From Candidatus Latescibacterota bacterium (GTDB taxonomy: Bacteria; Latescibacterota; UBA2968), in NCBI GenBank assembly GCA_965198115.1, contig OZ240241.1, positions 4,576,001 to 4,640,000 of the forward strand: a stretch of DNA of 64,000 nucleotides, given 5' to 3'. The notes below the pieces were generated by a model, which ran no database searches, was not told the origin of the DNA, and saw nothing but the letters and a program-made list of their open reading frames with translations. Of the stretch, positions 1 through 64,000 are shown piece by piece (positions within the stretch are counted from its first letter, which is position 1; each line of letters opens with the position of its first letter). The position numbers were made by a program, and so were the translations under genes.

Positions 1-2142
1 CCTGAGCTTGACGGCGGTCGAAGCGCGGGTCTTCACGTTCGTCGCTTGAAGCGCCAGGATGAAATCGCCTCCGGGAGGGAGTCTGATGTGCATCTCTGCG
101 ACGCCCACGGTATCGTTTGCCGAAGCATGAACGGGCGCAACCATCTCCCCGAGGGTTGTCCAGCGAGCGTCGAACACCGTGGCACTCGCCTCGAGGGTAG
201 GCGGATCGCCCTGATCTTTCAACAGCACACCAAAGTAGATCTCCAGACGCGTCGTATCATCGCTCGCGCGGAACGATGCAGTGTCGTAGACGAAAGGCAG
301 CGGCTTTCGGTTCAGCCGAAGGATCGACGGCTGATGCTTGATGGCTCTGGCCACGGTATCGTCCGATCGGCGCAGCTGCCAACCCCTCGCATTGTGTTGT
401 GAGATCGATCTGCCCATTCCCGGCGGTGTAGCGAACTCAAAGGGCGCGCCTTTGAAGAGCGTCATAAAGACGATCTCCACGCCATCCATCACATCGGGAT
501 AGATCCAGTATTCCCACGACCTCCCACTCTCGATCGGAAAAAGAGGAACACCTCGGATCTCCGGGATTCCCATTCGATCCGTCGGAGTTTCAAAATTGTC
601 GCGGTCGAAGCGATCGCCGGGTTGACGTTGAATGCCTCGGCCGATGTAACCGCCGACCTGCTCCGTCTCGAACTCGGCTGACTCGAAATCGGACGCACGA
701 ACCTGATTGTTTCGATATTCGACATCCCGCGTCGATGTGCGAATCCGTCGATGGAGATTATAGATCTCACGCTTTTCGTCATCATTCAGCGTCGCGAACA
801 ATCGATCCTTCACGCGAACGACCTGCGGGTCGGTTTCGAATCGCATATTCCCCGACCGGCTCTTGTGGGCGGGCTCGCCATAGCGCACGTAAACTTCACC
901 CCGCTGGTCCCACGGATCGGCGAACTCCGAATAATGGGTGAGCGCGTACCCGACGCGGCGAAGATGTTCGACACGCTTGGCGTTGCCCGACGACCCGGGC
1001 GTCGGATCGTGGCGCTCCCAGAATGCCTTGATGAAGTCTCCCCGTTCTCCCATTGGGAGAGCGTCATAGATCCCGTTCTCCTTTTGGGAAGCGACCCTAG
1101 TCACGTCCCTGAACAGAGGCTGCACGTCCGGGTCAAGCCGATCTACGAAGAGCGACCCCACCGAATCAGCCAAGGCGATCTCACCGAGTGCCTGGTAGCC
1201 GGCCAGCAGCGTCGCCAACGCCTGGACGCGATACGCCGGCGCCTGGTCCAGGATGAGTCGACTCAGGGATATCGCACGAACCTCATTCCCCAGCCCAAGC
1301 TCGACACCCGCCAGCCGCACGCGTGCCGCGTTGTGACCAGGGGCCGCAGAAAGCTGGGCCGTGTAGGCATCCTTCGCCTGACGTAGATACTGACCATCCA
1401 ATTCACCCCGGCGCTCGTACCAGACACCCCGTTTGAAGTAGGCGTCCCCGTGGTCTGGGAATCGCTTCGTCACCTTTCCGAGCTGATAGTCGATGTCGTT
1501 ACTACTCATTGCCAGGTGGCACTGCGCGAGATTGTAGGTCGCTTCTTCGTATTCCCGATCCAGGGCAATCGCATCTCGAAAGTGATCCCGAGCCTCCCTC
1601 CGCTTGCCCTGGAACTTCATCTTGGCGAGACCGAGGCCGTGATGAACAGCCGGTTGCTTCCGATCGATCCGCATCGCCTCCATCAGCGCGTTTTCCGCCT
1701 CGACGTACTCCCCTTGTTCGAGTTGAATGTAGCCGAGCGCCGTCCAGGCGGTCGCGTCTAGCGCGTCGTCGTCCAGTACGAGCCTCAACACATCGGCTGA
1801 ATCGATCAGGTCCAGGGAGTCGGGTGCCGCGGCGATGAGCCAGTAGTCCTTGGGCATCGCGCGTTCGTCGTTGAAGAAAAACTGGGAGACGTTCAGGTGG
1901 GCACGGCCTGCGAGACAGCCGTAGTAGAGTTGACCCAGGGGTAGGAGGCGATCGGACCAATATCGTTCAAGTAACAGGGATGCCTTGAGGCCCTTCAGCT
2001 TCTTGAGCCGCTTCGCCATTGGAGGATCGATCTGACGCAGACGATGCAGCGCGAATTGTCGTTGGCTCTGGGTCAGCGACCAGCCTTCCGAGGGCAAGAG
2101 CAGGGAGGCCGTCGCCACAAGAGGCAGGATGAGCCGGGTCAT
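1..2142 (-). CDS. GWxTD domain-containing TPR protein, secreted (partial; appears to run off the left edge)
   Basis: Manual minus-strand translation of segments: ATG 2142 after AAAGGA, signal peptide MTRLILPLVATASLLL, TPR-like helices (AWTALGYIQLEQGEYVEAENAL), and the family motif FWERHDPTPGSSGNAKRVEHLRRVGYA...PWDQRGEVYVRYGEP around 1020-870. Absent from the ORF track, consistent with no stop inside the window. Confidence 0.8.
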   Translation of the reverse strand, partial: MTRLILPLVATASLLLPSEGWSLTQSQRQFALHRLRQIDPPMAKRLKKLKGLKASLLLERYWSDRLLPLGQLYYGCLAGRAHLNVSQFFFNDERAMPKDYWLIAAAPDSLDLIDSADVLRLVLDDDALDATAWTALGYIQLEQGEYVEAENALMEAMRIDRKQPAVHHGLGLAKMKFQGKRREARDHFRDAIALDREYEEATYNLAQCHLAMSSNDIDYQLGKVTKRFPDHGDAYFKRGVWYERRGELDGQYLRQAKDAYTAQLSAAPGHNAARVRLAGVELGLGNEVRAISLSRLILDQAPAYRVQALATLLAGYQALGEIALADSVGSLFVDRLDPDVQPLFRDVTRVASQKENGIYDALPMGERGDFIKAFWERHDPTPGSSGNAKRVEHLRRVGYALTHYSEFADPWDQRGEVYVRYGEPAHKSRSGNMRFETDPQVVRVKDRLFATLNDDEKREIYNLHRRIRTSTRDVEYRNNQVRASDFESAEFETEQVGGYIGRGIQRQPGDRFDRDNFETPTDRMGIPEIRGVPLFPIESGRSWEYWIYPDVMDGVEIVFMTLFKGAPFEFATPPGMGRSISQHNARGWQLRRSDDTVARAIKHQPSILRLNRKPLPFVYDTASFRASDDTTRLEIYFGVLLKDQGDPPTLEASATVFDARWTTLGEMVAPVHASANDTVGVAEMHIRLPPGGDFILALQATNVKTRASTAVKLR

Positions 2143-2328
2143 AGCGGTCCTTTTCCAGACGAATGGGGTTGCTCACAATGTCCGTGAAATCAACACGGGT
2201 CGCAAACGGATCGACAGAAACGGTGGCGAGGCGCCGTCTCTTCAGGAATCTGGACGGAGGTTCCGGCGAGGGTTATATTTCGTTGAAGGTAAGTGACATA
2301 GATAAACAGTGTTAAGCAAGGGGCTCGC

Positions 2329-3273
2329 ATGTCCTATCAGCCAAAGACGGTTACCGTCGGCGATGTTCAACTCCACCTCTCCCCAGCTGTCGAGAAGCAC
2401 GAAGCGTGGATCGGCCAGCGCGACGTGTTCAGGCAGCTGTTGGCGTGCTGGCTCACCGTCCACGACCAGGACCTCGCGCTCGCGCCTCGTTTGATCGGTC
2501 CTCCGGGCATCGGCAAGACAACCCTGGGTATGGCCGCAGCGCACGAACGATCACAGCCTCTCTACATCTACCAGTGCACGAGCGACACGCGACCCGAGGA
2601 CTTGCTCGTCACACCCGTGCTCGTGGAATCGGGCAAGATCGCCTACCACGCGTCGCCCCTCGTCACCGCGATGATCACCGGCGGCGTCTGCATTCTCGAC
2701 GAAGGCAACCGGATGAACGAAAAGAGCTGGGCCTCCCTCGCCCCGCTCCTCGACCATCGCCGCTATGTGGAAAGCGTCGTCGCTGGCATCACCATCCCGG
2801 CCAGCGAGGACTTCCGCTGCACGGTGACGATGAACGACGACGAATCGACCTACGAAACTCCCGACTACATTCTTTCCAGGCTTCAACCAACCCTCGCCGT
2901 CGGCTATCCCAACCGGCAGGACGAACTCGCGATTTTGAAATACCATCTCCCTTTCGCGGAAGCGGAGATGCTGAACCTCACTGTGGAATTCCTGCAGCGG
3001 GCGCACGATCTCAACCTCGAGTACTCGCCCCGCGACGGAATCCACATCATCCAATACGCGCTCAAGCGATTGGCGCAGGATTCCGATCATCCCCTCTCTC
3101 GGGACGCGGCTTGGAGCGAAGCCCTCGAACGAGTCCTCGGCGAGGAAGCCCTCGACCTCGACAAGCTGGCGGAGCAACGCAGCCGTGCACTCGGCAACGA
3201 GGTGCCGGGTGTCGACCTGAGCGACTTCTTTTTCGGCCCCGACGACTCGACACGCCCGGACTCGGATAACTGA
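2329..3273 (+). CDS. MoxR-like AAA+ ATPase (AAA_5)
   Basis: Walker A GPPGIGKT, Walker B CILDEGNR, sensor TMN, SRL arginine finger. Confidence 0.88.
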
Positions 3274-3377
3274 ACTGCGCCACTGAGGTCACTGAGAAAA
3301 ACCCCGAAGTTCTGGATCAGGCGAGTCCCGATCCTCAGTGTTTTCCGTGTCCTCAGTGGCCGTCTTTTGGTTTTTTT

Positions 3378-5216
3378 ATGAATGACGTTCTAGACCTCAA
3401 CGATCGAATCACGCTTCTGCCTGTCCTACACGGCAGTGGCGATTTCGCTTTGGAGGTCCGGGCTCGTATCCACGCGGGCGACTTCGATTGTGTGGCCGTG
3501 CCGCTCCCGGCTGTCTTCGAAGATCCGGTGATGGAAGCGGTCGACCTCCTACCGCGCATTCACATCGTGGCACAACGTGAAGGGGGCGTTTCCGAAGATC
3601 CGTCCGCCTACACGTTCGTCCCCATCGACCCTTGCCAACCCGTCATCGCCGCCCTCCGTGAAGCACGCAGCCTCGGAATACCCACGGCCTTCTTCGATAT
3701 CGAAGTCCAGGACTTCACCACCGAGGCACTCGTCCACCCTGATCCTTTCGCGCTCAAAGAAGTCGCCCTCGAGCGATTTGCCACCGCGCTGGTCCCTGCC
3801 CTGCCAGCGCCCGAAGGTGGCAGCCAACGCGACGCCCGCATTCGGTGGATGGCGCATCAGCTCCACTTACTCGAACTCGACCACGAACGGATCCTCGCAA
3901 TCTGCCCCGTCCAGGACTGGCCGTGGATCCGCGACGCCTACCAGCGGCGAGTGCCACCTCCTGAATCCAACGGCCCCGTCTGGCCGCCCGAGATCTACGC
4001 GGTCGCGACCCGTTCGCTCTACTTCGCGTTGGGCGAGCTCCCCTGCATCACACATCTCTACGAACATCGTCGGGCCGAAATGCTGCCCGACGAAACGCTC
4101 GCAGTGGACGGCGTCAAGTCGCTCATCCTCGAGGCGAGGACGGCCTGGATTCGCAAACACGACCTGACGACGCACTGGCTGACACCGCAGACGATGTCCC
4201 TGATGCTGCGCTACATCAGAAATCTCACGCTTCTCGACAGTCGAATGTCTCCCGACCTCTACACCATTGCGCTGGCGGCCAAGCAGGTGGGGGGCGACGA
4301 TTTTGCAGCCACCCTCATCGAAACGGCGCGCATCTACCCCGCCCAGCTCGAATCGCCCCATCCCGAAGTCACCCTCGGCGTGGACCTCGGTGTCTTTCCC
4401 CTCGGCGATGCAGATACGAAGAACCGTCTCATCGGATCCGAGCGGGTCTGGCGAGAGCTGCCGCTCAAACCCTCGCCCCCTCCCGAAAAGCAACGCGATT
4501 GGCAGACGCAGTGGGACCCCTTCCGGCAGTGCTCCTATCCGCCCGAGGACGATCGCATCGAAAGCTTCAACGCGCACGTCCGCGAACAGGCCCGACTCCT
4601 GATCGGCGAGGACCTCGCCAAAACCGAAAAATTCACGAGCTCGCTCAAAGACGGTCTGGACATTCGCGAAACATTACGCAACTGGCACACCGGCGACATC
4701 TACGTCAAAGAGCTCCCGCCGTCACGCGGCACGATCGAAGTCGTCGTCTTCCTGTTCGACACACCCGCCGATCCCAATCGCTACGCCTGGCGAACGACCT
4801 GGTATGCCGAACATCAGGCCGAGTCGACTCTCTGTTTCTTCGCGACCGAATTCACCGACAACGTCATCGGTCCCGGGGTCGCCCAAGCCCTTTACGGTGG
4901 GTGCTTTCTGATGTTCCCTCCCCGCCCGATCCCGGACGTCTGGGCGGACGATCGTCTCGCTGAGGCCGATACGCTTGAAGAGCGGTTGATCCTCGGTGCC
5001 GCTTTCCATTCCAGGGAACGTCGGATTGCACTCGTTTCCCCCACACCTCCCAAGAGCCGGTGGCGCCGTCTTGCCCGTCGCTGCAAGAAGCAGCTCGTCT
5101 ACATCCCGCTGAATCGCTTCAGCCTTCAGACCATCGGTCGACTGCGCCAGTTTCACGTCCTGAACGGGCGCGAAGTCCGCTCCTATGCCTCCAAGTTCAT
5201 CCGCGATCTGAGGTAA
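3378..5216 (+). CDS. Conserved hypothetical protein, probable MoxR partner
   Basis: 612-aa ORF directly after the AAA ATPase; contains LDIRETLRNW, similar to the motif preceding VWA domains in CoxE-type partners. Confidence 0.65.
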   Translation: MNDVLDLNDRITLLPVLHGSGDFALEVRARIHAGDFDCVAVPLPAVFEDPVMEAVDLLPRIHIVAQREGGVSEDPSAYTFVPIDPCQPVIAALREARSLGIPTAFFDIEVQDFTTEALVHPDPFALKEVALERFATALVPALPAPEGGSQRDARIRWMAHQLHLLELDHERILAICPVQDWPWIRDAYQRRVPPPESNGPVWPPEIYAVATRSLYFALGELPCITHLYEHRRAEMLPDETLAVDGVKSLILEARTAWIRKHDLTTHWLTPQTMSLMLRYIRNLTLLDSRMSPDLYTIALAAKQVGGDDFAATLIETARIYPAQLESPHPEVTLGVDLGVFPLGDADTKNRLIGSERVWRELPLKPSPPPEKQRDWQTQWDPFRQCSYPPEDDRIESFNAHVREQARLLIGEDLAKTEKFTSSLKDGLDIRETLRNWHTGDIYVKELPPSRGTIEVVVFLFDTPADPNRYAWRTTWYAEHQAESTLCFFATEFTDNVIGPGVAQALYGGCFLMFPPRPIPDVWADDRLAEADTLEERLILGAAFHSRERRIALVSPTPPKSRWRRLARRCKKQLVYIPLNRFSLQTIGRLRQFHVLNGREVRSYASKFIRDLR

Positions 5217-5735
5217 GACCGGTCCTCCAACGTCGGAACCACAGGAAAGGTTAGACTATGACGTCTCATCCGTCTCCGGATCACATCATGCAAATCGGAT
5301 TGGGGTTTTGGGGGTCGAAGACCCTCCTCAGCGCCGTTGAAATGGAACTGTTCACAGTGCTCGGAGAAGGGGCCGAAGATCTCGAGAGCGTTCAGAATCG
5401 CCTCGGCTTGCATCCGCGAGCCTCGCGTGATTTCCTCGACGCCCTCGTCTCCTTGGGCTTTCTCCAGCGCGTGGATGGCAAGTACGGGAACACCCTGGAG
5501 ACGGATATTTTCTTGAATAAACGGAAGCCTTCCTACATCGGTGGAATGCTCGAGATGGCTAACCATCGACTATACCGATTCTGGGGCGGCCTCTCCGATG
5601 CGCTGCGGACGGGAGAGTTGCAAAACGAGGCAAAGGGTGGGGGCGAGTCGTTCTTCGCAACGCTGTATGCAGACCCTGCGCGACTCAAGGAATTCCTCGC
5701 TGCAATGACGGGAATCAGCCACGGTGCCAACCTGG

Positions 5736-6500
5736 TGTGACGCCTTGCGATAATTCTCCGCCCGGCTTAAGCTATTCGCAGAATAGGCAGAATCGTTTCA
5801 ATACGGTTAACAGTGGAGACCGTTCCCTAATGAGTTGAGGGTCACCTAAGATCTGGCGGCCATACGACATAGTGCCATAGGAGTACTTACAAGGCGCAAC
5901 GGCCAAAAGCGGTTGTCGGACCTACGCCTGATGTCCCTTTCTTTACGCGAACGCGTTTGGCACATTCCGGGGGATCGGGACGCGAAACGCTCTCGACCTC
6001 CGACGGGTCCGCCATCGGCAGCACCGCCAGGGAGACGGCCGATTTTCTACCCCGCTTCGCCATTTTCGGGAAGCACCTTCAAAGCCGCCTTGTCGACAGA
6101 CGCAAGCTCTTGTTTTTGAACTGGTTTAAGTGTTTCCGACACCTGAAAAACCCCCCTTTCGTCGACAACGGCCGCGATGCGCCAGTCCGGGACTGAAATT
6201 AGGACGGATTAGCAAAAGAAACGGGACATGACCGGTCTCCGGTCGGACGGCCACAGGTTTTCCGCACCCCCCTATGCCCGCTGGGACCTGGCCTGGCCAC
6301 GTCTTGAGCCTAATCGGTCGAAACGCGCTATTTTCGCGGTTCGAGAGCCTATTTCTCGGGCGTGTGGGAAAATGAAAAGGGCGCGGTCTACATCGGAACG
6401 CCCAGAGAGTTCATCCCCCTTATCTCCGGGTCGTCAGTTCTTGGTGCGTGAGAATGCGAATAGCGGTAATCTGGGCGGGAATCTATCGTAAGCCGTAACA
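5736..6500. mobile_element. Non-autonomous MITE-like element, copy 1 (765 bp), carrying phage cos-like sequences and a terS 5' fragment
   Basis: Ends TGTGACG...CGTAACA; ~45-bp imperfect TIR; 7-bp target duplication AACCTGG (5729-5735 and 6501-6507); second copy at 36930-37746; no transposase ORF. Confidence 0.9.
5887..6063 (-). pseudogene. 5' fragment resembling a P27/HK97-type phage terminase small subunit
   Basis: MAKRGRKSAVSLAVLPMADPSEVESVSRPDPPE resembles TerS N-termini (MxxRGRKSAxxLxV...RPxPP), then degenerates; assigned by motif recall, no search run. Confidence 0.55.
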
Positions 6501-7228
6501 AACCTGGCGATCGCAGAGAAGCTCTCCTGGGACGAATACAAGACCTTTGTCGATGTGGGAACAGCACAGGGCGATCTCGCGACACAGGTCGCCCTCGCCC
6601 ATCCCCATCTGACTGGCCAGGGCTTCGACTTGCCCGAAGTCGCCCCTGTTTTCGAAGCGTATGTCGAAGAAAACGGCCTCACGGGCAGACTGACGTTTTC
6701 AGGAGGGAGCTTCTTCGACGTCCCGCTGCCAGAAGCCGATGTCGTGATGATGGGCCACATCCTCCACGACTGGAACCTCGATCAGAAGAGAATGCTCATC
6801 CAGAAAGCCTACAACGCCCTACCAGAAGGGGGCGCGTTCATCGTCTACGAATCCATCATCGACGACGACCGATCCCAAAACACGTTCGGTCTGCTGATGA
6901 GTCTGAATATGCTGATCGAAACCGAGGGAGGGTTCGACTACACGGGTGCGGATTGTCAGGGCTGGATGGAAGAAGCGGGCTTCAAACAGTCACGCGTGGA
7001 ACACCTCGTCGGCCCGGACTCGATGGTGGTCGGCATCAAGTAGGACGACACTGGCAAAGAGCGTCGGAGAGGACCCGTGGATGATCTCACGGGATGACGC
7101 ATCCAAAAGTGGCCCCGGGACCACTTTTCAGACCAGCCAGGCGAGCGGGTCTTGGATTCCGGTCCCGATCGGTTATTATGGGACCTCCATCGGGGTCCTG
7201 TTTTTCGTGTCTGGAAAGGAATGTCGTC

Positions 7229-8404
7229 GTGAAAATCGCCCAAAACGCCCTCGGAACGCGGTTTGGAATGGAGGAAATCGAGGCCGTCATCCGAGCGATG
7301 AAAAGCGGCCACGCAAGCGGTCTCACGTCGGACGGAGAAGGCGCACGCTTCGCACAGGAATTCGCCGATTACTGCGGCGTCGAGTTTGCGCTTCCACTCA
7401 ACGGAGCCTGCAACGCCCTGTCGATCGCGGCCCGGCTCGTCGACCTGCAACCAGGCGACGAAATCATCAGCAACCCGATCACCTACATCGCCACGGCTAT
7501 CTACGCCCTCCGGCACGACGCAACCGTTCGTTTCACGGAAACAGATCCCGAAACGCTCAACGTCGACGAAGACAGCATCGAATCGCTCATCTCGCCCAAG
7601 ACGAAAGCGCTTTTCATCGCCTCCTACGAGGGCCACGTGCCCGATATGGCTCGTCTGAGGGAAATCAGCGACCGTCACGACCTCTTTTTCGTGTTCGATG
7701 CCGCCCGATGCTGTGGGGGACGCTTCTGTGACCGAAGCGTCGCCCAATTCGCCGACGCGACGGCCTTCAGCTTCCAGGAACAGAAGAATATGGCTACTGG
7801 CGACGGCGGAATGCTCGTGCTCGGCCCCAAGGCTCCGGAAGCGTGGCAAAGGAGAGCGACACAGCTGCGCAACGTCCGTGGCACGGGTGACGTCATCGGC
7901 GAGAACTTTCGGATGGACGAGATCCGAGCCGCCATCGGCCGGGCGCAGTTGCCCAAGCTCGATCGGATGAACGAAGAACGTCGCAACCTCGCCTTTCGTC
8001 TCACCGAGGGGCTATCAGGTTACCCTGCGATTCGTCCGGTCAGGACTTTTCCCGATCGCCATCACGTCTTCCACTGGTATATGGCCACCGTCGACCCTGA
8101 CGGCCTGAACACCGACCGCGAGATCTTTTCGCGACCCATCGATGGCGTCGACGGTTCGCCCTCTCCGCGTGACGTCTTCTCGAACGAAATGAAAAAGGAA
8201 GGCATCGATATGCCCTCCCAGAACGCACCTGTCTACCTCACCGAGACCTACACCTCTCGCGACTACGTACCCGGACTCTGCCCCCTCAGCGAATCCCTTT
8301 GGCGCGACCAGATCGTCCGCTTCCCGCTGAATCTGGATATGACTGACGACGAGATCAGCCAGATTGTCGTTGCGGTCGGTCGCGTCCTGGCCCGACTGAC
8401 CTGA
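7229..8404 (+). CDS. DegT/DnrJ/EryC1/StrS family PLP-dependent aminotransferase
   Basis: FAQEFADYCG, DAARCCG, SFQEQKNMATGDGG (PLP lysine), GENFRMDE; GTG start after AAGGA. Confidence 0.88.
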   Translation: MKIAQNALGTRFGMEEIEAVIRAMKSGHASGLTSDGEGARFAQEFADYCGVEFALPLNGACNALSIAARLVDLQPGDEIISNPITYIATAIYALRHDATVRFTETDPETLNVDEDSIESLISPKTKALFIASYEGHVPDMARLREISDRHDLFFVFDAARCCGGRFCDRSVAQFADATAFSFQEQKNMATGDGGMLVLGPKAPEAWQRRATQLRNVRGTGDVIGENFRMDEIRAAIGRAQLPKLDRMNEERRNLAFRLTEGLSGYPAIRPVRTFPDRHHVFHWYMATVDPDGLNTDREIFSRPIDGVDGSPSPRDVFSNEMKKEGIDMPSQNAPVYLTETYTSRDYVPGLCPLSESLWRDQIVRFPLNLDMTDDEISQIVVAVGRVLARLT

Positions 8405-8409
8405 CTCTT

Positions 8410-9627
8410 GTGGACCTACCAGATAGACTGGCCTCGCTCGCAGCCTCGCCTCTCGTAACCGGATGGGGCGAGACGTCGTCGGACGATCGCTTCGACCTGC
8501 TCGACGCCGAGGCCATCGCATCGGCCGCCGGGTGGTCAGGACTGGAGCCTGCGTGGATTCCCGATGTGGTCGACGCGGCACGCCGCATCCACGATGACGA
8601 TTCGTTCGCGCGTCTCTTCCATCACGTCCGTGATGGACTCCTCATTCGGCAGGGCCTGTTCGACCATCGCTCGACGTTTCCGAACGTCATCGAACCGCTC
8701 GCCGAGTTGTCCGGCCCCTTCTACCTCTTGATCGCGATGTCCGGTGTCGACCCGATGCGGGCATCCCACCGCGCTCACGGCATTCCCGATACCGTTTCGC
8801 GCCTTACGGCGCGCGATATTCGCGTCTGGATCGACGAACACCTCTCGCGCGGTGTCCCGTGTGACACCGGATTCAGACGACCGTTCGACCCAATGCCCGT
8901 CGGAATCCACGCACGAGGACTCGCCTGGATCTCGCGCAGCCTCATCGGCCAGATCATCCGCGTCGAGCGTCTCCAGTTCATCCACGCGCCGTTCCGACCG
9001 CCCTTCACGATCCGTCGCCATCGCGAAACCGGTGACATTGCCGTCTTCGCCGAAGGCGGACTGGCTTTCGACGAGGCGGGCTGGCGCTGCGATCAGGACG
9101 AGAAAGGAGTCACCCAATCACCCGATCCGTCGTCCGGGCAGGCCACCCGGATCGCCGACAACGGACACGCCATCGCCAACCCGACCGAAATCGTCGAATC
9201 GGACTGGGAGATCCTCGTCGCACCCGGCGATCCCATCCTCGAAATCCACATCCCCGAGGACGGCCCAATGGACTTCGCCGAGTGCGGCGCGTCCTTCCGT
9301 CAGGCCATCGAACATTACACGACCTGGTATCCCGACAGACCCTTCAAAGCCTTTTCGTGTGGATCGTGGCTGCTAGATCCTCAGTTTCAGGACTACCTCG
9401 CCGAGTCATCCAATCTTGTCCGCTTTCAACGCGCATCTCGGCTCTTCCCGCACACCAAAGGGCCAGGACGCTCCGGTCTCCTCCGAATCTTCGAATCGGA
9501 CGACCTCCCCAACCTTCCGCGGGACACGAGTATGCGCCGTGCGTATCTTGACCATCTCGAATCGGGAGGAGGCTGGTACGGAGGCGGCTGTGTCGTCCTC
9601 CCCTCCGAACTCGACCGCTGGCCATAG
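8410..9627 (+). CDS. Acyltransferase domain-containing protein (DUF5596/GNAT-like)
   Basis: Motifs ERLQF, LEIHIPEDGPM, CGSWLLDPQ, SNLVRFQ, PRDTSMRR. Confidence 0.7.
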   Translation: MDLPDRLASLAASPLVTGWGETSSDDRFDLLDAEAIASAAGWSGLEPAWIPDVVDAARRIHDDDSFARLFHHVRDGLLIRQGLFDHRSTFPNVIEPLAELSGPFYLLIAMSGVDPMRASHRAHGIPDTVSRLTARDIRVWIDEHLSRGVPCDTGFRRPFDPMPVGIHARGLAWISRSLIGQIIRVERLQFIHAPFRPPFTIRRHRETGDIAVFAEGGLAFDEAGWRCDQDEKGVTQSPDPSSGQATRIADNGHAIANPTEIVESDWEILVAPGDPILEIHIPEDGPMDFAECGASFRQAIEHYTTWYPDRPFKAFSCGSWLLDPQFQDYLAESSNLVRFQRASRLFPHTKGPGRSGLLRIFESDDLPNLPRDTSMRRAYLDHLESGGGWYGGGCVVLPSELDRWP

Positions 9628-9758
9628 ATAGAAGGAGTTCAGTGTTCGGTGTTCAGGAAGGCCGCTACGGTCACTGGTCATTTGTCACCTGTCACAGGTC
9701 AATCTGATCCCTCCCTGTTCTCAGTGTTCTCAGTGGCGCCTTTTAAAGCGAGGAAGCA

Positions 9759-10838
9759 ATGAAAATCACCAAAATCGAAGGCCACCAAATCGAAACTCGC
9801 CGGGCTTATGGCCACGTGTCGGGTCACGTCATCCTCAAAGTCCACGTCGACGACGGTCCCGTCGGACTGGGTGAAGCCTCCGACAGTCGCTGCGGGGATC
9901 TTCCCGCGCTCATCGGACAATACAACGACCTGCTCGTCGGGTCCGATGCGACAGCCATTACCGAAACCAACGAGCGTCTGGGCACCCACAGCTTCAACAG
10001 CACCGTCAGCGACAACCACTGCGTGTCTGCGATCGATCTGGCACTCTACGACCTGAACGGCAAAGCACTGGGCGTTTCCGCGAATCGCCTAATGGGCGGG
10101 AAGATTCGGGACAAGATCTACTGTTGCTATCCGACGTGGGGATGGCAGCTCAAAGAGGATTTCGACAAGACCGTCGGCTACGTACAGCGGCTCGTCGACC
10201 ACGGACATCACCTGATCCGCTTCTACATCTCCGGCGACGACGCGGAGCTCGATAACCGTTTCCTCACGACCGTCTTCGACCGCTTTGGCGACAAGGTCAA
10301 ACTCAAACAGATCGACTTCTCGGGTCGCTTCAACGATTGGCGTGCGGCCCTCGAGTATGCCCAGGCCCTCCGTCATCACAATCCCTACCATTTCGAGCAA
10401 CCGTCGAGAAACCTTCGGGTTTGCGCCGAATTCACCAAGCGAATGGACCTGCCCGTCAGTCTTCACACGAGCAACATACAGACTGCCCTCGATTCGATCG
10501 AGCTTCGCGCCTGCACGGCTTTCAACCTCTGTAATGTCAGCCGCGGCCCGACTTACATCCGTCGCATCTACGCGGTCGCAGAATCGGCCGGCATCAAATG
10601 CCTGATCGGAACCGATCAGGAATCGACGCTCGGCATCGCCGGCCAGCTTCACGTCGGCGCAACCGTACCCAACCTCGATCTGCCGTGCGATCCAATGGGA
10701 CCGATGCTCTACCTCGACTCGCCCGCCAAGGAACGCATCCACGCCGAGGGCAGTTACCTCACCGTTCCTGACGGCCCAGGTCTCGGAGTCGAGCTGGATG
10801 ATGAAAAACTCAAGGCGTTGACGATCGCTTCGGCCTGA
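9759..10838 (+). CDS. Mandelate racemase/muconate lactonizing enzyme family protein
   Basis: MKITKIE, GLGE, SAIDLALYDLNGK, FEQP, VPDGPGLGVELD. Confidence 0.88.
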   Translation: MKITKIEGHQIETRRAYGHVSGHVILKVHVDDGPVGLGEASDSRCGDLPALIGQYNDLLVGSDATAITETNERLGTHSFNSTVSDNHCVSAIDLALYDLNGKALGVSANRLMGGKIRDKIYCCYPTWGWQLKEDFDKTVGYVQRLVDHGHHLIRFYISGDDAELDNRFLTTVFDRFGDKVKLKQIDFSGRFNDWRAALEYAQALRHHNPYHFEQPSRNLRVCAEFTKRMDLPVSLHTSNIQTALDSIELRACTAFNLCNVSRGPTYIRRIYAVAESAGIKCLIGTDQESTLGIAGQLHVGATVPNLDLPCDPMGPMLYLDSPAKERIHAEGSYLTVPDGPGLGVELDDEKLKALTIASA

Positions 10839-10840
10839 GT

Positions 10841-11827
10841 ATGCCGGTCATCGAAGTCACCCAGCTGAGCAAAACTTACGTCGTCCCCGAGCGGGAAGCC
10901 GGACTCGCTGAGGCGCTGAAGAGTCTGATTCACCGCAAGACCAGGGACGTCAAAGCGGTCGATCGCATCAACTTCGGCGTCGAAGAAGGCGAGATCGTCG
11001 GCTTCCTCGGACCGAATGGGGCCGGCAAAACGACGACCCTGAAAATGCTTTCGGGCCTCCTCTACCCGACGTCGGGCGAGGCCACCGTTCTCGACCACAC
11101 TCCGTCGAAACGCCATCGCGACTTCCTGAGCAACATCACCCTGGTTATGGGTCAGCGGAACCAGCTCATCTGGGACATTCCCGTCGTCGATTCCTTCGAG
11201 CGGAATCGTGCGGTCTATCGCCTCACGCGAGAACATTACAGGACGACCGTCGACGAGCTGACCGACCTCCTCGACCTGGGCGAGCTTCTGAGCAAGCCCG
11301 TCCGGAATCTCTCACTCGGTGAACGGATGAAGTGCGAAGTCGCCGCCGCGCTCCTGCACCGGCCGAAGGTCCTGTTTCTGGATGAACCCACCATCGGGCT
11401 CGACGTGACAATGCAGCGGCGAATCCGTGAGTTCATCAACGCCTATAACAAGGAACACGGAGCTGCCGTCTTGCTCACGAGCCACTATATGGCCGACGTT
11501 GAAGCGCTTTGTAAGCGCATCATCGTCATCCATCACGGACGTGTGTTGTTCGACGGCCCTCTGAATGACCTCGTCACCCGCTTTTCACCTCATAAGACCA
11601 TCCAGGTCGAACTCGACACCGAAACGGCGGATCTGACCGGCTATGGGGAGGTCATCGAAAACGACGGCGCACGATACAAGCTCAACGTCGACAAGGCCGA
11701 GACACCCCACGTCACGAGCCGTCTGCTCGCCGATCTGCCCGTCCTGGACCTGACTGTCGAGGATCCCCCCATAGAAGACGTCATCGAGCAGGTCTTCTCC
11801 ACCGAATCTGCGCAATCCGACAAGTAG
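10841..11827 (+). CDS. ABC-2 type transporter ATP-binding protein
   Basis: GPNGAGKTT, LSLGERMK, FLDEPTIGLD. Confidence 0.93.
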   Translation: MPVIEVTQLSKTYVVPEREAGLAEALKSLIHRKTRDVKAVDRINFGVEEGEIVGFLGPNGAGKTTTLKMLSGLLYPTSGEATVLDHTPSKRHRDFLSNITLVMGQRNQLIWDIPVVDSFERNRAVYRLTREHYRTTVDELTDLLDLGELLSKPVRNLSLGERMKCEVAAALLHRPKVLFLDEPTIGLDVTMQRRIREFINAYNKEHGAAVLLTSHYMADVEALCKRIIVIHHGRVLFDGPLNDLVTRFSPHKTIQVELDTETADLTGYGEVIENDGARYKLNVDKAETPHVTSRLLADLPVLDLTVEDPPIEDVIEQVFSTESAQSDK

Positions 11828-11885
11828 TCTATGGTGTCGTCGATTCCCATCAGTTTCCTAATTCCATAATTTCCTGATTCCCCCA

Positions 11886-12680
11886 ATGGTTTCTATCTAT
11901 CTCGCTTACCTGAAGACGTCGATCGCTATGATGTTTCAGTATCGTGCGGCGATGGCCATCTGGATGATCGGGCGCATCCTCGAACCCGTCATCTACCTCG
12001 TCGTCTGGACGACAGTCGCCGAGTCACGAGGCGGGCAGGTGGGCGGCTACACGCCAGAGACTTTCGCTGCCTACTACATCGTGCTTATGGTCGTCCAACA
12101 GATCACGTTTTCCTGGATTATGCACGAGTACGAGTGGCGTATCCGGAGCGGCACGCTCTCTGCGGTCCTCCTCAAACCCATTCACCCCATCCACAGCGAC
12201 ATCGCAGACAACATAGGCTACAAAGTGCTCACGTCGGTTATCCTCATCCCGTCCGTCGTGGTTATGGGCCTCGTCTTCAAGCCGACATTCACGTTCGACC
12301 TGACCCTTTTCCTGCTATTCCTCCTCACGATGGGGTTTGCCTATCTGTTGCGATTCTACATCGAGTGGTCGCTCGCTCTCGTCGCATTCTGGACAACTCG
12401 AAACGAGGCATTCAATCAGGTCTTCTTTCTGGTCGGGTTGTTCCTGACAGGACGCATCGCCCCACTCGGGTTGCTGCCTCATTGGCTTAGACAGATCGGC
12501 GATGCTTTACCGTTCCAGTGGATGGTCGCCTTCCCGGTGGAGCTCCTACTGGGACGTCTCTCAGAACAGCAGATCACCCACGGGCTGATGATGCAGGTCG
12601 CCTGGATCGCTTTCGGATTCGTTCTGCATCGTGTTGTCTGGTGGCGCGGTATCCGAAAATACTCAGCAGTGGGAGCCTGA
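11886..12680 (+). CDS. ABC-2 family permease (DUF990-like)
   Basis: Multi-TM ORF after the ATPase; QYRA, IRSGTLSAVLLKPIHP. Confidence 0.85.
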   Translation: MVSIYLAYLKTSIAMMFQYRAAMAIWMIGRILEPVIYLVVWTTVAESRGGQVGGYTPETFAAYYIVLMVVQQITFSWIMHEYEWRIRSGTLSAVLLKPIHPIHSDIADNIGYKVLTSVILIPSVVVMGLVFKPTFTFDLTLFLLFLLTMGFAYLLRFYIEWSLALVAFWTTRNEAFNQVFFLVGLFLTGRIAPLGLLPHWLRQIGDALPFQWMVAFPVELLLGRLSEQQITHGLMMQVAWIAFGFVLHRVVWWRGIRKYSAVGA

Positions 12681-12682
12681 CC

Positions 12683-13507
12683 GTGTACAAGCTCCATCTC
12701 TTCTGGACGTTCATGCGAATTGGCATCCTGAACGAGCTGGCCTACCGGATGAACTTCGTCGTCCAGCTGCTCCAGTCGGGGATGAGCCTGATTACGGCCC
12801 TCGCCGGATTCGCAATCGTCTTCTCACACACCGACACCCTCGGCGATTGGCGTCCGAACGATATTCTGGCACTCCTAGGCGTCTACCTCATCACCGGAGG
12901 TCTAGTTGCGCTCCTGATCCGGCCGAGTATGTCTCGGCTGATGGAAGACGTACGCGAAGGCACGCTGGACTACACTTTGACCAAACCCGAAGACGCGCAG
13001 TTCCTGGTCAGCATCAGCCAGGTCCGCATTTGGAAACTCACCGACTTTGTTCTCGGGTTGCTGGTCCTCGGCTATGCTCTCTTTCGTCGTGCACTCGACG
13101 AAAGCTACGTCGACGCGATCCTCTACGGCGGCCTGGAAGTCGGCTACATCAACACGATCACTTTCGCCGTCGGCCTGCTATGCGGTGGCATTATCGTTTA
13201 CAGTTTTTTCCTCGTCCTTGCGACCCTTTCTTTCTGGTTTATCAAGATTGAAAACATCCTCGTCATCTTCGATACGATGTATCAGGCCGGACGCTGGCCC
13301 ATCGGTCTTTACCCCTATTGGATGAAGTTCGTGCTCACCTTCATCGTTCCGATCGCCTTCGCTATCACCGTTCCCGCAGAGGCCCTGGTCGGGCGGCTGG
13401 ACGCGTCGACGTTCGCGCTCGATGTCGGTGTCGCCGTTTGTATGCTCGCAGGGTCTTGTCTCTTCTGGCAATACGGATTGAAAAACTACTCCGGCGCCTC
13501 CGCCTGA
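12683..13507 (+). CDS. ABC-2 family permease (DUF990-like)
   Basis: AYRMNF, EGTLDYTLTKPED, GRWPIGLYP, YSGASA end; GTG start at 12683. Confidence 0.85.
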   Translation: MYKLHLFWTFMRIGILNELAYRMNFVVQLLQSGMSLITALAGFAIVFSHTDTLGDWRPNDILALLGVYLITGGLVALLIRPSMSRLMEDVREGTLDYTLTKPEDAQFLVSISQVRIWKLTDFVLGLLVLGYALFRRALDESYVDAILYGGLEVGYINTITFAVGLLCGGIIVYSFFLVLATLSFWFIKIENILVIFDTMYQAGRWPIGLYPYWMKFVLTFIVPIAFAITVPAEALVGRLDASTFALDVGVAVCMLAGSCLFWQYGLKNYSGASA

Positions 13508-13595
13508 CTTGCATCCCCAGAGAGTGCGCATTACGTTTGCCGACGACGCTGGATTGTCTCTGTCTTTCCTGAACACTGAACACTAGCTTTCCCAA

Positions 13596-14426
13596 ATGTC
13601 TGTCACCGAACGCGACATCTACCTCTTCGATCTCCGCGGCTATGTCAAACTCGAAGGCGCATTGACAGCTGACGAAGTCGACGAACTCAACGCCACGATC
13701 GACGCCATCCCACCTCTTAAACCGGGAGAGTGGTACGGCTACATCCACGGCCACGGCTATGGAACGGCGGACGGCCTGAACTACCAGCAGATCTACGAAG
13801 CCGGCGAACCCTTTGAGAAGCTGATCGATCACCCCTCCTGGATCGATCATCTCAAGACGTTCGTCGGTGGTGAAGGCACCTTCGATTACCATCACGGCCC
13901 GCTCTTCATCGACGAAAATTTCATCACTTTCCGTGAGCCCGGCGAGGCCATCGGCCTTCACTCTGGAAATCACTTCGGCATCAAGCGGAACCAGTTCCGT
14001 GTCTACAACGGAAAGTTCCTGTGCGGTCAGGTCAATGTCCTGATCGCACTCACCGACGTCGGCCCAGGTGATGGCGGAACGATGCTCATTCCTGGGAGCC
14101 ACAAGCAGAACTTTGCACCTCCAGATTACGACCTGCACCGGATGCAGAAGGGCGGGTCGGTGGATGGTCTGGATTACGCGGTAGAGGTCCATATGGAGGC
14201 AGGTGATGCGATCGTCTTCGTTGACGCCCTGTCTCACGGATCGGCCAAGCGGATCAACGAAGGCACTCGTCGAACCTGCGTCTATCGTTATGGGCCCTCG
14301 TGGGGCAATTTCCGTCACGGCTATGAACCCTCGCCTGAACTCCTCGAACGGCTGACACCTCAGCGTCGGCAGATCGTTCAACCCCAGAATCGACTTCCGC
14401 GAAAACCCCAAATTCGCCAAAGATAG
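13596..14426 (+). CDS. Phytanoyl-CoA dioxygenase (PhyH) family protein
   Basis: YLFDLRGY, GDGGTMLIPGSHK, AGDAIVF...HG. Confidence 0.85.
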   Translation: MSVTERDIYLFDLRGYVKLEGALTADEVDELNATIDAIPPLKPGEWYGYIHGHGYGTADGLNYQQIYEAGEPFEKLIDHPSWIDHLKTFVGGEGTFDYHHGPLFIDENFITFREPGEAIGLHSGNHFGIKRNQFRVYNGKFLCGQVNVLIALTDVGPGDGGTMLIPGSHKQNFAPPDYDLHRMQKGGSVDGLDYAVEVHMEAGDAIVFVDALSHGSAKRINEGTRRTCVYRYGPSWGNFRHGYEPSPELLERLTPQRRQIVQPQNRLPRKPQIRQR

Positions 14427-14509
14427 ATTGATTTTAGCCAATAATTGACAATTCTTGCTATATTCTGACATTAGTTTGTGTCTCGGTCTTTAGTGGGAGG
14501 TCAGAGAGC

Positions 14510-14815
14510 ATGAACGTCAATCTCACGCCAGAACTCGATCGGATAGTCAGGGAAAAGGTAAAGTCTGGGATGTATGGATCGGCCAGCGAGGTCGTGCGGG
14601 AAGCGTTGCGGCGGATGCTGAAAGATGAGATGGGAGGGGTCACCGAAGTGGCTGAAGGTCCCAAGCGAGACTATGGCTCCAGCACGCATCGGGACAGGCT
14701 CAAGGAAACGATGGAACGCATTTGGGCAGATCAGCGGGAAAGGGGACACGTTCCTCCTACTAAGGAGGAAGTCGACCAACACATCCGCGAGTTGCGCGAA
14801 GGCTGGGACAGGTAG
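14510..14815 (+). CDS. Type II antitoxin with ParD-like RHH N-terminus
   Basis: MNVNLTPEL...KVKSGMYGSASEVVREALR; lies upstream of a PIN toxin. Confidence 0.82.
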   Translation: MNVNLTPELDRIVREKVKSGMYGSASEVVREALRRMLKDEMGGVTEVAEGPKRDYGSSTHRDRLKETMERIWADQRERGHVPPTKEEVDQHIRELREGWDR

Positions 14816-14818
14816 CAG

Positions 14819-15214
14819 GTGCGAACATATCTCGATTCCGCACCTGTGATCTATCACGTCCAACGTATCGAGGAATACTGGAGACTGGTCGAACAACGAC
14901 TGGATCAAAGCGAACTGCGACCCGTCGTCAGCGACCTCACGAGGATGGAGTGCCGTGTGAAGCCAATCCGTGAGTCGAACGATCAGTTGTTACGCAATTT
15001 CGATGCCTTCTTCAGTAACACGGAGTCTGTTCCGTTGACGTCAGAGGTCTTCGATCTCGCCACGACGATACAGGCTCGCTACAGATACACCACACCCGAT
15101 GCCCTTCACCTAGCCGCAGCTATCGCTTCTGAATGTGACATCTTCCTGACGAACGACCGTCGCCTGTCATCCTTCCCCGAGATAAGGGTGGAACTAATCG
15201 ATTCGTATGTCTGA
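14819..15214 (+). CDS. vapC: PIN-domain toxin (VapC family)
   Basis: YLDSAPVIY, TRMECRV, TPDALHLAAA, FLTNDRRL. Confidence 0.88.
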   Translation: MRTYLDSAPVIYHVQRIEEYWRLVEQRLDQSELRPVVSDLTRMECRVKPIRESNDQLLRNFDAFFSNTESVPLTSEVFDLATTIQARYRYTTPDALHLAAAIASECDIFLTNDRRLSSFPEIRVELIDSYV

Positions 15215-15252
15215 TCAAACAATGTTCCGCTTTCATTGACCAGAGGAACCGT

Positions 15253-16216
15253 ATGAAAATCGGTCTCGTCATCAGACCCTTCACCGACGACAACCTCAAG
15301 ACAGCGCTCCAGATGGACGTCAAAGATGTCATCACGACGCTTCCAGGGGATTGCCGCGGCGGGCGTATCTGGGATTTCGAAGACATCTTGCGTCACAAAA
15401 AGCGCATCGAGGACATAGGGCTTCGTTGGTCCGTCGTCGAATCGGTGCCCATCTCCGACGCCGTCAAACTGGGTCTGGACGGGCGCGACGAGGAAATCGA
15501 CGACTACTGTCAGACGATTCGCAATCTCGGTGCGGCCGGCATTCCGACGATGTGCTACAACTGGATGGCGGTATTCGGTTGGATGCGGACGTCGCTCACG
15601 ACGCGCACGCGTGGTGACGCGCTCGCGATTACGTACGATCATCGCGAAATGGAAAATGCACCGGAGATAACGGAGTACGGTGAGATCAGCGAGGAAAGGT
15701 TGTGGGAGAATCTCGAATACTTCCTCAAACGGGTCATCCCCGTCGCCGAGGAAGCAGGCGTCAAGCAGGGCATGCATCCGGATGATCCGCCGATGGGACC
15801 GATTTCGGGGCGTCGCTCGCATTATCACCAGTCCCCAAGCGTTCGACCGGCTACTCGACCTGGTCCCCAGCGGGTTCAGCGGACTCACCTTCTGCCAGGG
15901 CAACTTCAAGGCAATGGGCGTCGACATCGTCCAGAACATCCGCCACTTCGGTAACAAGGGCAAAATCTTCTTCGCGCACTTTCGTGACTTGCAGGGCCAG
16001 GTCCCGGCGTTCAGCGAGTCGTTTCACGACGACGGCGAAACCGATATGGCCGCCTGCGTGAAGGCTTACGACGAGATCGATTTCGACGGCGTCATCCGTC
16101 CCGACCACACGCCGACCTTCGCCATCGACAAAGAAGAAACCGGCGGCTACAATTTCCTCGGCCGCCTCTTCGCCGTCGGCTACATGCGCGGTCTGATGCA
16201 CGGCGTAGAAACCTAG
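15253..16216 (+). pseudogene. uxuA: Mannonate dehydratase, frameshifted near 15810 (possibly a sequencing error)
   Basis: WSVVESVP, CYNWM, LWENLEYFL, HPDDPP in one frame; GLTFCQG, HFRD, RPDH, LGRLFAVGYMRGL in another. Confidence 0.85.
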
Positions 16217-16365
16217 ACCACGGAATACACGGAAGAAACCAAACTACAGATGTGTAGTCGCAGCTCGAACTTACTCCCCGAATAGGGCCCGGGGCCCCTC
16301 TTTACCCACAACTCTCCGTGTTCTCCCTGTTCTCAGTGGCGTTCTTGATCTTCGCGAGGTAGAGC

Positions 16366-17334
16366 GTGAGAGACATTAAAATCGGCGCAGCGCAGTTCGA
16401 AGCCAGAGACGCCGACAAGGCCTACAATCTGTCTCGTATCGACGCCCTGACGGCGCTTGCCGTCATAGGTGGCGCCGAGATTGTCTCCTTCCACGAGTGC
16501 TGCATCTCCGGTTACACGTTCCTGCAGGAACTCTCTCGCGAGCGTCTCCTCGATCTTGCCGAAGTCGTTCCGGACGGGCCATCGACTCGATCTCTCATCG
16601 AGCTGTCGGGCAAGCACGGTGTGCCGCTGATGGCCGGACTGGTCGAGGTCGATGGCGATCGGCTCTACAACACGTATGTCGCCGTCACGCCAGACGGCTT
16701 TCTGGCCAAACACCGCAAGCTTCACGCCTTCATCAGTTCCTTCATCGATTCGGGCGACGACTTTACCGTCTTCGACCTTCTCGACTGTCGATGCGGCATC
16801 CTCATCTGCTACGACAACAACCTGCCCGAAAACGTCCGCCTCACGGCAATGATGGGGGCCGAGATCATCTTCATGCCGCACGTCACGTGCGGTCTGCCGT
16901 CCGATATGCCAGGTCGGGGCCTCATCGACAAGGCCTTGTGGGACAACCGGGAAACCGACCCGGTCAGGCTTCGCCAGAAATTCAACGGGCCGAAAGGGCG
17001 CGGATGGCTGATGCGTTGGCTGCCCACCCGGGCGTATGAAAACGGGGTCTATGCCGTCTACACCAACCCCATCGGCGTCGATCACGACACCGTCAAAAAC
17101 GGCAATGCGATGATCATCGACCCCTTCGGCGAGATCCTCGTCGAATCGATGGCACTCGAGGACGACGACGTCGTCGGTCTCTGCACGCCGGCAAAGATTG
17201 AGGTGTCATCCGGCTATCGCTACCTCCGCGCCCGGCGACCCGATCTCTACGGCAAGATGGTCGAGCCCCTTCCCGAGAACTGGGAAACCGGCACCAAGCC
17301 GGGTTGGGATCTCGCCGATCCCGATTCAGAATAA
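16366..17334 (+). CDS. Nitrilase/carbon-nitrogen hydrolase family protein
   Basis: FHE, HRKLH, LICYD catalytic E-K-C triad. Confidence 0.9.
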   Translation: MRDIKIGAAQFEARDADKAYNLSRIDALTALAVIGGAEIVSFHECCISGYTFLQELSRERLLDLAEVVPDGPSTRSLIELSGKHGVPLMAGLVEVDGDRLYNTYVAVTPDGFLAKHRKLHAFISSFIDSGDDFTVFDLLDCRCGILICYDNNLPENVRLTAMMGAEIIFMPHVTCGLPSDMPGRGLIDKALWDNRETDPVRLRQKFNGPKGRGWLMRWLPTRAYENGVYAVYTNPIGVDHDTVKNGNAMIIDPFGEILVESMALEDDDVVGLCTPAKIEVSSGYRYLRARRPDLYGKMVEPLPENWETGTKPGWDLADPDSE

Positions 17335-17356
17335 CCTCTTCCGAAACAGGCAACAG

Positions 17357-17388
17357 AAAGGGCCGTCTCCATAGCGAGACGACCCTCG
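17357..17388. terminator. Hairpin, probable terminator between convergent genes
   Basis: AGGGCCGTCTC-catagc-GAGACGACCCT. Confidence 0.45.
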
Positions 17389-17590
17389 TGCTTGCCGTAT
17401 TCTACCGAATGTTTCGGTTTGCCGTGAACCTCTTCCCCGGTAGGGCCTGCGATGCTAGCACTACGCCCTCCGTGCTCTCAGTGTTCTCAGTGGCTGTTTT
17501 GGGTTTTTATAGAGCCGGCCAGGGCACCGTGTCCTCAAAGCCTGCCGGGTAGTTTGAACGCATGTCGGTTTAACCCCGACCGGCTCCAGA

Positions 17591-18094
17591 TTAGCTCCGA
17601 TCGCAGTCGTGGCCTCGCTCGGTTCCGAATTCACCCCTCATTCCGTGCCGCATGCCTCGACGATGCATTTCTCGTCTGCGCATCCCGTGCTCGGGCGGCC
17701 CCATTTCTCCCATCTTCTCACGCTGCTCGATCGTCAGCACGCTCTTCATCTTCACAAAACTGTTCACTCGGGTCGACGTCATGCTCGACTGAGCGCGATT
17801 CAGCTTGTCCACGGCCTTGTTGATGTCCGCCTGCTCGATCGTCGTCTGACGTATCGCCTCACCCAATTCGATTCGAGCGACTTTGACATCAGCCTCCAGC
17901 TGGGCCATCGCCTTGTGGCCGTCTGCGCGTAGAGACTTGAGCTTGGCCTTTTGATCCGACGTCAGATCGAGGGCTTCGAAACGGTGTGCCATCATTCGAT
18001 GGCCTCGATGATGACGCCCACGCTGGGCAAGCACTTCCCCGCTCATCAAGACGATTCCAGAAAGCACTGCCGCAACAACGAAGTTCCGCTTCAT
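17591..18094 (-). CDS. Spy/CpxP family periplasmic protein
   Basis: Signal peptide, LDLTSDQK and VLTIEQREK (LTxxQ motifs), Met/His-rich ends. Confidence 0.8.
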   Translation of the reverse strand: MKRNFVVAAVLSGIVLMSGEVLAQRGRHHRGHRMMAHRFEALDLTSDQKAKLKSLRADGHKAMAQLEADVKVARIELGEAIRQTTIEQADINKAVDKLNRAQSSMTSTRVNSFVKMKSVLTIEQREKMGEMGPPEHGMRRREMHRRGMRHGMRGEFGTERGHDCDRS

Positions 18095-18122
18095 CGCAAA
18101 CCTCCTTCTCTTGAGTAGATGC

Positions 18123-18569
18123 TCAAAAGACGAGATGTCCACTTTCCGTATCAGGATGCGGCGCGCGTCGCATCGAGGCGCGTTCGCTCGTAATCAGATT
18201 GGGTTGGAGCAACACGATCTGCTCCAGCTGTTCAGGGGTCAGGATACGACGGATCCGTTCACCAAGTCGCGCTTCCGGAACGAGACGCTCGGCCTCCATC
18301 CGGATCAACGTCGCCATCTGCTGGTCGACATCAGGCTCACCCGTAACTGCGGCGCGCCGGAAGGCTTGAATCATCGCGCCGTGGCGCCGGTCCATTCGGC
18401 GTGTGGTCGAGCCATACTCCTCGAGCAACAGATCCAGCGCCTCCTTCTGCTCGGCGTTCAGCTCATCGGTCGGTAGCAGTCCGAGAAACGGTAGCGGATT
18501 CAGCGCATCTCCCTGGACCGTCAGGGTCAAGACCAGGGCCGCAATAGCCCACGGAAGAAAACGTCTCAT
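18123..18569 (-). CDS. Spy/CpxP-like periplasmic protein
   Basis: Signal peptide, LNAEQK, ILTPEQL. Confidence 0.7.
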   Translation of the reverse strand: MRRFLPWAIAALVLTLTVQGDALNPLPFLGLLPTDELNAEQKEALDLLLEEYGSTTRRMDRRHGAMIQAFRRAAVTGEPDVDQQMATLIRMEAERLVPEARLGERIRRILTPEQLEQIVLLQPNLITSERASMRRAPHPDTESGHLVF

Positions 18570-18582
18570 CGTCTGGCTCCTG

Positions 18583-19635
18583 TCAAAAGTCCAGGTCGAA
18601 ACCGAGTGAGAATACGTGGCGGCTGTCGTAATCATACGTCGCATCGTTCGATCGTGACCGCTCGAAGTCGTAACTCACACCGAGATCGATTCGAGCCGTC
18701 AGCGGCAATTCGAAAGAACCGCCCACTCCCGTGATCCGGTCGAGCCGCTCTTCGAACGTCGACACAGGTATCAGGTTCTCATCCAGGGCAAGCTGCCCGT
18801 CGTAACGTTGTGATTCATAGCCCGCACTCACGATGAGACGAGCTGCGAGCGGCAACTGTTGGGTCAATCTGAGCGTCACGGCATTTCCACTGTAGTCGTA
18901 TCGATCGACCAGAATGTCGTCCTCCTCAGAAAGGGGACTGCCGGCACTTCCTGGCTCGGTGTTGATTCGTCTCTGATACCTGAGGCTCAACCCTGTTCCA
19001 GAACCCAGTCCCTGCGCGGCCTGAAGACCAAAGACAACCTGCGATTCAGATCCGTCGTGATCCTTTCGACTGTAACTCAGGTCGCTGCGCAGCGTCGTTC
19101 GGGTCCGCAGGTATCGCGTCGTCTGGAAAAACACGTATTGGTCCGAATACCCCGACGCCCCAAGGTTCCAATAGTTCCTCGTTTCGAGCGTGTATCCCAT
19201 CCTGAGCATCGTTTTCGGGTTCGCGTACATCTTCAGGTTGGCAAACATCCTGAATCCCGCATAGTCGTAAACCGTGAAAATGTCACGATCTAGCCGGGCC
19301 CTGAACGTCGACCCGGCGTAGAGCCTGTTTCGACCGCTGCCCAGTTTTCTGGAGTAGGTCACACCCAGGTCGTGCACCGAGAAAGACCGATCCGTCGACT
19401 GTGTAAACAGATAGGCTGTGCCGGCATAAAAGAGCTGGAAGTCGGACTCGTCGGTCGTTTCCCGGTGCGCGAGAAAACTGGATGCCTGCGTCAGGTAATC
19501 CTCGCTTTTGGATGATGTTCCGAAAACATTGGAGTCGTAGGTCGACTCGACGGACAGATCGGCAACGGTCTCTGCGCGCGTCTGGTCGACATCGATTCCG
19601 AGCAGGGCGATTAGAAGGACGATCGAAAAGATCAC
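18583..19635 (-). CDS. Outer-membrane beta-barrel protein
   Basis: Signal peptide, YDSNV, alternating beta strands, C-terminal LGFDLDF. Confidence 0.75.
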   Translation of the reverse strand: MIFSIVLLIALLGIDVDQTRAETVADLSVESTYDSNVFGTSSKSEDYLTQASSFLAHRETTDESDFQLFYAGTAYLFTQSTDRSFSVHDLGVTYSRKLGSGRNRLYAGSTFRARLDRDIFTVYDYAGFRMFANLKMYANPKTMLRMGYTLETRNYWNLGASGYSDQYVFFQTTRYLRTRTTLRSDLSYSRKDHDGSESQVVFGLQAAQGLGSGTGLSLRYQRRINTEPGSAGSPLSEEDDILVDRYDYSGNAVTLRLTQQLPLAARLIVSAGYESQRYDGQLALDENLIPVSTFEERLDRITGVGGSFELPLTARIDLGVSYDFERSRSNDATYDYDSRHVFSLGFDLDF

Positions 19636-19699
19636 GACGACTCCCTCCCGGCGGGGCCCGAGGGGAAGCCATAGGACCTCCCCCCAGACCTACCGAAAT

Positions 19700-20269
19700 C
19701 TAGTTGGCGTCCTCGGTAGCATCGGCCGGTGGCGCGCCGTGTCGCCCACCAAAACGACCCCGGCGTCCGAACCCTCGGTCACCCCGCCCCGGACGAGCCG
19801 GTCGCTCGACCCCGAATTCGGCGAATTTGGCATCGACGGCAGCGCGAGCCTCATCTCGAGAGGCGCCGGCCTCACGAAGGGCGGCGATCGTGTCCTTCAG
19901 GTCCGTAATCTGTTCGGCCGAAAGAACGTCGCCCAGACGGGACACCATGTGCTCTCCCGGATCTGGAAGTTCGACGCCGAATCCCTCGAGCGTGGCCTTC
20001 ACCGCCTCACGAATCTCCTCCTTCGACGCATCGCCCGCCCGAAGGGCCTCGATCTGACCCTTGAGCTGTTCCTTCTGCTCGTCCGTCAGCTGGGAAACGA
20101 CACCGAACATCCGGCGGCCGAACCGGTGCCGCATCTCCTCGGCATCGTCGATTCCGTTCTCGTCCACGAATGCCACATCGTCCGTGGCATCGTCCTGTGC
20201 GTTGACCGCCGGCTGATCCGCGGCCACGAACGCAAATGCGAGTGCACCCACTGCCATCCACCTTTTCAT
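19700..20269 (-). CDS. Secreted helical-repeat protein (Spy-like)
   Basis: Signal peptide; two internal repeats (LTDEQK...LRAGDASKEEIR..FGVELP / LSAEQI...LREAGASRDEAR..FGVERP); Gly/Arg tail. Confidence 0.7.
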   Translation of the reverse strand: MKRWMAVGALAFAFVAADQPAVNAQDDATDDVAFVDENGIDDAEEMRHRFGRRMFGVVSQLTDEQKEQLKGQIEALRAGDASKEEIREAVKATLEGFGVELPDPGEHMVSRLGDVLSAEQITDLKDTIAALREAGASRDEARAAVDAKFAEFGVERPARPGRGDRGFGRRGRFGGRHGAPPADATEDAN

Positions 20270-20354
20270 CGCTTCCTCCTACTGTTGACTGGCAGGCTTT
20301 CTCGTGCCCGGCTGTCTCTTTGACGCCTGGCGCATTCCTGGGTTGTTGGGATCG

Positions 20355-20539
20355 TGTAGATGATTGTAACAGACTGTAAACGGCGACTGCCGTCTCTCTC
20401 CTGCCATTCAACGATACACCACGGCTGGCCTGAAGTCTGTGGCAGCTTGGTAGGCGCTTTGTAACGGCGTGTAACGCGGGTCCACAGCCCCTAAAAGCAA
20501 ACGCGGAAGAGGCTTGGTAGCAGATTTGTAACGGCGTGT
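20355..20539. promoter_or_regulatory. 10-bp-phased TGTAAC direct repeats (OmpR/RstA/CpxR-type boxes)
   Basis: TGTAGA-N4-TGTAAC-N4-TGTAAA (20355-20380), TGTAAC-N4-TGTAAC (20460-20475), TGTAAC at 20527; upstream of the Spy-like operon. Confidence 0.6.
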
Positions 20540-20545
20540 GTACAG

Positions 20546-20579
20546 AAAGAGGCCCCGGCGTTCTGCGGCCGGGGCTTCT
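20546..20579 (-). terminator. Rho-independent terminator
   Basis: GAGGCCCCGG...CCGGGGCTTC stem with adjacent A-run, after the 20605 gene. Confidence 0.55.
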
Positions 20580-20604
20580 ATACGTCCGAGCTCAGTGGAA
20601 CGAT

Positions 20605-21405
20605 CTACGACGGTGCCGTAACCACTGTGTAGCGTTCGGTCAGATCGTCGTATCGAAAGTAGATCTCATCGACTCGATAGAGCGGTTCACCCTTGTGGTG
20701 GAGGATCTCGAACCCCGAAGGCAGGACACGCGTTGTCCAGCCAGGTTCAGGCGCAACTTCGACGTAACGTCCGATGCGGCCGTCGAACTCGTAAAACCGT
20801 CCCTCGACACCGTAAACTGGATTATGGCCACCCACGACGATCTCGAAACCCGGTGTCAGGCCGGCCAAGGTTCGATCGTCCGGTGCCTCGACGACTCGGT
20901 AACCCGGACTGGACGCATCCGCAAAGTAGCCATCGGAACGCACGTAGTGATGGGGAATCGTCGCGAAAACCCGAGTGCGATATCCCGCGGGTAGAACCGG
21001 CACAAGGGCTCCGATCGGTGCCGGAAGCCTGCAACCCTGGCTGCCCGTCGGGCCACGGTACCCGCTGGCCGGCCGGTCTCTCAGGTGAATCGAGATCGAC
21101 GCGGAAGGAAAACCCGAATGCCGCGAGCGGATCAGGAGCCTTCGGGACCGAGCCTCAAAGCGACCGGCGTAGGAGTAGAGATCGCCCCCACGGTGCCGCA
21201 CGCGTATTCGATCGCGCGGCCTTAGGCTCGTCACGACGCGCACATCACGCGGCATCCTGTGATCCTGCCCTCCCTTAGGGCCCTTTCGCACACGCCCGCC
21301 GGTCAGCTTCCCCTTCCCACCCTTGCTCGGGCGCGCTTCTACCTCCACAACGATCAACGCAGAGACGCAGACGGCGACACCGTAGATCAGATGTTTCAAG
21401 ACCAT
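20605..21405 (-). CDS. DUF6515-like secreted protein
   Basis: Signal peptide, APIGALVPVLPAGY, repeated YxVVxAP units. Confidence 0.65.
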   Translation of the reverse strand: MVLKHLIYGVAVCVSALIVVEVEARPSKGGKGKLTGGRVRKGPKGGQDHRMPRDVRVVTSLRPRDRIRVRHRGGDLYSYAGRFEARSRRLLIRSRHSGFPSASISIHLRDRPASGYRGPTGSQGCRLPAPIGALVPVLPAGYRTRVFATIPHHYVRSDGYFADASSPGYRVVEAPDDRTLAGLTPGFEIVVGGHNPVYGVEGRFYEFDGRIGRYVEVAPEPGWTTRVLPSGFEILHHKGEPLYRVDEIYFRYDDLTERYTVVTAPS

Positions 21406-21649
21406 CTCCTTCCCTCCCCGTAGAGCTGTGGAGCAACGACCGGATCGAACACACGTCTGAAACCGAGGCACCGAAAAACGCTGGCTTTCCAAAGTTCGCA
21501 AACCCCGTGCCCTATGGGAAGAGGCAACCGTTGAGAAGCCGGTCCCAACGCGTCTTCTCCAGGCCAGATACAAGTGCCCCGCCGCATCTCGGGGACATCG
21601 AGCGCTGGCGGGGCATCATTCTGAAGCGACTGGGTCAGGCTCTCAAAGT

Positions 21650-22066
21650 TCAACGCAACGGGTCACCTCGGCCTCCCCGCCCTCCGCGGCCCTGTCGCTG
21701 CATGCGCTGCTTGAGAATCTCGACCTGACCTTCCGAAAGCACGCTCGATACGGCCTCCAGAACTTCTTCGCGAAGCGTCATCATCTCTTCCCGAACATCC
21801 TGGTAATCCCGCTCGCCGCTACGAACACTCGCCATCAGCTCGCGCTGCTTGACCAGGATAGGCTTCAGCGCGTCCCGCAGCTTCAGCAGCTGCTCGTTCG
21901 TCACCGCCGCACGCTCGTCGAACGCCATAATCCCCAAAATCTGCTCTGGGCCCACGCCTCCACCCCTCCCACCACCCCCTCCTCTGCCGGCACCGGGTTG
22001 AGCCTCCACAGCAGTTGCGGCCAGCGCAATTACCAGAAGGGACAGGACCAACCTCGATCGACGCAT
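21650..22066 (-). CDS. Secreted Spy-like helical protein
   Basis: Signal peptide, Gly-rich ends, VTNEQ and VLSEGQ motifs. Confidence 0.65.
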   Translation of the reverse strand: MRRSRLVLSLLVIALAATAVEAQPGAGRGGGGGRGGGVGPEQILGIMAFDERAAVTNEQLLKLRDALKPILVKQRELMASVRSGERDYQDVREEMMTLREEVLEAVSSVLSEGQVEILKQRMQRQGRGGRGGRGDPLR

Positions 22067-22149
22067 AGGATCTCCTCTCTATAGTTCCACCGCTGACGGC
22101 CGTTTTGCCGATGTCGAAACATCTATCGAAGGGTCCAGGACCAAGAGCG

Positions 22150-23583
22150 CTATGCCGGAAACTCCAGTCGAAATTGGGCACCGCCCAGTATGCTGTCGTC
22201 GACAGTCACACGCCCGCCGTGGAGATCCATAATCCGTGACACGATGGCAAGCCCGAGCCCTACGCCGCCGATGCTGGGACTGCGACTGCTGTCGACCCTC
22301 GCAAAGGGTTCGAAGATATGCTCTCTCAGTCCCGCCGGTACGCCCGGGCCGTCATCCTCGACCGTCACGACTGCCATCCCTTCCCTTTCCACGCAGGTAA
22401 CCGCGACCTTCCCAACGGCGTGGCGTGCGGCGTTCGTGGCGAGGTTGAGCACCGCGCGTTTCAGGTAGCGGGAGATCGCTCTGATCGCCTCGCACTCGGA
22501 GGTCACGCTGAATTCTATGTCGGGTCGGAGATCCCGCACGGTCTCCACCACTTCAGCGAGCATATTGGACATCTGGACCCGATCCATCATACTTTCGACC
22601 TGGTCGGAATCCAGTCTCACGAAGGTGAGCAACTCCTCGACCAGATCGTTCATCTCGGTCAGTGTTCCCTGGATCTTTGCGAGCTGCTGATCCTTCTCCT
22701 CAGCAGACTCGGCCGACTCGGCATCATCGAGGATGAAGAACAGCCTGGCCAGCGGGGTCCGCAGTTCGTGCGAAACACCCCGAAGCAGTTCGCGTTGACC
22801 TTCGACCAGACGTTTGATCTGATCGGCCATCGTGTTGAAGGTGGTCGTCAACTCGCCGAGTGCGTCGTCTTTGACTGGATCCGCCCGTGTATCGAGGTGA
22901 CCTGCCCCAAAGCGCTCAGCCACACCGGAGAGGTCCTGAATCCGCTTCTCCATCGGCCGTATCAGGAAATAGATGGCCGGGCCGACAAGCAGAATCGAAA
23001 TGCCCAAAATCCCCAGGAAGAGGACCCGTGGACCCGTGTCGCGATCGAGAAAACCACCGACCACCGCCCAGGGCGGTCGACCCTCGGGGGGTCTGAAGCC
23101 CGGACCGCCCAGGGGCTGGTTCGGGCGTTCCACTCTTCCCTCATCGGGCGGGTGGGGGTCCGGACGAAATCGGTCGCGACCCCGCCGTGCCCCTCCACGC
23201 CGGCCCCAGCCAAGTTCGGCGACGACGACGACCGAATCCATCCGAGTGACGTAAACCCGCGGGCGATGATCATCGCTCCACTCCACGAAGACCGTGTCGC
23301 GATCCAGTCGAGCAACCGTTTCCGGCTTCAGATCCACCAGGGGGACCCGAGAGACCCGCATTCGCGTTGCCCGACCGAATTCCCCGAACGCGGGCCGAAC
23401 GGAATCAGGATCGGCTGTTTCGATCCGCTCTCTCAGGGTCGACGCCAACTCGATCAGCCGGTCTTCGAAACCCTGACGCCTTACGGCCTCGAACCCGATA
23501 CTGAGCAGATAGACAGTCGCCGACGTTCCGACCAGCAGCACGACGGCGATGCCCAGATACACTCTGACAAAAAGACGTCTCAC
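22150..23583 (-). CDS. Sensor histidine kinase (RstB/CpxA-like, HAMP)
   Basis: Two TM segments, HAMP, SHELRTPLARL, N box, DDGPG, GVGLGL. Confidence 0.92.
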   Translation of the reverse strand: MRRLFVRVYLGIAVVLLVGTSATVYLLSIGFEAVRRQGFEDRLIELASTLRERIETADPDSVRPAFGEFGRATRMRVSRVPLVDLKPETVARLDRDTVFVEWSDDHRPRVYVTRMDSVVVVAELGWGRRGGARRGRDRFRPDPHPPDEGRVERPNQPLGGPGFRPPEGRPPWAVVGGFLDRDTGPRVLFLGILGISILLVGPAIYFLIRPMEKRIQDLSGVAERFGAGHLDTRADPVKDDALGELTTTFNTMADQIKRLVEGQRELLRGVSHELRTPLARLFFILDDAESAESAEEKDQQLAKIQGTLTEMNDLVEELLTFVRLDSDQVESMMDRVQMSNMLAEVVETVRDLRPDIEFSVTSECEAIRAISRYLKRAVLNLATNAARHAVGKVAVTCVEREGMAVVTVEDDGPGVPAGLREHIFEPFARVDSSRSPSIGGVGLGLAIVSRIMDLHGGRVTVDDSILGGAQFRLEFPA

Positions 23584-23782
23584 GATCGGTCACCCACCAT
23601 TCTGCAAAGCTTCACGATAGCGAATGAGAGATCGCAACCTTCGAGATTTTACGTTCACTCGATGCACCGTCCTTCGTGAACACACGAACCCCACCTGCGC
23701 CACAGGCTTCGATGGGCGGGTTGTCAATCTTCGGGAGCCCGAAGGTGAGGTGGAACAACGCGTGATAGGTCGACGGCCGGGG

Positions 23783-24505
23783 TCACGTCTTCTCCCCCGC
23801 CATCAAGTAACCCACGCCACGCACGGTCTTGATGTAGTGTGGGAACGTCGGCTGGTCACCAAGGCGGTGCCTGAGTCTCGAAATGTAGACGTCCACACTT
23901 CGGTCGAGCCCATCATAGTCGTACTGGAAGAGGGCCTGGTAAATGTCCTGACGGCTCACGACCTCGCCGGCGTGCGTAGCCAGATACCACAGCAGGTCGA
24001 ATTCGGTCGTCGTCAGTTCCACTTCTGCATCGTCGACGTGGGTCTCCCTCCGGCTCGCGTCGACAACCAGACTGCCGATCGATACTTTTTCCTGGACGCG
24101 GGCGGAAGGCTCCAGGCGAGCTCGTCGGAGCAGGGCCCGGATACGGGCGAGGAGCAGACGTGGCTTCACGGGCTTCGTGACAAAATCGTCCGCACCCAGT
24201 TCGAGGCCAAGGATTTCATCCAGATCTTCATCACGAGCCGTCAGGATGAGAATGGGACCCGCGTAATCCGGACGGACCTGTTTACAGACCTCGAATCCAT
24301 CGATCCCGGGCAGCATGATGTCCAGTACCACGAGATCGGGCTGCGAACCAACGATGGCATCCCGACCCGCCTCTCCGTTCTCTTCGTGACGAACGGAAAA
24401 GCCCTCACGCTCGAGGCGCTCTTTCGTCAGTTCCGCCAATTCCAGATCGTCTTCGACGAGCACGATCGTCTGCACGGCTTTCCTTTCGTCCATCGTGGAG
24501 TTCAT
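23783..24505 (-). CDS. OmpR family response regulator (RstA-like); exact start uncertain
   Basis: LVEDD, LDIMLPG, GADDFVTKP, winged helix RSVDVYISRLR, TVRGVGY. Confidence 0.92.
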   Translation of the reverse strand: MNSTMDERKAVQTIVLVEDDLELAELTKERLEREGFSVRHEENGEAGRDAIVGSQPDLVVLDIMLPGIDGFEVCKQVRPDYAGPILILTARDEDLDEILGLELGADDFVTKPVKPRLLLARIRALLRRARLEPSARVQEKVSIGSLVVDASRRETHVDDAEVELTTTEFDLLWYLATHAGEVVSRQDIYQALFQYDYDGLDRSVDVYISRLRHRLGDQPTFPHYIKTVRGVGYLMAGEKT

Positions 24506-24519
24506 CGTGGCTACGGCCC

Positions 24520-24720
24520 TTAAGGTAGGACCATCGGACGAATCTGAGCAACCGATCGGCGCCGTCGAGGCGTTCATGCGGCGATCCCTCGTGATTCCAG
24601 AGCGATGTCTTCAGCCCCGTCGGTATCCTTGGCATAGCGTAGCGCCAGACGCACGACACGCGGCCGGTAGTCTGCAACTAACGCATCGAAATCGTTGAAT
24701 CCGGCCACGAGGGGCGCGTG
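24520..24720 (-). pseudogene. Possible ECF sigma factor region-2 remnant
   Basis: FDALVADYRPRVVRLALRYAKDTDGAEDIALE then, in another frame, RFVRW; no region 4. Confidence 0.45.
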
Positions 24721-24819
24721 GATGGGTCGTGCCACGGACTTCCTCCAATGTGTCAATCAGTTGCCCTCATGAGATTAACCCATTCGAACCCCCCTGTATG
24801 TAGGCGGAATGTGGGCAAT

Positions 24820-24835
24820 TGTAACAATCTGTAAC
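24820..24835. promoter_or_regulatory. TGTAAC-N4-TGTAAC box upstream of the response regulator (possible autoregulation)
   Basis: Same motif and spacing as at 20460-20475. Confidence 0.6.
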
Positions 24836-24900
24836 ACGAATCTGTTGCCCGCTCCCTTTGGTCACTGGTCAATGGTCACTTCAGGGGCCGTACGCAAAAC

Positions 24901-24927
24901 GGCCCTCGATCCGAAGATCGAGGGCCG
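24901..24927 (-). terminator. Rho-independent terminator
   Basis: GGCCCTCGATC-cgaa-GATCGAGGGCC with nearby A-run. Confidence 0.6.
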
Positions 24928-24951
24928 AGTAGGAATGCCAATCCCAGCTTG

Positions 24952-26295
24952 CTAGCCCGATAGGCCGAAGAACTGTGCAAACGTCAGGAAGTCGGTAAAG
25001 TCGACCCGATCATCCCCGCTCAAATCGAAGACCGGATCCCATTCAGGGCTTGCCGACGTATTTCCGAACGCCCCGGCGAATCCCAGAAAGTCTCCGAAAT
25101 CCACCGACCCATTCCCGTCGAAGTCTCCTTTCAGGGAATGGGCAACCGTCCACGACTGCGTCACCGAACTACCGTCGTCGCTCGACACCGTGACGACCAC
25201 CACATCATCCGACATTCCCAGAACGTCCAGATCGAAGCTGTTGGTCATACTCTCAACAGAAATGCCGTTCAGCGTCCACTCGAACGATAACGTCTCGTTC
25301 TCGGGGTCGACGGCATCGACCGAAAAAGACAGACTCATCCCCTCCGAAGAAACGATCAGGTTATCCGAAGGTGTGAAGGCATCGATACGTGCCGGCTGGT
25401 TGACGTCCTCGATAGCGATATCGACCGAGCGTGTCGCATCGAGATCGCCGTCTGTCGCCACGAAAGTGACCGTCACCGTCTGCCCGCCCTGATCGAAGCC
25501 TGGTGTCCACGTAAAGGTGTCACCCGACAGAGTCGCACCTGCCGGCAGATCGCTCGACGTGATCGTCAGGGCATCGCCATCTTCATCCGTTGCAGCGACC
25601 ACGAAAGACACGACCTCGCCTTCCAACACGGTCTGCGGATCGAGGGCCGCAATGGCTGGAGCGCGGTTCACATTCTCGACGGAGATGCTCACGCTCCTGC
25701 TCCCATTAAGCTGGCCGTCCGTGGCCACGAAGGACACCGTCACCGTCTCCCCGCCGTCCTCGAGACCCGGTGTCCACGTGAACGTGTTGCCGGAGAAAGT
25801 CGCGCCCGTCGGCAATCCGGATGCCGTGATGGTCACGCCATCACCATCCTGGTCGGACGCGGTCACACTAAACGTCAATGTTTCGCCTTCCAGCACGTTC
25901 TTCGCGCCGATCGAAACGAGTACGGGTGCGCGATTCGGCACACTCGTCGGGTCCCCCGGGTTGGTCACGGTCGCCCCTGCGTCGGGAGTCCCGTCTCCAT
26001 TCGGATCACCCAGCTCGAGACCGTTCGACACACCGTCGCCATCCGAGTCGAGAACCGCCAGCGACGGACCCCAATCGACCGTCGCCCCACCTCCTGATCC
26101 GTTCAGAAAGCCACTCTCAATCGCCTGACCGAACGCGTTGCGAGAGCCGCCCCCGGAAGGGTTGACGTGACAGTTCCCGCAGCTGAACTGGTTGCCGTTC
26201 GGGATCTGATTGACCCGTGCGCTCCTTGCGTGACTATGAGTGGGGGTAGAAACAATGACGTAAAGCAGAAGTGGAACGATGTAGCGTAGTTGCAT
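24952..26295 (-). CDS. Secreted protein: CxxCH/temptin-like N-domain, Ig-like repeats, C-terminal dockerin/EF-hand-like pair
   Basis: Signal peptide; CGNCH; RNAFG...W...LDSDGDGVSNGLELGDP; NRAP..DxDGD Ig repeats; GDFDGNGSVDFGDFL and DLSGDDRVDFTDFL. Confidence 0.75.
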   Translation of the reverse strand: MQLRYIVPLLLYVIVSTPTHSHARSARVNQIPNGNQFSCGNCHVNPSGGGSRNAFGQAIESGFLNGSGGGATVDWGPSLAVLDSDGDGVSNGLELGDPNGDGTPDAGATVTNPGDPTSVPNRAPVLVSIGAKNVLEGETLTFSVTASDQDGDGVTITASGLPTGATFSGNTFTWTPGLEDGGETVTVSFVATDGQLNGSRSVSISVENVNRAPAIAALDPQTVLEGEVVSFVVAATDEDGDALTITSSDLPAGATLSGDTFTWTPGFDQGGQTVTVTFVATDGDLDATRSVDIAIEDVNQPARIDAFTPSDNLIVSSEGMSLSFSVDAVDPENETLSFEWTLNGISVESMTNSFDLDVLGMSDDVVVVTVSSDDGSSVTQSWTVAHSLKGDFDGNGSVDFGDFLGFAGAFGNTSASPEWDPVFDLSGDDRVDFTDFLTFAQFFGLSG

Positions 26296-26470
26296 ATGCG
26301 AGGCCTCCCTCCCCGGTGAATGAACACGAAAACAGAACGCATCCATTCATTAACTGCCGACCCGGGACAGGGTTCCTGAAAAACGTAGTCGAGGTCGATC
26401 GTTCCCGATTCTGAAAACGGAACTCGCCATTCGGGTTGCGGCCCCCGCAGTCGTGCTGTGTTGCGCTTGG

Positions 26471-27445
26471 TTACTGCGTGGTCACATACCGTTCATCGAG
26501 ATACCGCGTGATGATTTCAATCTCTTGCTCTCCGATCTCCAGACCGTTCTCAACCATCCTCGCAATCAGGGGTTGGATGTCCGACGCTGATTGTGGCGGA
26601 GCGCCCTCGATTTCATCCAGATCGTGACATTGAGTGCAGAGTTCCTCGAACAGTGCTTTCGCCGATTCTGCGTCGTAGCGCCGTTGGGTCGGGGGCCTCG
26701 CTACGTTGGCTGCCACGGCGAGCGCTTCCTGGGTCTGCTGCCGCTCCAGATCTCGACGCCGTCTGATCTTCGCCGAGCTCTGGATGTCCGGTGTGATAGC
26801 GATCAGATAGGCGGAAACGGTCCACTGGTCATCGTAGGTGATGGGCTCGCCCAGAACCGGCTTCGCCATCATCCGTTCGACGGTCTGAACCCAAGCTGAC
26901 GGCGTGCGCGGCTTGGCGAGGATCGTCCGTAGATCGTGGCAGAGCACACATTTCGTGAGCAGCACGTTACGACCTGTGTGAAGGCCCCGCCTCGACAAGG
27001 CGTAGGCCGTTTGGGGATCCTCGGGGAATTCTGCGGTGGTCGCCAGCTTCTTGACACGCTCGATGTTCTTGTCACTGAAGACACTGTCTCCCCGTCCCAC
27101 CGCGGCTCTGAGCACGTACTCCCGCAGAGTGAACGGAACAGAGAGACCGATGAGCAAGGACGTCAGCAGGAACAGGATCATTCCGAAATAGGGTAGGCTG
27201 ACGCTGAAGTGTCTGAAAAACCGTAGAATCGAAATCTTGATGAAAAGGATGACCCCGATCGAAATGCCGACCATGAGATGGGCGACCGTCCGTGCCGGTA
27301 GTTCGATCTGATAGTTCCACATCCGGGGAACCATTTGCACCATCATCACCACGTAGATAATCACATAGACGTATCCAAGAGAACGGTGCAACGTGACCAT
27401 CGCCCGAGGCGCTGTACTCGTGTGGGTTTCCTCGTCGTAGGGGTA
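26471..27445 (-). pseudogene. Membrane protein with two CxxCH cytochrome c motifs, 5' end replaced by IS256
   Basis: TM helices with His (LHRSLGY, VAHLMVG), CVLCH, CTQCH; fused in frame to transposase. Confidence 0.7.
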
Positions 27446-28375
27446 TGCACGCTTGGCGACCTTGTCGAGCACGTTGAGGATCTTGTGGTTCCAGCACCGT
27501 TGTTGCCGGCTCTCTGGCCAGACCTGATCAACGGCCGCCCAGATGCCCATATTCCCGTCCGCGGCGATCAGGACAGGATGTTCGAGCCCGCGATCCCGGA
27601 GATCCCGTAGCACCGTGAGCCAGGATTCTGTAGACTCTCGATAACCGGGTTCTATCGCCAGGATCTCCTTGCTGCCGTCGCTCATCGCGCCGATCACGAC
27701 CAGCAGACACGCCTTCTCGCGCTCGAGCCCGGCTTTGACGTAGATGCCATCAGCCCAGGCGTAGACCAGTTCGCGATTATCCAGACGCCTTTCTTTCCAG
27801 TCCTGGAAGTCGACCTCCCACTTCCCTCGAAGACGAGCGATCGAGGTCGGCGAAAGCGGCGCGCCATCACCGAGCAGCGCACGCAAAGACAACTCGAAGT
27901 CGCCCTGGGAGAGACCGTGGAGATAAAGGTCGGGAAGCAGATCTCCAATGGCCCTGGTTCTCCGGGCGAACAGGGGGAGGATGCGGCTTTCAAACCGCTC
28001 TTCCAGACCACGAACCCGGGGACGCCGGACCTTGATCGTTCCGCAGCTCGTCGAGAGACGCCGGGGCTTGCCGTAGCCGTTCCTGTAGCCCCTGGAGCTA
28101 TCGACCTCGGCTCGGCGCTCATACCACGACCGGCCCAAGAACGCGGTCGCCTCCTCCTCCAGAATGGACTGGAACCGGCCCTGGATCTCTTCACGGATCC
28201 AATCGTCAACCGTCTCCCACGTCGGCATGGACTTCAATGGGGCTCTATGCGTATGTTCCTTCATGGCGATCCTCCTTCCCAACCGGGCCTCTCACCCGGT
28301 TTTGTGTGAATCAACTATCTCACGGGAAGGGTAGGGTCGCCCTTTCTCTTTTTCCACACCTTTTGATTATAGCTC
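27446..28375 (-). mobile_element. IS256 family element, copy A (3'-truncated)
   Basis: IRL GAGCTATAATCAAAAGGTGTGG at 28375; near-identical to 30641-32014 up to ...AAGCGTGCA. Confidence 0.92.
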
Positions 28376-28803
28376 TTTGGATCGTTGTCGACTGTCATAG
28401 AAGGACCAAAGGTCATTGAGATCGTCGGTTGAGGTGCGAGAACGGCCTAAATTAGGAGGTGTTCCGTCGTTCTACAATGGAGAATGTCTCTGTATCCACC
28501 TATCCACGCCTCGCGGATCAACCAGAGCAACCGACAACGACGTGTCGGCTACCGTGACCCGAAAACCTGCAGACAGCCGGACAATCCATCGGCCGTCCAC
28601 GGTCGATGGTCGGAAGTAGAGATTTCTCAAAACCCTACCCGAACGAAGATCCAAAACCATCTGACTGGTTTCCCCCCTTGACATCGAGACCGAAAAAGCA
28701 TTGATTAATATCGATGCAAAGGCTCGGGCTGCGTGCATAAACAATAGTAAATTAGCCAGTTATCCTATTTCCGCCCGGGCGAAACAGAAAGGACCCTCAG
28801 CAG

Positions 28804-29022
28804 ATGGCCGAACAAAAACCGGCTGAGAAACCGGTCACGAAACCGATGACGCTGGCCGAACGCAAGGCCAAAGAACGCGCAGACCGAACCAAGCTGATCC
28901 AAAAAGCGAGCAAGGGTGATCAGAAGGCGCTCGATATCCTGGCTGGACCGCCCTACCACATGAAGGTTTACTCGGCCGAGGAGCGGGCAGCCTACGAAAA
29001 GGAGCAGGAAGCCAAAAGCTGA
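28804..29022 (+). CDS. Small hypothetical protein
   Basis: 72-aa charged ORF with AAAGGA upstream. Confidence 0.6.
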   Translation: MAEQKPAEKPVTKPMTLAERKAKERADRTKLIQKASKGDQKALDILAGPPYHMKVYSAEERAAYEKEQEAKS

Positions 29023-29107
29023 ACGGCATACACAGTGAAATCCGGAGGGCGATGCGAGTCGGTTCGTGTCGCCCTTTTCAATTGGAGGCACACGAGGCGG
29101 GGTCCCG

Positions 29108-29812
29108 ATGCGTTTAAAACAGGCCACACGACAGCACGTGTGGGATCTCCTCGAAAACGAGGGTATCGCCGCATTCCCCTTCCCCCCACACGGCCGGATT
29201 CCAAACTTCACCGGCGCTTCCATAGCGGCGGACAGGCTGCTCGGAATCGCCGAGTTTGCTTCGGTTGGGCAAATCAAAGTCAACCCGGACGCACCCCAGC
29301 GACCCGTCCGCGCAAAGGCGCTTCGGCGCGGAATCACCGTCTACGTCCCCACGCCCCGACTGAGAGGCGGCTTCAAGCGACTCGATCCCGAGGCCATTCC
29401 CTCTGAGTCGTTTCGGAAGGCCGCCAGCCTGTCCGGCATGGATGAGTGGGCTGACGAGGTCCCCGTCAGAGACCTTCCGGCAATGGACGCCATCGTGTGC
29501 GGCTCCGTAGCCGTCGACCGTCGAGGCCACCGTTGTGGAAAAGGCGAGGGCTACAGCGACATCGAGTATGCCATCCTTCGTGAGCTCGGACATCCGCCCG
29601 CGCCCGTCTTCACAACCGTCCACGACGCCCAGATCGTCGATGCGATCCCCCGCGATGACAACGACCTCCCCCTCACCACGATCGTCACCCCAACACAGAC
29701 GCTCTCTATCGCGTCACCGCCTCCGCCACCCGATCGCATCGACTGGTCGCAGCTCACCGAAGAAGATCTGGAAGAAATGCCGATTCTGAAGGAACTTCTG
29801 CCTGCCGAATGA
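29108..29812 (+). CDS. 5-formyltetrahydrofolate cyclo-ligase family protein (MTHFSD-like paralog)
   Basis: HGRIPNF, IKVNPDAPQ, VPTPRL, GKGEGYSDIE, TTVHD. Confidence 0.85.
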   Translation: MRLKQATRQHVWDLLENEGIAAFPFPPHGRIPNFTGASIAADRLLGIAEFASVGQIKVNPDAPQRPVRAKALRRGITVYVPTPRLRGGFKRLDPEAIPSESFRKAASLSGMDEWADEVPVRDLPAMDAIVCGSVAVDRRGHRCGKGEGYSDIEYAILRELGHPPAPVFTTVHDAQIVDAIPRDDNDLPLTTIVTPTQTLSIASPPPPPDRIDWSQLTEEDLEEMPILKELLPAE

Positions 29813-30640
29813 GCCCTATTGGATCGCACCATCAGGGATTCGCCTCTCCCACGTTCAGACCTTAAATTTCAACAGCGCACCGGTTTCCCGGTTCCCAGTT
29901 CTCGATTCTCGATATTCGATCCTCAATGTCCGACTTCTCACCACGCCAAAAAATCGCTGTCCTCATGATCGCTCTTGGCGAAGAGGCCACTGCCGAGATC
30001 ATGAAGCACTTGAGCGACAACGACGTCGAGACGATCGCCCAGGCGTTGTCGGAACTCGATACGGTTTCGACCGATCAAATGGATGCCGTCCTCGAGGAAT
30101 TCGAGGAGCTGCTGAGGTCGGGTGTTGGGGCCGACGAAGGAGGTCCAGCTTTTGCACGTAGCGTCCTCGAGAAAGCCGTCGGCGAGGAGAAGGCCAATCA
30201 GATGCTCCGCGACGTCGACGAGCGTCAATCCCGCTCCTTCACAGCCCTCGAGAACATCGCTCCCTACGAGCTCGCCACCATCGTCGCCAAAGAGCATCCC
30301 CAGACGATCGCCGTCATCCTATCGCAACTCGAGCCAGGGATAGCTGCCGAAGTCTTCAACCATCTGTCGGTTGAGCAGCAAACCGACGTCGCCAACCGAA
30401 TGGCGCGTGTCGAGCAAATCTCGCCACAAGTACTCGACGAGCTCGAACGGACGCTTTCCGATGAGCTGAAAACCTTCGTATCCGAGCGGGTCACGCACGT
30501 CCCCGGCGTTGACGTCCTGTCCGAAATGCTCGACAACGCCGGCCGCACGACAGAGTCCCGTATCCTCAGTGACATCGACAGCCAGGATCCCGAACTGGCC
30601 GAGCGAATTCGAAATCGGATGTACACGTTCGACAGTCTTG

Positions 30641-32014
30641 GAGCTATAATCAAAAGGTGTGGAAAAAGAGAAAGGGCGACCCTACCCTTCCCGTGAGATA
30701 GTTGATTCACACAAAACCGGGTGAGAGGCCCGGTTGGGAAGGAGGATCGCCATGAAGGAACATACGCATAGAGCCCCATTGAAGTCCATGCCGACGTGGG
30801 AGACGGTTGACGATTGGATCCGTGAAGAGATCCAGGGCCGGTTCCAGTCCATTCTGGAGGAGGAGGCGACCGCGTTCTTGGGCCGGTCGTGGTATGAGCG
30901 CCGAGCCGAGGTCGATAGCTCCAGGGGCTACAGGAACGGCTACGGCAAGCCCCGGCGTCTCTCGACGAGCTGCGGAACGATCAAGGTCCGGCGTCCCCGG
31001 GTTCGTGGTCTGGAAGAGCGGTTTGAAAGCCGCATCCTCCCCCTGTTCGCCCGGAGAACCAGGGCCATTGGAGATCTGCTTCCCGACCTTTATCTCCACG
31101 GTCTCTCCCAGGGCGACTTCGAGTTGTCTTTGCGTGCGCTGCTCGGTGATGGCGCGCCGCTTTCGCCGACCTCGATCGCTCGTCTTCGAGGGAAGTGGGA
31201 GGTCGACTTCCAGGACTGGAAAGAAAGGCGTCTGGATAATCGCGAACTGGTCTACGCCTGGGCTGATGGCATCTACGTCAAAGCCGGGCTCGAGCGCGAG
31301 AAGGCGTGTCTGCTGGTCGTGATCGGCGCGATGAGCGACGGCAGCAAGGAGATCCTGGCGATAGAACCCGGTTATCGAGAGTCTACAGAATCCTGGCTCA
31401 CGGTGCTCCGGGATCTCCGGGATCGCGGGCTCGAACATCCTGTCCTGATCGCCGCGGACGGGAATATGGGCATCTGGGCGGCCGTTGATCAGGTCTGGCC
31501 AGAGAGCCGGCAACAACGGTGCTGGAACCACAAGATCCTCAACGTGCTCGACAAGGTCGCCAAGCGTGCACAGGCTGAAGCCCGCGCACTGCTCGTCCAG
31601 ATCCCCTATGCCGGCACGAAAAAGGAGGCCGAGAAGCTCCGGAAACGCTTTGCCGCACGGTATCGCTCACAGTTCCCTGCCGCCGTGGAGACGCTCGAAA
31701 GAGACTGGGATCGGATGGTCACGTTCTACGACTTCCCGAAGGAACACTGGAAACACCTGAGAACCACGAACGTCGTCGAGAGCCCCTTTGCTTCCGTTCG
31801 GCTTCGCACAAACGCCGCCAGGCGATTCAAGAAAGTCAGGAACGCCACGACTCTCATCTGGCGTACGCTCAAGGTCGCAGAGAGCCGATTCAGGAAACTC
31901 ACCGCGCCACACTTGCTACAACAAGTCTACGATCAGAAACACTCAACCGAACCGCAGGTCGAAGCCGGGAAGATGGCCGCCTGATTTCTTTTACACACCT
32001 ATTGACCTGAGCTC
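30641..32014 (+). mobile_element. IS256 family element, copy B (1374 bp, complete)
   Basis: IRL GAGCTATAATCAAAAGGTGTG, IRR ...CACACCTATTGACCTGAGCTC, 8-bp TSD CAGTCTTG. Confidence 0.95.
30752..31984 (+). CDS. IS256 family transposase
   Basis: YRNGY, WADG, ADG, QRCWNH, RTTNVVES; ATG after GGAGGA. Confidence 0.95.
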   Translation: MKEHTHRAPLKSMPTWETVDDWIREEIQGRFQSILEEEATAFLGRSWYERRAEVDSSRGYRNGYGKPRRLSTSCGTIKVRRPRVRGLEERFESRILPLFARRTRAIGDLLPDLYLHGLSQGDFELSLRALLGDGAPLSPTSIARLRGKWEVDFQDWKERRLDNRELVYAWADGIYVKAGLEREKACLLVVIGAMSDGSKEILAIEPGYRESTESWLTVLRDLRDRGLEHPVLIAADGNMGIWAAVDQVWPESRQQRCWNHKILNVLDKVAKRAQAEARALLVQIPYAGTKKEAEKLRKRFAARYRSQFPAAVETLERDWDRMVTFYDFPKEHWKHLRTTNVVESPFASVRLRTNAARRFKKVRNATTLIWRTLKVAESRFRKLTAPHLLQQVYDQKHSTEPQVEAGKMAA

Positions 32015-32309
32015 CAGTCTTGCCGGGATGAGCGTGAAGGATATTCAGCTCGTACTCAGATCAGTCGAGCAGGAGGATCTCGCACTTGCGCTGCGCGCAG
32101 CCGGGGAGGATACGAAAGAGGCCGTGTTTTCCGCGATGTCCGAGCGAGCGGTTTCCGCACTCAAGGAGGACATGGAATTCCAGGGGCCCACCCGAATGAG
32201 CGAGGCGGAGGAAGCCCAGATCCGGATCAGCCAGGTCATTCGCGAGCTGGAGGCGAACGGCTAGGTGACGGTCGCGAGAGGCCCTGCTGGTGATTACATC
32301 TGAAAGCGA

Positions 32310-32342
32310 AAAGGCCTTGCACCTGTCTGGATGCAAGGCCTT
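32310..32342. terminator. Hairpin between convergent fliG and motA-like genes
   Basis: AAGGCCTTGCA...TGCAAGGCCTT. Confidence 0.6.
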
Positions 32343-32364
32343 CGGTTCCGTCGGCGACCACCTG

Positions 32365-32805
32365 TCATGCGACCCTGTTTTCCACGGACCGTCTCAAGGG
32401 TTCTGTGATCGCGTATTTAATGAAGAGACCATAGTACAGAGTGATGGCAGCCGTCGCCAAGCCCGGGAGGAGGGAATCGTAATCATCGAGATTATTCCCG
32501 ATGTTGATCAGGCCGATGATCGTGCCGATCACACCGGCGCTGACAAACGAACTGCCGAGACCACGTAGCGCGCGCGCCGCTTCATCCGCTGTCGCCGAAT
32601 CCAGATTGTGTCCCCCGAAACCTTTCCCGATAGAACCCCAAATTGTACCGATCGAATAGCTGATCATGGCCAGGAGCAGACCTCCGGCCACCGTAATCAG
32701 GAAAGAAGGTGTGTCGATGAACGCGTGCAGCTGTCCGCCACTCAGCATGCCCATCAACATCAGAACACAGAACAAGAGAAGCGCAACAATCGATCGAACA
32801 CACAC
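32365..32805 (-). CDS. Short MotA/TolQ/ExbB family proton-channel protein
   Basis: FIDTPSFLITVAGG (MotA TM2-like); AGVIGTIIGLI...GLATAAITLYYG (TM3-4-like); only ~146 aa. Confidence 0.75.
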   Translation of the reverse strand: MCVRSIVALLLFCVLMLMGMLSGGQLHAFIDTPSFLITVAGGLLLAMISYSIGTIWGSIGKGFGGHNLDSATADEAARALRGLGSSFVSAGVIGTIIGLINIGNNLDDYDSLLPGLATAAITLYYGLFIKYAITEPLRRSVENRVA

Positions 32806-32974
32806 GAGATACCTCCTGTCGTTCGGTGCAGCAGGCCTGAGCTCCTGGTTGAAGCCGCTAGCCGACCACGACTGTCACATCGCCTCAGGATAGCACCAAC
32901 CGCCTCGCCCGGCAACCTCGAGCGGTTCAATTCCGTTTGCCACGTAACCTCCATGACGCAACATCTTACCGACC

Positions 32975-33772
32975 ATGAGAACACTCTCCAAAACCGAGAT
33001 CCGATTCTTCAAGACTAACGGCTATCTCGTCCTCCGCGACGTCCTGGACAAGGCGTTGTGCACAGAAGCGTGTGACCGGCTGTGGGATGATCCTCCGCCA
33101 ACGCTCAAAAAGGACGATCCCGATACGTGGGTAGGGCCGATCAAGGAAGAGGAAGAGTCGCCCGACGGTTCGAACCTCAAGCGCAATTTTCGCTGGCAGT
33201 ATCGCAAGATCGGGGACGAACCGTTCATGGTCGAGCTGCTCCCGGGTGCGATGAACGAAATCGCGCACCAGCTCCTCGGCCGCGATCGATTCCGCCTCAT
33301 CGAACGCGTGCGAGGCATCTACTGCATCCTTCCCTACGGTCCCGAGGTCGAACGAAAACCTCTTGGCACCCACGTCGACGGGCACCCCTTCAGTTTCGGT
33401 TGCGTGGCTTACATCGACGACGTCCCTCCCGACGGCGGCGGCTTCACCGTCTGGCCCCGCAGCCACCGCACCTTCTGGCGCGACTTTCACTCCCGCTACC
33501 GCGCCGAGTACGGTCCCCGCTACAAGGAACACGCCGAAATCATCGGTGCCGACCACATCTACGACCAAACCTACGGCAAGGCCGGCGACGTCGTCCTCTG
33601 GCACCATCGCATCGGCCACGCGGCATCCCACAACCACAGCCGCCAGATCCGAAAAGCGGTCTTGTGCGATTACACACTCAAAGACGTCGACGTACTTGAG
33701 GAGGAGCCGCCGGGGGAGGATATGTGGGTCGATTGGAGCGAGGAAGTTAGGGAGGTCGGAGATTGGGAGTAG
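32975..33772 (+). CDS. Phytanoyl-CoA dioxygenase (PhyH) family protein
   Basis: FFKTNGYLV, HVD, GGGFTVWPRSH, GKAGDVVLWH..IGH. Confidence 0.85.
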   Translation: MRTLSKTEIRFFKTNGYLVLRDVLDKALCTEACDRLWDDPPPTLKKDDPDTWVGPIKEEEESPDGSNLKRNFRWQYRKIGDEPFMVELLPGAMNEIAHQLLGRDRFRLIERVRGIYCILPYGPEVERKPLGTHVDGHPFSFGCVAYIDDVPPDGGGFTVWPRSHRTFWRDFHSRYRAEYGPRYKEHAEIIGADHIYDQTYGKAGDVVLWHHRIGHAASHNHSRQIRKAVLCDYTLKDVDVLEEEPPGEDMWVDWSEEVREVGDWE

Positions 33773-34004
33773 CGTAGCCCGATTTGGATTCAAAATTGCT
33801 AATTCGCAATTACTAATTTTTAATCTTGTCCTTACCCAATCGTGAGGACTGCAAATCTCAGTAGTTGCTCACCCCAACCAAAGTTGCTAATTCGCAATTA
33901 CCATTTTGAATCTTGTCAATCGTGAGGATGCCGTTGAAACAGATTTTCCAAGAATCCGACATAGCTGATCACATTCATCAAGTAGAGATACATCGAGAGA
34001 CACC

Positions 34005-35378
34005 GAGCTATAATCAAAAGGTGTGGAAAAAGAGAAAGGGCGACCCTACCCTTCCCGTGAGATAGTTGATTCACACAAAACCGGGTGAGAGGCCCGGTTG
34101 GGAAGGAGGATCGCCGTGAAGGAACATACGCATAGAGCCCCATTGAAGTCCATGCCGACGTGGGAGACGGTTGACGATTGGATCCGTGAAGAGATCCAGG
34201 GCCGGTTCCAGTCCATTCTGGAGGAGGAGGCGACCGCGTTCTTGGGCCGGTCGTGGTATGAGCGCCGAGCCGAGGTCGATAGCTCCAGGGGCTACAGGAA
34301 CGGCTACGGCAAGCCCCGGCGTCTCTCGACGAGCTGCGGAACGATCAAGGTCCGGCGTCCCCGGGTTCGTGGTCTGGAAGAGCGGTTTGAAAGCCGCATC
34401 CTCCCCCTGTTCGCCCGGAGAACCAGGGCCATTGGAGATCTGCTTCCCGACCTTTATCTCCACGGTCTCTCCCAGGGCGACTTCGAGTTGTCTTTGCGTG
34501 CGCTGCTCGGTGATGGCGCGCCGCTTTCGCCGACCTCGATCGCTCGTCTTCGAGGGAAGTGGGAGGTCGACTTCCAGGACTGGAAAGAAAGGCGTCTGGA
34601 TAATCGCGAACTGGTCTACGCCTGGGCTGATGGCATCTACGTCAAAGCCGGGCTCGAGCGCGAGAAGGCGTGTCTGCTGGTCGTGATCGGCGCGATGAGC
34701 GACGGCAGCAAGGAGATCCTGGCGATAGAACCCGGTTATCGAGAGTCTACAGAATCCTGGCTCACGGTGCTCCGGGATCTCCGGGATCGCGGGCTCGAAC
34801 ATCCTGTCCTGATCGCCGCGGACGGGAATATGGGCATCTGGGCGGCCGTTGATCAGGTCTGGCCAGAGAGCCGGCAACAACGGTGCTGGAACCACAAGAT
34901 CCTCAACGTGCTCGACAAGGTCGCCAAGCGTGCACAGGCTGAAGCCCGCGCACTGCTCGTCCAGATCCCCTATGCCGGCACGAAAAAGGAGGCCGAGAAG
35001 CTCCGGAAACGCTTTGCCGCACGGTATCGCTCACAGTTCCCTGCCGCCGTGGAGACGCTCGAAAGAGACTGGGATCGGATGGTCACGTTCTACGACTTCC
35101 CGAAGGAACACTGGAAACACCTGAGAACCACGAACGTCGTCGAGAGCCCCTTTGCTTCCGTTCGGCTTCGCACAAACGCCGCCAGGCGATTCAAGAAAGT
35201 CAGGAACGCCACGGCTCTCATCTGGCGTACGCTCAAGGTCGCAGAGAGCCGATTCAGGAAACTCACCGCGCCACACTTGCTACAACAAGTCTACGATCAG
35301 AAACACTCAACCGGACCGCAGGTCGAAGCCGGGAAGATGGCCGCCTGATTTCTTTTACACACCTATTGACCTGAGCTC
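34005..35378 (+). mobile_element. IS256 family element, copy C (1374 bp, complete)
   Basis: Same IRs as copy B; 8-bp TSD GAGACACC. Confidence 0.95.
34116..35348 (+). CDS. IS256 family transposase
   Basis: Near-identical to 30752-31984; GTG start. Confidence 0.93.
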   Translation: MKEHTHRAPLKSMPTWETVDDWIREEIQGRFQSILEEEATAFLGRSWYERRAEVDSSRGYRNGYGKPRRLSTSCGTIKVRRPRVRGLEERFESRILPLFARRTRAIGDLLPDLYLHGLSQGDFELSLRALLGDGAPLSPTSIARLRGKWEVDFQDWKERRLDNRELVYAWADGIYVKAGLEREKACLLVVIGAMSDGSKEILAIEPGYRESTESWLTVLRDLRDRGLEHPVLIAADGNMGIWAAVDQVWPESRQQRCWNHKILNVLDKVAKRAQAEARALLVQIPYAGTKKEAEKLRKRFAARYRSQFPAAVETLERDWDRMVTFYDFPKEHWKHLRTTNVVESPFASVRLRTNAARRFKKVRNATALIWRTLKVAESRFRKLTAPHLLQQVYDQKHSTGPQVEAGKMAA

Positions 35379-35744
35379 GAGACACCAGCTTCGCTTCGTC
35401 GATCAGCGACAGCCAGGCTCCTGACTCTCGGAGTTCTTTAAGGCAGATGCTCAGTTTATGAATGAAGTCTTTCCGGCTTTCGGCGGCTCTCGCCTCCTCG
35501 TAATTCGCCAGTGGTGACGTTCCACATCGGACGAGTTGGCCTGCGATCTGCCGCCCGAAACGAGAGTCGGTAAGATCATCGATCAGGGTACCTATTCTGG
35601 CCGCAGACTTCAGTAACCGCTCTGATAGTTCCTCTGGTGTCATACAGTCTCCTATTTATTGAGGTTCCACTGTTGCGGCTACCACGGGCAAAACCCTTGC
35701 CAGCAATTTCCTAATACGGTGATTCCCTAATTTCATAATCCTCA

Positions 35745-36929
35745 ATGTCCCTCGCTTCTCCCGAACCTTCCCCAGCCCAACTCCCAGCTACATCACCCCC
35801 AGTCACCACCAGAGCCCTGATCCTGGGCACCCTCTGTGTCATCTTCATGGCGTGGGGCGGGCACTGGACGCGCCACATCGGCCATACCACGAAGATGGCG
35901 CAGGACCACCTGCCGTGGGGCGTGGTCGTTCCCTTCTTCATCATTGCGGCGATCCTCAACAAAGTCATTCACAAGGTGCGACCGCAGTCGGTGCTCACGT
36001 CGACGGAGTTGCTCGTCATCTTCGGCATGGCCAACATCGGCTCGGCGTTGCCCAGCTATTTCATGGCGCACCTCATCTCCAACATTGCCGCGCCGTATTA
36101 CTATCCCACGCCCGAAAACGGCTGGGCTATCGATCTCCTCCCGAACATGGTCAAGTGGGCAGTCGTCACGGACCGACAGGCCGTGCGCTGGTTTTTCGAA
36201 GGCCTGCCGCTTGGTGCTTCGATTCCGTGGGGCGCGTGGGCGGTGCCTCTATTCTGGCGAATGTCCCTCGTGGCGAGCGTCGCCTGCTTCTGTTACTGCA
36301 CCGTCGCCATCCTCAGAAAACAGTGGGTCGAACACGAGCGGCTCGCCTTTCCGCTCATGGCCTTGCCCCTTCACACAACTCGACCGAAGGAGTCGGAGGA
36401 AGAAGGCTTTTGGACGATCGGATTCCTGAACCGCCCGCTCTTCTGGGTCGGCGCAGCGATCGGATCGTTCGCGATCCTGTGGAACATCATCGGCGGCTAC
36501 TTCGTTCCGCTGTTCCCGGAGATCCCGCGTGATGCGGGCGTCATCCAATTCGGCACGCACTTTCCTCCCGTTCAGACGCGGATCTATCCGCTCCTCATCG
36601 GCTCGGTCTACTTCATCGACCTCGACGTGTCGCTGACCATCTGGGTCTTCCGGCTCCTGATCACACTCGAGATGGGGTTCCTCAACCGACTCGGTGTCGA
36701 CCTCGGACCGACACACGGGGCTGGGAACACCTTGTTTGAAAACTGGAACGACCTGGGTGCCCTGTTCCTAATCATTCCCTGGAGCCTGTGGATGGCTCGT
36801 GAACATTTGGGGGCCGTCTTCAGAAAAGCGATCCACGGCGACACGCGCGTCGACGACAGCCGGGAACTGCTGCCTTACAGAGGTGCCTTCTTCGGCTGGG
36901 TCGGCAGCGCCCTGTTCATCATTGCGTGG
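35745..36929 (+). pseudogene. Multi-TM membrane protein (DUF6785-like), truncated by MITE copy 2
   Basis: TELLVIF, IPWGAWAVPL, ILRKQWVEHERLAFPL; ORF runs into the element and the C-terminal part was not found downstream. Confidence 0.75.
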
Positions 36930-37746
36930 TGTGACGCCTTGCGATAATTCTCCGCCCAGCTTAAGCTATTCGCAGAATAGGCAGAATCGTTTCAATACGG
37001 TTAACAGTGGAGACCGTTCCCTAATTGAGTTGAGGGTCGCCTAAGATCTGGCGGCCATGCGACATAGTGCCATAGGAGTACTTACAAGGCGCAACTGCCA
37101 AAAGCGGTTGTCGGACCTACGCCTGATGTCCCTTTCGCGAACGCGTTTGGCACATTCCGGGGGATCGGGACGCGAAACGCTCTCGACCTCCGACGGGTCC
37201 ACGATTGGCAACACCGCCAGGGAGACGGCCGATTTTCTACCCCGCTTCGCCATTTTCAGGCCATTCCGTCGAACCCAAGTTGTCGACTAGCCCAAGTTCT
37301 TGATTTTGAACGCGTTTAAGCGAAAAAGGCACCGAAAAACCCCCTCCTCGTCGACAACGGCCGCCGGAACGCGACCGGACTTGAAATTAGGACGGATTAG
37401 CAAAAGAAACGGTCCACTACAGGTGTCCAAAAGAGAGCTGACCGTTTCCACCCCCCCTACCCCCCTGGTGCGGGCCTCGGGCCAGCGACGCGCCCAGGGC
37501 CAACACCGCGCAACCCCCCTATGCCCACTGGGACCTGGCCTGGCCACGTCTTGAGCCCAATCGGTCGAAACGCGCTATTTTCGCGGTTCGAGAGCCTATT
37601 TCTCGCGCGTGTGGGAAAATGAAAAGGGCGCGGTCTACATCGGAACGCCCAGAGAGTTCATCCTCCCTTATCTCCGGTCGTCAGTTCTTGGTGCGTGAGA
37701 ATGCGAATAGCGTAATCTGGGCGGGAATCTATCGTAAGCCGTAACA
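36930..37746. mobile_element. Non-autonomous MITE-like element, copy 2 (817 bp), with cos-like cargo
   Basis: Same TGTGACG...CGTAACA ends and near-identical arms as 5736-6500; diverged centre; only GTGG (4 bp) is repeated at the flanks. Confidence 0.9.
37041..37253 (-). pseudogene. 5' fragment resembling a phage terminase small subunit
   Basis: MAKRGRKSAVSLAVLPIVDPSEVESVSRPDPPE; the tail differs from copy 1 because of a small indel. Confidence 0.55.
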
Positions 37747-37748
37747 GT

Positions 37749-38915
37749 GGTCAAGTCCAATCCTGAGATGCTCTCTTGGATGTCGAGTGCTCCAGGCGGT
37801 CAAGTCCCACACTCAGTTGAAAATTCATCGGGCTCCATAGATTGCTCATGCTCTCTGCCGAGCATGCTGATTGTTGTCGAGATTCAGATCGTTTTTCAAT
37901 GCTTGTCTGAGTAGCGGGAGGTGTTTGTATCCGCTCACGCGTCTCAGGCGGGGGTTCGATGTCGAGGAGTGCGGCCGCGACCCATCTGTGTCTTTGGGGG
38001 GAGTTGTTCCAGCGTTTGACTTTCCGCGTCAGGTCGCCGGTCATGCTGTTGAGCGCCTCGATGCAGTTGGTGGTTCGGAAGCTTCGCTTCAAGAACGGGA
38101 GCATACCCAATCGATGGAGGGTCAGCGTTTCAGCTTCAGTTCGAACTTGAGCGCTTCGAGCGCGGCTTTTGCCTCCTCATATGTGTGGCAGTCGTAGGCT
38201 TTTTGAAGCTTCCGTCGGACTCTGGGACGTTCTCTCTCCGGGAGATAGTTGACGACGACGTTCTCGCGCTTGTGCCACTGACAGCGATGCACGCGAACAT
38301 ATCCCTTCAGGGCTTTCGTGACGGCACTGCGGAGTCCCTTTGAGCCATCCAGCACAACGAGGAGGCCCTGGTCGTAGCACAGGCCTCTCCGGATGAGACC
38401 CTGGATCAGCTGCCGGCAGATCCGTTCGTTCTCTGTTGCTGATTCGACGAAGCCCAGAGGGATCTTCTGGCCGTCCATCGTGACGCCCAGAGCAATCACA
38501 ATCTCTTCGTCGGCAAAGCTCTTTCCGTCGATGAACAGGGCGACCAGATCGTAGTCGTCGATCGGTCGTTCCTGGAACAGCTTCAGCTTCTTGTGCGGTG
38601 GCTTTGATGAACCGTCGCGAGACGGAGGATGCCGAGATTCCGAACGCTTCGGGTACCGATTCTGCACAAGCTCTGTAGTTGCGGCAGGAGATTCCCTTGA
38701 GAACACGAAGCAACAGCTTCTCATCCATCGCTCTGGGCCTCTGCATTCCCCGGTATGCGGCCAGGGCAACCTCCGTATCGGACTCGACGTCCCGCACACG
38801 AGGGATATCTACCGGCAGCTTCTGGTCCAGCAGATACACGGACCCTTTCTGCCTTCCCCACCGTCGATACGCCTGGTCTGACCCCTTGCGAGCATACCGA
38901 ACGCCTGCGAACCTA
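37749..38915 (-). mobile_element. Degraded IS256 family element (second group), frameshifted; IR at 37798 and a second IR-like stub at 37749
   Basis: LFIDGK, VLDGSKGL, HRCQWHKRENV, FRTTNCIE spread over several frames; GGTCAAGTCC termini. Confidence 0.82.
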
Positions 38916-39419
38916 GAACGCCGGCGAACCTACCAGGGGCCGAGCGTCGTCGGGCGTGGCAATCGACGCGGATTGCAATCTTGTCTGAGGCTGGCCGGGA
39001 CCAGATGTGCCGGATCGGGGAATCCTACTCGCTGGGGCGCTGGACGCTCACGGCCGGGCAGTCTGGCCGACGCGGTCTTGAACGATCTGGCCTCGGGCGT
39101 GCTGCCCGGCGGATCGACGGTTCCACCAATTTAATTATATAATTTGTTGATAAATAAGCTTCTCGATCCCGACCCAGGGCCAGCACATTTTCTGTTTACA
39201 CAGGAAAGGCGTTCCCCTCATTTTTATCGCCATTCTTGAACGGAATGAACGGGACCAGGCAGTCCGCTTATTCATAGTCCTACTAGATTCCAAGATGTTT
39301 AATAATGTGTTTAACTGTCTGTTTGTAAATTACTTGTGGTATATTGGCATCCCTGTGAAGTCTTGTATATTCCAGGACTGAAAGGGTGATCAGTGGTGTG
39401 ATCATAAGAGGGTGACCAA

Positions 39420-40350
39420 GTGGCTCGACACGGCAAGAAACTCACCGCCGCCTTCGTCCGCACCGTCCAGCAGCCGGGTATCTTTTGCGACGAGCATGGA
39501 CTGATTCTACGCGTCAAGCCCTCCGGATACAAGCAGTGGATCCAACGGCTCTTCATCCACGGCAAGCGCCGCGAACTGGGCCTGGGTCCGGTTCGGTTGG
39601 TGACGTTGTCTCAAGCCCGGGAGGCCGCCCTGGCCAACCGCAGACTGGCCCGAGCAGGCGGCGATCCCATGGCGTCCAGGCACCAGTCCGTACCGACGTT
39701 CGAGCAGGCCGCCGCCAAGGTGATCGCAATGCACCGACCGAACTGGAAGAGTGCCAAGCACGCCGCCCAGTGGACAGGGACCCTACGGGACTATGTATAC
39801 CCCAAGATTGGCCAGAAGCGGGTGGATTGGATCAGCTCGGCCGATGTCATGGCCGTCCTGCTGCCGATCTGGAACGAAAAGCACCAGACGGCCCGGCGGG
39901 TGCGGCAACGGATCGGGACGGTAATGAAGTGGGCGATCGCCCAAGGCTACCGGCTGGACAATCCGGCCGGCGTTGCCCAAACCTGGCGGCATCCAACGGC
40001 ACCACCGGGCGTTGCCCTATGAAGAGGTGGCCGAAGCGATCCGAACGGTACGGCAATCCGAGACGGCGGTTGCGGTCAAGCTCGGCTTCGAGTTTCTGGT
40101 TCTGACGGCGAGCCGGTCCGGGGAGGTGCGCGGGGCCCGCTGGGAGGAGATCGATCGAGAAGTCGGAGAGTGGAGGATTCCGGCGGAACGGATGAAGCAC
40201 AAGCGGGAGCACCGGGTGCCATTGTCATCCCGGGCGCAGGAGATTCTGGCCGAGGCGAAACAAATATGCGAGCCGCGCCGGTCAGAGTTTTGGCACTGGC
40301 AGGCACCATGCACAGCAGAGCCAGCAAAGCAAACAAAGCAATTCTCATAA
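39420..40350 (+). pseudogene. P4-like tyrosine integrase (arm-binding domain), frameshifted and 3'-truncated
   Basis: HGLILRVKPSG, RELGLG, TARRVRQRI..VMKWA; HHRALPY, LTASRSGEVRGARWEE, RMKHKREHRVPLS; no HxxR or Tyr motif. Confidence 0.85.
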
Positions 40351-40391
40351 TGGGAATCTTCTCAGAGAAACGCACTGAGTCACGGCGAGAC

Positions 40392-40630
40392 CTACTTGTC
40401 CTTCAGTTGCTCCCAGGTCTTCGGTCGCCATTCTCGCGCCAACCGCTGGGCTTCGGCGACTTGTGAAGCAGTCATAATCTCTGCCAGTTTGTCTCTCAAT
40501 AAACGGGAGTCGTCCATCGCCTCACCTGTAGGTCGTGAGGCTGCCAAGTTAACCAACTTGCTGGCTTGGATGTAGTCCGGGGCACGCTCTCTCGCTGATG
40601 TACATGACACCGAGGTTGAATTGGGAATCA
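40392..40630 (-). pseudogene. Sel1-repeat protein C-terminal fragment
   Basis: QFNLGVMY, DYIQA..NLAAS, MTASQVAEAQRLAREW. Confidence 0.7.
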
Positions 40631-41162
40631 GCGTTCCCTTGCTTGGCATCGACCGCAAGCGGTTGCCCAAGCGGGTCTATCAGGGAGCCGTGGGGAAGCA
40701 ACTCCGTTACTTTGCCCTGAAACTGCCCATCGCTGCCAATGCCAATTCCGCCACGTTCGCCTACGTTGATCCGGGCAAAGATACCGATGCTGAACTGCGC
40801 TCCTGGGGCGACTCGCATGAGTGGCTTTGGAGGGCTTTGAGGTTGAAGGGTATCGAGGTTCAGGTCGTCGTAATCGGAGCGGATCACAAAGCAATGCGGG
40901 CCGAGGGGGTGAGCAGAGCAGTCAGCGAGCAAATGGACCGTGCCGGAACGACCCTGCCGTGAAGGCGGAAATACATTCCATCGAGGAAGCGGTTTTGTCC
41001 TTAGACACGGACATCATAGCGAAGTACGGCGGGTTGCAGGGAGTCTCAGAGCGGTTGAGTTGTTTGAAGAACCTTCCCAAGACAAGCGGCTCAGTGGGAG
41101 CCACAATTGACGGCTACGCGACGTGGGTTTCTGACCGCGTGAGGGCGGAGGAAACAGTCTAG
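40621..41162 (+). pseudogene. Fragment of a hypothetical protein, probably mobile-element cargo
   Basis: Protein-like segments in two frames (LPKRVYQG..RYFALKLPIA..FAYVDPG), no clear start. Confidence 0.4.
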
Positions 41163-41735
41163 GAGCCTGTCGGGTTACACCCGGAAGCTCGTTGAGATTA
41201 AGTCCAGCTGAGTTTTTTCCTTGAGCCGAGTTCCTCTTCGGGATCAGGTAGCCAATGAGAGTCGATAGAGTTTCAGAAGGTTGTGTGTGAGACAGATCAG
41301 GTTCCATTCTCTGATGACTTTGTGGATTCGGCGGAATGAGAATCGGGTGAAGTTCCGAACGGATTTGATCTGTCCAAACACGGGTTCGATGATCTGTTTT
41401 CTTTTCCAGTAGGTGCAGCGACCTTTCTGTGTGAGAAGCTTTCTCGCCATTCTGTCTTTCGTCGTTGCGCCCTTGGGATCCGTCCCCTGGGGCAGGTCGC
41501 GATGGGCGTTCCATGTTTCTGTTTTGTCGTCGCCACATAGAGAGGTCGGCGCCATCTGATTGAACCTGATCGACCTGACTTTGGTTGAAGTATCCGGAGT
41601 CGGCAGTGAGGTGCTTGGGTGTCGTGCCGCCCATATTCGCTCTGATCTGGTTGACCATAGGTGTCATCTGGTTCTTGTCATTAGCTTTTTGGGTGACGTC
41701 GGCAGCAACGACAATCTGGGCCTTGTCATCCACAG
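41163..41735 (-). mobile_element. IS1182 family 3' fragment
   Basis: IVVAADVTQKAND, ADSGYF, RKQIIEPVFGQIK, EWNLICLTHNLLKL; terminus CCCGACAGGCTC next to CTAG. Confidence 0.8.
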
Positions 41736-41739
41736 CAGC

Positions 41740-42085
41740 TTGGCAGTTCGAGGAGGGACTGGAGGAAACCCTGACCCTCCACCGGCTGGGTATGCTCCCA
41801 TTCCTGAAGCGAAAGCTTCCGTACCACCAATTGCATCGAGGCGCTCAACAGCATGACCGGCAACCTGATACGGAAGGCCAACCGCTGGACCAACTCTCCT
41901 CAGCGACACAGATGGGTCGCGGCCGCACTCCTCGACATCGAACCCCGCCTGAGACGCGTGAGCGGATACAAACACCTTCCGCTACTCAGGCAAGCACTGA
42001 AACACGACCTGAAGCTCGGCAACGATCAAAACGCTCAGCAGAGAGCATGAGCAAACCACGGAGCCCGACGAGTTTCAACTGACAA
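41740..42085 (+). pseudogene. IS256 transposase C-terminal fragment related to 37798-38120
   Basis: EEGLEETLTLHRLG, QRHRWVAAALLDIEPRLRRVSGYKHL. Confidence 0.8.
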
Positions 42086-42089
42086 TGTG

Positions 42090-42748
42090 CCAAACATGCA
42101 GCTCATGTCGCAGCAGGCCCACTCGATCTTGGATCTCTGGTAGGGACTGAGAGCCTCTGTGAAGAACCGATCGATCGTTTTACGCGCCCTGCCGCGGCCA
42201 ACCCACACCACGCAGGAGCGGTCCAGATCGTAAACGAGCGTGGCGTACCTGTGACGCTTGGCGTAGGAGATCTCGTCGATCCCGATGGTTTTGAGCCCTC
42301 GGATACGATGACCTTCACGAAGCCGCGTGATGGATCGGTGAAGGAGATCCGACAGCGTCGAGGCAGAGATGCGCAGCAACTCGGACGCCGCCTTCTGCGT
42401 CATGGTCTGGCAGTAGCGCAGCATGGCATACTCGAAGCGATACGTCACCCGAGAGAACCGCTCCGCCCACGGAATCTCCTCGACCACACGACCGTGGGTA
42501 GGACACCGAATCTCCCGAGGATGGTAGAGAAGCCAGACCCTCCACCCGCACACCGGAATGTCACGCCACCGACGCGGATGGGGCATTGTGCGGACGATTT
42601 TACCTCGACGGCCGCACTCCGGACAACAACAACCATTCTTATGTGGCTTTACGGCGATGACGAAGCAGCTTCTCCCCTCAAACCACCAGCTGACAACACG
42701 GAACCCCTTGAATCTCAGCAGTTTCGATAGTAATCTGCTCCCGGTCAT
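42090..42748 (-). mobile_element. ISL3 family transposase, N-terminal fragment
   Basis: CPECG zinc finger, RRWRDIP, IPWA, IGIDEISYAKRHRYATLVYD, ACCDMS. Confidence 0.85.
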
Positions 42749-42801
42749 AGGTCGCACCCCCTTCGCTTTGATTGTCCTACACACACAACCAAGCGTAGGG
42801 A

Positions 42802-44178
42802 GAGGTCGAGTCAAGAGGTGTGTAAATAGATCAGGCGGCCAGCTTCTTCCCGGAGTCGATTGTGGTCATAGTTTGGTTGTGCTGTGCATAAACAACGTGT
42901 AACAGATGGGGTGCATTGAGTCGCCGGAAGCGTTTCTCGGCGACCATCAGTGTTCGCCAGATGAGAGCGCTTGCCGAGACGACCTTCTTGTAGCGTTTGG
43001 CGGCGTTGGTTCGTAACCGCACGGATGCAAAGGGGCTCTCGACGATGTTGGTCGTTCTCAGGTGGCGCCAGTGTTCTTCTGGGAAATCGAAGAAGGTGAG
43101 CATCCTATCCCAATCCCGTTCGAGTGTTGCCACCGCCTTCGGGAACTCGTTGCGATATCGTGCGACGAACTGCTTGCGCAGCTTCTCCGCATCCTGACGC
43201 GTGCTGGCATAGGGAATCTGGACGAGCAGTGCACGAGCTTGAGGCTGCTGACGTTTGTGGATCTGGTCCGGGACGTTGAGAATCTTGTGGTTCCAGCACC
43301 GCTGCTGACGGGTGTGCGGCCAGACCTGATCGACGGCAGACCAGATGCCCATATTGCCATCGGCCGCCATCAGAATGGGGTGATCCAAGCCGCGATCCCG
43401 TAGGTCTCTAAGGACAGCCAGCCAGGACTCGGTCGACTCGCGATACCCAGGCACCAGGCCCAGAACCTCTTTGCGGCCGTCACTCATGGCGCCGATCACG
43501 ACAAGCAGACACGCCTTATCTTTCTCAAGTCCGGCTTTGACGTAGATCCCATCGGCCCAGGCATACACGAGCTCACGATCGTCCAGGCGTCGTTCCTGCC
43601 AGGTCTGGTAATCAACCTCCCATTGACCGCGGAGGCGAGCAATCGACGAGGGGGAGAGCGGAGCCCCATCACCGAGAAGCCCTCGCAGGGCCAACTCGAA
43701 GTCGCCCTGAGACAGACCGTGGAGATAGAGCTCCGGGAGCAGTTCCCCCACCTCTCTCGTGCGCCGAGCGAACAACGGCAGAATCCTGCTCTCGAAGCGC
43801 TCCTCCAAACCGCGAACACGGGGCCGCTTGATCTGGATCGTGCCGCAAGAGGTCGACAATCGCCGCAGCTTCCCATAGCCGTTGCGATAACCGGATCTTG
43901 CATCTACGGCTTCTTTGCGCTCATACCACCCGCGTCCGAGGAACTGGGTCACTTCCTCCTCAACGATGGACTGAATGCGAACCTCGATTTCCTTACGCAA
44001 CCACCCCTCAAGGGTTTCCCACGTCGGCATGGACAACGAGGGGGACTTCGACTTATGTTTTCCCACGGCGATCCTCCTTCCCACCGGGCCTGTGAACCCG
44101 GTATTTCGTGGATATTGTTATCTCACGGGAAGTGTAGGGTCGCCTTTTCTATTTTTCCACACCTATTGATTGTAGCTC
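42802..44178 (-). mobile_element. IS256 family element related to copies A-D but diverged; full-length transposase ORF 42831-44084; no TSD
   Basis: IRL GAGCTACAATCAATAGGTGTGG, IRR GAGGTCGAGTCAAGAGGTGTG; DDE and CxxH motifs. Confidence 0.92.
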
Positions 44179-44179
44179 T

Positions 44180-45592
44180 ATCTCTCGAATCGGTCTGCAC
44201 TCTTCGCCTTCCAACGGCCGCGGCATCGATGATCGCGGCAACCCGATCGATTCGCTCGTCATCGAAAACTGCAGCTTCTACAACCTGACAGCCGACATTC
44301 TGCGCGACGGCGGTGGCGGTATCATCAACTATGCCGACGTGAATCACAACACGTTCGTCAACATTGGCCAGCACGGCCTGAACTTCGGCGAAGTGATTAC
44401 TGCCCACGTTACGAACAACCTGTTCATGAACGTCGGCTACCTCGGCTCGACTACCGCCAACGAAGAGTTGGATCCCGATGAGGACGGTCGCGTGATCATC
44501 GCCGATTCGCTCGGTATCGACATCACCGCCGACCAGGTTCTGAACGTCCGCAATAACAATTTTTACATCGACCCTACGATCGAAGCGAGCCAACCGGACT
44601 CCGTCCTCAGTGCGACCGAACTGGGCAAGTATAGCCTGCACGCCGCCGTGTTGGTCGAAGCTTCCGGAACAGACGCGACGAACATCTCCGAAGCCATCAC
44701 CTTCGTGAACGGGCCGGCGGATCCGACCAGTCTGATGCTGGCGTATTTCATGGATCCGGCTACCGCTCCAAGTTGGGACAACACTGGAGCACCTTACGAC
44801 TTCCTCTACACGGGGGGTGGATCCGCCACTGCCTCCACGGGAATGCAGCCCCTCGGCGATCTCAGCTGGCATATGCTCGAAATCGTTGACAGCGACCGCA
44901 CGACACCGCTCGTCGACGCGGATGACGGTGCAATTTCGTTGCCAGAGGGAGACGAAGGTCCCGCGGGCGTCGACCTCGACACCGCCAGCGGCAACCAGAG
45001 CAAACACATCACGGATAGCGTTCCCGCCGTGGGCGACCAGGTCACGGTGGACATCTTCGTGACCGAGGGCGCGTCCGGCCAGACCGGCTATCAGGCGACA
45101 TTGACGTGGGACCCGACGGCACTTTCGCTCACGTCGTATGCGTCCACCGACGTTTTCACTGGCGGCCTCAACCTCCCCGTGGAGACTGAGGGATCCTACA
45201 CCGCTGGCGTCGCTATCCTGGGTGGAGCGGCAAGCGCCGATGCAGGAAGCATCGGCCTGGCAACCTTCACGGTGCTCGACGGATTCAGCGAAGCCACCGT
45301 GGTGACGCTCACGGTCGTTTCGCTCGAAACCCTCGGATCGGCTAATGTGCTCGACATCGGCCCCGGCGCCGCCTACGTCGTCATCGGCAGTGTCGGTGAG
45401 ACGCCCGCGGTTGTGAAATCTGCGGACCTCGACGACACACCGGGTGTCGGTTTCGGCGACTTCATCATCTTCGCGGGTGGCTTCAACACGGCTGCCGGCG
45501 ATGAGGGTTTTGACGATCGGCTGGACCTGGATGGGGACGGCACGGTAGGATTCGGTGACTTTCTCCTCTTTGCGGCCGCATTCTCAGCGTAG
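44180..45592 (+). pseudogene. 5'-truncated secreted protein: beta-helix-like repeats, cohesin-like domain, dockerin/EF-hand C-terminus
   Basis: IENCSFYN, HNTFVN, TNNLFMN; VTVDIFV..TGYQATLTWDPTAL; ADLDDTPGVGFGDF..DLDGDGTVGFGDFL; frame open from the IS256 boundary. Confidence 0.72.
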
Positions 45593-45611
45593 ATCGTCTC
45601 GAATCACAAAG

Positions 45612-45648
45612 AAGCCCCCGATCGGTCCGTTCCGGTCGGGGGCTTTTC
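45612..45648 (+). terminator. Rho-independent terminator
   Basis: AAGCCCCCGATCGG...CCGGTCGGGGGCTTTT. Confidence 0.75.
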
Positions 45649-45760
45649 AATTGAACAGTCGTCTGCCAGAATTCAATGCCCGAACGTTAGATTGGGTCAC
45701 CCCTGGAATGAGGGCTCATCTTGCCCACATATCCCTGTTTTTAAAAAGGTTAATCGATTC

Positions 45761-45789
45761 TTGATCGATCGCCTGACCGTCATTATATT
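45761..45789 (+). promoter_or_regulatory. Putative sigma70 promoter of parE-parC
   Basis: TTGATC-17bp-TATATT. Confidence 0.4.
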
Positions 45790-45908
45790 ATAGGTCCCCT
45801 CGGTTGACCCCTCTTCCGAGGCCCATCTCTCCCTCACGCGCCCCCCGCGTGCGTGAATTTCTCCCTATCTTCTACTCATTCGGATTCATCCATCACGTAA
45901 GGTGATCT

Positions 45909-47810
45909 ATGCCCGCCACGGCCAAACCCCGGTCCTCCGGTCAGCTCGACCTCATATCCAAACCCAAGAACGGATCGGCAAACGGAAAGACCCGTAAATC
46001 GAACGGGCGATCCAAACAGTCGGCACCCGGCGTCTACGACGAGAGCAAAGTCAAGACGCTTAGCTCGCTTGAGCACATCCGGCTTCGCACCGGCATGTAC
46101 ATCGGCCGTCTCGGCGACGGCACCGACTTCGACGACGGCATCTACATCCTCCTCAAGGAAGTCGTCGACAACGCCGTCGACGAATTCATCATGGGGCACG
46201 GCAAAAAGATCGACGTCAAAATCGGCGCCGATGGGCGTGTCAGCGTACGCGACTACGGGCGTGGTATTCCCCTCGGTAAAGTCATCGAATGCGTCTCTGT
46301 CATCAACACCGGCGCCAAATACAACGACGACGTCTTCCAGTTCAGCGTCGGCCTCAACGGCGTCGGCACCAAGGCCGTCAACGCCCTCAGCATCGACTTC
46401 AAGGTCATCGCCTATCGTGACGGAAAGTACTCCGAGGCCGTCTTCTCCCAGGGTCAACTCGTCAGCAAGAAGCAGGGCAAAGCTCAGAAGCCGAACGGGA
46501 CGCACGTCGAATTTCTGCCCGACGAAGAGATTTTTGGAGAATTCGAGTTCAACGAGGAGTACGTCGAGCGTCGTATGTGGAACTACGCCTGCCTCAACAG
46601 CGGGCTGACGCTCAACTTCAACAAGAAAAAATTCGTCACCCGAGCGGGCTTGCTCGAGTTCCTCAACCGCGAAGTCGGTGACGACGTCATCTACGTGCCC
46701 TGCTACCACAAGAGCCAATACATCGAGTTCGCCTTCACCCACGCCGCAACCTACGGAGAAACCTACTACAGCTTCGTCAACGGCCAGCATACGGCCGACG
46801 GCGGCACCCACCAGAGCGCGTTCCGCGAGGGTGTGCTCAAGGGCGTCAACGAATTCTTCAAGAAAAACTACGGCGGTGCCGATGTGCGCGAGTCCATCAC
46901 CGGCGCGGTGGCCGTCAAGCTCAAGGAACCAGTTTTCGAATCACAAACGAAGAACAAGCTCGGCAACACTGACGTTCGAGCCTGGATCGTCGCAGAGACA
47001 CGCTCGGCCGTCGTCGACTGGCTTCACAAAAACGGGGCCATCGCCAAAAAGCTCGAAGCAAAGGTCATCCACAACGAAAAGCTTCGGAAGGAACTCAATG
47101 CTGTAAAGAAGGAAGCCAAAGAAGCCGCCAAGAAAATCGCCATCAAGATTCCGCACTTCAAAGACTGCAAGCATCACCTGGGCCACAAAAAGTACGGAGA
47201 GGATTCGACCATCTTCATCACAGAGGGACCGTCAGCGGCGGGATCGATGGTCTCGGCGCGCGACGTCCTCACACAGGCCATCTTCGGACTCAAAGGCGTG
47301 CCCATGAACCTGCACGGCAAGACCCGTGCGGCCATTTACAAGAACGTCGAAATGTTCAATCTCATGTCCGCGCTCGGTATCGAAGACAGCGTCGACAACC
47401 TCCGATTCAACAGAGTCATCATCGCCACCGACGCCGACCACGACGGCTTCCACATTCGTATCCTGCTCCTCACCTTCTTCCTTTCTTTCTTCGAAGAACT
47501 CGTCCAGCGCGGCCACGTCTACATCCTCGAAACTCCGCTCTTCCGGGTCCGGAACAACAAGGAAACTCGTTACTGTTACACGCCGAAGGAGCGAGTCGCC
47601 GCCATTGAAGAGATTCGAAGTCCCGAAGTCACGCGATTCAAAGGACTCGGCGAGATCTCCCCTAAGGAATTCGGCCAGTTCATCGGCGAAGACATGCGCG
47701 CCGTCAAAGTCAACCTGCGCAGCCTCAAAGAAGTACCTGATATGCTCGAATTCTACATGGGACGGAATACCCCGGAGCGAAAAGACTACATCATAGAAAA
47801 CCTCATTTAG
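45909..47810 (+). CDS. parE: Type IIA topoisomerase subunit B (topo IV ParE type)
   Basis: EHIRLRTGMYIG, KEVVDNAVDE, GRGIP, GLNGVG, TEGPSA, ATDADHDG, RFKGLGE. Confidence 0.9.
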   Translation: MPATAKPRSSGQLDLISKPKNGSANGKTRKSNGRSKQSAPGVYDESKVKTLSSLEHIRLRTGMYIGRLGDGTDFDDGIYILLKEVVDNAVDEFIMGHGKKIDVKIGADGRVSVRDYGRGIPLGKVIECVSVINTGAKYNDDVFQFSVGLNGVGTKAVNALSIDFKVIAYRDGKYSEAVFSQGQLVSKKQGKAQKPNGTHVEFLPDEEIFGEFEFNEEYVERRMWNYACLNSGLTLNFNKKKFVTRAGLLEFLNREVGDDVIYVPCYHKSQYIEFAFTHAATYGETYYSFVNGQHTADGGTHQSAFREGVLKGVNEFFKKNYGGADVRESITGAVAVKLKEPVFESQTKNKLGNTDVRAWIVAETRSAVVDWLHKNGAIAKKLEAKVIHNEKLRKELNAVKKEAKEAAKKIAIKIPHFKDCKHHLGHKKYGEDSTIFITEGPSAAGSMVSARDVLTQAIFGLKGVPMNLHGKTRAAIYKNVEMFNLMSALGIEDSVDNLRFNRVIIATDADHDGFHIRILLLTFFLSFFEELVQRGHVYILETPLFRVRNNKETRYCYTPKERVAAIEEIRSPEVTRFKGLGEISPKEFGQFIGEDMRAVKVNLRSLKEVPDMLEFYMGRNTPERKDYIIENLI

Positions 47811-47925
47811 GACTGAACGGGAGATCGGGAGAGGGGCGAGCGGGAGACACGGTTTTTCGCCCGCTCTCCCGCTCGCCCCGTCCCCCGCTCAGCTTTAGGT
47901 CAGGTAACAGGGAGTCAATCAATCG

Positions 47926-49821
47926 ATGCCATACGTAGATAAACTCTACGACCAAAACTATTTGGAATATGCCAGCTACGTCATCAAAGACCGCGCCATC
48001 CCCGATGTCGATGACGGGCTGAAACCGGTCCAACGACGCATCCTGCACTCGCTCGCCGAGGTCGACGACGGCAAGTTCCACAAAGTCGCCAACGTCGTCG
48101 GCAACACGATGAAGTATCACCCCCACGGCGACCAGTCGATCGAAGGCGCCCTCATCGTCCTCGCGCAGAAGGACTATCTCATCGAGAAGCAGGGCAACTT
48201 CGGCAACATCCTCACGGGAGACGAAGCCAGCGCCGCCCGCTACATCGAATGCCGGCTGACCGACCTTGCCCACGACGTCCTCCTCAATAAGGCGATCACC
48301 GAGTACATCGACACCTACGACAGTCGGAACAAAGAACCCGTCGTTTTCCCGGCCAAGGTCCCTCTGCTTCTGATCCTCGGAACCGAGGGCATCGCCGTAG
48401 GCATGTCGACGCGCATCCTGCCGCACAACTTCTGCGAAGTCCTCGAAGCGCAGATCGCCTATCTCAAGCGCAGAAAGTTCAAGCTCTACCCGGATTTCGC
48501 CACAGGCGGCCAGATCGACGTGTCCGAATACAACGACGGAAACGGCAGGGTCCTCGTCCGCGCGGTCCTCGACACGAAAGATCCCAAGCGGATCGTCGTT
48601 CGCGAATTGCCGCACGGCTACACGTCCGAGAGCCTGATCACCTCGATCGAAGATGCCTCGAAAAAGGGCAAGCTCAAAATCAGCTCGATCGCCGACTACA
48701 CGACCGAGGACGCCGAAGTAGACATCCACCTCGCCCGTGGCGTTCAATCGAAAGACACGGTCGACGCCCTGTTCGCATTCACCGGGTGCGAGAACGCCAT
48801 CACGGCCAGCATGCTGGCGATCAAAGACGATCGTCCGCACATCATGAACGTCACCGAGGTCGTCAGACACTGCACCGATCGACTTCTCGACGTCCTTAAA
48901 GCGGAATTGAAGCTCGAGGAACGTGAGCTCAGCGCCAGACACCACGCCAGAACCCTCGAACAGATCTTCATCGAAAACCGGATCTACAAGGAAATCGAAG
49001 AGCAGGAAACCGCGGAGGACGTGAACCAGGCGGTTCTGGATGGATTGAAGCCATTCGCGGGTAAGATCAAGCGCGAAATCACCGACGAGGACATCACAAC
49101 GCTCCTGCGGATTCCCATCCGACGCATCTCTCTCTACGACATCAACAAAGCGCACGAGGAGATGGTTGAAATCCGGAAGCGTCTGCGACAGGTCCGAAAG
49201 CACCTGAAGGCGCTCAAGGACTACGCTGTCAGCTATTTGGAAGGCATTCTCAAGAAATACTGCAAGCAGTTCCCGCGTAAGACCGAAGTCGTCAGCCTCG
49301 AACAGGTCGACGTCCGTGAGGCCGCACAGCGCAACCTGACACTCAAATACGACGCCCGGCGGGGATATCTCGGCTACGACGTCAACGGTGCCGCCCAATT
49401 CGACGTCAGCCCCTACGACCGTGTCCTCGTCATCCGTAAATCAGGCACGTGGTCGGTCCAGGATGCGCCCGACAAAGTCTTCGTCGACAAAGGCATGCTC
49501 TATTGCGGCTTCGTCGATCCCGAACGCATCTACTCGCTCCTTTACGCGGACGAAAAGGGCAACCCTTGCCTCAAGCGGTTCCAGATCGACAAGTTCATCC
49601 TCAACAGAGGCTACGACCTCGTCCCATCCGGCTGCAAACCCATCCGCCTCACGACCGAGCGTGATGTGAGCGTCGTCGTCGACTACAAGCCCAAGCCACG
49701 GGTCCGCGTCATCCAGGAAGAATTTGACGTTGAAGAATTCCTCGTGAAGGGCAACAGGGCCAAGGGCGTCCGTCTCGCCAACCGCGAAGTCCGCAACGGC
49801 AAATTCGCAGCGCAGGAGTAG
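47926..49821 (+). CDS. parC: Type IIA topoisomerase subunit A (topo IV ParC type)
   Basis: YASYVIKDRAIP, DGLKPVQRRIL, KYHPHGD, AARYIE catalytic Tyr; short CTD, no GyrA-box seen. Confidence 0.9.
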   Translation: MPYVDKLYDQNYLEYASYVIKDRAIPDVDDGLKPVQRRILHSLAEVDDGKFHKVANVVGNTMKYHPHGDQSIEGALIVLAQKDYLIEKQGNFGNILTGDEASAARYIECRLTDLAHDVLLNKAITEYIDTYDSRNKEPVVFPAKVPLLLILGTEGIAVGMSTRILPHNFCEVLEAQIAYLKRRKFKLYPDFATGGQIDVSEYNDGNGRVLVRAVLDTKDPKRIVVRELPHGYTSESLITSIEDASKKGKLKISSIADYTTEDAEVDIHLARGVQSKDTVDALFAFTGCENAITASMLAIKDDRPHIMNVTEVVRHCTDRLLDVLKAELKLEERELSARHHARTLEQIFIENRIYKEIEEQETAEDVNQAVLDGLKPFAGKIKREITDEDITTLLRIPIRRISLYDINKAHEEMVEIRKRLRQVRKHLKALKDYAVSYLEGILKKYCKQFPRKTEVVSLEQVDVREAAQRNLTLKYDARRGYLGYDVNGAAQFDVSPYDRVLVIRKSGTWSVQDAPDKVFVDKGMLYCGFVDPERIYSLLYADEKGNPCLKRFQIDKFILNRGYDLVPSGCKPIRLTTERDVSVVVDYKPKPRVRVIQEEFDVEEFLVKGNRAKGVRLANREVRNGKFAAQE

Positions 49822-49845
49822 GGTCACGGCATGCCGTGACCCTAC
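49818..49845. repeat. 28-bp perfect palindrome, GTAG-type REP-like
   Basis: GTAGGGTCACGGCATGCCGTGACCCTAC overlapping the parC stop. Confidence 0.65.
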
Positions 49846-49857
49846 GAGCACACACCC

Positions 49858-49894
49858 AAAGGCGCCGGCCGTTTCGACCGGCGTTTTTGTTTTT
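49858..49894 (+). terminator. Rho-independent terminator after parC
   Basis: CGCCGG...CCGGCG followed by TTTTTGTTTTT. Confidence 0.7.
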
Positions 49895-49991
49895 CCCTCT
49901 TTCCCTCCCTCCGTATACTACCGCTCGCTTCGAGTTCTTCGTGCCTTCACGTCTTAGTGTCTTCGCGTTTCAGATTCCCCTGGAGGTCATC

Positions 49992-50506
49992 GTGCGCGTC
50001 ATCGTCGTCGGTTGCGAATACACGGGCGTCACCACGCTCATCAAGGGCATCTTCGCCTGGGGCTTGGAACGTGGGATCCACCACCATCTGGACGACCACT
50101 TCACCATCCCCGACGCCTACCATCTCTCCGCCGAAGAGCAGCAGGGCATGCTCGACATGCTGCCCGGCATCAAAGAACGATTCCAACGCTTCCAGATCGC
50201 CTACCACGTCCGTCTGATCAACAAATACAAACACATCCTGATGGTGGCTTCTACCTGGAAGAGATGGTTTACGGTCCCCGCTACTACTACCCCGGCAAGA
50301 ACGCCAGAAGAGTGGGCGAACGATCCGTACCCGCCATCGACCATCACGAGTGCGAACCCGACCTCCCAAGGGACGCGATCGTCGCCCACCTCCACGCCCG
50401 ACCGGACGTCATTCGCGCTCGCATGGAATCAGATCCGCATCCGCATCAACTCGTGCCCTCGGAGGACGTCGAAGCAGTGCTCGAAGAATTCGCCCAGGAA
50501 GTTCAG
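49992..50506 (+). pseudogene. P-loop kinase-like hypothetical protein, frameshifted and truncated by IS200
   Basis: MRVIVVGCEYTGVTTL; frame change near 50245; ends at the IS200 hairpin. Confidence 0.55.
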
Positions 50507-52520
50507 TCATGACCTCCGGCAAAGCCGGAGGCTTGAAAACTTGTGAACCGCTCAAAGCGGTTGGAAACCAAGCGCCACCTAAAGGTGGCGATTACCTGAA
50601 AATGTTGAGCTGGTCGAGACGCCGGTCCTCCCGCTCCTGGTTCTGGATATACTCCCGAACCGTCTGTTCATCCTTGCCAACGGTGGAGACCCAGTAGCCT
50701 CTTGCCCAGAAATGCTGCCCGGTGAAGTTCGACCTGCGTCCCAGATAGTTCCGAGCAATGTGAATCGCACTCTTTCCTTTGATGAACCCTACCGTCTGAG
50801 CTACTGAGTGCTTCGGCGGGATCGAAAGAGCTATAATCAAAAGGTGTGGAAAAAGAGAAAGGGCGACCCTACCCTTCCCGTGAGATAGTTGATTCACACA
50901 AAACCGGGTGAGAGGCCCGGTTGGGAAGGAGGATCGCCATGAAGGAACATACGCATAGAGCCCCATTGAAGTCCATGCCGACGTGGGAGACGGTTGACGA
51001 TTGGATCCGTGAAGAGATCCAGGGCCGGTTCCAGTCCATTCTGGAGGAGGAGGCGACCGCGTTCTTGGGCCGGTCGTGGTATGAGCGCCGAGCCGAGGTC
51101 GATAGCTCCAGGGGCTACAGGAACGGCTACGGCAAGCCCCGGCGTCTCTCGACGAGCTGCGGAACGATCAAGGTCCGGCGTCCCCGGGTTCGTGGTCTGG
51201 AAGAGCGGTTTGAAAGCCGCATCCTCCCCCTGTTCGCCCGGAGAACCAGGGCCATTGGAGATCTGCTTCCCGACCTTTATCTCCACGGTCTCTCCCAGGG
51301 CGACTTCGAGTTGTCTTTGCGTGCGCTGCTCGGTGATGGCGCGCCGCTTTCGCCGACCTCGATCGCTCGTCTTCGAGGGAAGTGGGAGGTCGACTTCCAG
51401 GACTGGAAAGAAAGGCGTCTGGATAATCGCGAACTGGTCTACGCCTGGGCTGATGGCATCTACGTCAAAGCCGGGCTCGAGCGCGAGAAGGCGTGTCTGC
51501 TGGTCGTGATCGGCGCGATGAGCGACGGCAGCAAGGAGATCCTGGCGATAGAACCCGGTTATCGAGAGTCTACAGAATCCTGGCTCACGGTGCTCCGGGA
51601 TCTCCGGGATCGCGGGCTCGAACATCCTGTCCTGATCGCCGCGGACGGGAATATGGGCATCTGGGCGGCCGTTGATCAGGTCTGGCCAGAGAGCCGGCAA
51701 CAACGGTGCTGGAACCACAAGATCCTCAACGTGCTCGACAAGGTCGCCAAGCGTGCACAGGCTGAAGCCCGCGCACTGCTCGTCCAGATCCCCTATGCCG
51801 GCACGAAAAAGGAGGCCGAGAAGCTCCGGAAACGCTTTGCCGCACGGTATCGCTCACAGTTCCCTGCCGCCGTGGAGACGCTCGAAAGAGACTGGGATCG
51901 GATGGTCACGTTCTACGACTTCCGAAGGAACACTGGAAACACCTGAGAACCACGAACGTCGTCGAGAGCCCCTTTGCTTCCGTTCGGCTTCGCACAAACG
52001 CCGCCAGGCGATTCAAGAAAGTCAGGAACGCCACGGCTCTCATCTGGCGTACGCTCAAGGTCGCAGAGAGCCGATTCAGGAAACTCACCGCGCCACACTT
52101 GCTACAACAAGTCTACGATCAGAAACACTCAACCGAACCGCAGGTCGAAGCCGGGAAGATGGCCGCCTGATTTCTTTTACACACCTATTGACCTGAGCTC
52201 GATCGAAATCAGCATGTGCACATGGTCGGATCGCAGGTGACCCTCTTCCACACGGCATTCCTTCTGTGCGGCCAGATCCCGAATCACCTCGCCCAGATAG
52301 CGACGAATTTCACCATACAACACTTTTCTACGATACTTCCGAACCCAAACAACGTCATACTTGCACTCCCAAACCGTGTGACGTAGACTCCTTACGTTGT
52401 TCATTAGAGAGCCTTCCTTCCGTGTGCTTTGAGCGGTCCACGGCAAGGGAGGCTCTTACATATTTCTGGAACTGTCAAACTCTGGGAGTCTCCCCGGCAG
52501 AGCCGGGGGCTTACCAAGGT
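50506..52520 (-). mobile_element. tnpA: IS200/IS605 family element whose tnpA is split by IS256 copy D
   Basis: tnpA 52404-50592: SLRHTVWECKY, DHVHMLISI|PPK, GFIKGKS, FWARGY, YIQNQ; end hairpins CCTCCGGC-aaa-GCCGGAGG and CCCCGGC-aga-GCCGGGG. Confidence 0.9.
50828..52200 (+). mobile_element. IS256 family element, copy D (1373 bp; 1-nt deletion frameshift near 51923)
   Basis: Same IRs; 8-bp TSD GATCGAAA. Confidence 0.95.
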
Positions 52521-52792
52521 TTAGTTATGTTCCCTCAAGGGCAAATTCGATATCGACACGTCAGACCTGTCTCCCGAGCAACTCCTGGACGAATACCTCA
52601 GGTTATCGATTCCTCACCTGAACCCTGTGGATGGCAATACCCGCCTGTTGACCTCATAGCAACCAACGCGAAGACACGAAGAGAAGTGGTGGCTGTCATC
52701 TGTCTTCTGTCCTCGATCATCTGGGTTCGCGGTCACTTCGACTGCGCTCAGTGCAGGCTCGACCGCTCCCACCGGTTCTCTCTTCAACAGCT

Positions 52793-53917
52793 ATGAAAAT
52801 CACCCACATCGGCTCTGCTTTACTCTCCCCCTTCCCCTGGGTACTCGTCAAGGTCCGCACTGACACAGGTTTGATCGGTATCGGCGAAGCCTACCACGGC
52901 GCTGGAGTCCATCAGATTGCCGTCGACGATCGTCTCACTCGATCGCTCATCGGGCAGGATCCACGTAGCGTCGACAAGCTCTTTCACGACATGATGAGTT
53001 CGATGTCGGCGTCAGGTTTTTATCAGGGCGCGGTCATGAGCGCCATCAGCGGGATCGAAATGGCGTTGTGGGACATCACCGGGCAGAGCTTCGGATGCCC
53101 CATCTGGCAGCTGCTAGGGGGAAAGTTCCGAGATCGGATCCGCGTCTACAACGATTGTCACGAGGGTGAGGAAGACACGCCCGATGGATGGGTCGCAACC
53201 GCGAAAGCCGTCGAGACACGAGGGTTCGACGCCATCAAGTTCGACATCGACCCGCAGCCCTCGCGGCGCGACAATTACAACCGAAACATCAGCAACGAGG
53301 ACATCGATCACTTCGTTTCAGTGGTAGCCGCAGTCCGTGAAGCACTCGATCCGAACACGGATCTGCTCATCGACGCCCACTGGTTCTATGCGCCACCCGA
53401 TATTCTCAAGGTCGCCAAGGCCTTCGAATCGCTGAACCTGCTGTGGCTGGAAGATCCGATTCCACCTGAGAACATCGAAGCGATGGCCAAAGTCACGCGG
53501 TCGACCACAACGCCGATCTGTACAGGTGAAAACTTCTACACCCGTCACGGATTCCGCGATCTGATTCAGCAGCAGGCCGCCGACATCATCTCGCCCGACC
53601 TCGCAAAAGCTGGCGGTCTGCTCGAAGGCCGCCGTATCGCCGACCTCGCAGACATGTACTACATCCCGTTCTCGCCCCACAACATCTGCGGCCCGACCGG
53701 AACCGTCGCTGCCAGCCACGTATGTGCCGCTGTCCCCAACTTCCAGGTGCTCGAGTTCCATCACCTTGATAATGATCTCTGGTCCAACCTCACCGTTGGC
53801 GAGGATCTCATACGGGGCGGCCATCTTGCCGTTCCCACAGGGCCCGGGCTCGGCGTGACACTCGATGAGGGCATCGCCAGGGAAGCGAGCGTCGAAGATC
53901 TCGGATTCTTCGACTAA
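52793..53917 (+). CDS. Mandelate racemase family protein (galactonate dehydratase-like)
   Basis: SGIEMALWDITG, KFD, IDAH, LEDP, TGEN, PHN. Confidence 0.88.
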   Translation: MKITHIGSALLSPFPWVLVKVRTDTGLIGIGEAYHGAGVHQIAVDDRLTRSLIGQDPRSVDKLFHDMMSSMSASGFYQGAVMSAISGIEMALWDITGQSFGCPIWQLLGGKFRDRIRVYNDCHEGEEDTPDGWVATAKAVETRGFDAIKFDIDPQPSRRDNYNRNISNEDIDHFVSVVAAVREALDPNTDLLIDAHWFYAPPDILKVAKAFESLNLLWLEDPIPPENIEAMAKVTRSTTTPICTGENFYTRHGFRDLIQQQAADIISPDLAKAGGLLEGRRIADLADMYYIPFSPHNICGPTGTVAASHVCAAVPNFQVLEFHHLDNDLWSNLTVGEDLIRGGHLAVPTGPGLGVTLDEGIAREASVEDLGFFD

Positions 53918-53984
53918 GGCGTAGACGCGGCGTGAAGATGGGATTACGAATCCGATGATCGGCATCACCGCAAGGGATCGGAAG

Positions 53985-54485
53985 GTGCAACGAGTTGGAT
54001 GGTCATCCTGCCTGCTCGCGTTTGTTGTGCTGGTCAGCGCTTGCGCTGACCAGCCGGAAACGATTCACCCCGTCATCGAACGGATGCCTCGCCTACAGCT
54101 GCTCAAGCGGGTCGGTGAGCTTGTCGAGCCGCTCCTGGACGGAGAAACCGTGGCGGAAGGAGACGTCATTCAGATCGTCTACGTCTCGCCCGGCCCCGGA
54201 TACGGCGCGATTTTCTCCATTGACGGGAGGGACAGCCTGTTGCTACACCGAGCGGAGAAAGGTGTCTCGTTCAAGCTTCGATCAGGGTCTTCGGACACAC
54301 TCAGATCCGCGTATCAACTCGACGACGCGCCTGGTTTCGAACGATTCTACCTCATCACCTCGGAGCAGCCCTTTCACGTTCGTCCCCTCCTCAAGCAGGC
54401 CCTGCAGGCCACACCCGGGTTGCCAAAACTCTCGAAACGTTACCGACTCGACACGTCAACGCTGAAGAAGCAACAGGCACCGTGA
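53985..54485 (+). CDS. Putative lipoprotein (DUF4384-like)
   Basis: Lipobox LVSAC; YGAIFSIDG, LDDAPGFERF. Confidence 0.6.
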   Translation: MQRVGWSSCLLAFVVLVSACADQPETIHPVIERMPRLQLLKRVGELVEPLLDGETVAEGDVIQIVYVSPGPGYGAIFSIDGRDSLLLHRAEKGVSFKLRSGSSDTLRSAYQLDDAPGFERFYLITSEQPFHVRPLLKQALQATPGLPKLSKRYRLDTSTLKKQQAP

Positions 54486-54497
54486 CAGAGGCCAAGA

Positions 54498-55340
54498 ATG
54501 AAGAAATTGCGGGTCGCCAGCTGCCAGTTCCCCGTCACCCACGACATTGCACGCAATGCGCAGTACGTTCGACGCTACATGGGAAAGACGCACGAGACGG
54601 GTGCGCACTTACTGCATACCTCTGAGGCGTGTCTGTCTGGTTACGGGGGCGCCGACTTCGACGGCTTCGACTGGGAACGGCTGCGTGCTGAGACAATGCG
54701 ATTGCGCGAGTTGGCATCTGAACTCGATCTCTGGCTCGTGCTCGGATCGTCCCACTACCTAAGTGAAAGGACTCCACCCACAAACTGCCTCTACTTGATC
54801 GATCCGCGCGGTCGAATCGTTGACCGCTACGACAAGTGCATGTGTACCACTGGAGATCAGCGCGTCTACAGCGCCGGGAACCGTCTCGTCACGAAGACGA
54901 TCAACGGGATTCGCGTCGGCCTCGCCATCTGTTACGACGTCTGCTATCCCCAGATCTACACCGCTTATCGCCTCAAGGGCGTCCAGCTGATGCTCCACTC
55001 TTTCTACAACGCTGGCCACGACGGCCCGAGCTGTCTCGACGTCCTGAACGGGCGCCAGGTCCCCACGCGATGCGCCGACAACCTGATGTGGGCCGTCGCC
55101 AACAACTCGTCACGGCCCTACTCTCACTGGGGCAGCTTCGTCGCGCGTCCCGACGCCACCATCGCTCAGTCGCTGAAGATCAACACCGCCGGCATGCTCG
55201 TACACGACTTCCCAGACGGCCTGTCCGACCGCGGCTGGATTCATAACCGCATTCCGATGAAACTCGCGTCCAACGAGAAGCTCTACTTCGGCAAACCCAG
55301 TCGGCACGTCCGGCAGAGAAACGGGAAGTCGGAACCGTGA
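54498..55340 (+). CDS. Carbon-nitrogen hydrolase family protein
   Basis: TSEACLSGY, RYDK, AICYD. Confidence 0.88.
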   Translation: MKKLRVASCQFPVTHDIARNAQYVRRYMGKTHETGAHLLHTSEACLSGYGGADFDGFDWERLRAETMRLRELASELDLWLVLGSSHYLSERTPPTNCLYLIDPRGRIVDRYDKCMCTTGDQRVYSAGNRLVTKTINGIRVGLAICYDVCYPQIYTAYRLKGVQLMLHSFYNAGHDGPSCLDVLNGRQVPTRCADNLMWAVANNSSRPYSHWGSFVARPDATIAQSLKINTAGMLVHDFPDGLSDRGWIHNRIPMKLASNEKLYFGKPSRHVRQRNGKSEP

Positions 55341-55392
55341 GTTTCCCGCGTCTTTCGATTCTCCCACCCCCCGACCCCATCCAGACCCTCCC

Positions 55393-57588
55393 GTGACCCG
55401 CAAGCGCGACGCAACCGACGTCACGATCCGTGCGGTAAAGGGCGACGTTCGAATCCGTCGCTACGAGCACGGTTATCCCCACATCCAGGCCGATGCGGAA
55501 ATCGACCAGTTCTACGGCCTCGGTTACGCCCACGGACGCGACAGGCAGATGCAGATGAGCCTGCTCCGCATCGTGGGGCAGGGCCGTCTCTCCGAATGCC
55601 TGCGAGCGGATCCGGCCCTCGTCGAGCTGGACAAGCGAACGCGCTGGTTGAACCTCGGGGGCGAGGCCGCTGAGGAAGCGGCCACCATGTCGGGCGACTT
55701 TCAGGATACCCTCGAGATTTATTGTCGAGGCGTCAACGACGCCTTCGCGTCAACGGGACGTCCATTCGAGTTCAAGCTGGCCGGCTACCGACCCGAACCG
55801 TGGACACCCGCGGACACGCTCCTGATCACGAAGGTCATGGGCTTCGTCGGGCTCACTCAGGCCCAGGGCGAGGCGGAAAAGTTCATCGTCGAGCTCATCC
55901 AGAAGGGCGTGGATGCCGAGCGGATTCAGGAGTTATTCCCGGAAATCACAGAGAATCTGTCGCCTGACTACGTGGATCTCCTCAGAAAAGTGCGGTTGGC
56001 GCGACCCACGATCGATCCCACCATCCTGTGGGAAGTTTTGCCCGCTTTCTCCGCGAGCAACAACTGGGCGATCCGGCCCGAGCGATCGGCATCCGGTGCC
56101 CCCATCCTCTGCGGCGATCCCCATCTCGCCATGCAATTGCCCGTCATCTGGTACCCCGTCGTCCTGACAGACGGAGTCGACTACCTCTCGGGTGCCACGA
56201 TCGCCGGACTACCCGTCATCGCCATAGGCCGATCGCGTAGCCTCGCGTGGTCGGCCACCTACGGGACTTCGGACGTGAGCGATTTCATTGTGGAGGACGT
56301 GAAGGGGGGCAGATACCGTCGAGGAACCGAATGGATCGATTTCGAGGTCCGGGAGGAGGTACTGCAACCGCGCGGGAAAGCCCCCATCACGTTCACGGTC
56401 TACGAAACCGATCACGGGCCGCTGGAAGGAACACCCGAGGAGGACGGCTACTACCTGAGCTACGCGTGGGCTTCTCGGAAACGGGGTGGCACGGCAGCGG
56501 AGTCGCTTCAACAGTTCGTCAACCTCAAGCGGTCCACCGACGTTCACGGCGCCATCGATGCCTTCGCGGGAATGACATTCGCCTCGTTCAATTGGGTATT
56601 CGCAGACCGAAGCGGCAACATCGGCTACCAGCTGGGAGGACTCGTGCCCCAGCGACCCGCGGGCAGTTCGGGATTGATCCCTCTCCTTGGATGGGAAGCA
56701 TCGTGGAACGGATTTGTCGACCCTGCCCAATACCCGCGGTGCATCAATCCCGACGGCGGCATTATGGTCACCGCAAACAATGATCTGAATCATCTGGGGC
56801 AGGTGGCCCCGATGACGTTGCCCATGTCGTCCTACCGGGCAGACCGCATCGTCGAATTGATCGGCAATAGCTCCTCGTTGACACCGGAAAACATGAAAAA
56901 AATCCACTATGATCGATGCTCGCTTCAGGCAGCAAGATTCCGATCCCTCATCGAGCCTCATTTACCCGACAACGACATCGGTCGTGCGCTGCGTGAATGG
57001 GACGAACGTTACGATTCCGACTCGGTCGCAGCAACCGCCTTCGAACGCATCTACAAGGAATTGATCCGGACCGTTTTCGGCGACGGGGGCCTCGGCAGAA
57101 ACGTCATCGATCATCTCCTCACCGAGACCTCGCTCTATAGCACGCTCCATCGAAATTTCGATCGTGTCCTTCTCAGCGATGCATCGCCCTGGTTTCGCGA
57201 TCGAGCGCCCGACGAACTCTATGCGCAAGCCGTGTCACGGGCCCTTTCAGCAGCCATCCCTCCTCACAGTCAGGACGCACGGACGACTCTCTACAACATC
57301 TTCTGGGCGGGGAAGCTCCCCAGATTCTTGGGATTCGACGTCGAAATCGAACACCTCGGGAGCCGCGCAACGGTGTCCCAGTCGCAGAAATTCGGTCTTG
57401 CCGGCCGCACGTCCTCCGTCGGGGCCGGAATACGGATGATCGCCGATCTGGGCGACGACCTTCTTCACATCACGACCGCGGGCGGTGCATCGGATCGACG
57501 CTCGAGTCCGTACTACCTCGACGGGATCGACGATTGGCTCGCTGGACGTTACGTCATCCTGTCACCCGATCCGCCCGAGGATTCGTGA
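55393..57588 (+). CDS. Penicillin acylase family (Ntn hydrolase)
   Basis: GYPHI, GYAHGRDR, SNNWAI, GDPHL, TANN. Confidence 0.9.
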   Translation: MTRKRDATDVTIRAVKGDVRIRRYEHGYPHIQADAEIDQFYGLGYAHGRDRQMQMSLLRIVGQGRLSECLRADPALVELDKRTRWLNLGGEAAEEAATMSGDFQDTLEIYCRGVNDAFASTGRPFEFKLAGYRPEPWTPADTLLITKVMGFVGLTQAQGEAEKFIVELIQKGVDAERIQELFPEITENLSPDYVDLLRKVRLARPTIDPTILWEVLPAFSASNNWAIRPERSASGAPILCGDPHLAMQLPVIWYPVVLTDGVDYLSGATIAGLPVIAIGRSRSLAWSATYGTSDVSDFIVEDVKGGRYRRGTEWIDFEVREEVLQPRGKAPITFTVYETDHGPLEGTPEEDGYYLSYAWASRKRGGTAAESLQQFVNLKRSTDVHGAIDAFAGMTFASFNWVFADRSGNIGYQLGGLVPQRPAGSSGLIPLLGWEASWNGFVDPAQYPRCINPDGGIMVTANNDLNHLGQVAPMTLPMSSYRADRIVELIGNSSSLTPENMKKIHYDRCSLQAARFRSLIEPHLPDNDIGRALREWDERYDSDSVAATAFERIYKELIRTVFGDGGLGRNVIDHLLTETSLYSTLHRNFDRVLLSDASPWFRDRAPDELYAQAVSRALSAAIPPHSQDARTTLYNIFWAGKLPRFLGFDVEIEHLGSRATVSQSQKFGLAGRTSSVGAGIRMIADLGDDLLHITTAGGASDRRSSPYYLDGIDDWLAGRYVILSPDPPEDS

Positions 57589-58535
57589 TCGTGGCCAGAG
57601 GCGACCCCATCCTGTGGCGACGCATCGACGTCCCCGCTGCCCTCCGCGCTTCGGAAACCGTCGATGGCCGATCGATCGGTTACGGCGGTGACATCCGGAT
57701 CGGAAGCCTGCGGGAGAGAGGGTCCGTCGACTTTCTGGTGTATCGATCGTTGAACGATGGACACAATGGCGGGGGGATGAAGCCGAGTTTCCTCGGAGCG
57801 TTCGACGTTGACGGGAACATCCTCTGGCAGCAAGGAGAAAGCGGCACACAGCCCTCTCGTCCGGGTCCGGTCACGCTCTACGACGTCAATAGCGACGGAC
57901 GCGATGAGGTCATCTGCTTCTTCAAAGACACATCGAAGGACGCCGACCCGACGTCGCTTGCCGATGTCGTCGTCCAAGTTCGAGACGGATCCTCGGGTGA
58001 CGTCATCCATCAAGCCGCACCCCCATCGATCACATCGTGTGCGGGCGAGGGCGCGAACTGGGTCCATCAACGCCTGCTGATCGCGAATCTGCGGGGACTC
58101 GATCGCCCGGCCGACCTCGTCGTCAAGCTAGGCAATCGCGTCGTCGCACTCGACGACCGGTTCGAAACGCTCTGGACACACACATCTCCGTGGACGGAAT
58201 ACGGTCATTGCCCGGCTTACATTCCCTCTATCGGCGACTTGGATGGAGACGGCCGCGACGAGGTCAACGGAGGTTACTTCATCCTCGATCACGACGGCAG
58301 CGTCCTGTGGGAACAGGACCTCGCCCCCAACATGGACTCGGTCGCCGTCACGACGTGGGATGATGGCCGGATGCGCGCCATTTGCTCCGGTGGAGGTCAC
58401 GTCCTCGACGAAACAGGCGATTTCGTTCTGTCGCTCGGCGTGGAGGTCGTCCCCCACGGCCAGGAAGTACGGGTTGCACGATTCGACCTGGATGATCCCG
58501 CACCTCAGATGGTCAGACCGCGCGCGCGACCGTAG
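57585..58535 (+). pseudogene. FG-GAP/beta-propeller protein (rhamnogalacturonan lyase-like), probably 3'-truncated
   Basis: YDVNSDGRDEV, GDLDGDGRDEV, HGQE; ends abruptly in a convergent truncated gene. Confidence 0.6.
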
Positions 58536-59269
58536 CAGCGAGGGACGCAACGACGTTGATGACGGATCGATACCCACCTTGTGAAACGTGTGGGTGTAGA
58601 CACTGGCGACGGCGAACAGGACGACCACACCGATCGCACCGAGATGTAGCGTGGGATCTTCAACCAGAACGGGGACGACGATATCGTACGCCCTCAGGAA
58701 ACGCCTCCGATCAAGGGGAAATAGAGCAACAACAGAATGGCCCCTCGTGCGATCGCACTTTTCCCGCGCCCGGATTGAGAGGCGATGTCGTTCATGACAT
58801 AGGCGATTCCCATGGCTGCGGCGTGGAGGGTGAGGACCGCCCCGATCGCGAGTAGCTGCAAACCGGCCGTGTTCATCAGGCCCACTGCGCACGCGTAGGC
58901 TACGGATACGGATACGGATACGGATACGGATACGGATACGGAAGCTACGTAGATCCATCCGACCACGATCCGGGACACGGCAGCGGTTCGGATCGTGACG
59001 GGAAGCAGGCGCAGCCTCGTATCCCGGCTCCATAGCCGGTAGCCCGAGTGATTCACGAGCACCATGGCTCCCGACGCGCAGAGAAACATCACGTGCGCGA
59101 TGTTCGTCGCCTTCTCGCGGGTAGTTGCCACCGCAAAGATGAACACGAAAAGCGCAATGAGACTCGCGACCACCACGAGGATCGCCCTCATCTCCCGCCT
59201 GAGATCCCACCCGAGCAGGCGAAGCATCAAGTGGCCCTCCTCCGGGGCACGTGCACGATCCGAGACCAT
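58515..59269 (-). pseudogene. Membrane (ABC permease-like) protein, paralog of 59303-60660, frameshifted and truncated, containing an SSR
   Basis: MLRLLGWDLRRE, RLRLLPV; frame shift near 58705. Confidence 0.65.
58901..58942. repeat. Simple sequence repeat (TACGGA)x7
   Basis: Seven perfect hexamers encoding (SV)7 on the minus strand. Confidence 0.95.
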
Positions 59270-59302
59270 GGTTGTGTCTTGAATGTTTTCCTCAACGTAG
59301 GA

Positions 59303-60660
59303 TCATCCTGTCAAGTAGCTTCGTCGGTTGACATAGCTTCGAATGCTGAGGTTCCGAAAGAGGATCGCCAATCCGAACGTGAGGATGAAGACAATGACAG
59401 GCATCCCTTCGAAGAAGCTCCGATTGAGGGAACTCACTGCTATCATCCCGAAGATGAGAACGATTGCTGGAGGCACGCTCACCCCCGGGCTCCACACCTC
59501 GACAAAGACCTGGAAACGCGCAGAAGGAGCGAGTAGTCCTCGGTCAAGGATGAACAGGAACGCCGATTGAAGGATCCAGATCACACCAGCAACCCCGAGG
59601 ACGAATGCTGCCAGCTCCGCGTTTCCGGTCACACTTCCCCAGACGATCCAGAATCCCGCGTGAGGCAACCAGAGGGTCGCAACGACGATGGAGCGATATC
59701 GAGCGAGCGTGGTCAGATCGACGGGTAAGATCGAGTACTGGCATCGCTTCGGCTCCTCACCATCCACGATGGCTTGAAAGATGGCCCCCATAACCGTCGT
59801 CGCGATGATGAGACCGATCACGCTGGCGATCTGCTTGGGGGAAGTGAAATCCCACGGCTGGTCGGACCTCGATTGCATCCAGAAGCACAAGCCTGCGTGA
59901 CAGACGATCTGTAGCAGATAGGACCCCCTGTAGGCACGTAGATGGGTGCGGAGCAGATACCGAAGGGGGGACACGGCATGTCCGATGGCTTTGGCGGAAG
60001 ATGTGCGGAGCAGGTTTGCTTGAGGTGCCACCCACACCTCGTAGCGAACGTGCGTCTGGATGCCAACAACCGCGAGCAGGGTGGCAATACCCACCACACC
60101 CAAGAAGATCACGGGATCGCCTGTCATGGCGGGTACGATCGAATGATACACCTTCAGAAAGATGGCGGCGAACGGGGGCCCGTAGACCACGAACAGGATG
60201 ACAAAAGGCGCGACGATCCCCCCTTTGCCACCCCAGATCATAACCGTGTCGCTCAACGTGTAACCGAGCGCGAGGACAGCCGCGTGGAGCACGAACACAG
60301 CTGCAGTGGAGCTGATCGCCTCCAGTGGATCCACCCGACCCGACAGAGACGCCACGATGACGTAGACAGCCGCAAGAATCGCCAGGTAACTCCATCCCAC
60401 GAAAATGCGTGAGACCCCCGCGGCTCGCGCGGAGATCGGAAGGAGCCGTAATCGGGAATCCTTCCCGGCCGATCGGAATCCGGCGTGATTCATCAGGACG
60501 GTCATCATCGAGAACGTCAGGTGCATTGTCCAGGCCAGGCGAAGTCCTTTTTCCGTAGCGACGACGAAATACAAAAAGGCGAGCATCGCTGAGGAGCCAG
60601 CCGCGAAACGAACAGGCCGATCGCCTCTCGCCGAAGATCCCACGCAAGTAGGCGGAGCAT
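59303..60660 (-). CDS. ABC permease-like multi-TM protein (frameshift near 60605)
   Basis: MLRLLAWDLRRE start overlaps the ATPase stop; RLRLLPIS, YSILPVD. Confidence 0.65.
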
Positions 60661-61553
60661 CAGACGGTCTCCGCCACAGATGGCGCACTGCTATTCGACG
60701 TCATCACCTCGATCGCGATTTCATTCAGCGACATGGGCGAAACCTGCACATCGACCGCACCCAACTCGGACAGGTGCGACGCGGTCACGTCTCCATCCGA
60801 GCTGACGAGTTCGTGTCTCCCTCTCTCCTCCCGTTGACGCACGACGGCCGGGATCTCACCAACTGAGCCCTGCTGATGAAACGAAAACCGCCGCCATTTT
60901 TCCCGAAGGGTCTCGGTATCGGCCTCGAGGGAGATCCGCCCCCCGTTCAGGAAGATGAGGTGATCCGCCAGCCGCTCCAGGTCGGACAGTACGTGTGTTG
61001 AGTAGAACACCGTCTTCTCCCCCTCGCTGACCAGATCTCGCAGAATGTCGATCACCTCGGTTCGGACCACTGGGTCCAGTCCGGCCGTCGGCTCATCCAG
61101 CAACAGCAATTGGGGCTCGTAGGCCATCGCCGCGACCAAGGAGAGCTTGACGCGATTCCCGGATGACAGTTCTCTCACGCGTTGATCGAGATCCAAGTTG
61201 AGCCGATCCGCCAGCTCACCGACCAGCGCATCGGACCACGTCGGATAGAAACCGGATAAAAACCTCAGGTTGACCCGCCCCGTCCAGGGGTCGTGGAACG
61301 GTTGCTGATCTCCGACGAAACCGACCCCATGCTTCCACTCGGGACGGTTGAGATCGTTGGGCACGCCGTCGAACCGGACCTCTCCCGACTCTGCTCTGAG
61401 CAGGCCCATCATACAATACATCGTAGTGGTCTTTCCCGCGCCGTTGGGACCGATGAATCCGGTCGCACATCCAGACTCGACCACGAGTTCGATCGGACCC
61501 AGATCGAAACGCGGGAAACTCTTCTTCAGCCCAATCAACTCGAATGCCGGCAT
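60660..61553 (-). CDS. ABC transporter ATP-binding protein (YtrB-like)
   Basis: GPNGAGKTT, LSSGNRVK, LLDEPTAGLDP. Confidence 0.92.
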   Translation of the reverse strand: MPAFELIGLKKSFPRFDLGPIELVVESGCATGFIGPNGAGKTTTMYCMMGLLRAESGEVRFDGVPNDLNRPEWKHGVGFVGDQQPFHDPWTGRVNLRFLSGFYPTWSDALVGELADRLNLDLDQRVRELSSGNRVKLSLVAAMAYEPQLLLLDEPTAGLDPVVRTEVIDILRDLVSEGEKTVFYSTHVLSDLERLADHLIFLNGGRISLEADTETLREKWRRFSFHQQGSVGEIPAVVRQREERGRHELVSSDGDVTASHLSELGAVDVQVSPMSLNEIAIEVMTSNSSAPSVAETV

Positions 61554-61581
61554 TGCTGACTCCTCCTGGGGTTGCGCTTCG

Positions 61582-61980
61582 TCAATTGACGGGCGACGAC
61601 TGCCTCGCATCGCCCAGAATCTCTGTGAAAGCACGTCGAATGGCCGTTCCTGACAGGCCTTCGGCTACCGCCGTCTGCACGATGGGTCCCAACCCTTCCT
61701 TCAACCGGTCGAGCGCGATACGATGGCGATCCGGAGCAGAAACGGCACTGACATAGAAACCCTTCCCTCGTCTGGATCGAATCACGCCTTCGTGCTCGAG
61801 CGTTCCATAGGCACGCTGGACCGTAATCACACTGACTTTGGATTCTCTCGCGAGTGAACGAATCGAAGGAAGCAGCTCCCCCTCCGACAAGGTTCCCGCG
61901 AGAATGGCTGCCCTGATCTGGCGCACGATCTGCGCCTGAAGGGGTTCGGCCGAAAGTTCTGAAAGATGCAGGATCATCAA
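61582..61980 (-). CDS. GntR family regulator (YtrA subfamily)
   Basis: PLQAQIVRQI, LPSIRSLA, VSVITVQRAY, RRGKGFYV; short C-terminus. Confidence 0.9.
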   Translation of the reverse strand: MMILHLSELSAEPLQAQIVRQIRAAILAGTLSEGELLPSIRSLARESKVSVITVQRAYGTLEHEGVIRSRRGKGFYVSAVSAPDRHRIALDRLKEGLGPIVQTAVAEGLSGTAIRRAFTEILGDARQSSPVN

Positions 61981-61985
61981 GCCTC

Positions 61986-62018
61986 ACTTACTGTATATAA
62001 TATATATATACAGTAAGT
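61986..62018. promoter_or_regulatory. YtrA-type operator palindrome overlapping the promoter
   Basis: ACTTACTGTATATA-atata-TATATACAGTAAGT, a 14-bp perfect inverted repeat just upstream of the GntR gene; TTGACG on the minus strand at 62026-62031. Confidence 0.8.
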
Positions 62019-62149
62019 CCCCTTACGTCAACTCGAAAAAAGCTCCCCAATCGCCGTTTGTCACGCGGCGCGCTGGCGTGCGAGACACTTTCGTATCATC
62101 TTAGCCGGCGCTGAAGTCGGCCCTCATCACCCTGTTCTGGGATCGCGGA

Positions 62150-63410
62150 ATGAGCAAAATCAGGCTGGCCATCGTCGGCTGCGGCGGGATGGGACATCGG
62201 CACCTTTACGGTCTGGGAGAGCTTCGCCGTCAAGGTCTCTCTTCCTTCGAGCTCGTCGCCGCGTGCGATCCCAACCGGGGCTGCCGAGTCGCTCGCTGAT
62301 GAGGCCGCCGATCTCTTTGACACCCGGCCAACTGTCGTCACCAATCTCGATGAACTGGCGGAGGCAGGCGTCGAAGCGATCGATGCCCCCACTCTACCTC
62401 GTGTTCACCACGACGTCACTATCGGCACGCTCGAGCGTGGCTGGCACTGCATGGTCGAAAAACCGGTTGACCTGACTGTTCGTGCGTGTAACCTGATCGC
62501 CGCAGCCGCCAAGGACTCTCCACAGGTCCTCAGCGTCGCAGAAAACTACCGCCGCGATCCGATGAACCGTCTTGCACGTGCACTTCTCGACGCTGGCGTG
62601 ATCGGCGACCCCCGCCTCCTCATCCATCATTCGATGGGCGGCAACGGAAACCGAATGCTCATCTCGGTCTGGCGCCATCAAAAGAATCAGAGCGGCCTGC
62701 TCCTCGATGTCGGTGTCCATTTCACGGACATGATGGAATACCTGCTCGGCCCCATCACGACCGTCTATGCCCAGACGCGTCTGCACGAAAAGGTGAGAAT
62801 CAACCCTGCCGCACGCGGGGATGCGTCGGCCTCGAACCCGGCCGGGGTCTACGGGAAATGGCAAAAGGAAATGCCCGGGGAGTTCGAAGCCACAGCGGAA
62901 GACGCGGCCTATGCCACGCTCGAATTCGCCAACGGAGTGGCTGGCCAGTATATCGAAGACCACGCCATCCGTGGCGAGGGGAGCTGGCTCCGCCAGATTC
63001 AGGGCGCGGCTGGATCGATGAATTTGCCACCGGATCGTCGCGGCGCTCCATTGTCGCTCAACATCGAGGGCAAGGAGATCGACGGCGAGAGCGTTCTCGA
63101 CCTTGTCCCCGACTTCCGACTCGACGAAGCTACAGCCAGGCTTTTCGGCGGCGAGAGACTCGGTCACTACGACTTCGAGTTTCCCGAAATCGACCGCAAA
63201 GTCATCGCAACGGAATACGCCGACTTCGGCAACGCCATCCTCGAGGGCCGCGAACCCGAGGTGGGTATCGCACAGGGCACACGATCCGTCGCCGTCTCCT
63301 ACGCACTCATGGAATCGGGCCAGTCCGGACAGATCGTTCAGGTCGACGACGTCATCGCAGAACGCGTCGACGCCTACCAAGCCGAAATCAACGCCGATCT
63401 GCGGATTTAG
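62150..63410 (+). pseudogene. Gfo/Idh/MocA oxidoreductase with two early frameshifts (possibly sequencing errors)
   Basis: IRLAIVGCGGMG, VEKP, VAENYRRDP, LLDVGVH. Confidence 0.8.
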
Positions 63411-63483
63411 TCTCGTGTTTATCTTGGTTCGCCTCTGTTTTTCTTCCGTGTGTTCCGTGGTCCCGTTCTTTTCTTGAGGTAAA

Positions 63484-64000
63484 AATGAGAAGAGAAGTGC
63501 GATGGGAACGCATGTTCCCCGATGAGCTGGAAGCCGCGTTCGAAGAATTCCCAGCGGCGTATCTCGCATACGGTCTGTGTGAGCCGCACGGCCCACAGAA
63601 CGCGCTCGGCAATGACGGCATCCGTTCACACGAAACGCTCATCCTCGTCGCCAAAGAGCACGGGGGCATTGTGTGTCCGCCCTACTACTGGCACTGTCAT
63701 GAAATCGGCGGCTATGCGATGTGGGGAGAGCGCGTGATCGAGAACAAAAGAACCTGGCTGACCGCGATCCCTCCGTGGCACTTTCTGAAAAGCATCTGCT
63801 ACCACATTCGCGCGATGGATGCGCTCGGCTTCAAAGCGACCGTCCTCTTTTCGGGCCATTCCGGACCGCATCGCCAGGACGTACCGATCGTGCTCGATAT
63901 TCTGCAGCATCACGTCGATACGCAGCTATCGCTCTTCATCAGCAGTGGAACTGACCAGGACCATTTCGGAGACGATCTTGGAACAGGCGGTCACGCCGGC
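63484..64000 (+). CDS. Creatininase family protein (partial)
   Basis: WERMFPDEL, YGLCEPHGPQNALGND, FSGH, GGHAG. Confidence 0.8.

Follow-up and report, generated by a model that had tools for sequence, protein, structure and literature searches.

Bacterial MITEs are non-coding, multi-copy elements that are bounded by terminal inverted repeats (TIRs), leave a target duplication of fixed length and are mobilised in trans. Mini-Mu and mini-Tn constructs that carry lambda cos are laboratory tools, and to our knowledge they have not been described as natural elements. The phage-inducible chromosomal island (PICI) EcCICFT073 carries two cos sites without being a phage and employs the terminase of its helper, and its cloned cos sites alone made a plasmid transferable, according to PMC6739421. 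PICIs, in the accounts drawn on here, integrate site-specifically, replicate, and have proteins (Rpp) and lambda-type cos sites. The pseudo-pac and pseudo-cos sites of generalized transduction are chromosomal homologs of packaging sites; as PMC6687093 puts it, cos phages are assumed not to be generalized transducers, since it is rare for two cos homologs to lie within a headful, and cos terminases need a second cos to finish packaging. Transposable phages can have TA-type ends, and the target duplication is 5 bp in Mu and 6 bp in B3 (PMC8705779). HK97 has a 10-nt overhang, and its TerS, the N-terminal arm of which contacts DNA, binds at 15-29 nt downstream from the cut (PMC11331095).

The element described here, found in a window of 64,000 nucleotides (the whole stretch of DNA analysed), shares features with each of these. 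It is as non-coding, TIR-bounded and multi-copy as a MITE and leaves a duplication of fixed length, but its presumed partner is a phage transposase and not an IS, and its interior appears to be foreign packaging DNA and not a deleted transposase gene. Like EcCICFT073 as described, it has two cos modules on non-phage DNA, here putative packaging sites identified by homology. Where PICIs bring their own genes, it has no intact gene, occupies many sites and carries cos modules of the HK97/PAJU2 type; integrase, att site, and regulatory and replication genes are absent from it, and helper-type packaging sites are present by homology. It resembles Mu/B3-like phages and mini-Mu in its ends, which are of the TG...CA type and homologous to the end of a Mu-like prophage, in its insertion at scattered sites with short duplications, and in having unpaired flanks and a pair of copies that looks like a cointegrate; it differs from them in being gene-free and only 765 bp long, in its 7-bp duplication and in bearing cos sites of unrelated, non-transposable phages. 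The order of G-run, ACCG, cohesive end of about 10 nt, motif 11 nt downstream and then terS is that of HK97 (PMC11331095) and the Pseudomonas phage PAJU2 (AP009624). The element departs from these by its tandem modules and the absence of HNH and terL; in addition, its terS ends after 32 codons, and the distance from cut to ATG is stretched by a GTCGAC/IHF block. Finally, whereas pseudo-pac and pseudo-cos sites are chance or fixed sites in the account cited, the element is mobile and multiplies cos-like sites, twice placing two in the same direction within 50 kb. We found no description of a MITE or mini-transposon with cos sites in the open-access literature searched, nor, in the same literature, of Mu-like ends combined with tandem, allele-shuffled cos sites. 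The anatomy is well supported and unusual, and by sequence the element would be a MITE of a kind that we have not found described, with transposable-phage ends around a tandem, allele-shuffled cos cassette. Coordinates are collected in Table 1.

Table 1. Features of the two element copies and their surroundings, in window positions.
Feature	Position	Strand	Details
Element copy 1, short allele, 765 bp	5736..6500	.	BLAST copies and empty site
Left 7-bp target duplication of copy 1	5729..5735	+	
Right 7-bp target duplication of copy 1	6501..6507	+	
O-methyltransferase 5' half, interrupted by copy 1	5258..5735	+	PF08100
O-methyltransferase 3' half, interrupted by copy 1	6508..7043	+	PF00891
Left terminal inverted repeat	5736..5781	+	20/27 in register with tail-side end of G108 Mu-like prophage
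Right terminal inverted repeat	6455..6500	-	19/27 with the same G108 prophage end
terS 5' stub, 32 codons, PHROG-12559-type	5968..6063	-	ATG at 6063; frame continues to stop 5887-5889
Inverted GTCGAC repeats around IHF-like box	6090..6168	.	Repeats 6090-6097 and 6159-6168; box 6103-6115 (minus)
Putative cos module B	6202..6275	-	G-run, ACCG, cohesive-end segment, CTAATCC motif
Predicted cohesive-end 9-mer of module B	6224..6232	-	Predicted cut 6224|6223
Probable cos module A	6351..6424	-	G-run, GACCG, predicted cohesive end near 6375-6384, downstream arm
Element copy 2, long allele, 817 bp	36930..37746	.	
Stub ATG of copy 2	37253		
cos-B 9-mer of copy 2	37412-37420		Differs from copy 1
Extra ~60-bp G-run-flanked block of copy 2	near 37460-37517		
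DUF6785 gene cut off by copy 2	35745..36929	+	372 of 498 profile positions
Fragment with 96% identity to the sequence immediately downstream of the host's Mu-like transposase gene	38919..39130	+	~1.2 kb from copy 2

An earlier note on this DNA had described a 765-bp element with TGT...ACA ends and an imperfect TIR of about 45 bp that splits a methyltransferase with a clean 7-bp duplication, and this description held. The duplication is exact, the two O-methyltransferase halves lie in frame on either side of copy 1, and the empty site is preserved in a 12.3-kb contig from a separate study, whose joint 5728->6501 skips 772 nt, which equals 765 + 7. The second copy reported in that note also truncates a gene as claimed, though no clean 7-bp duplication is found there. 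The statement that the element is present twice had to be revised: a BLAST search of the whole host genome (8.43 Mb, one contig) returned 17 contiguous full copies of 751-823 bp and one further copy interrupted by two IS, about 18 in total. Incomplete sequences were recovered as well, namely one right half, a left fragment of 138 bp, an isolated left end and, without TIRs, two interior blocks. Exact 7-bp duplications flank 11 of the 17 full copies, and 6 of 7 bp match at one more; two have a common outer duplication around a 9.8-kb segment, and three, copy 2 among them, have unmatched flanks. The interrupted copy also bears a 7-bp duplication. The insertion sites are many and unrelated, and 13 duplications share a symmetric preference, with G/C favoured at positions 2 and 6 and A/T favoured centrally. 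Together, the duplications, the copies and the empty site uphold the claim of a mobile non-coding element, and the genome-wide dispersal of the copies that of cos-like sites spread round the chromosome. The element holds no intact gene, and neither a sigma-70-like promoter nor a terminator was found in it; six-frame comparison gave no transposase similarity in any frame, in agreement with what had been noted. With TIRs, a duplication of fixed length, dispersed copies and no transposase, the element formally fits the MITE definition. Its reading as a structured RNA was not supported (z -1.75), and an Rfam search of the element gave a single match at chance level (E 4.3).

TGT...ACA ends and short duplications occur in IS families of the IS21, IS481 and IS1202 type, and the earlier note had suggested IS21-like transposition and a search for an autonomous partner that shares the TIR. 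The element could be an ordinary MITE or an internally deleted IS whose phage-like features are coincidental; istB and rve genes of IS21 are abundant in the host genome, and direct searches with the stub and the element in PHROGs, phage records and a protein collection came back empty. Yet none of these IS21 genes is associated with the TIR of the element: a TIR profile run against the host genome recovered only the element's own ends and no other element or IS. The CGATA motif occurs once per element end, and the several internal end repeats of IS21 are absent. Kinship with the IS21 family was not supported, there being no istA/istB element with these ends in the host genome and no internal repeats of the end motif. 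Six-frame translations of the element also showed no similarity to other ORFs of the host genome, the ends match a prophage end, and the terS and cos B profile tests described below lie well beyond their controls. We regard the deleted-IS reading as very improbable and essentially refuted.

The ends point instead to a Mu-like transposable phage type. The two TIRs are 73% complementary in the copies measured, and both resemble the tail-side end of a Mu-like prophage in G108, a genome of the same class that served as the single comparator for the ends and in which the tail-side end is fixed by the divergence of two prophage copies. Only three of 377,973 27-mers examined from G108 reach 20/27, and two of these are the tail-side prophage end; the apparent early-side end has TGT-N9-CGATAATT in common with the element. 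The prophage encodes a repressor, DUF3102, a transposase, transposition protein B, terminase, portal and protease. It is found at all four contig ends of G108 (C1:1-33336, the end of C1, the start of C2 and the end of C2), its head and tail genes being transcribed divergently from the early operon, and it has one TGT end and one TAT end. No pair of its flanks matches, which would have given its duplication length, and the 7-bp duplication of the element departs from the 5 or 6 bp of Mu and B3.

A related transposase adjoins the element in the host. A DUF3102 gene and a DDE transposase sit between the two copies that have a common outer duplication, beginning 99 bp from the left end of one of them, and the pair is 39% identical to that of the G108 prophage. 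The DDE transposase matches phage transposase families and retains the invariant D154, D240 and E276, and it is C-terminally short (460 aa, compared with 523-550 in closer full-length homologs). Homologs occur in 8 of 168 genomes of the phylum, the host included; viral searches with the transposase yielded 0 and 1 distant locus. Five transposases with 51-60% identity are encoded on contigs of 6-12 kb. The host genome contains no Mu structural genes and no convincing MuB, and the helper is therefore absent or decayed there. Further candidates for related ends were set aside: an end-motif match in G079 falls inside a gene; end-pattern matches in 41 other genomes of the phylum were chance-like in the 30 loci examined, G108 excepted; and TIR pattern scans gave 3 metagenome and 109 genome matches, of which all 83 examined (80 of the 109 genome matches) lacked similarity to the element. 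The composite bounded by two element copies also contains, on the minus strand at C1:1427405-1430614, a single-chain protein of 1069 aa with Rpb2-3, Rpb2-6 and Rpb1-2 RNA polymerase domains that is not a normal rpoB or rpoC.

Turning to the interior, both cos-like blocks, the inverted GTCGAC repeats, the IHF-like box and the terS-like ATG were found where they had been reported. The terS-like peptide and the interior had also been expected to match phage sequences, which direct searches did not bear out and profile searches did. Searches with the stub or the element in PHROGs, phage records (blastn and tblastn) and plasmids were empty or at chance level, and among 21 candidates from a direct search against longer proteins none scored. 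Viral terS genes were retrieved with a back-translated pattern and a 58-aa ORF, and these begin with the same peptide as the stub. A terminase large subunit follows in five of six distinct viral contigs retrieved, and the five proteins that were scanned all fall into PHROG 12559, a terminase small-subunit family. From 80 further loci, which gave 67 distinct proteins, we removed five that start with the seed motif and built an N-terminal model of 62 viral TerS. The stub scores 35.9 bits against this model, a score reached by none of 3000 shuffles, and its two window copies rank first and second among 2478 start-codon peptides of the window; there is some circularity in this test, because the TerS family was found via the stub itself. 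The first 32 codons are intact in 14 of the 17 copies and frameshifted in three. The stub spans the N-terminal arm of TerS, and the rest of the protein is missing.

Upstream of the stub, module B has the layout of an HK97-type cos. The order of G-run, ACCG, variable segment and [ACT]TAA[AT]C motif recurs in 28 of 36 distinct full regions upstream of viral terS of the PHROG-12559 type. Among 39 viral contigs that start no more than 170 nt from terS, 19 begin exactly 11 nt before the conserved motif, while seven lack the motif and 13 start elsewhere. Judged from these sequences, the shared start is what a physical genome end leaves once its 3' overhang is lost, and it places the predicted cut of module B. 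PAJU2, whose terS belongs to the PHROG 12559 family, is consistent with this: its record (AP009624) is opened at the same junction, with a 10-nt segment and 11 nt before the motif. When the 8.4 Mb of the host were scanned with a model built from the 28 viral regions, the 11 best matches were ten element copies and one TIR-less block (E 0.0023-2.8), the first unrelated match following at E 3.2 and the other copies falling below threshold. The predicted distance from cut to ATG is 161 nt in the element, as against mostly about 40-70 nt in the viral contigs. The sole viral match to the cos-B 17-mer was dismissed, as it lacks the cos layout. As a side result, the clustering of viral contig starts at one base upstream of terS offers a cheap way to map cos cuts in PHROG-12559 phages.

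The evidence for module A comes from homology to a resident prophage and is weaker. Near C1:662-668 kb the host carries HNH, terS, terL and portal-like genes, and block A agrees with the cos-upstream arm of this prophage at 17 of 18 bases; it also has 12 bases in common with the PAJU2 end junction. A second cos model was built from nine regions chosen by layout and A/T content among 54 loci of relatives of the resident TerL. Its 21 matches in the host (best E 0.014) comprise 16 block A sequences, which as element copies are not independent, the resident prophage cos, one TIR-less block and three unrelated sites. A direct pattern scan for block A gave eight matches, all due to chance. Module A is probably, though not certainly, a second cos-like module resembling the cos of the resident prophage, whose cohesive-end segment matches none of the element's alleles exactly. 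Between the HNH gene and the cos of this prophage we also noted, by eye, a HicAB-like pair (C1:663087-663657). Taken together, the stub model and the viral cos models indicate that the interior of the element is derived from phage cos and terS, as the earlier note had proposed. Ten of the 17 copies, which make up the long allele, have an additional GC-rich block of about 60 bp between two G-runs, which is possibly a third packaging-related module.

All 17 full copies retain modules A and B in the same direction, together with the IHF-like box at 0-1 mismatch, a match reached by 68 of 3000 random windows. The pattern of GTCGAC repeats was found only at loci of the host genome among 317 examined. 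The most variable segment of the element is the cos-B 9-mer, where the pairwise distance is 0.33 (left arm, 0.009; stub, 0.03), and its three allele classes occur in 6, 6 and 5 of the 17 copies. Copies 1 and 2 of the window are near-identical in module A. The copies are mosaic: of 1891 site pairs compared across 16 distinct copies, 880 are incompatible, and the incompatibility is spread over the whole element. Hybrid formation from cos to cos was not supported as its cause. Recombination across the cut (0.52) does not exceed that of the left half (also 0.52), and the right half has 0.38. Assembly polishing could contribute to the mosaicism; alternative alleles are present as separate contigs in run X1.

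Parts of the cargo also exist outside the element. In two TIR-less blocks (C1:8396846-8397023 and C1:8402803-8403437), module B and the IHF block occur together with upstream sequence of the blocks' own; one block has a cos allele in common with the element, and in the other the stub is present too. Inside a tmRNA-integrated, PICI-like island (C1:5976093-5982540) there is a divergent right half. A satellite-like donor of the cargo is likely because of these blocks and this right half. The TIR-less blocks are set among mobile-element remnants (ParA, ParE, HNH and resolvase), and one of them has an 82-aa ORF between IHF block and terS stub, flanked by a 10-bp direct repeat. The tmRNA island encodes a P4-like integrase, a sigma54-interaction-like protein, an AlpA-like ORF (read by eye) and an HGGxSTG TerS-like protein.

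Such a donor fits a reading in which Mu-like ends captured a stretch of cos, IHF site and truncated terS from a satellite or phage remnant and have since spread it by transposition only, the cohesive-end alleles being due to gene conversion with incoming cos-bearing elements and not to selection on the transposon. The TIR-less modules and the half-copy in the island speak for it, the cohesive ends of phages vary naturally, the mosaicism extends over the whole element, the stub is broken in some copies, and the same sequences are explained without selection. Against this, the interior combines two cos modules of different phage types in one direction with no intact gene, every full copy has kept both, and multi-base alleles persist exactly at the predicted cohesive end. 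We consider passive carriage of this kind plausible, though less likely than not.

In the reading that we prefer, and to which we give about an even chance, the element would be a double parasite without genes: a Mu-like helper would amplify it, and HK97-type cos phages would package it. A helper of the MuA/B type would first amplify the element, leaving target duplications, unpaired flanks and one cointegrate-like pair; we propose this because of the ends, the adjoining transposase, the unpaired flanks and the cointegrate-like pair. The terminase of a cos phage, together with HNH, would then cut module A or B and package towards terS and the left end, as homology suggests. The cut would leave the right end of the element behind and a second cos would be needed, so that transfer of the whole element would require a circular replicon or two copies in the same direction within a headful. 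Plasmids, satellites or phages bearing the element, being circular replicons, could become natural cosmids. The several cohesive-end alleles, shuffled between copies, may in turn widen the range of usable helpers. Only two pairs of copies lie in the same direction within 50 kb, one at 10.6 kb and one at 31.2 kb, the latter being the pair in the window. The need of cos terminases for a second cos also makes simple lateral transduction from one copy doubtful.

The same constraint bears on a defensive reading, in which about 36 chromosomal cos-like sites would titrate incoming terminase or let it cut the chromosome, so that the burst is lowered and the host tolerates the copies. Many dispersed copies with two cos types and several alleles would fit broad interference, most copies are without a partner within a headful and their packaging would be abortive (judging from the account in PMC6687093), and the stub corresponds to the arm that contacts DNA in HK97 TerS (PMC11331095). 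Set against these points, the copies disrupt host genes in an IS-rich genome, as a selfish element would, about 18 copies would be few beside the concatemers of a replicating phage, and the stub lacks the rest of TerS and a recognisable sigma-70-like promoter and is broken in three of 17 copies. A role as decoy seems to us improbable.

If the double-parasite reading is true, a transposon that multiplies cos would lift the headful limit on transduction by cos phages, and any replicon receiving it would become a natural cosmid. As a phage parasite it would be far smaller than PICIs, with no protein of its own and two unrelated helpers, and such elements are invisible to satellite finders that are based on genes. 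With somewhat less confidence than an even chance, we suggest a new class of minimal, gene-free phage satellite made of cis signals only. Transposable phages would copy it, and unrelated cos phages would package it by way of a recombining cos cassette with several alleles, making plasmids, islands and the chromosomal segments between copies transducible by phages thought incapable of generalized transduction.

The element is present in none of 60 relatives, and 167 other genomes of the phylum gave no convincing match to the cos region or the end motif. Partial element sequence was found in 23 runs of 11 studies among the matches listed, four runs being examined as contigs; half of the element's words occur in only three runs, all from one study. 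Near-identical pieces in runs without near-identical flanks were not taken as horizontal transfer, because a multi-copy element assembles at low host depth, and no habitat was inferred from them. In run X5, contig 25 carries a 733-bp variant of the whole element in which the segment corresponding to window 6063-6234, that is the IHF block and the cos-B end, is swapped for 75 other bases, and in this variant the spacing from cut to ATG is phage-like.

Follow-up and report, generated by a model that had tools for sequence, protein, structure and literature searches.

Several described systems come close to the DNA reported here. Bacterial MITEs, defined as being moved by a helper transposase (PMC11389934), lack a transposase of their own and have terminal inverted repeats, duplications of fixed length and many near-identical dispersed copies. 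Phage HK97 has a 10-nt 3′ overhang and a TerS site at +15..+29, which starts CTAACCCG at +15 (PMC11331095); a second article gives the overhang as 10 nt in a legend and as 12 nt in its discussion (PMC9410871). Satellites of the cos type (EcCICFT073-like PICIs and PICMI) carry cos but no packaging motor. Two cos sites are present in EcCICFT073, and plasmids can be transferred once they contain a cloned cos site (PMC6739421), while PICMI seems to depend on nothing but a DNA motif (PMC11389934). Cos phages, by assumption, do not carry out generalised transduction, since a chromosome rarely has two cos-like sites spaced by a genome length (PMC6687093). In the parts of the literature that were searched, no MITE carrying cos or terS was described, though an unremarked entry in ISfinder-type lists may exist.

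We analysed a window of 64,000 nucleotides from a Candidatus Latescibacterota bacterium (contig OZ240241.1, positions 4,576,001 to 4,640,000), in which an original prediction had compared two repeats, copy 1 and copy 2. They lie in direct orientation, and both are copies of a small gene-less, non-autonomous transposon of 751–823 bp, bounded by TGT...ACA and 46-bp imperfect inverted repeats (Table 1). The genome (G000; 8.43 Mb in one contig) contains 20 left and 19 right ends, which amount to about 19 copies: 17 are contiguous and 751–823 bp long, one has two insertions inside, and the family further includes a partial copy of the right-hand side and two fragments of the left end. Of the 17 contiguous copies, 11 lie between perfect 7-bp target duplications, as do the interrupted copy and a composite of 11.3 kb with a copy at each end; the 13 cases show 13 different, unrelated target sequences. 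The gene interrupted by copy 1 has a contiguous orthologue, free of element DNA, in a genome of the same genus (G001). At copy 2 only 4 bp are repeated in the flanks, and the loss of the 7-bp duplication is probably due to a neighbouring IS.

Table 1. Features of the two transposon copies (window coordinates)
Feature	Positions	Strand	Remarks
Copy 1 of transposon	5736..6500	.	765 bp, TGT...ACA; inside O-methyltransferase gene
Target duplication AACCTGG, left	5729..5735	+	7 bp; right one at 6501-6507
Left terminal inverted repeat, copy 1	5736..5781	+	partner 6455-6500; 35/47 identical
terS codons 1-34, copy 1	5962..6063	-	frame continues into unrelated sequence to 5887
terS leader, copy 1	6064..6193	-	family-consensus type; two GTCGAC boxes
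31-bp block, copy 1	6194..6224	-	+1..+31 after predicted cos nick; carries CTAATCCG at +13..+20
Predicted 10-nt cohesive end, copy 1	6225..6234	-	CATGTC-type allele; inferred
Left part of core cos, copy 1	6235..6272	-	short type; G-run 6267-6272
Second cos-like site, right arm, copy 1	6384..6419	-	6384-6401 vs resident prophage cos: 17/18 bases
Copy 2 of transposon	36930..37746	.	817 bp; truncates DUF6785 gene
Left terminal inverted repeat, copy 2	36930..36975	+	partner 37701-37746; 36/46 identical
terS codons 1-34, copy 2	37152..37253	-	
Private terS leader, copy 2	37258..37381	-	contains exact IHF-consensus match 37293-37305
31-bp block, copy 2	37382..37412	-	+1..+31; same in 4 other copies, 2-7 differences in other 13 compared
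Predicted cohesive end, copy 2	37413..37422	-	AGTGGA-type allele (5/19 copies); private change at 37421
Long left part of core cos, copy 2	37423..37519	-	G-run 37451-37465, ~50-bp spacer, G-run 37514-37519; common family allele
Second cos-like site, right arm, copy 2	37631..37667	-	

The ORFs within the element are at most 87 aa long and encode no transposase; those scanned against Pfam and PHROGs gave no match at E<0.1. No replication gene, integrase, origin or att site was found in the approximately 800 bp, an Rfam search returned no match at E<=5, and a promoter and terminator scan gave one promoter-like match outside the element end (0.4 expected) and no terminators. The element has the properties of a non-autonomous transposon, apart from a known autonomous partner. 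It differs from MITEs in its size of 750–820 bp, a packaging-region interior with a terS fragment and two cos-like sites, and mosaic copies. Its DNA was found in none of the genomes of 60 relatives (0/60). In other samples, the element or close kin is represented by two ENA proteins 86–92% identical to its terS frame and by contigs of four sequencing runs (X1–X4). The whole chromosome is very rich in IS copies, and the window itself holds copies of two related multi-copy insertion sequences at 27446-28383, 30641-32017, 34005-35381, 42802-44188 and 50820-52202.

A DUF3102 gene and a Mu-like transposase gene form a pair at a distance of 99 bp from one copy, in the composite (G000 1426120-1437467), which also has a sigma-like gene. 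The pair contains the only DUF3102 gene of the genome and its best Mu-like transposase match, and on proximity alone we consider it a candidate helper. Mu-like phages and their deleted derivatives share TG...CA ends with the element, but make duplications of 5–6 bp (PMC8705779) instead of 7 bp and use a headful packaging signal instead of one of cos type, and here the transposase stands outside the single element. Searches for an autonomous partner found only the element's own 39 ends with an end profile in G000, no multi-copy element with these ends at 14 chosen transposase loci, and no exact end match in the genome contigs searched. Homologues of the transposase in relatives belong to Mu-like prophages (G072 8600-30300; G142 contig 8 1643000-1675000), and no similarity to the element ends was found in the related Mu-like prophages of G072, G142 and G163, whose own ends were not placed. 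An origin from IS21 was considered and rejected: the istA remnant near G000 25523 is parted from the element end by the end of another multi-copy IS, and IS21 copies start with a different sequence. The composite also encodes a protein of 1069 aa whose domains include ones resembling RNA polymerase beta and beta-prime. In the window, 1.2 kb from copy 2, a 212-bp remnant (38919-39130) shares 96% identity with the sequence lying downstream of the Mu-like transposase gene.

The short minus-strand frame of the element had been read as the start of terS, and its homologues bear this out. Among 1.84 billion proteins, the first 36 residues have eight homologues at E<=3e-7, five of which match PHROG 12559 (terminase small subunit). 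One longer homologue reaches the terS of PAJU2 and of a Klebsiella phage by tblastn, and its best Atlas matches are small terminases of the Hendrixvirinae/P27 type. The homology ends at codon 34, and the fragment is frameshifted in 3 of 17 copies. A direct scan of the fragment itself against Pfam and PHROG gave nothing under E 0.1; it was found within none of 45 candidate longer proteins, and its homologue in none of 131 other genomes of the class. Scans for related loci with terS homologues confirmed none of 19, 56, 182 and 87 candidates. A search of G000 and 167 other genomes of the phylum (168 in all), whose control was blank too, yielded no full terS of the PHROG 12559 family, which leaves the element with no known cognate helper. 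The right-hand partial copy, with a leader of its own, lies in an island (G000 5976093-5982105) that also carries an integrase-like gene and a terS of another family (phrog_1889).

The core of the element is likely a phage DNA-packaging (cos) signal, as had been proposed. Upstream of terS it reads G-run, about 28 nt, AC, 10 nt and T-tract, and the same order, with a T-rich end, is found at the record ends of HK97, D3 and PAJU2; a matching motif lies between HNH and terS of other phages. HK97 numbering would make the 31-bp block shared by both copies +1..+31, a register obtained by alignment to the phage record ends, and places the predicted cohesive end next to it (Table 1). As in the HK97-type cos of HK97, D3, PAJU2 and KpF5, the G-run, the AC with a predicted 10-nt overhang, the T-tract and a TerS-site-like block are followed directly by a terS, here of the PAJU2/KpF5 family. 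By homology, the interior of the element derives from an HK97-type packaging module. It differs from such a module in that HNH, terL and head genes are absent, terS is broken after codon 34, the leader is about 160 nt long (36–50 nt in D3, HK97 and PAJU2), the ACCG-to-T-tract spacing is 1–2 nt longer than in HK97, D3 and the resident prophage, and the whole sits between transposon ends.

A cos matrix was built from 12 phage cos regions, with anchors set by eye after the motif had been seen. In genome-wide ranking with this matrix, element sites occur nine times in the top 25, and the HNH–terS interval of the resident prophage ranks 9th. Single sites, at 10–27 bits, do not rise above the maxima of genome shuffles (21–23 bits), and 58 non-element sites, counted over both strands, score at least 15 bits; the significance of the cos is therefore local, about 1 in 1000 for the 300 bp upstream of terS. 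An earlier, worse-anchored matrix (9/13 phages anchored) did not separate the element sites from shuffles or background.

The same matrix scan found a second cos-like site, which the original prediction did not have, on the same strand in the right arm. Over the 18 bases that lead up to and include the predicted cut, it agrees with the cos of the resident prophage at 17 positions, in register. Within one mismatch, this 18-base word occurs only in the prophage and 11 copies, and within two mismatches in the prophage, 17 copies and one other place. The site scores 26.8 bits in one copy and about 6–13 bits in 16 others (the copy at 1035930 is below zero in the per-copy list), and in most copies it is 4 bp shorter than the best-scoring version. 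The prophage is the single one of HK97 type in G000 (641601-684468; 42.8 kb), apparently intact and placed between 47-bp repeats. Its cos motif, shared with the element (E 0.0011), lies between HNH and terS, with HNH and terL, both missing from the element, around it. What we take to be a HicAB-like pair is inserted between its HNH and cos. The TerS-site side of the element differs from that of the prophage. Three further cos-like loci, which lack transposon ends and rank 6th, 14th and 17th genome-wide, lie at G000 8.396-8.404 Mb (L001 6847-7031, 10661-10744 and 13225-13448), in an island that has decayed and carries DUF3631, resolvase and ParA genes. The alleles of their cohesive ends parallel the three known from the element.

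The original prediction was that of near-identical arms around an exchanged, diverged core. Between the two copies, the arms are identical at 319 of 327 (36930-37257) and 222 of 233 positions (37514-37746), and the core at 83 of 124 (37258-37381) and, beyond the shared 31-bp block, at 21 of 42 aligned positions (37413-37513). The inverted boxes TTGTCGAC (6090 / 37280) and GTCGACAAC (6161 / 37350) lie at spacings of 71 and 70, and the box position is 27 nt from the minus-strand ATG (6063 / 37253) in both copies. The extra stretch between two C-runs in copy 2, put at about 55 bp, is a 59-column gap in the alignment. The exact match in copy 2 to what we take to be the IHF consensus has one mismatch in copy 1; exact matches number 88 in the genome (0.003 expected per 250 bp) and occur in only 1 of 19 element copies. 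The differences CTG/TTG, CCG/CCA, M/I and A/V in the terS fragment are present as described, but they amount to four adjacent codons, 15–18.

Counting alleles over all copies showed that the exchange is real and that the view from two copies was misleading, since the "diverged core" of copy 2 is mostly the commonest family allele. Its segment 37413-37513 agrees with the copy at G000 6297180 at 99/100 positions, and the long left type is found in 11 of 19 copies. As predicted, the divergence reflects exchange and not uniform decay: among 17 copies, 880 of 1891 site pairs are incompatible by the four-gamete test, with Rm = 15 and p = 0.001 for clustering, and the full length of the element is covered by a scatter of sixteen minimal recombination intervals. 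Recombination at the G-run, too, was seen, in a copy (7512657) with a join between the two G-runs. The single exchanged cassette gave way to at least three parts: the left part, the cohesive-end allele, the TerS-site block and the leader assort independently among the copies and the three non-transposon loci. Read from the alignment rows, the three cohesive-end alleles occur in 7, 7 and 5 copies, and each of the first two is found with the long, the short and the non-transposon left part, from which 6 shared bases separate it. Diversity, computed on the 16 copies other than copy 2 so that the mosaic pattern stands without it, is 0.007–0.009 in the left arm, 0.045 in the right arm, 0.11 in the TerS-site block, 0.29 in the predicted cohesive end and 0.26 to the left of it. 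With one of two identical copies dropped, and with site pairs that are not independent, 12 of 26 close pairs (<=10 columns) spanning the predicted nick are incompatible, compared with 9 of 198 elsewhere. The hot zone is broad, about 40 bp (37383-37424), a second one lies in terS (37203-37210), and the predicted nicks rank only 5th–37th among 97–157 positions.

Only 37258-37381 of the copy 2 core is private, and it is 62–68% identical to the four other loci tested. A contig from another study (X1) matches 37319-37410 with no substitution and one gap and continues past 37410 as the non-transposon left type, which points to a pool of related cos loci outside the family as the source of this leader. 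Leaders from outside occur in 2 of 19 copies. Different phages had been named as the donors, but 50,697 phage records gave 1 and 8 chance matches, none significant; the matching alleles sit instead in sister copies and in the three non-transposon loci of the same chromosome. Plasmids gave 7 chance matches, three core patterns in IMG/VR gave 0 or 1 chance match each (both matches inside unrelated coding sequence), and a metagenome pattern scan gave none.

We consider it fairly probable that the element is a gene-less transposon with likely cos cargo and the start of terS, that its copies differ through an exchange of cos parts likely triggered by terminase, and that the cargo is a passenger. 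A TGT...ACA element making 7-bp target duplications, which has multiplied to about 19 copies, would be moved by a trans-acting DDE transposase, the sole local candidate being the Mu-like one. Its HK97-type module comprises terS codons 1-34, the leader, the TerS-site block, the predicted cohesive end, the G-run and the second cos-like site. Terminase would nick the cos sites, and the ends would be repaired or re-joined against another cos-bearing locus; such nick-linked repair would gather breakpoints and diversity at the cut. The leader of copy 2 would be a tract received from an outside cos locus, with one end near the nick (37410-37412) and the other immediately ahead of the terS start (37258). 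The cargo would probably be a passenger, and any packaging of host DNA a side effect and not a selected function. Ordinary RecA gene conversion among copies 95–99% identical, acting on old satellite cos alleles without terminase, differs from this explanation in the trigger alone, and we regard it as rather unlikely. It would account for the spread of the minimal recombination intervals, and with marker density highest at cos the peak there could reflect donor divergence, but at equal marker distance the excess of incompatible pairs across the nicks persists, and multi-base alleles change flanks across 6–10 shared bases. For the private leader of copy 2 only, an assembly chimera with another strain or element in the sample seems improbable. 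Contigs of X2–X4 depart from copy 2 at 37257 and continue in the common allele (X2 and X3 with its left junction present without difference), no read spanning copy 2 was seen, and G000 is listed with 5.1% contamination. Such contigs collapse many copies, however, and their depth over 37258-37304, 0–2 against 4–13 on the unique flank, is not evidence of absence because contigs drop rare variants; moreover, the private sequence exists in nature, in the X1 contig, and the mosaic pattern does not depend on copy 2.

Unlikely, in our judgement, is a selected packaging hitchhiker, that is, a minimal satellite that transposes within the cell and travels between cells in phage heads, with allele swaps to fit the helper terminase. 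Two same-strand cos-like sites are the two top matrix matches in all 17 contiguous copies (the second below zero in 1035930), the arm site resembles the cos of an intact prophage, three cohesive-end alleles stand at 7, 7 and 5 copies beside the outside leaders, and EcCICFT073 with its two cos sites and PICMI with its motif-only hijacking are precedents (PMC6739421; PMC11389934). Those satellites, however, integrate site-specifically, excise and replicate, whereas the element has unrelated targets and, in its 800 bp, no replication gene, integrase or origin that we could find; it works at most like a cos satellite, yet without integrase, att or replication genes. For a cos phage, a second cos has to lie at a distance of roughly one genome (PMC6687093), and the only near pairs, those of the composite and the window, are 10.6 and 31.2 kb apart, the latter being 73% of the prophage length and neither a clear fit. 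The shortened arm site likewise speaks against this explanation, and the IS-rich genome accounts for the amplification without a function. Selection on the core as a specificity cassette, part of the original prediction, finds no footing in copies that differ by less than 1% in the left arm, are too young for selection to be visible, and in part have a frameshifted terS. Still less can be said for an anti-phage decoy, in which scattered cos copies titrate or misdirect terminase and heads fill with host DNA, and which we judge very improbable: the number of copies, each with two sites, one of them like the resident prophage cos, would suit it, but replicating phage DNA would outnumber them, the TerS-site side is unlike that of the prophage, and the copies disrupt host genes.

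Under the preferred explanation of an exchanged passenger cargo, the copies still provide cos halves and cohesive ends on either side of a predicted cut, in a series of natural alleles that can be tested directly. Provided that the signals are still functional, the element would let a phage package host DNA, and by copying cos sites around the chromosome it would remove the bar to generalised transduction by cos phages; it would also offer a natural way for a MITE to become a phage satellite, a possibility discussed in PMC11389934. A bolder version, in which the transposon holds domesticated cos pairs for two terminase families, with halves swapped at the cut, and turns cos phages into carriers of the host DNA located between copies, appears doubtful. 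Among the ENA proteins, a related terS family (P0003–P0015) shows a common break near residue 86 followed by varying tails on many contigs, a pattern as would be expected of a second mobile element with cos and a truncated terS.
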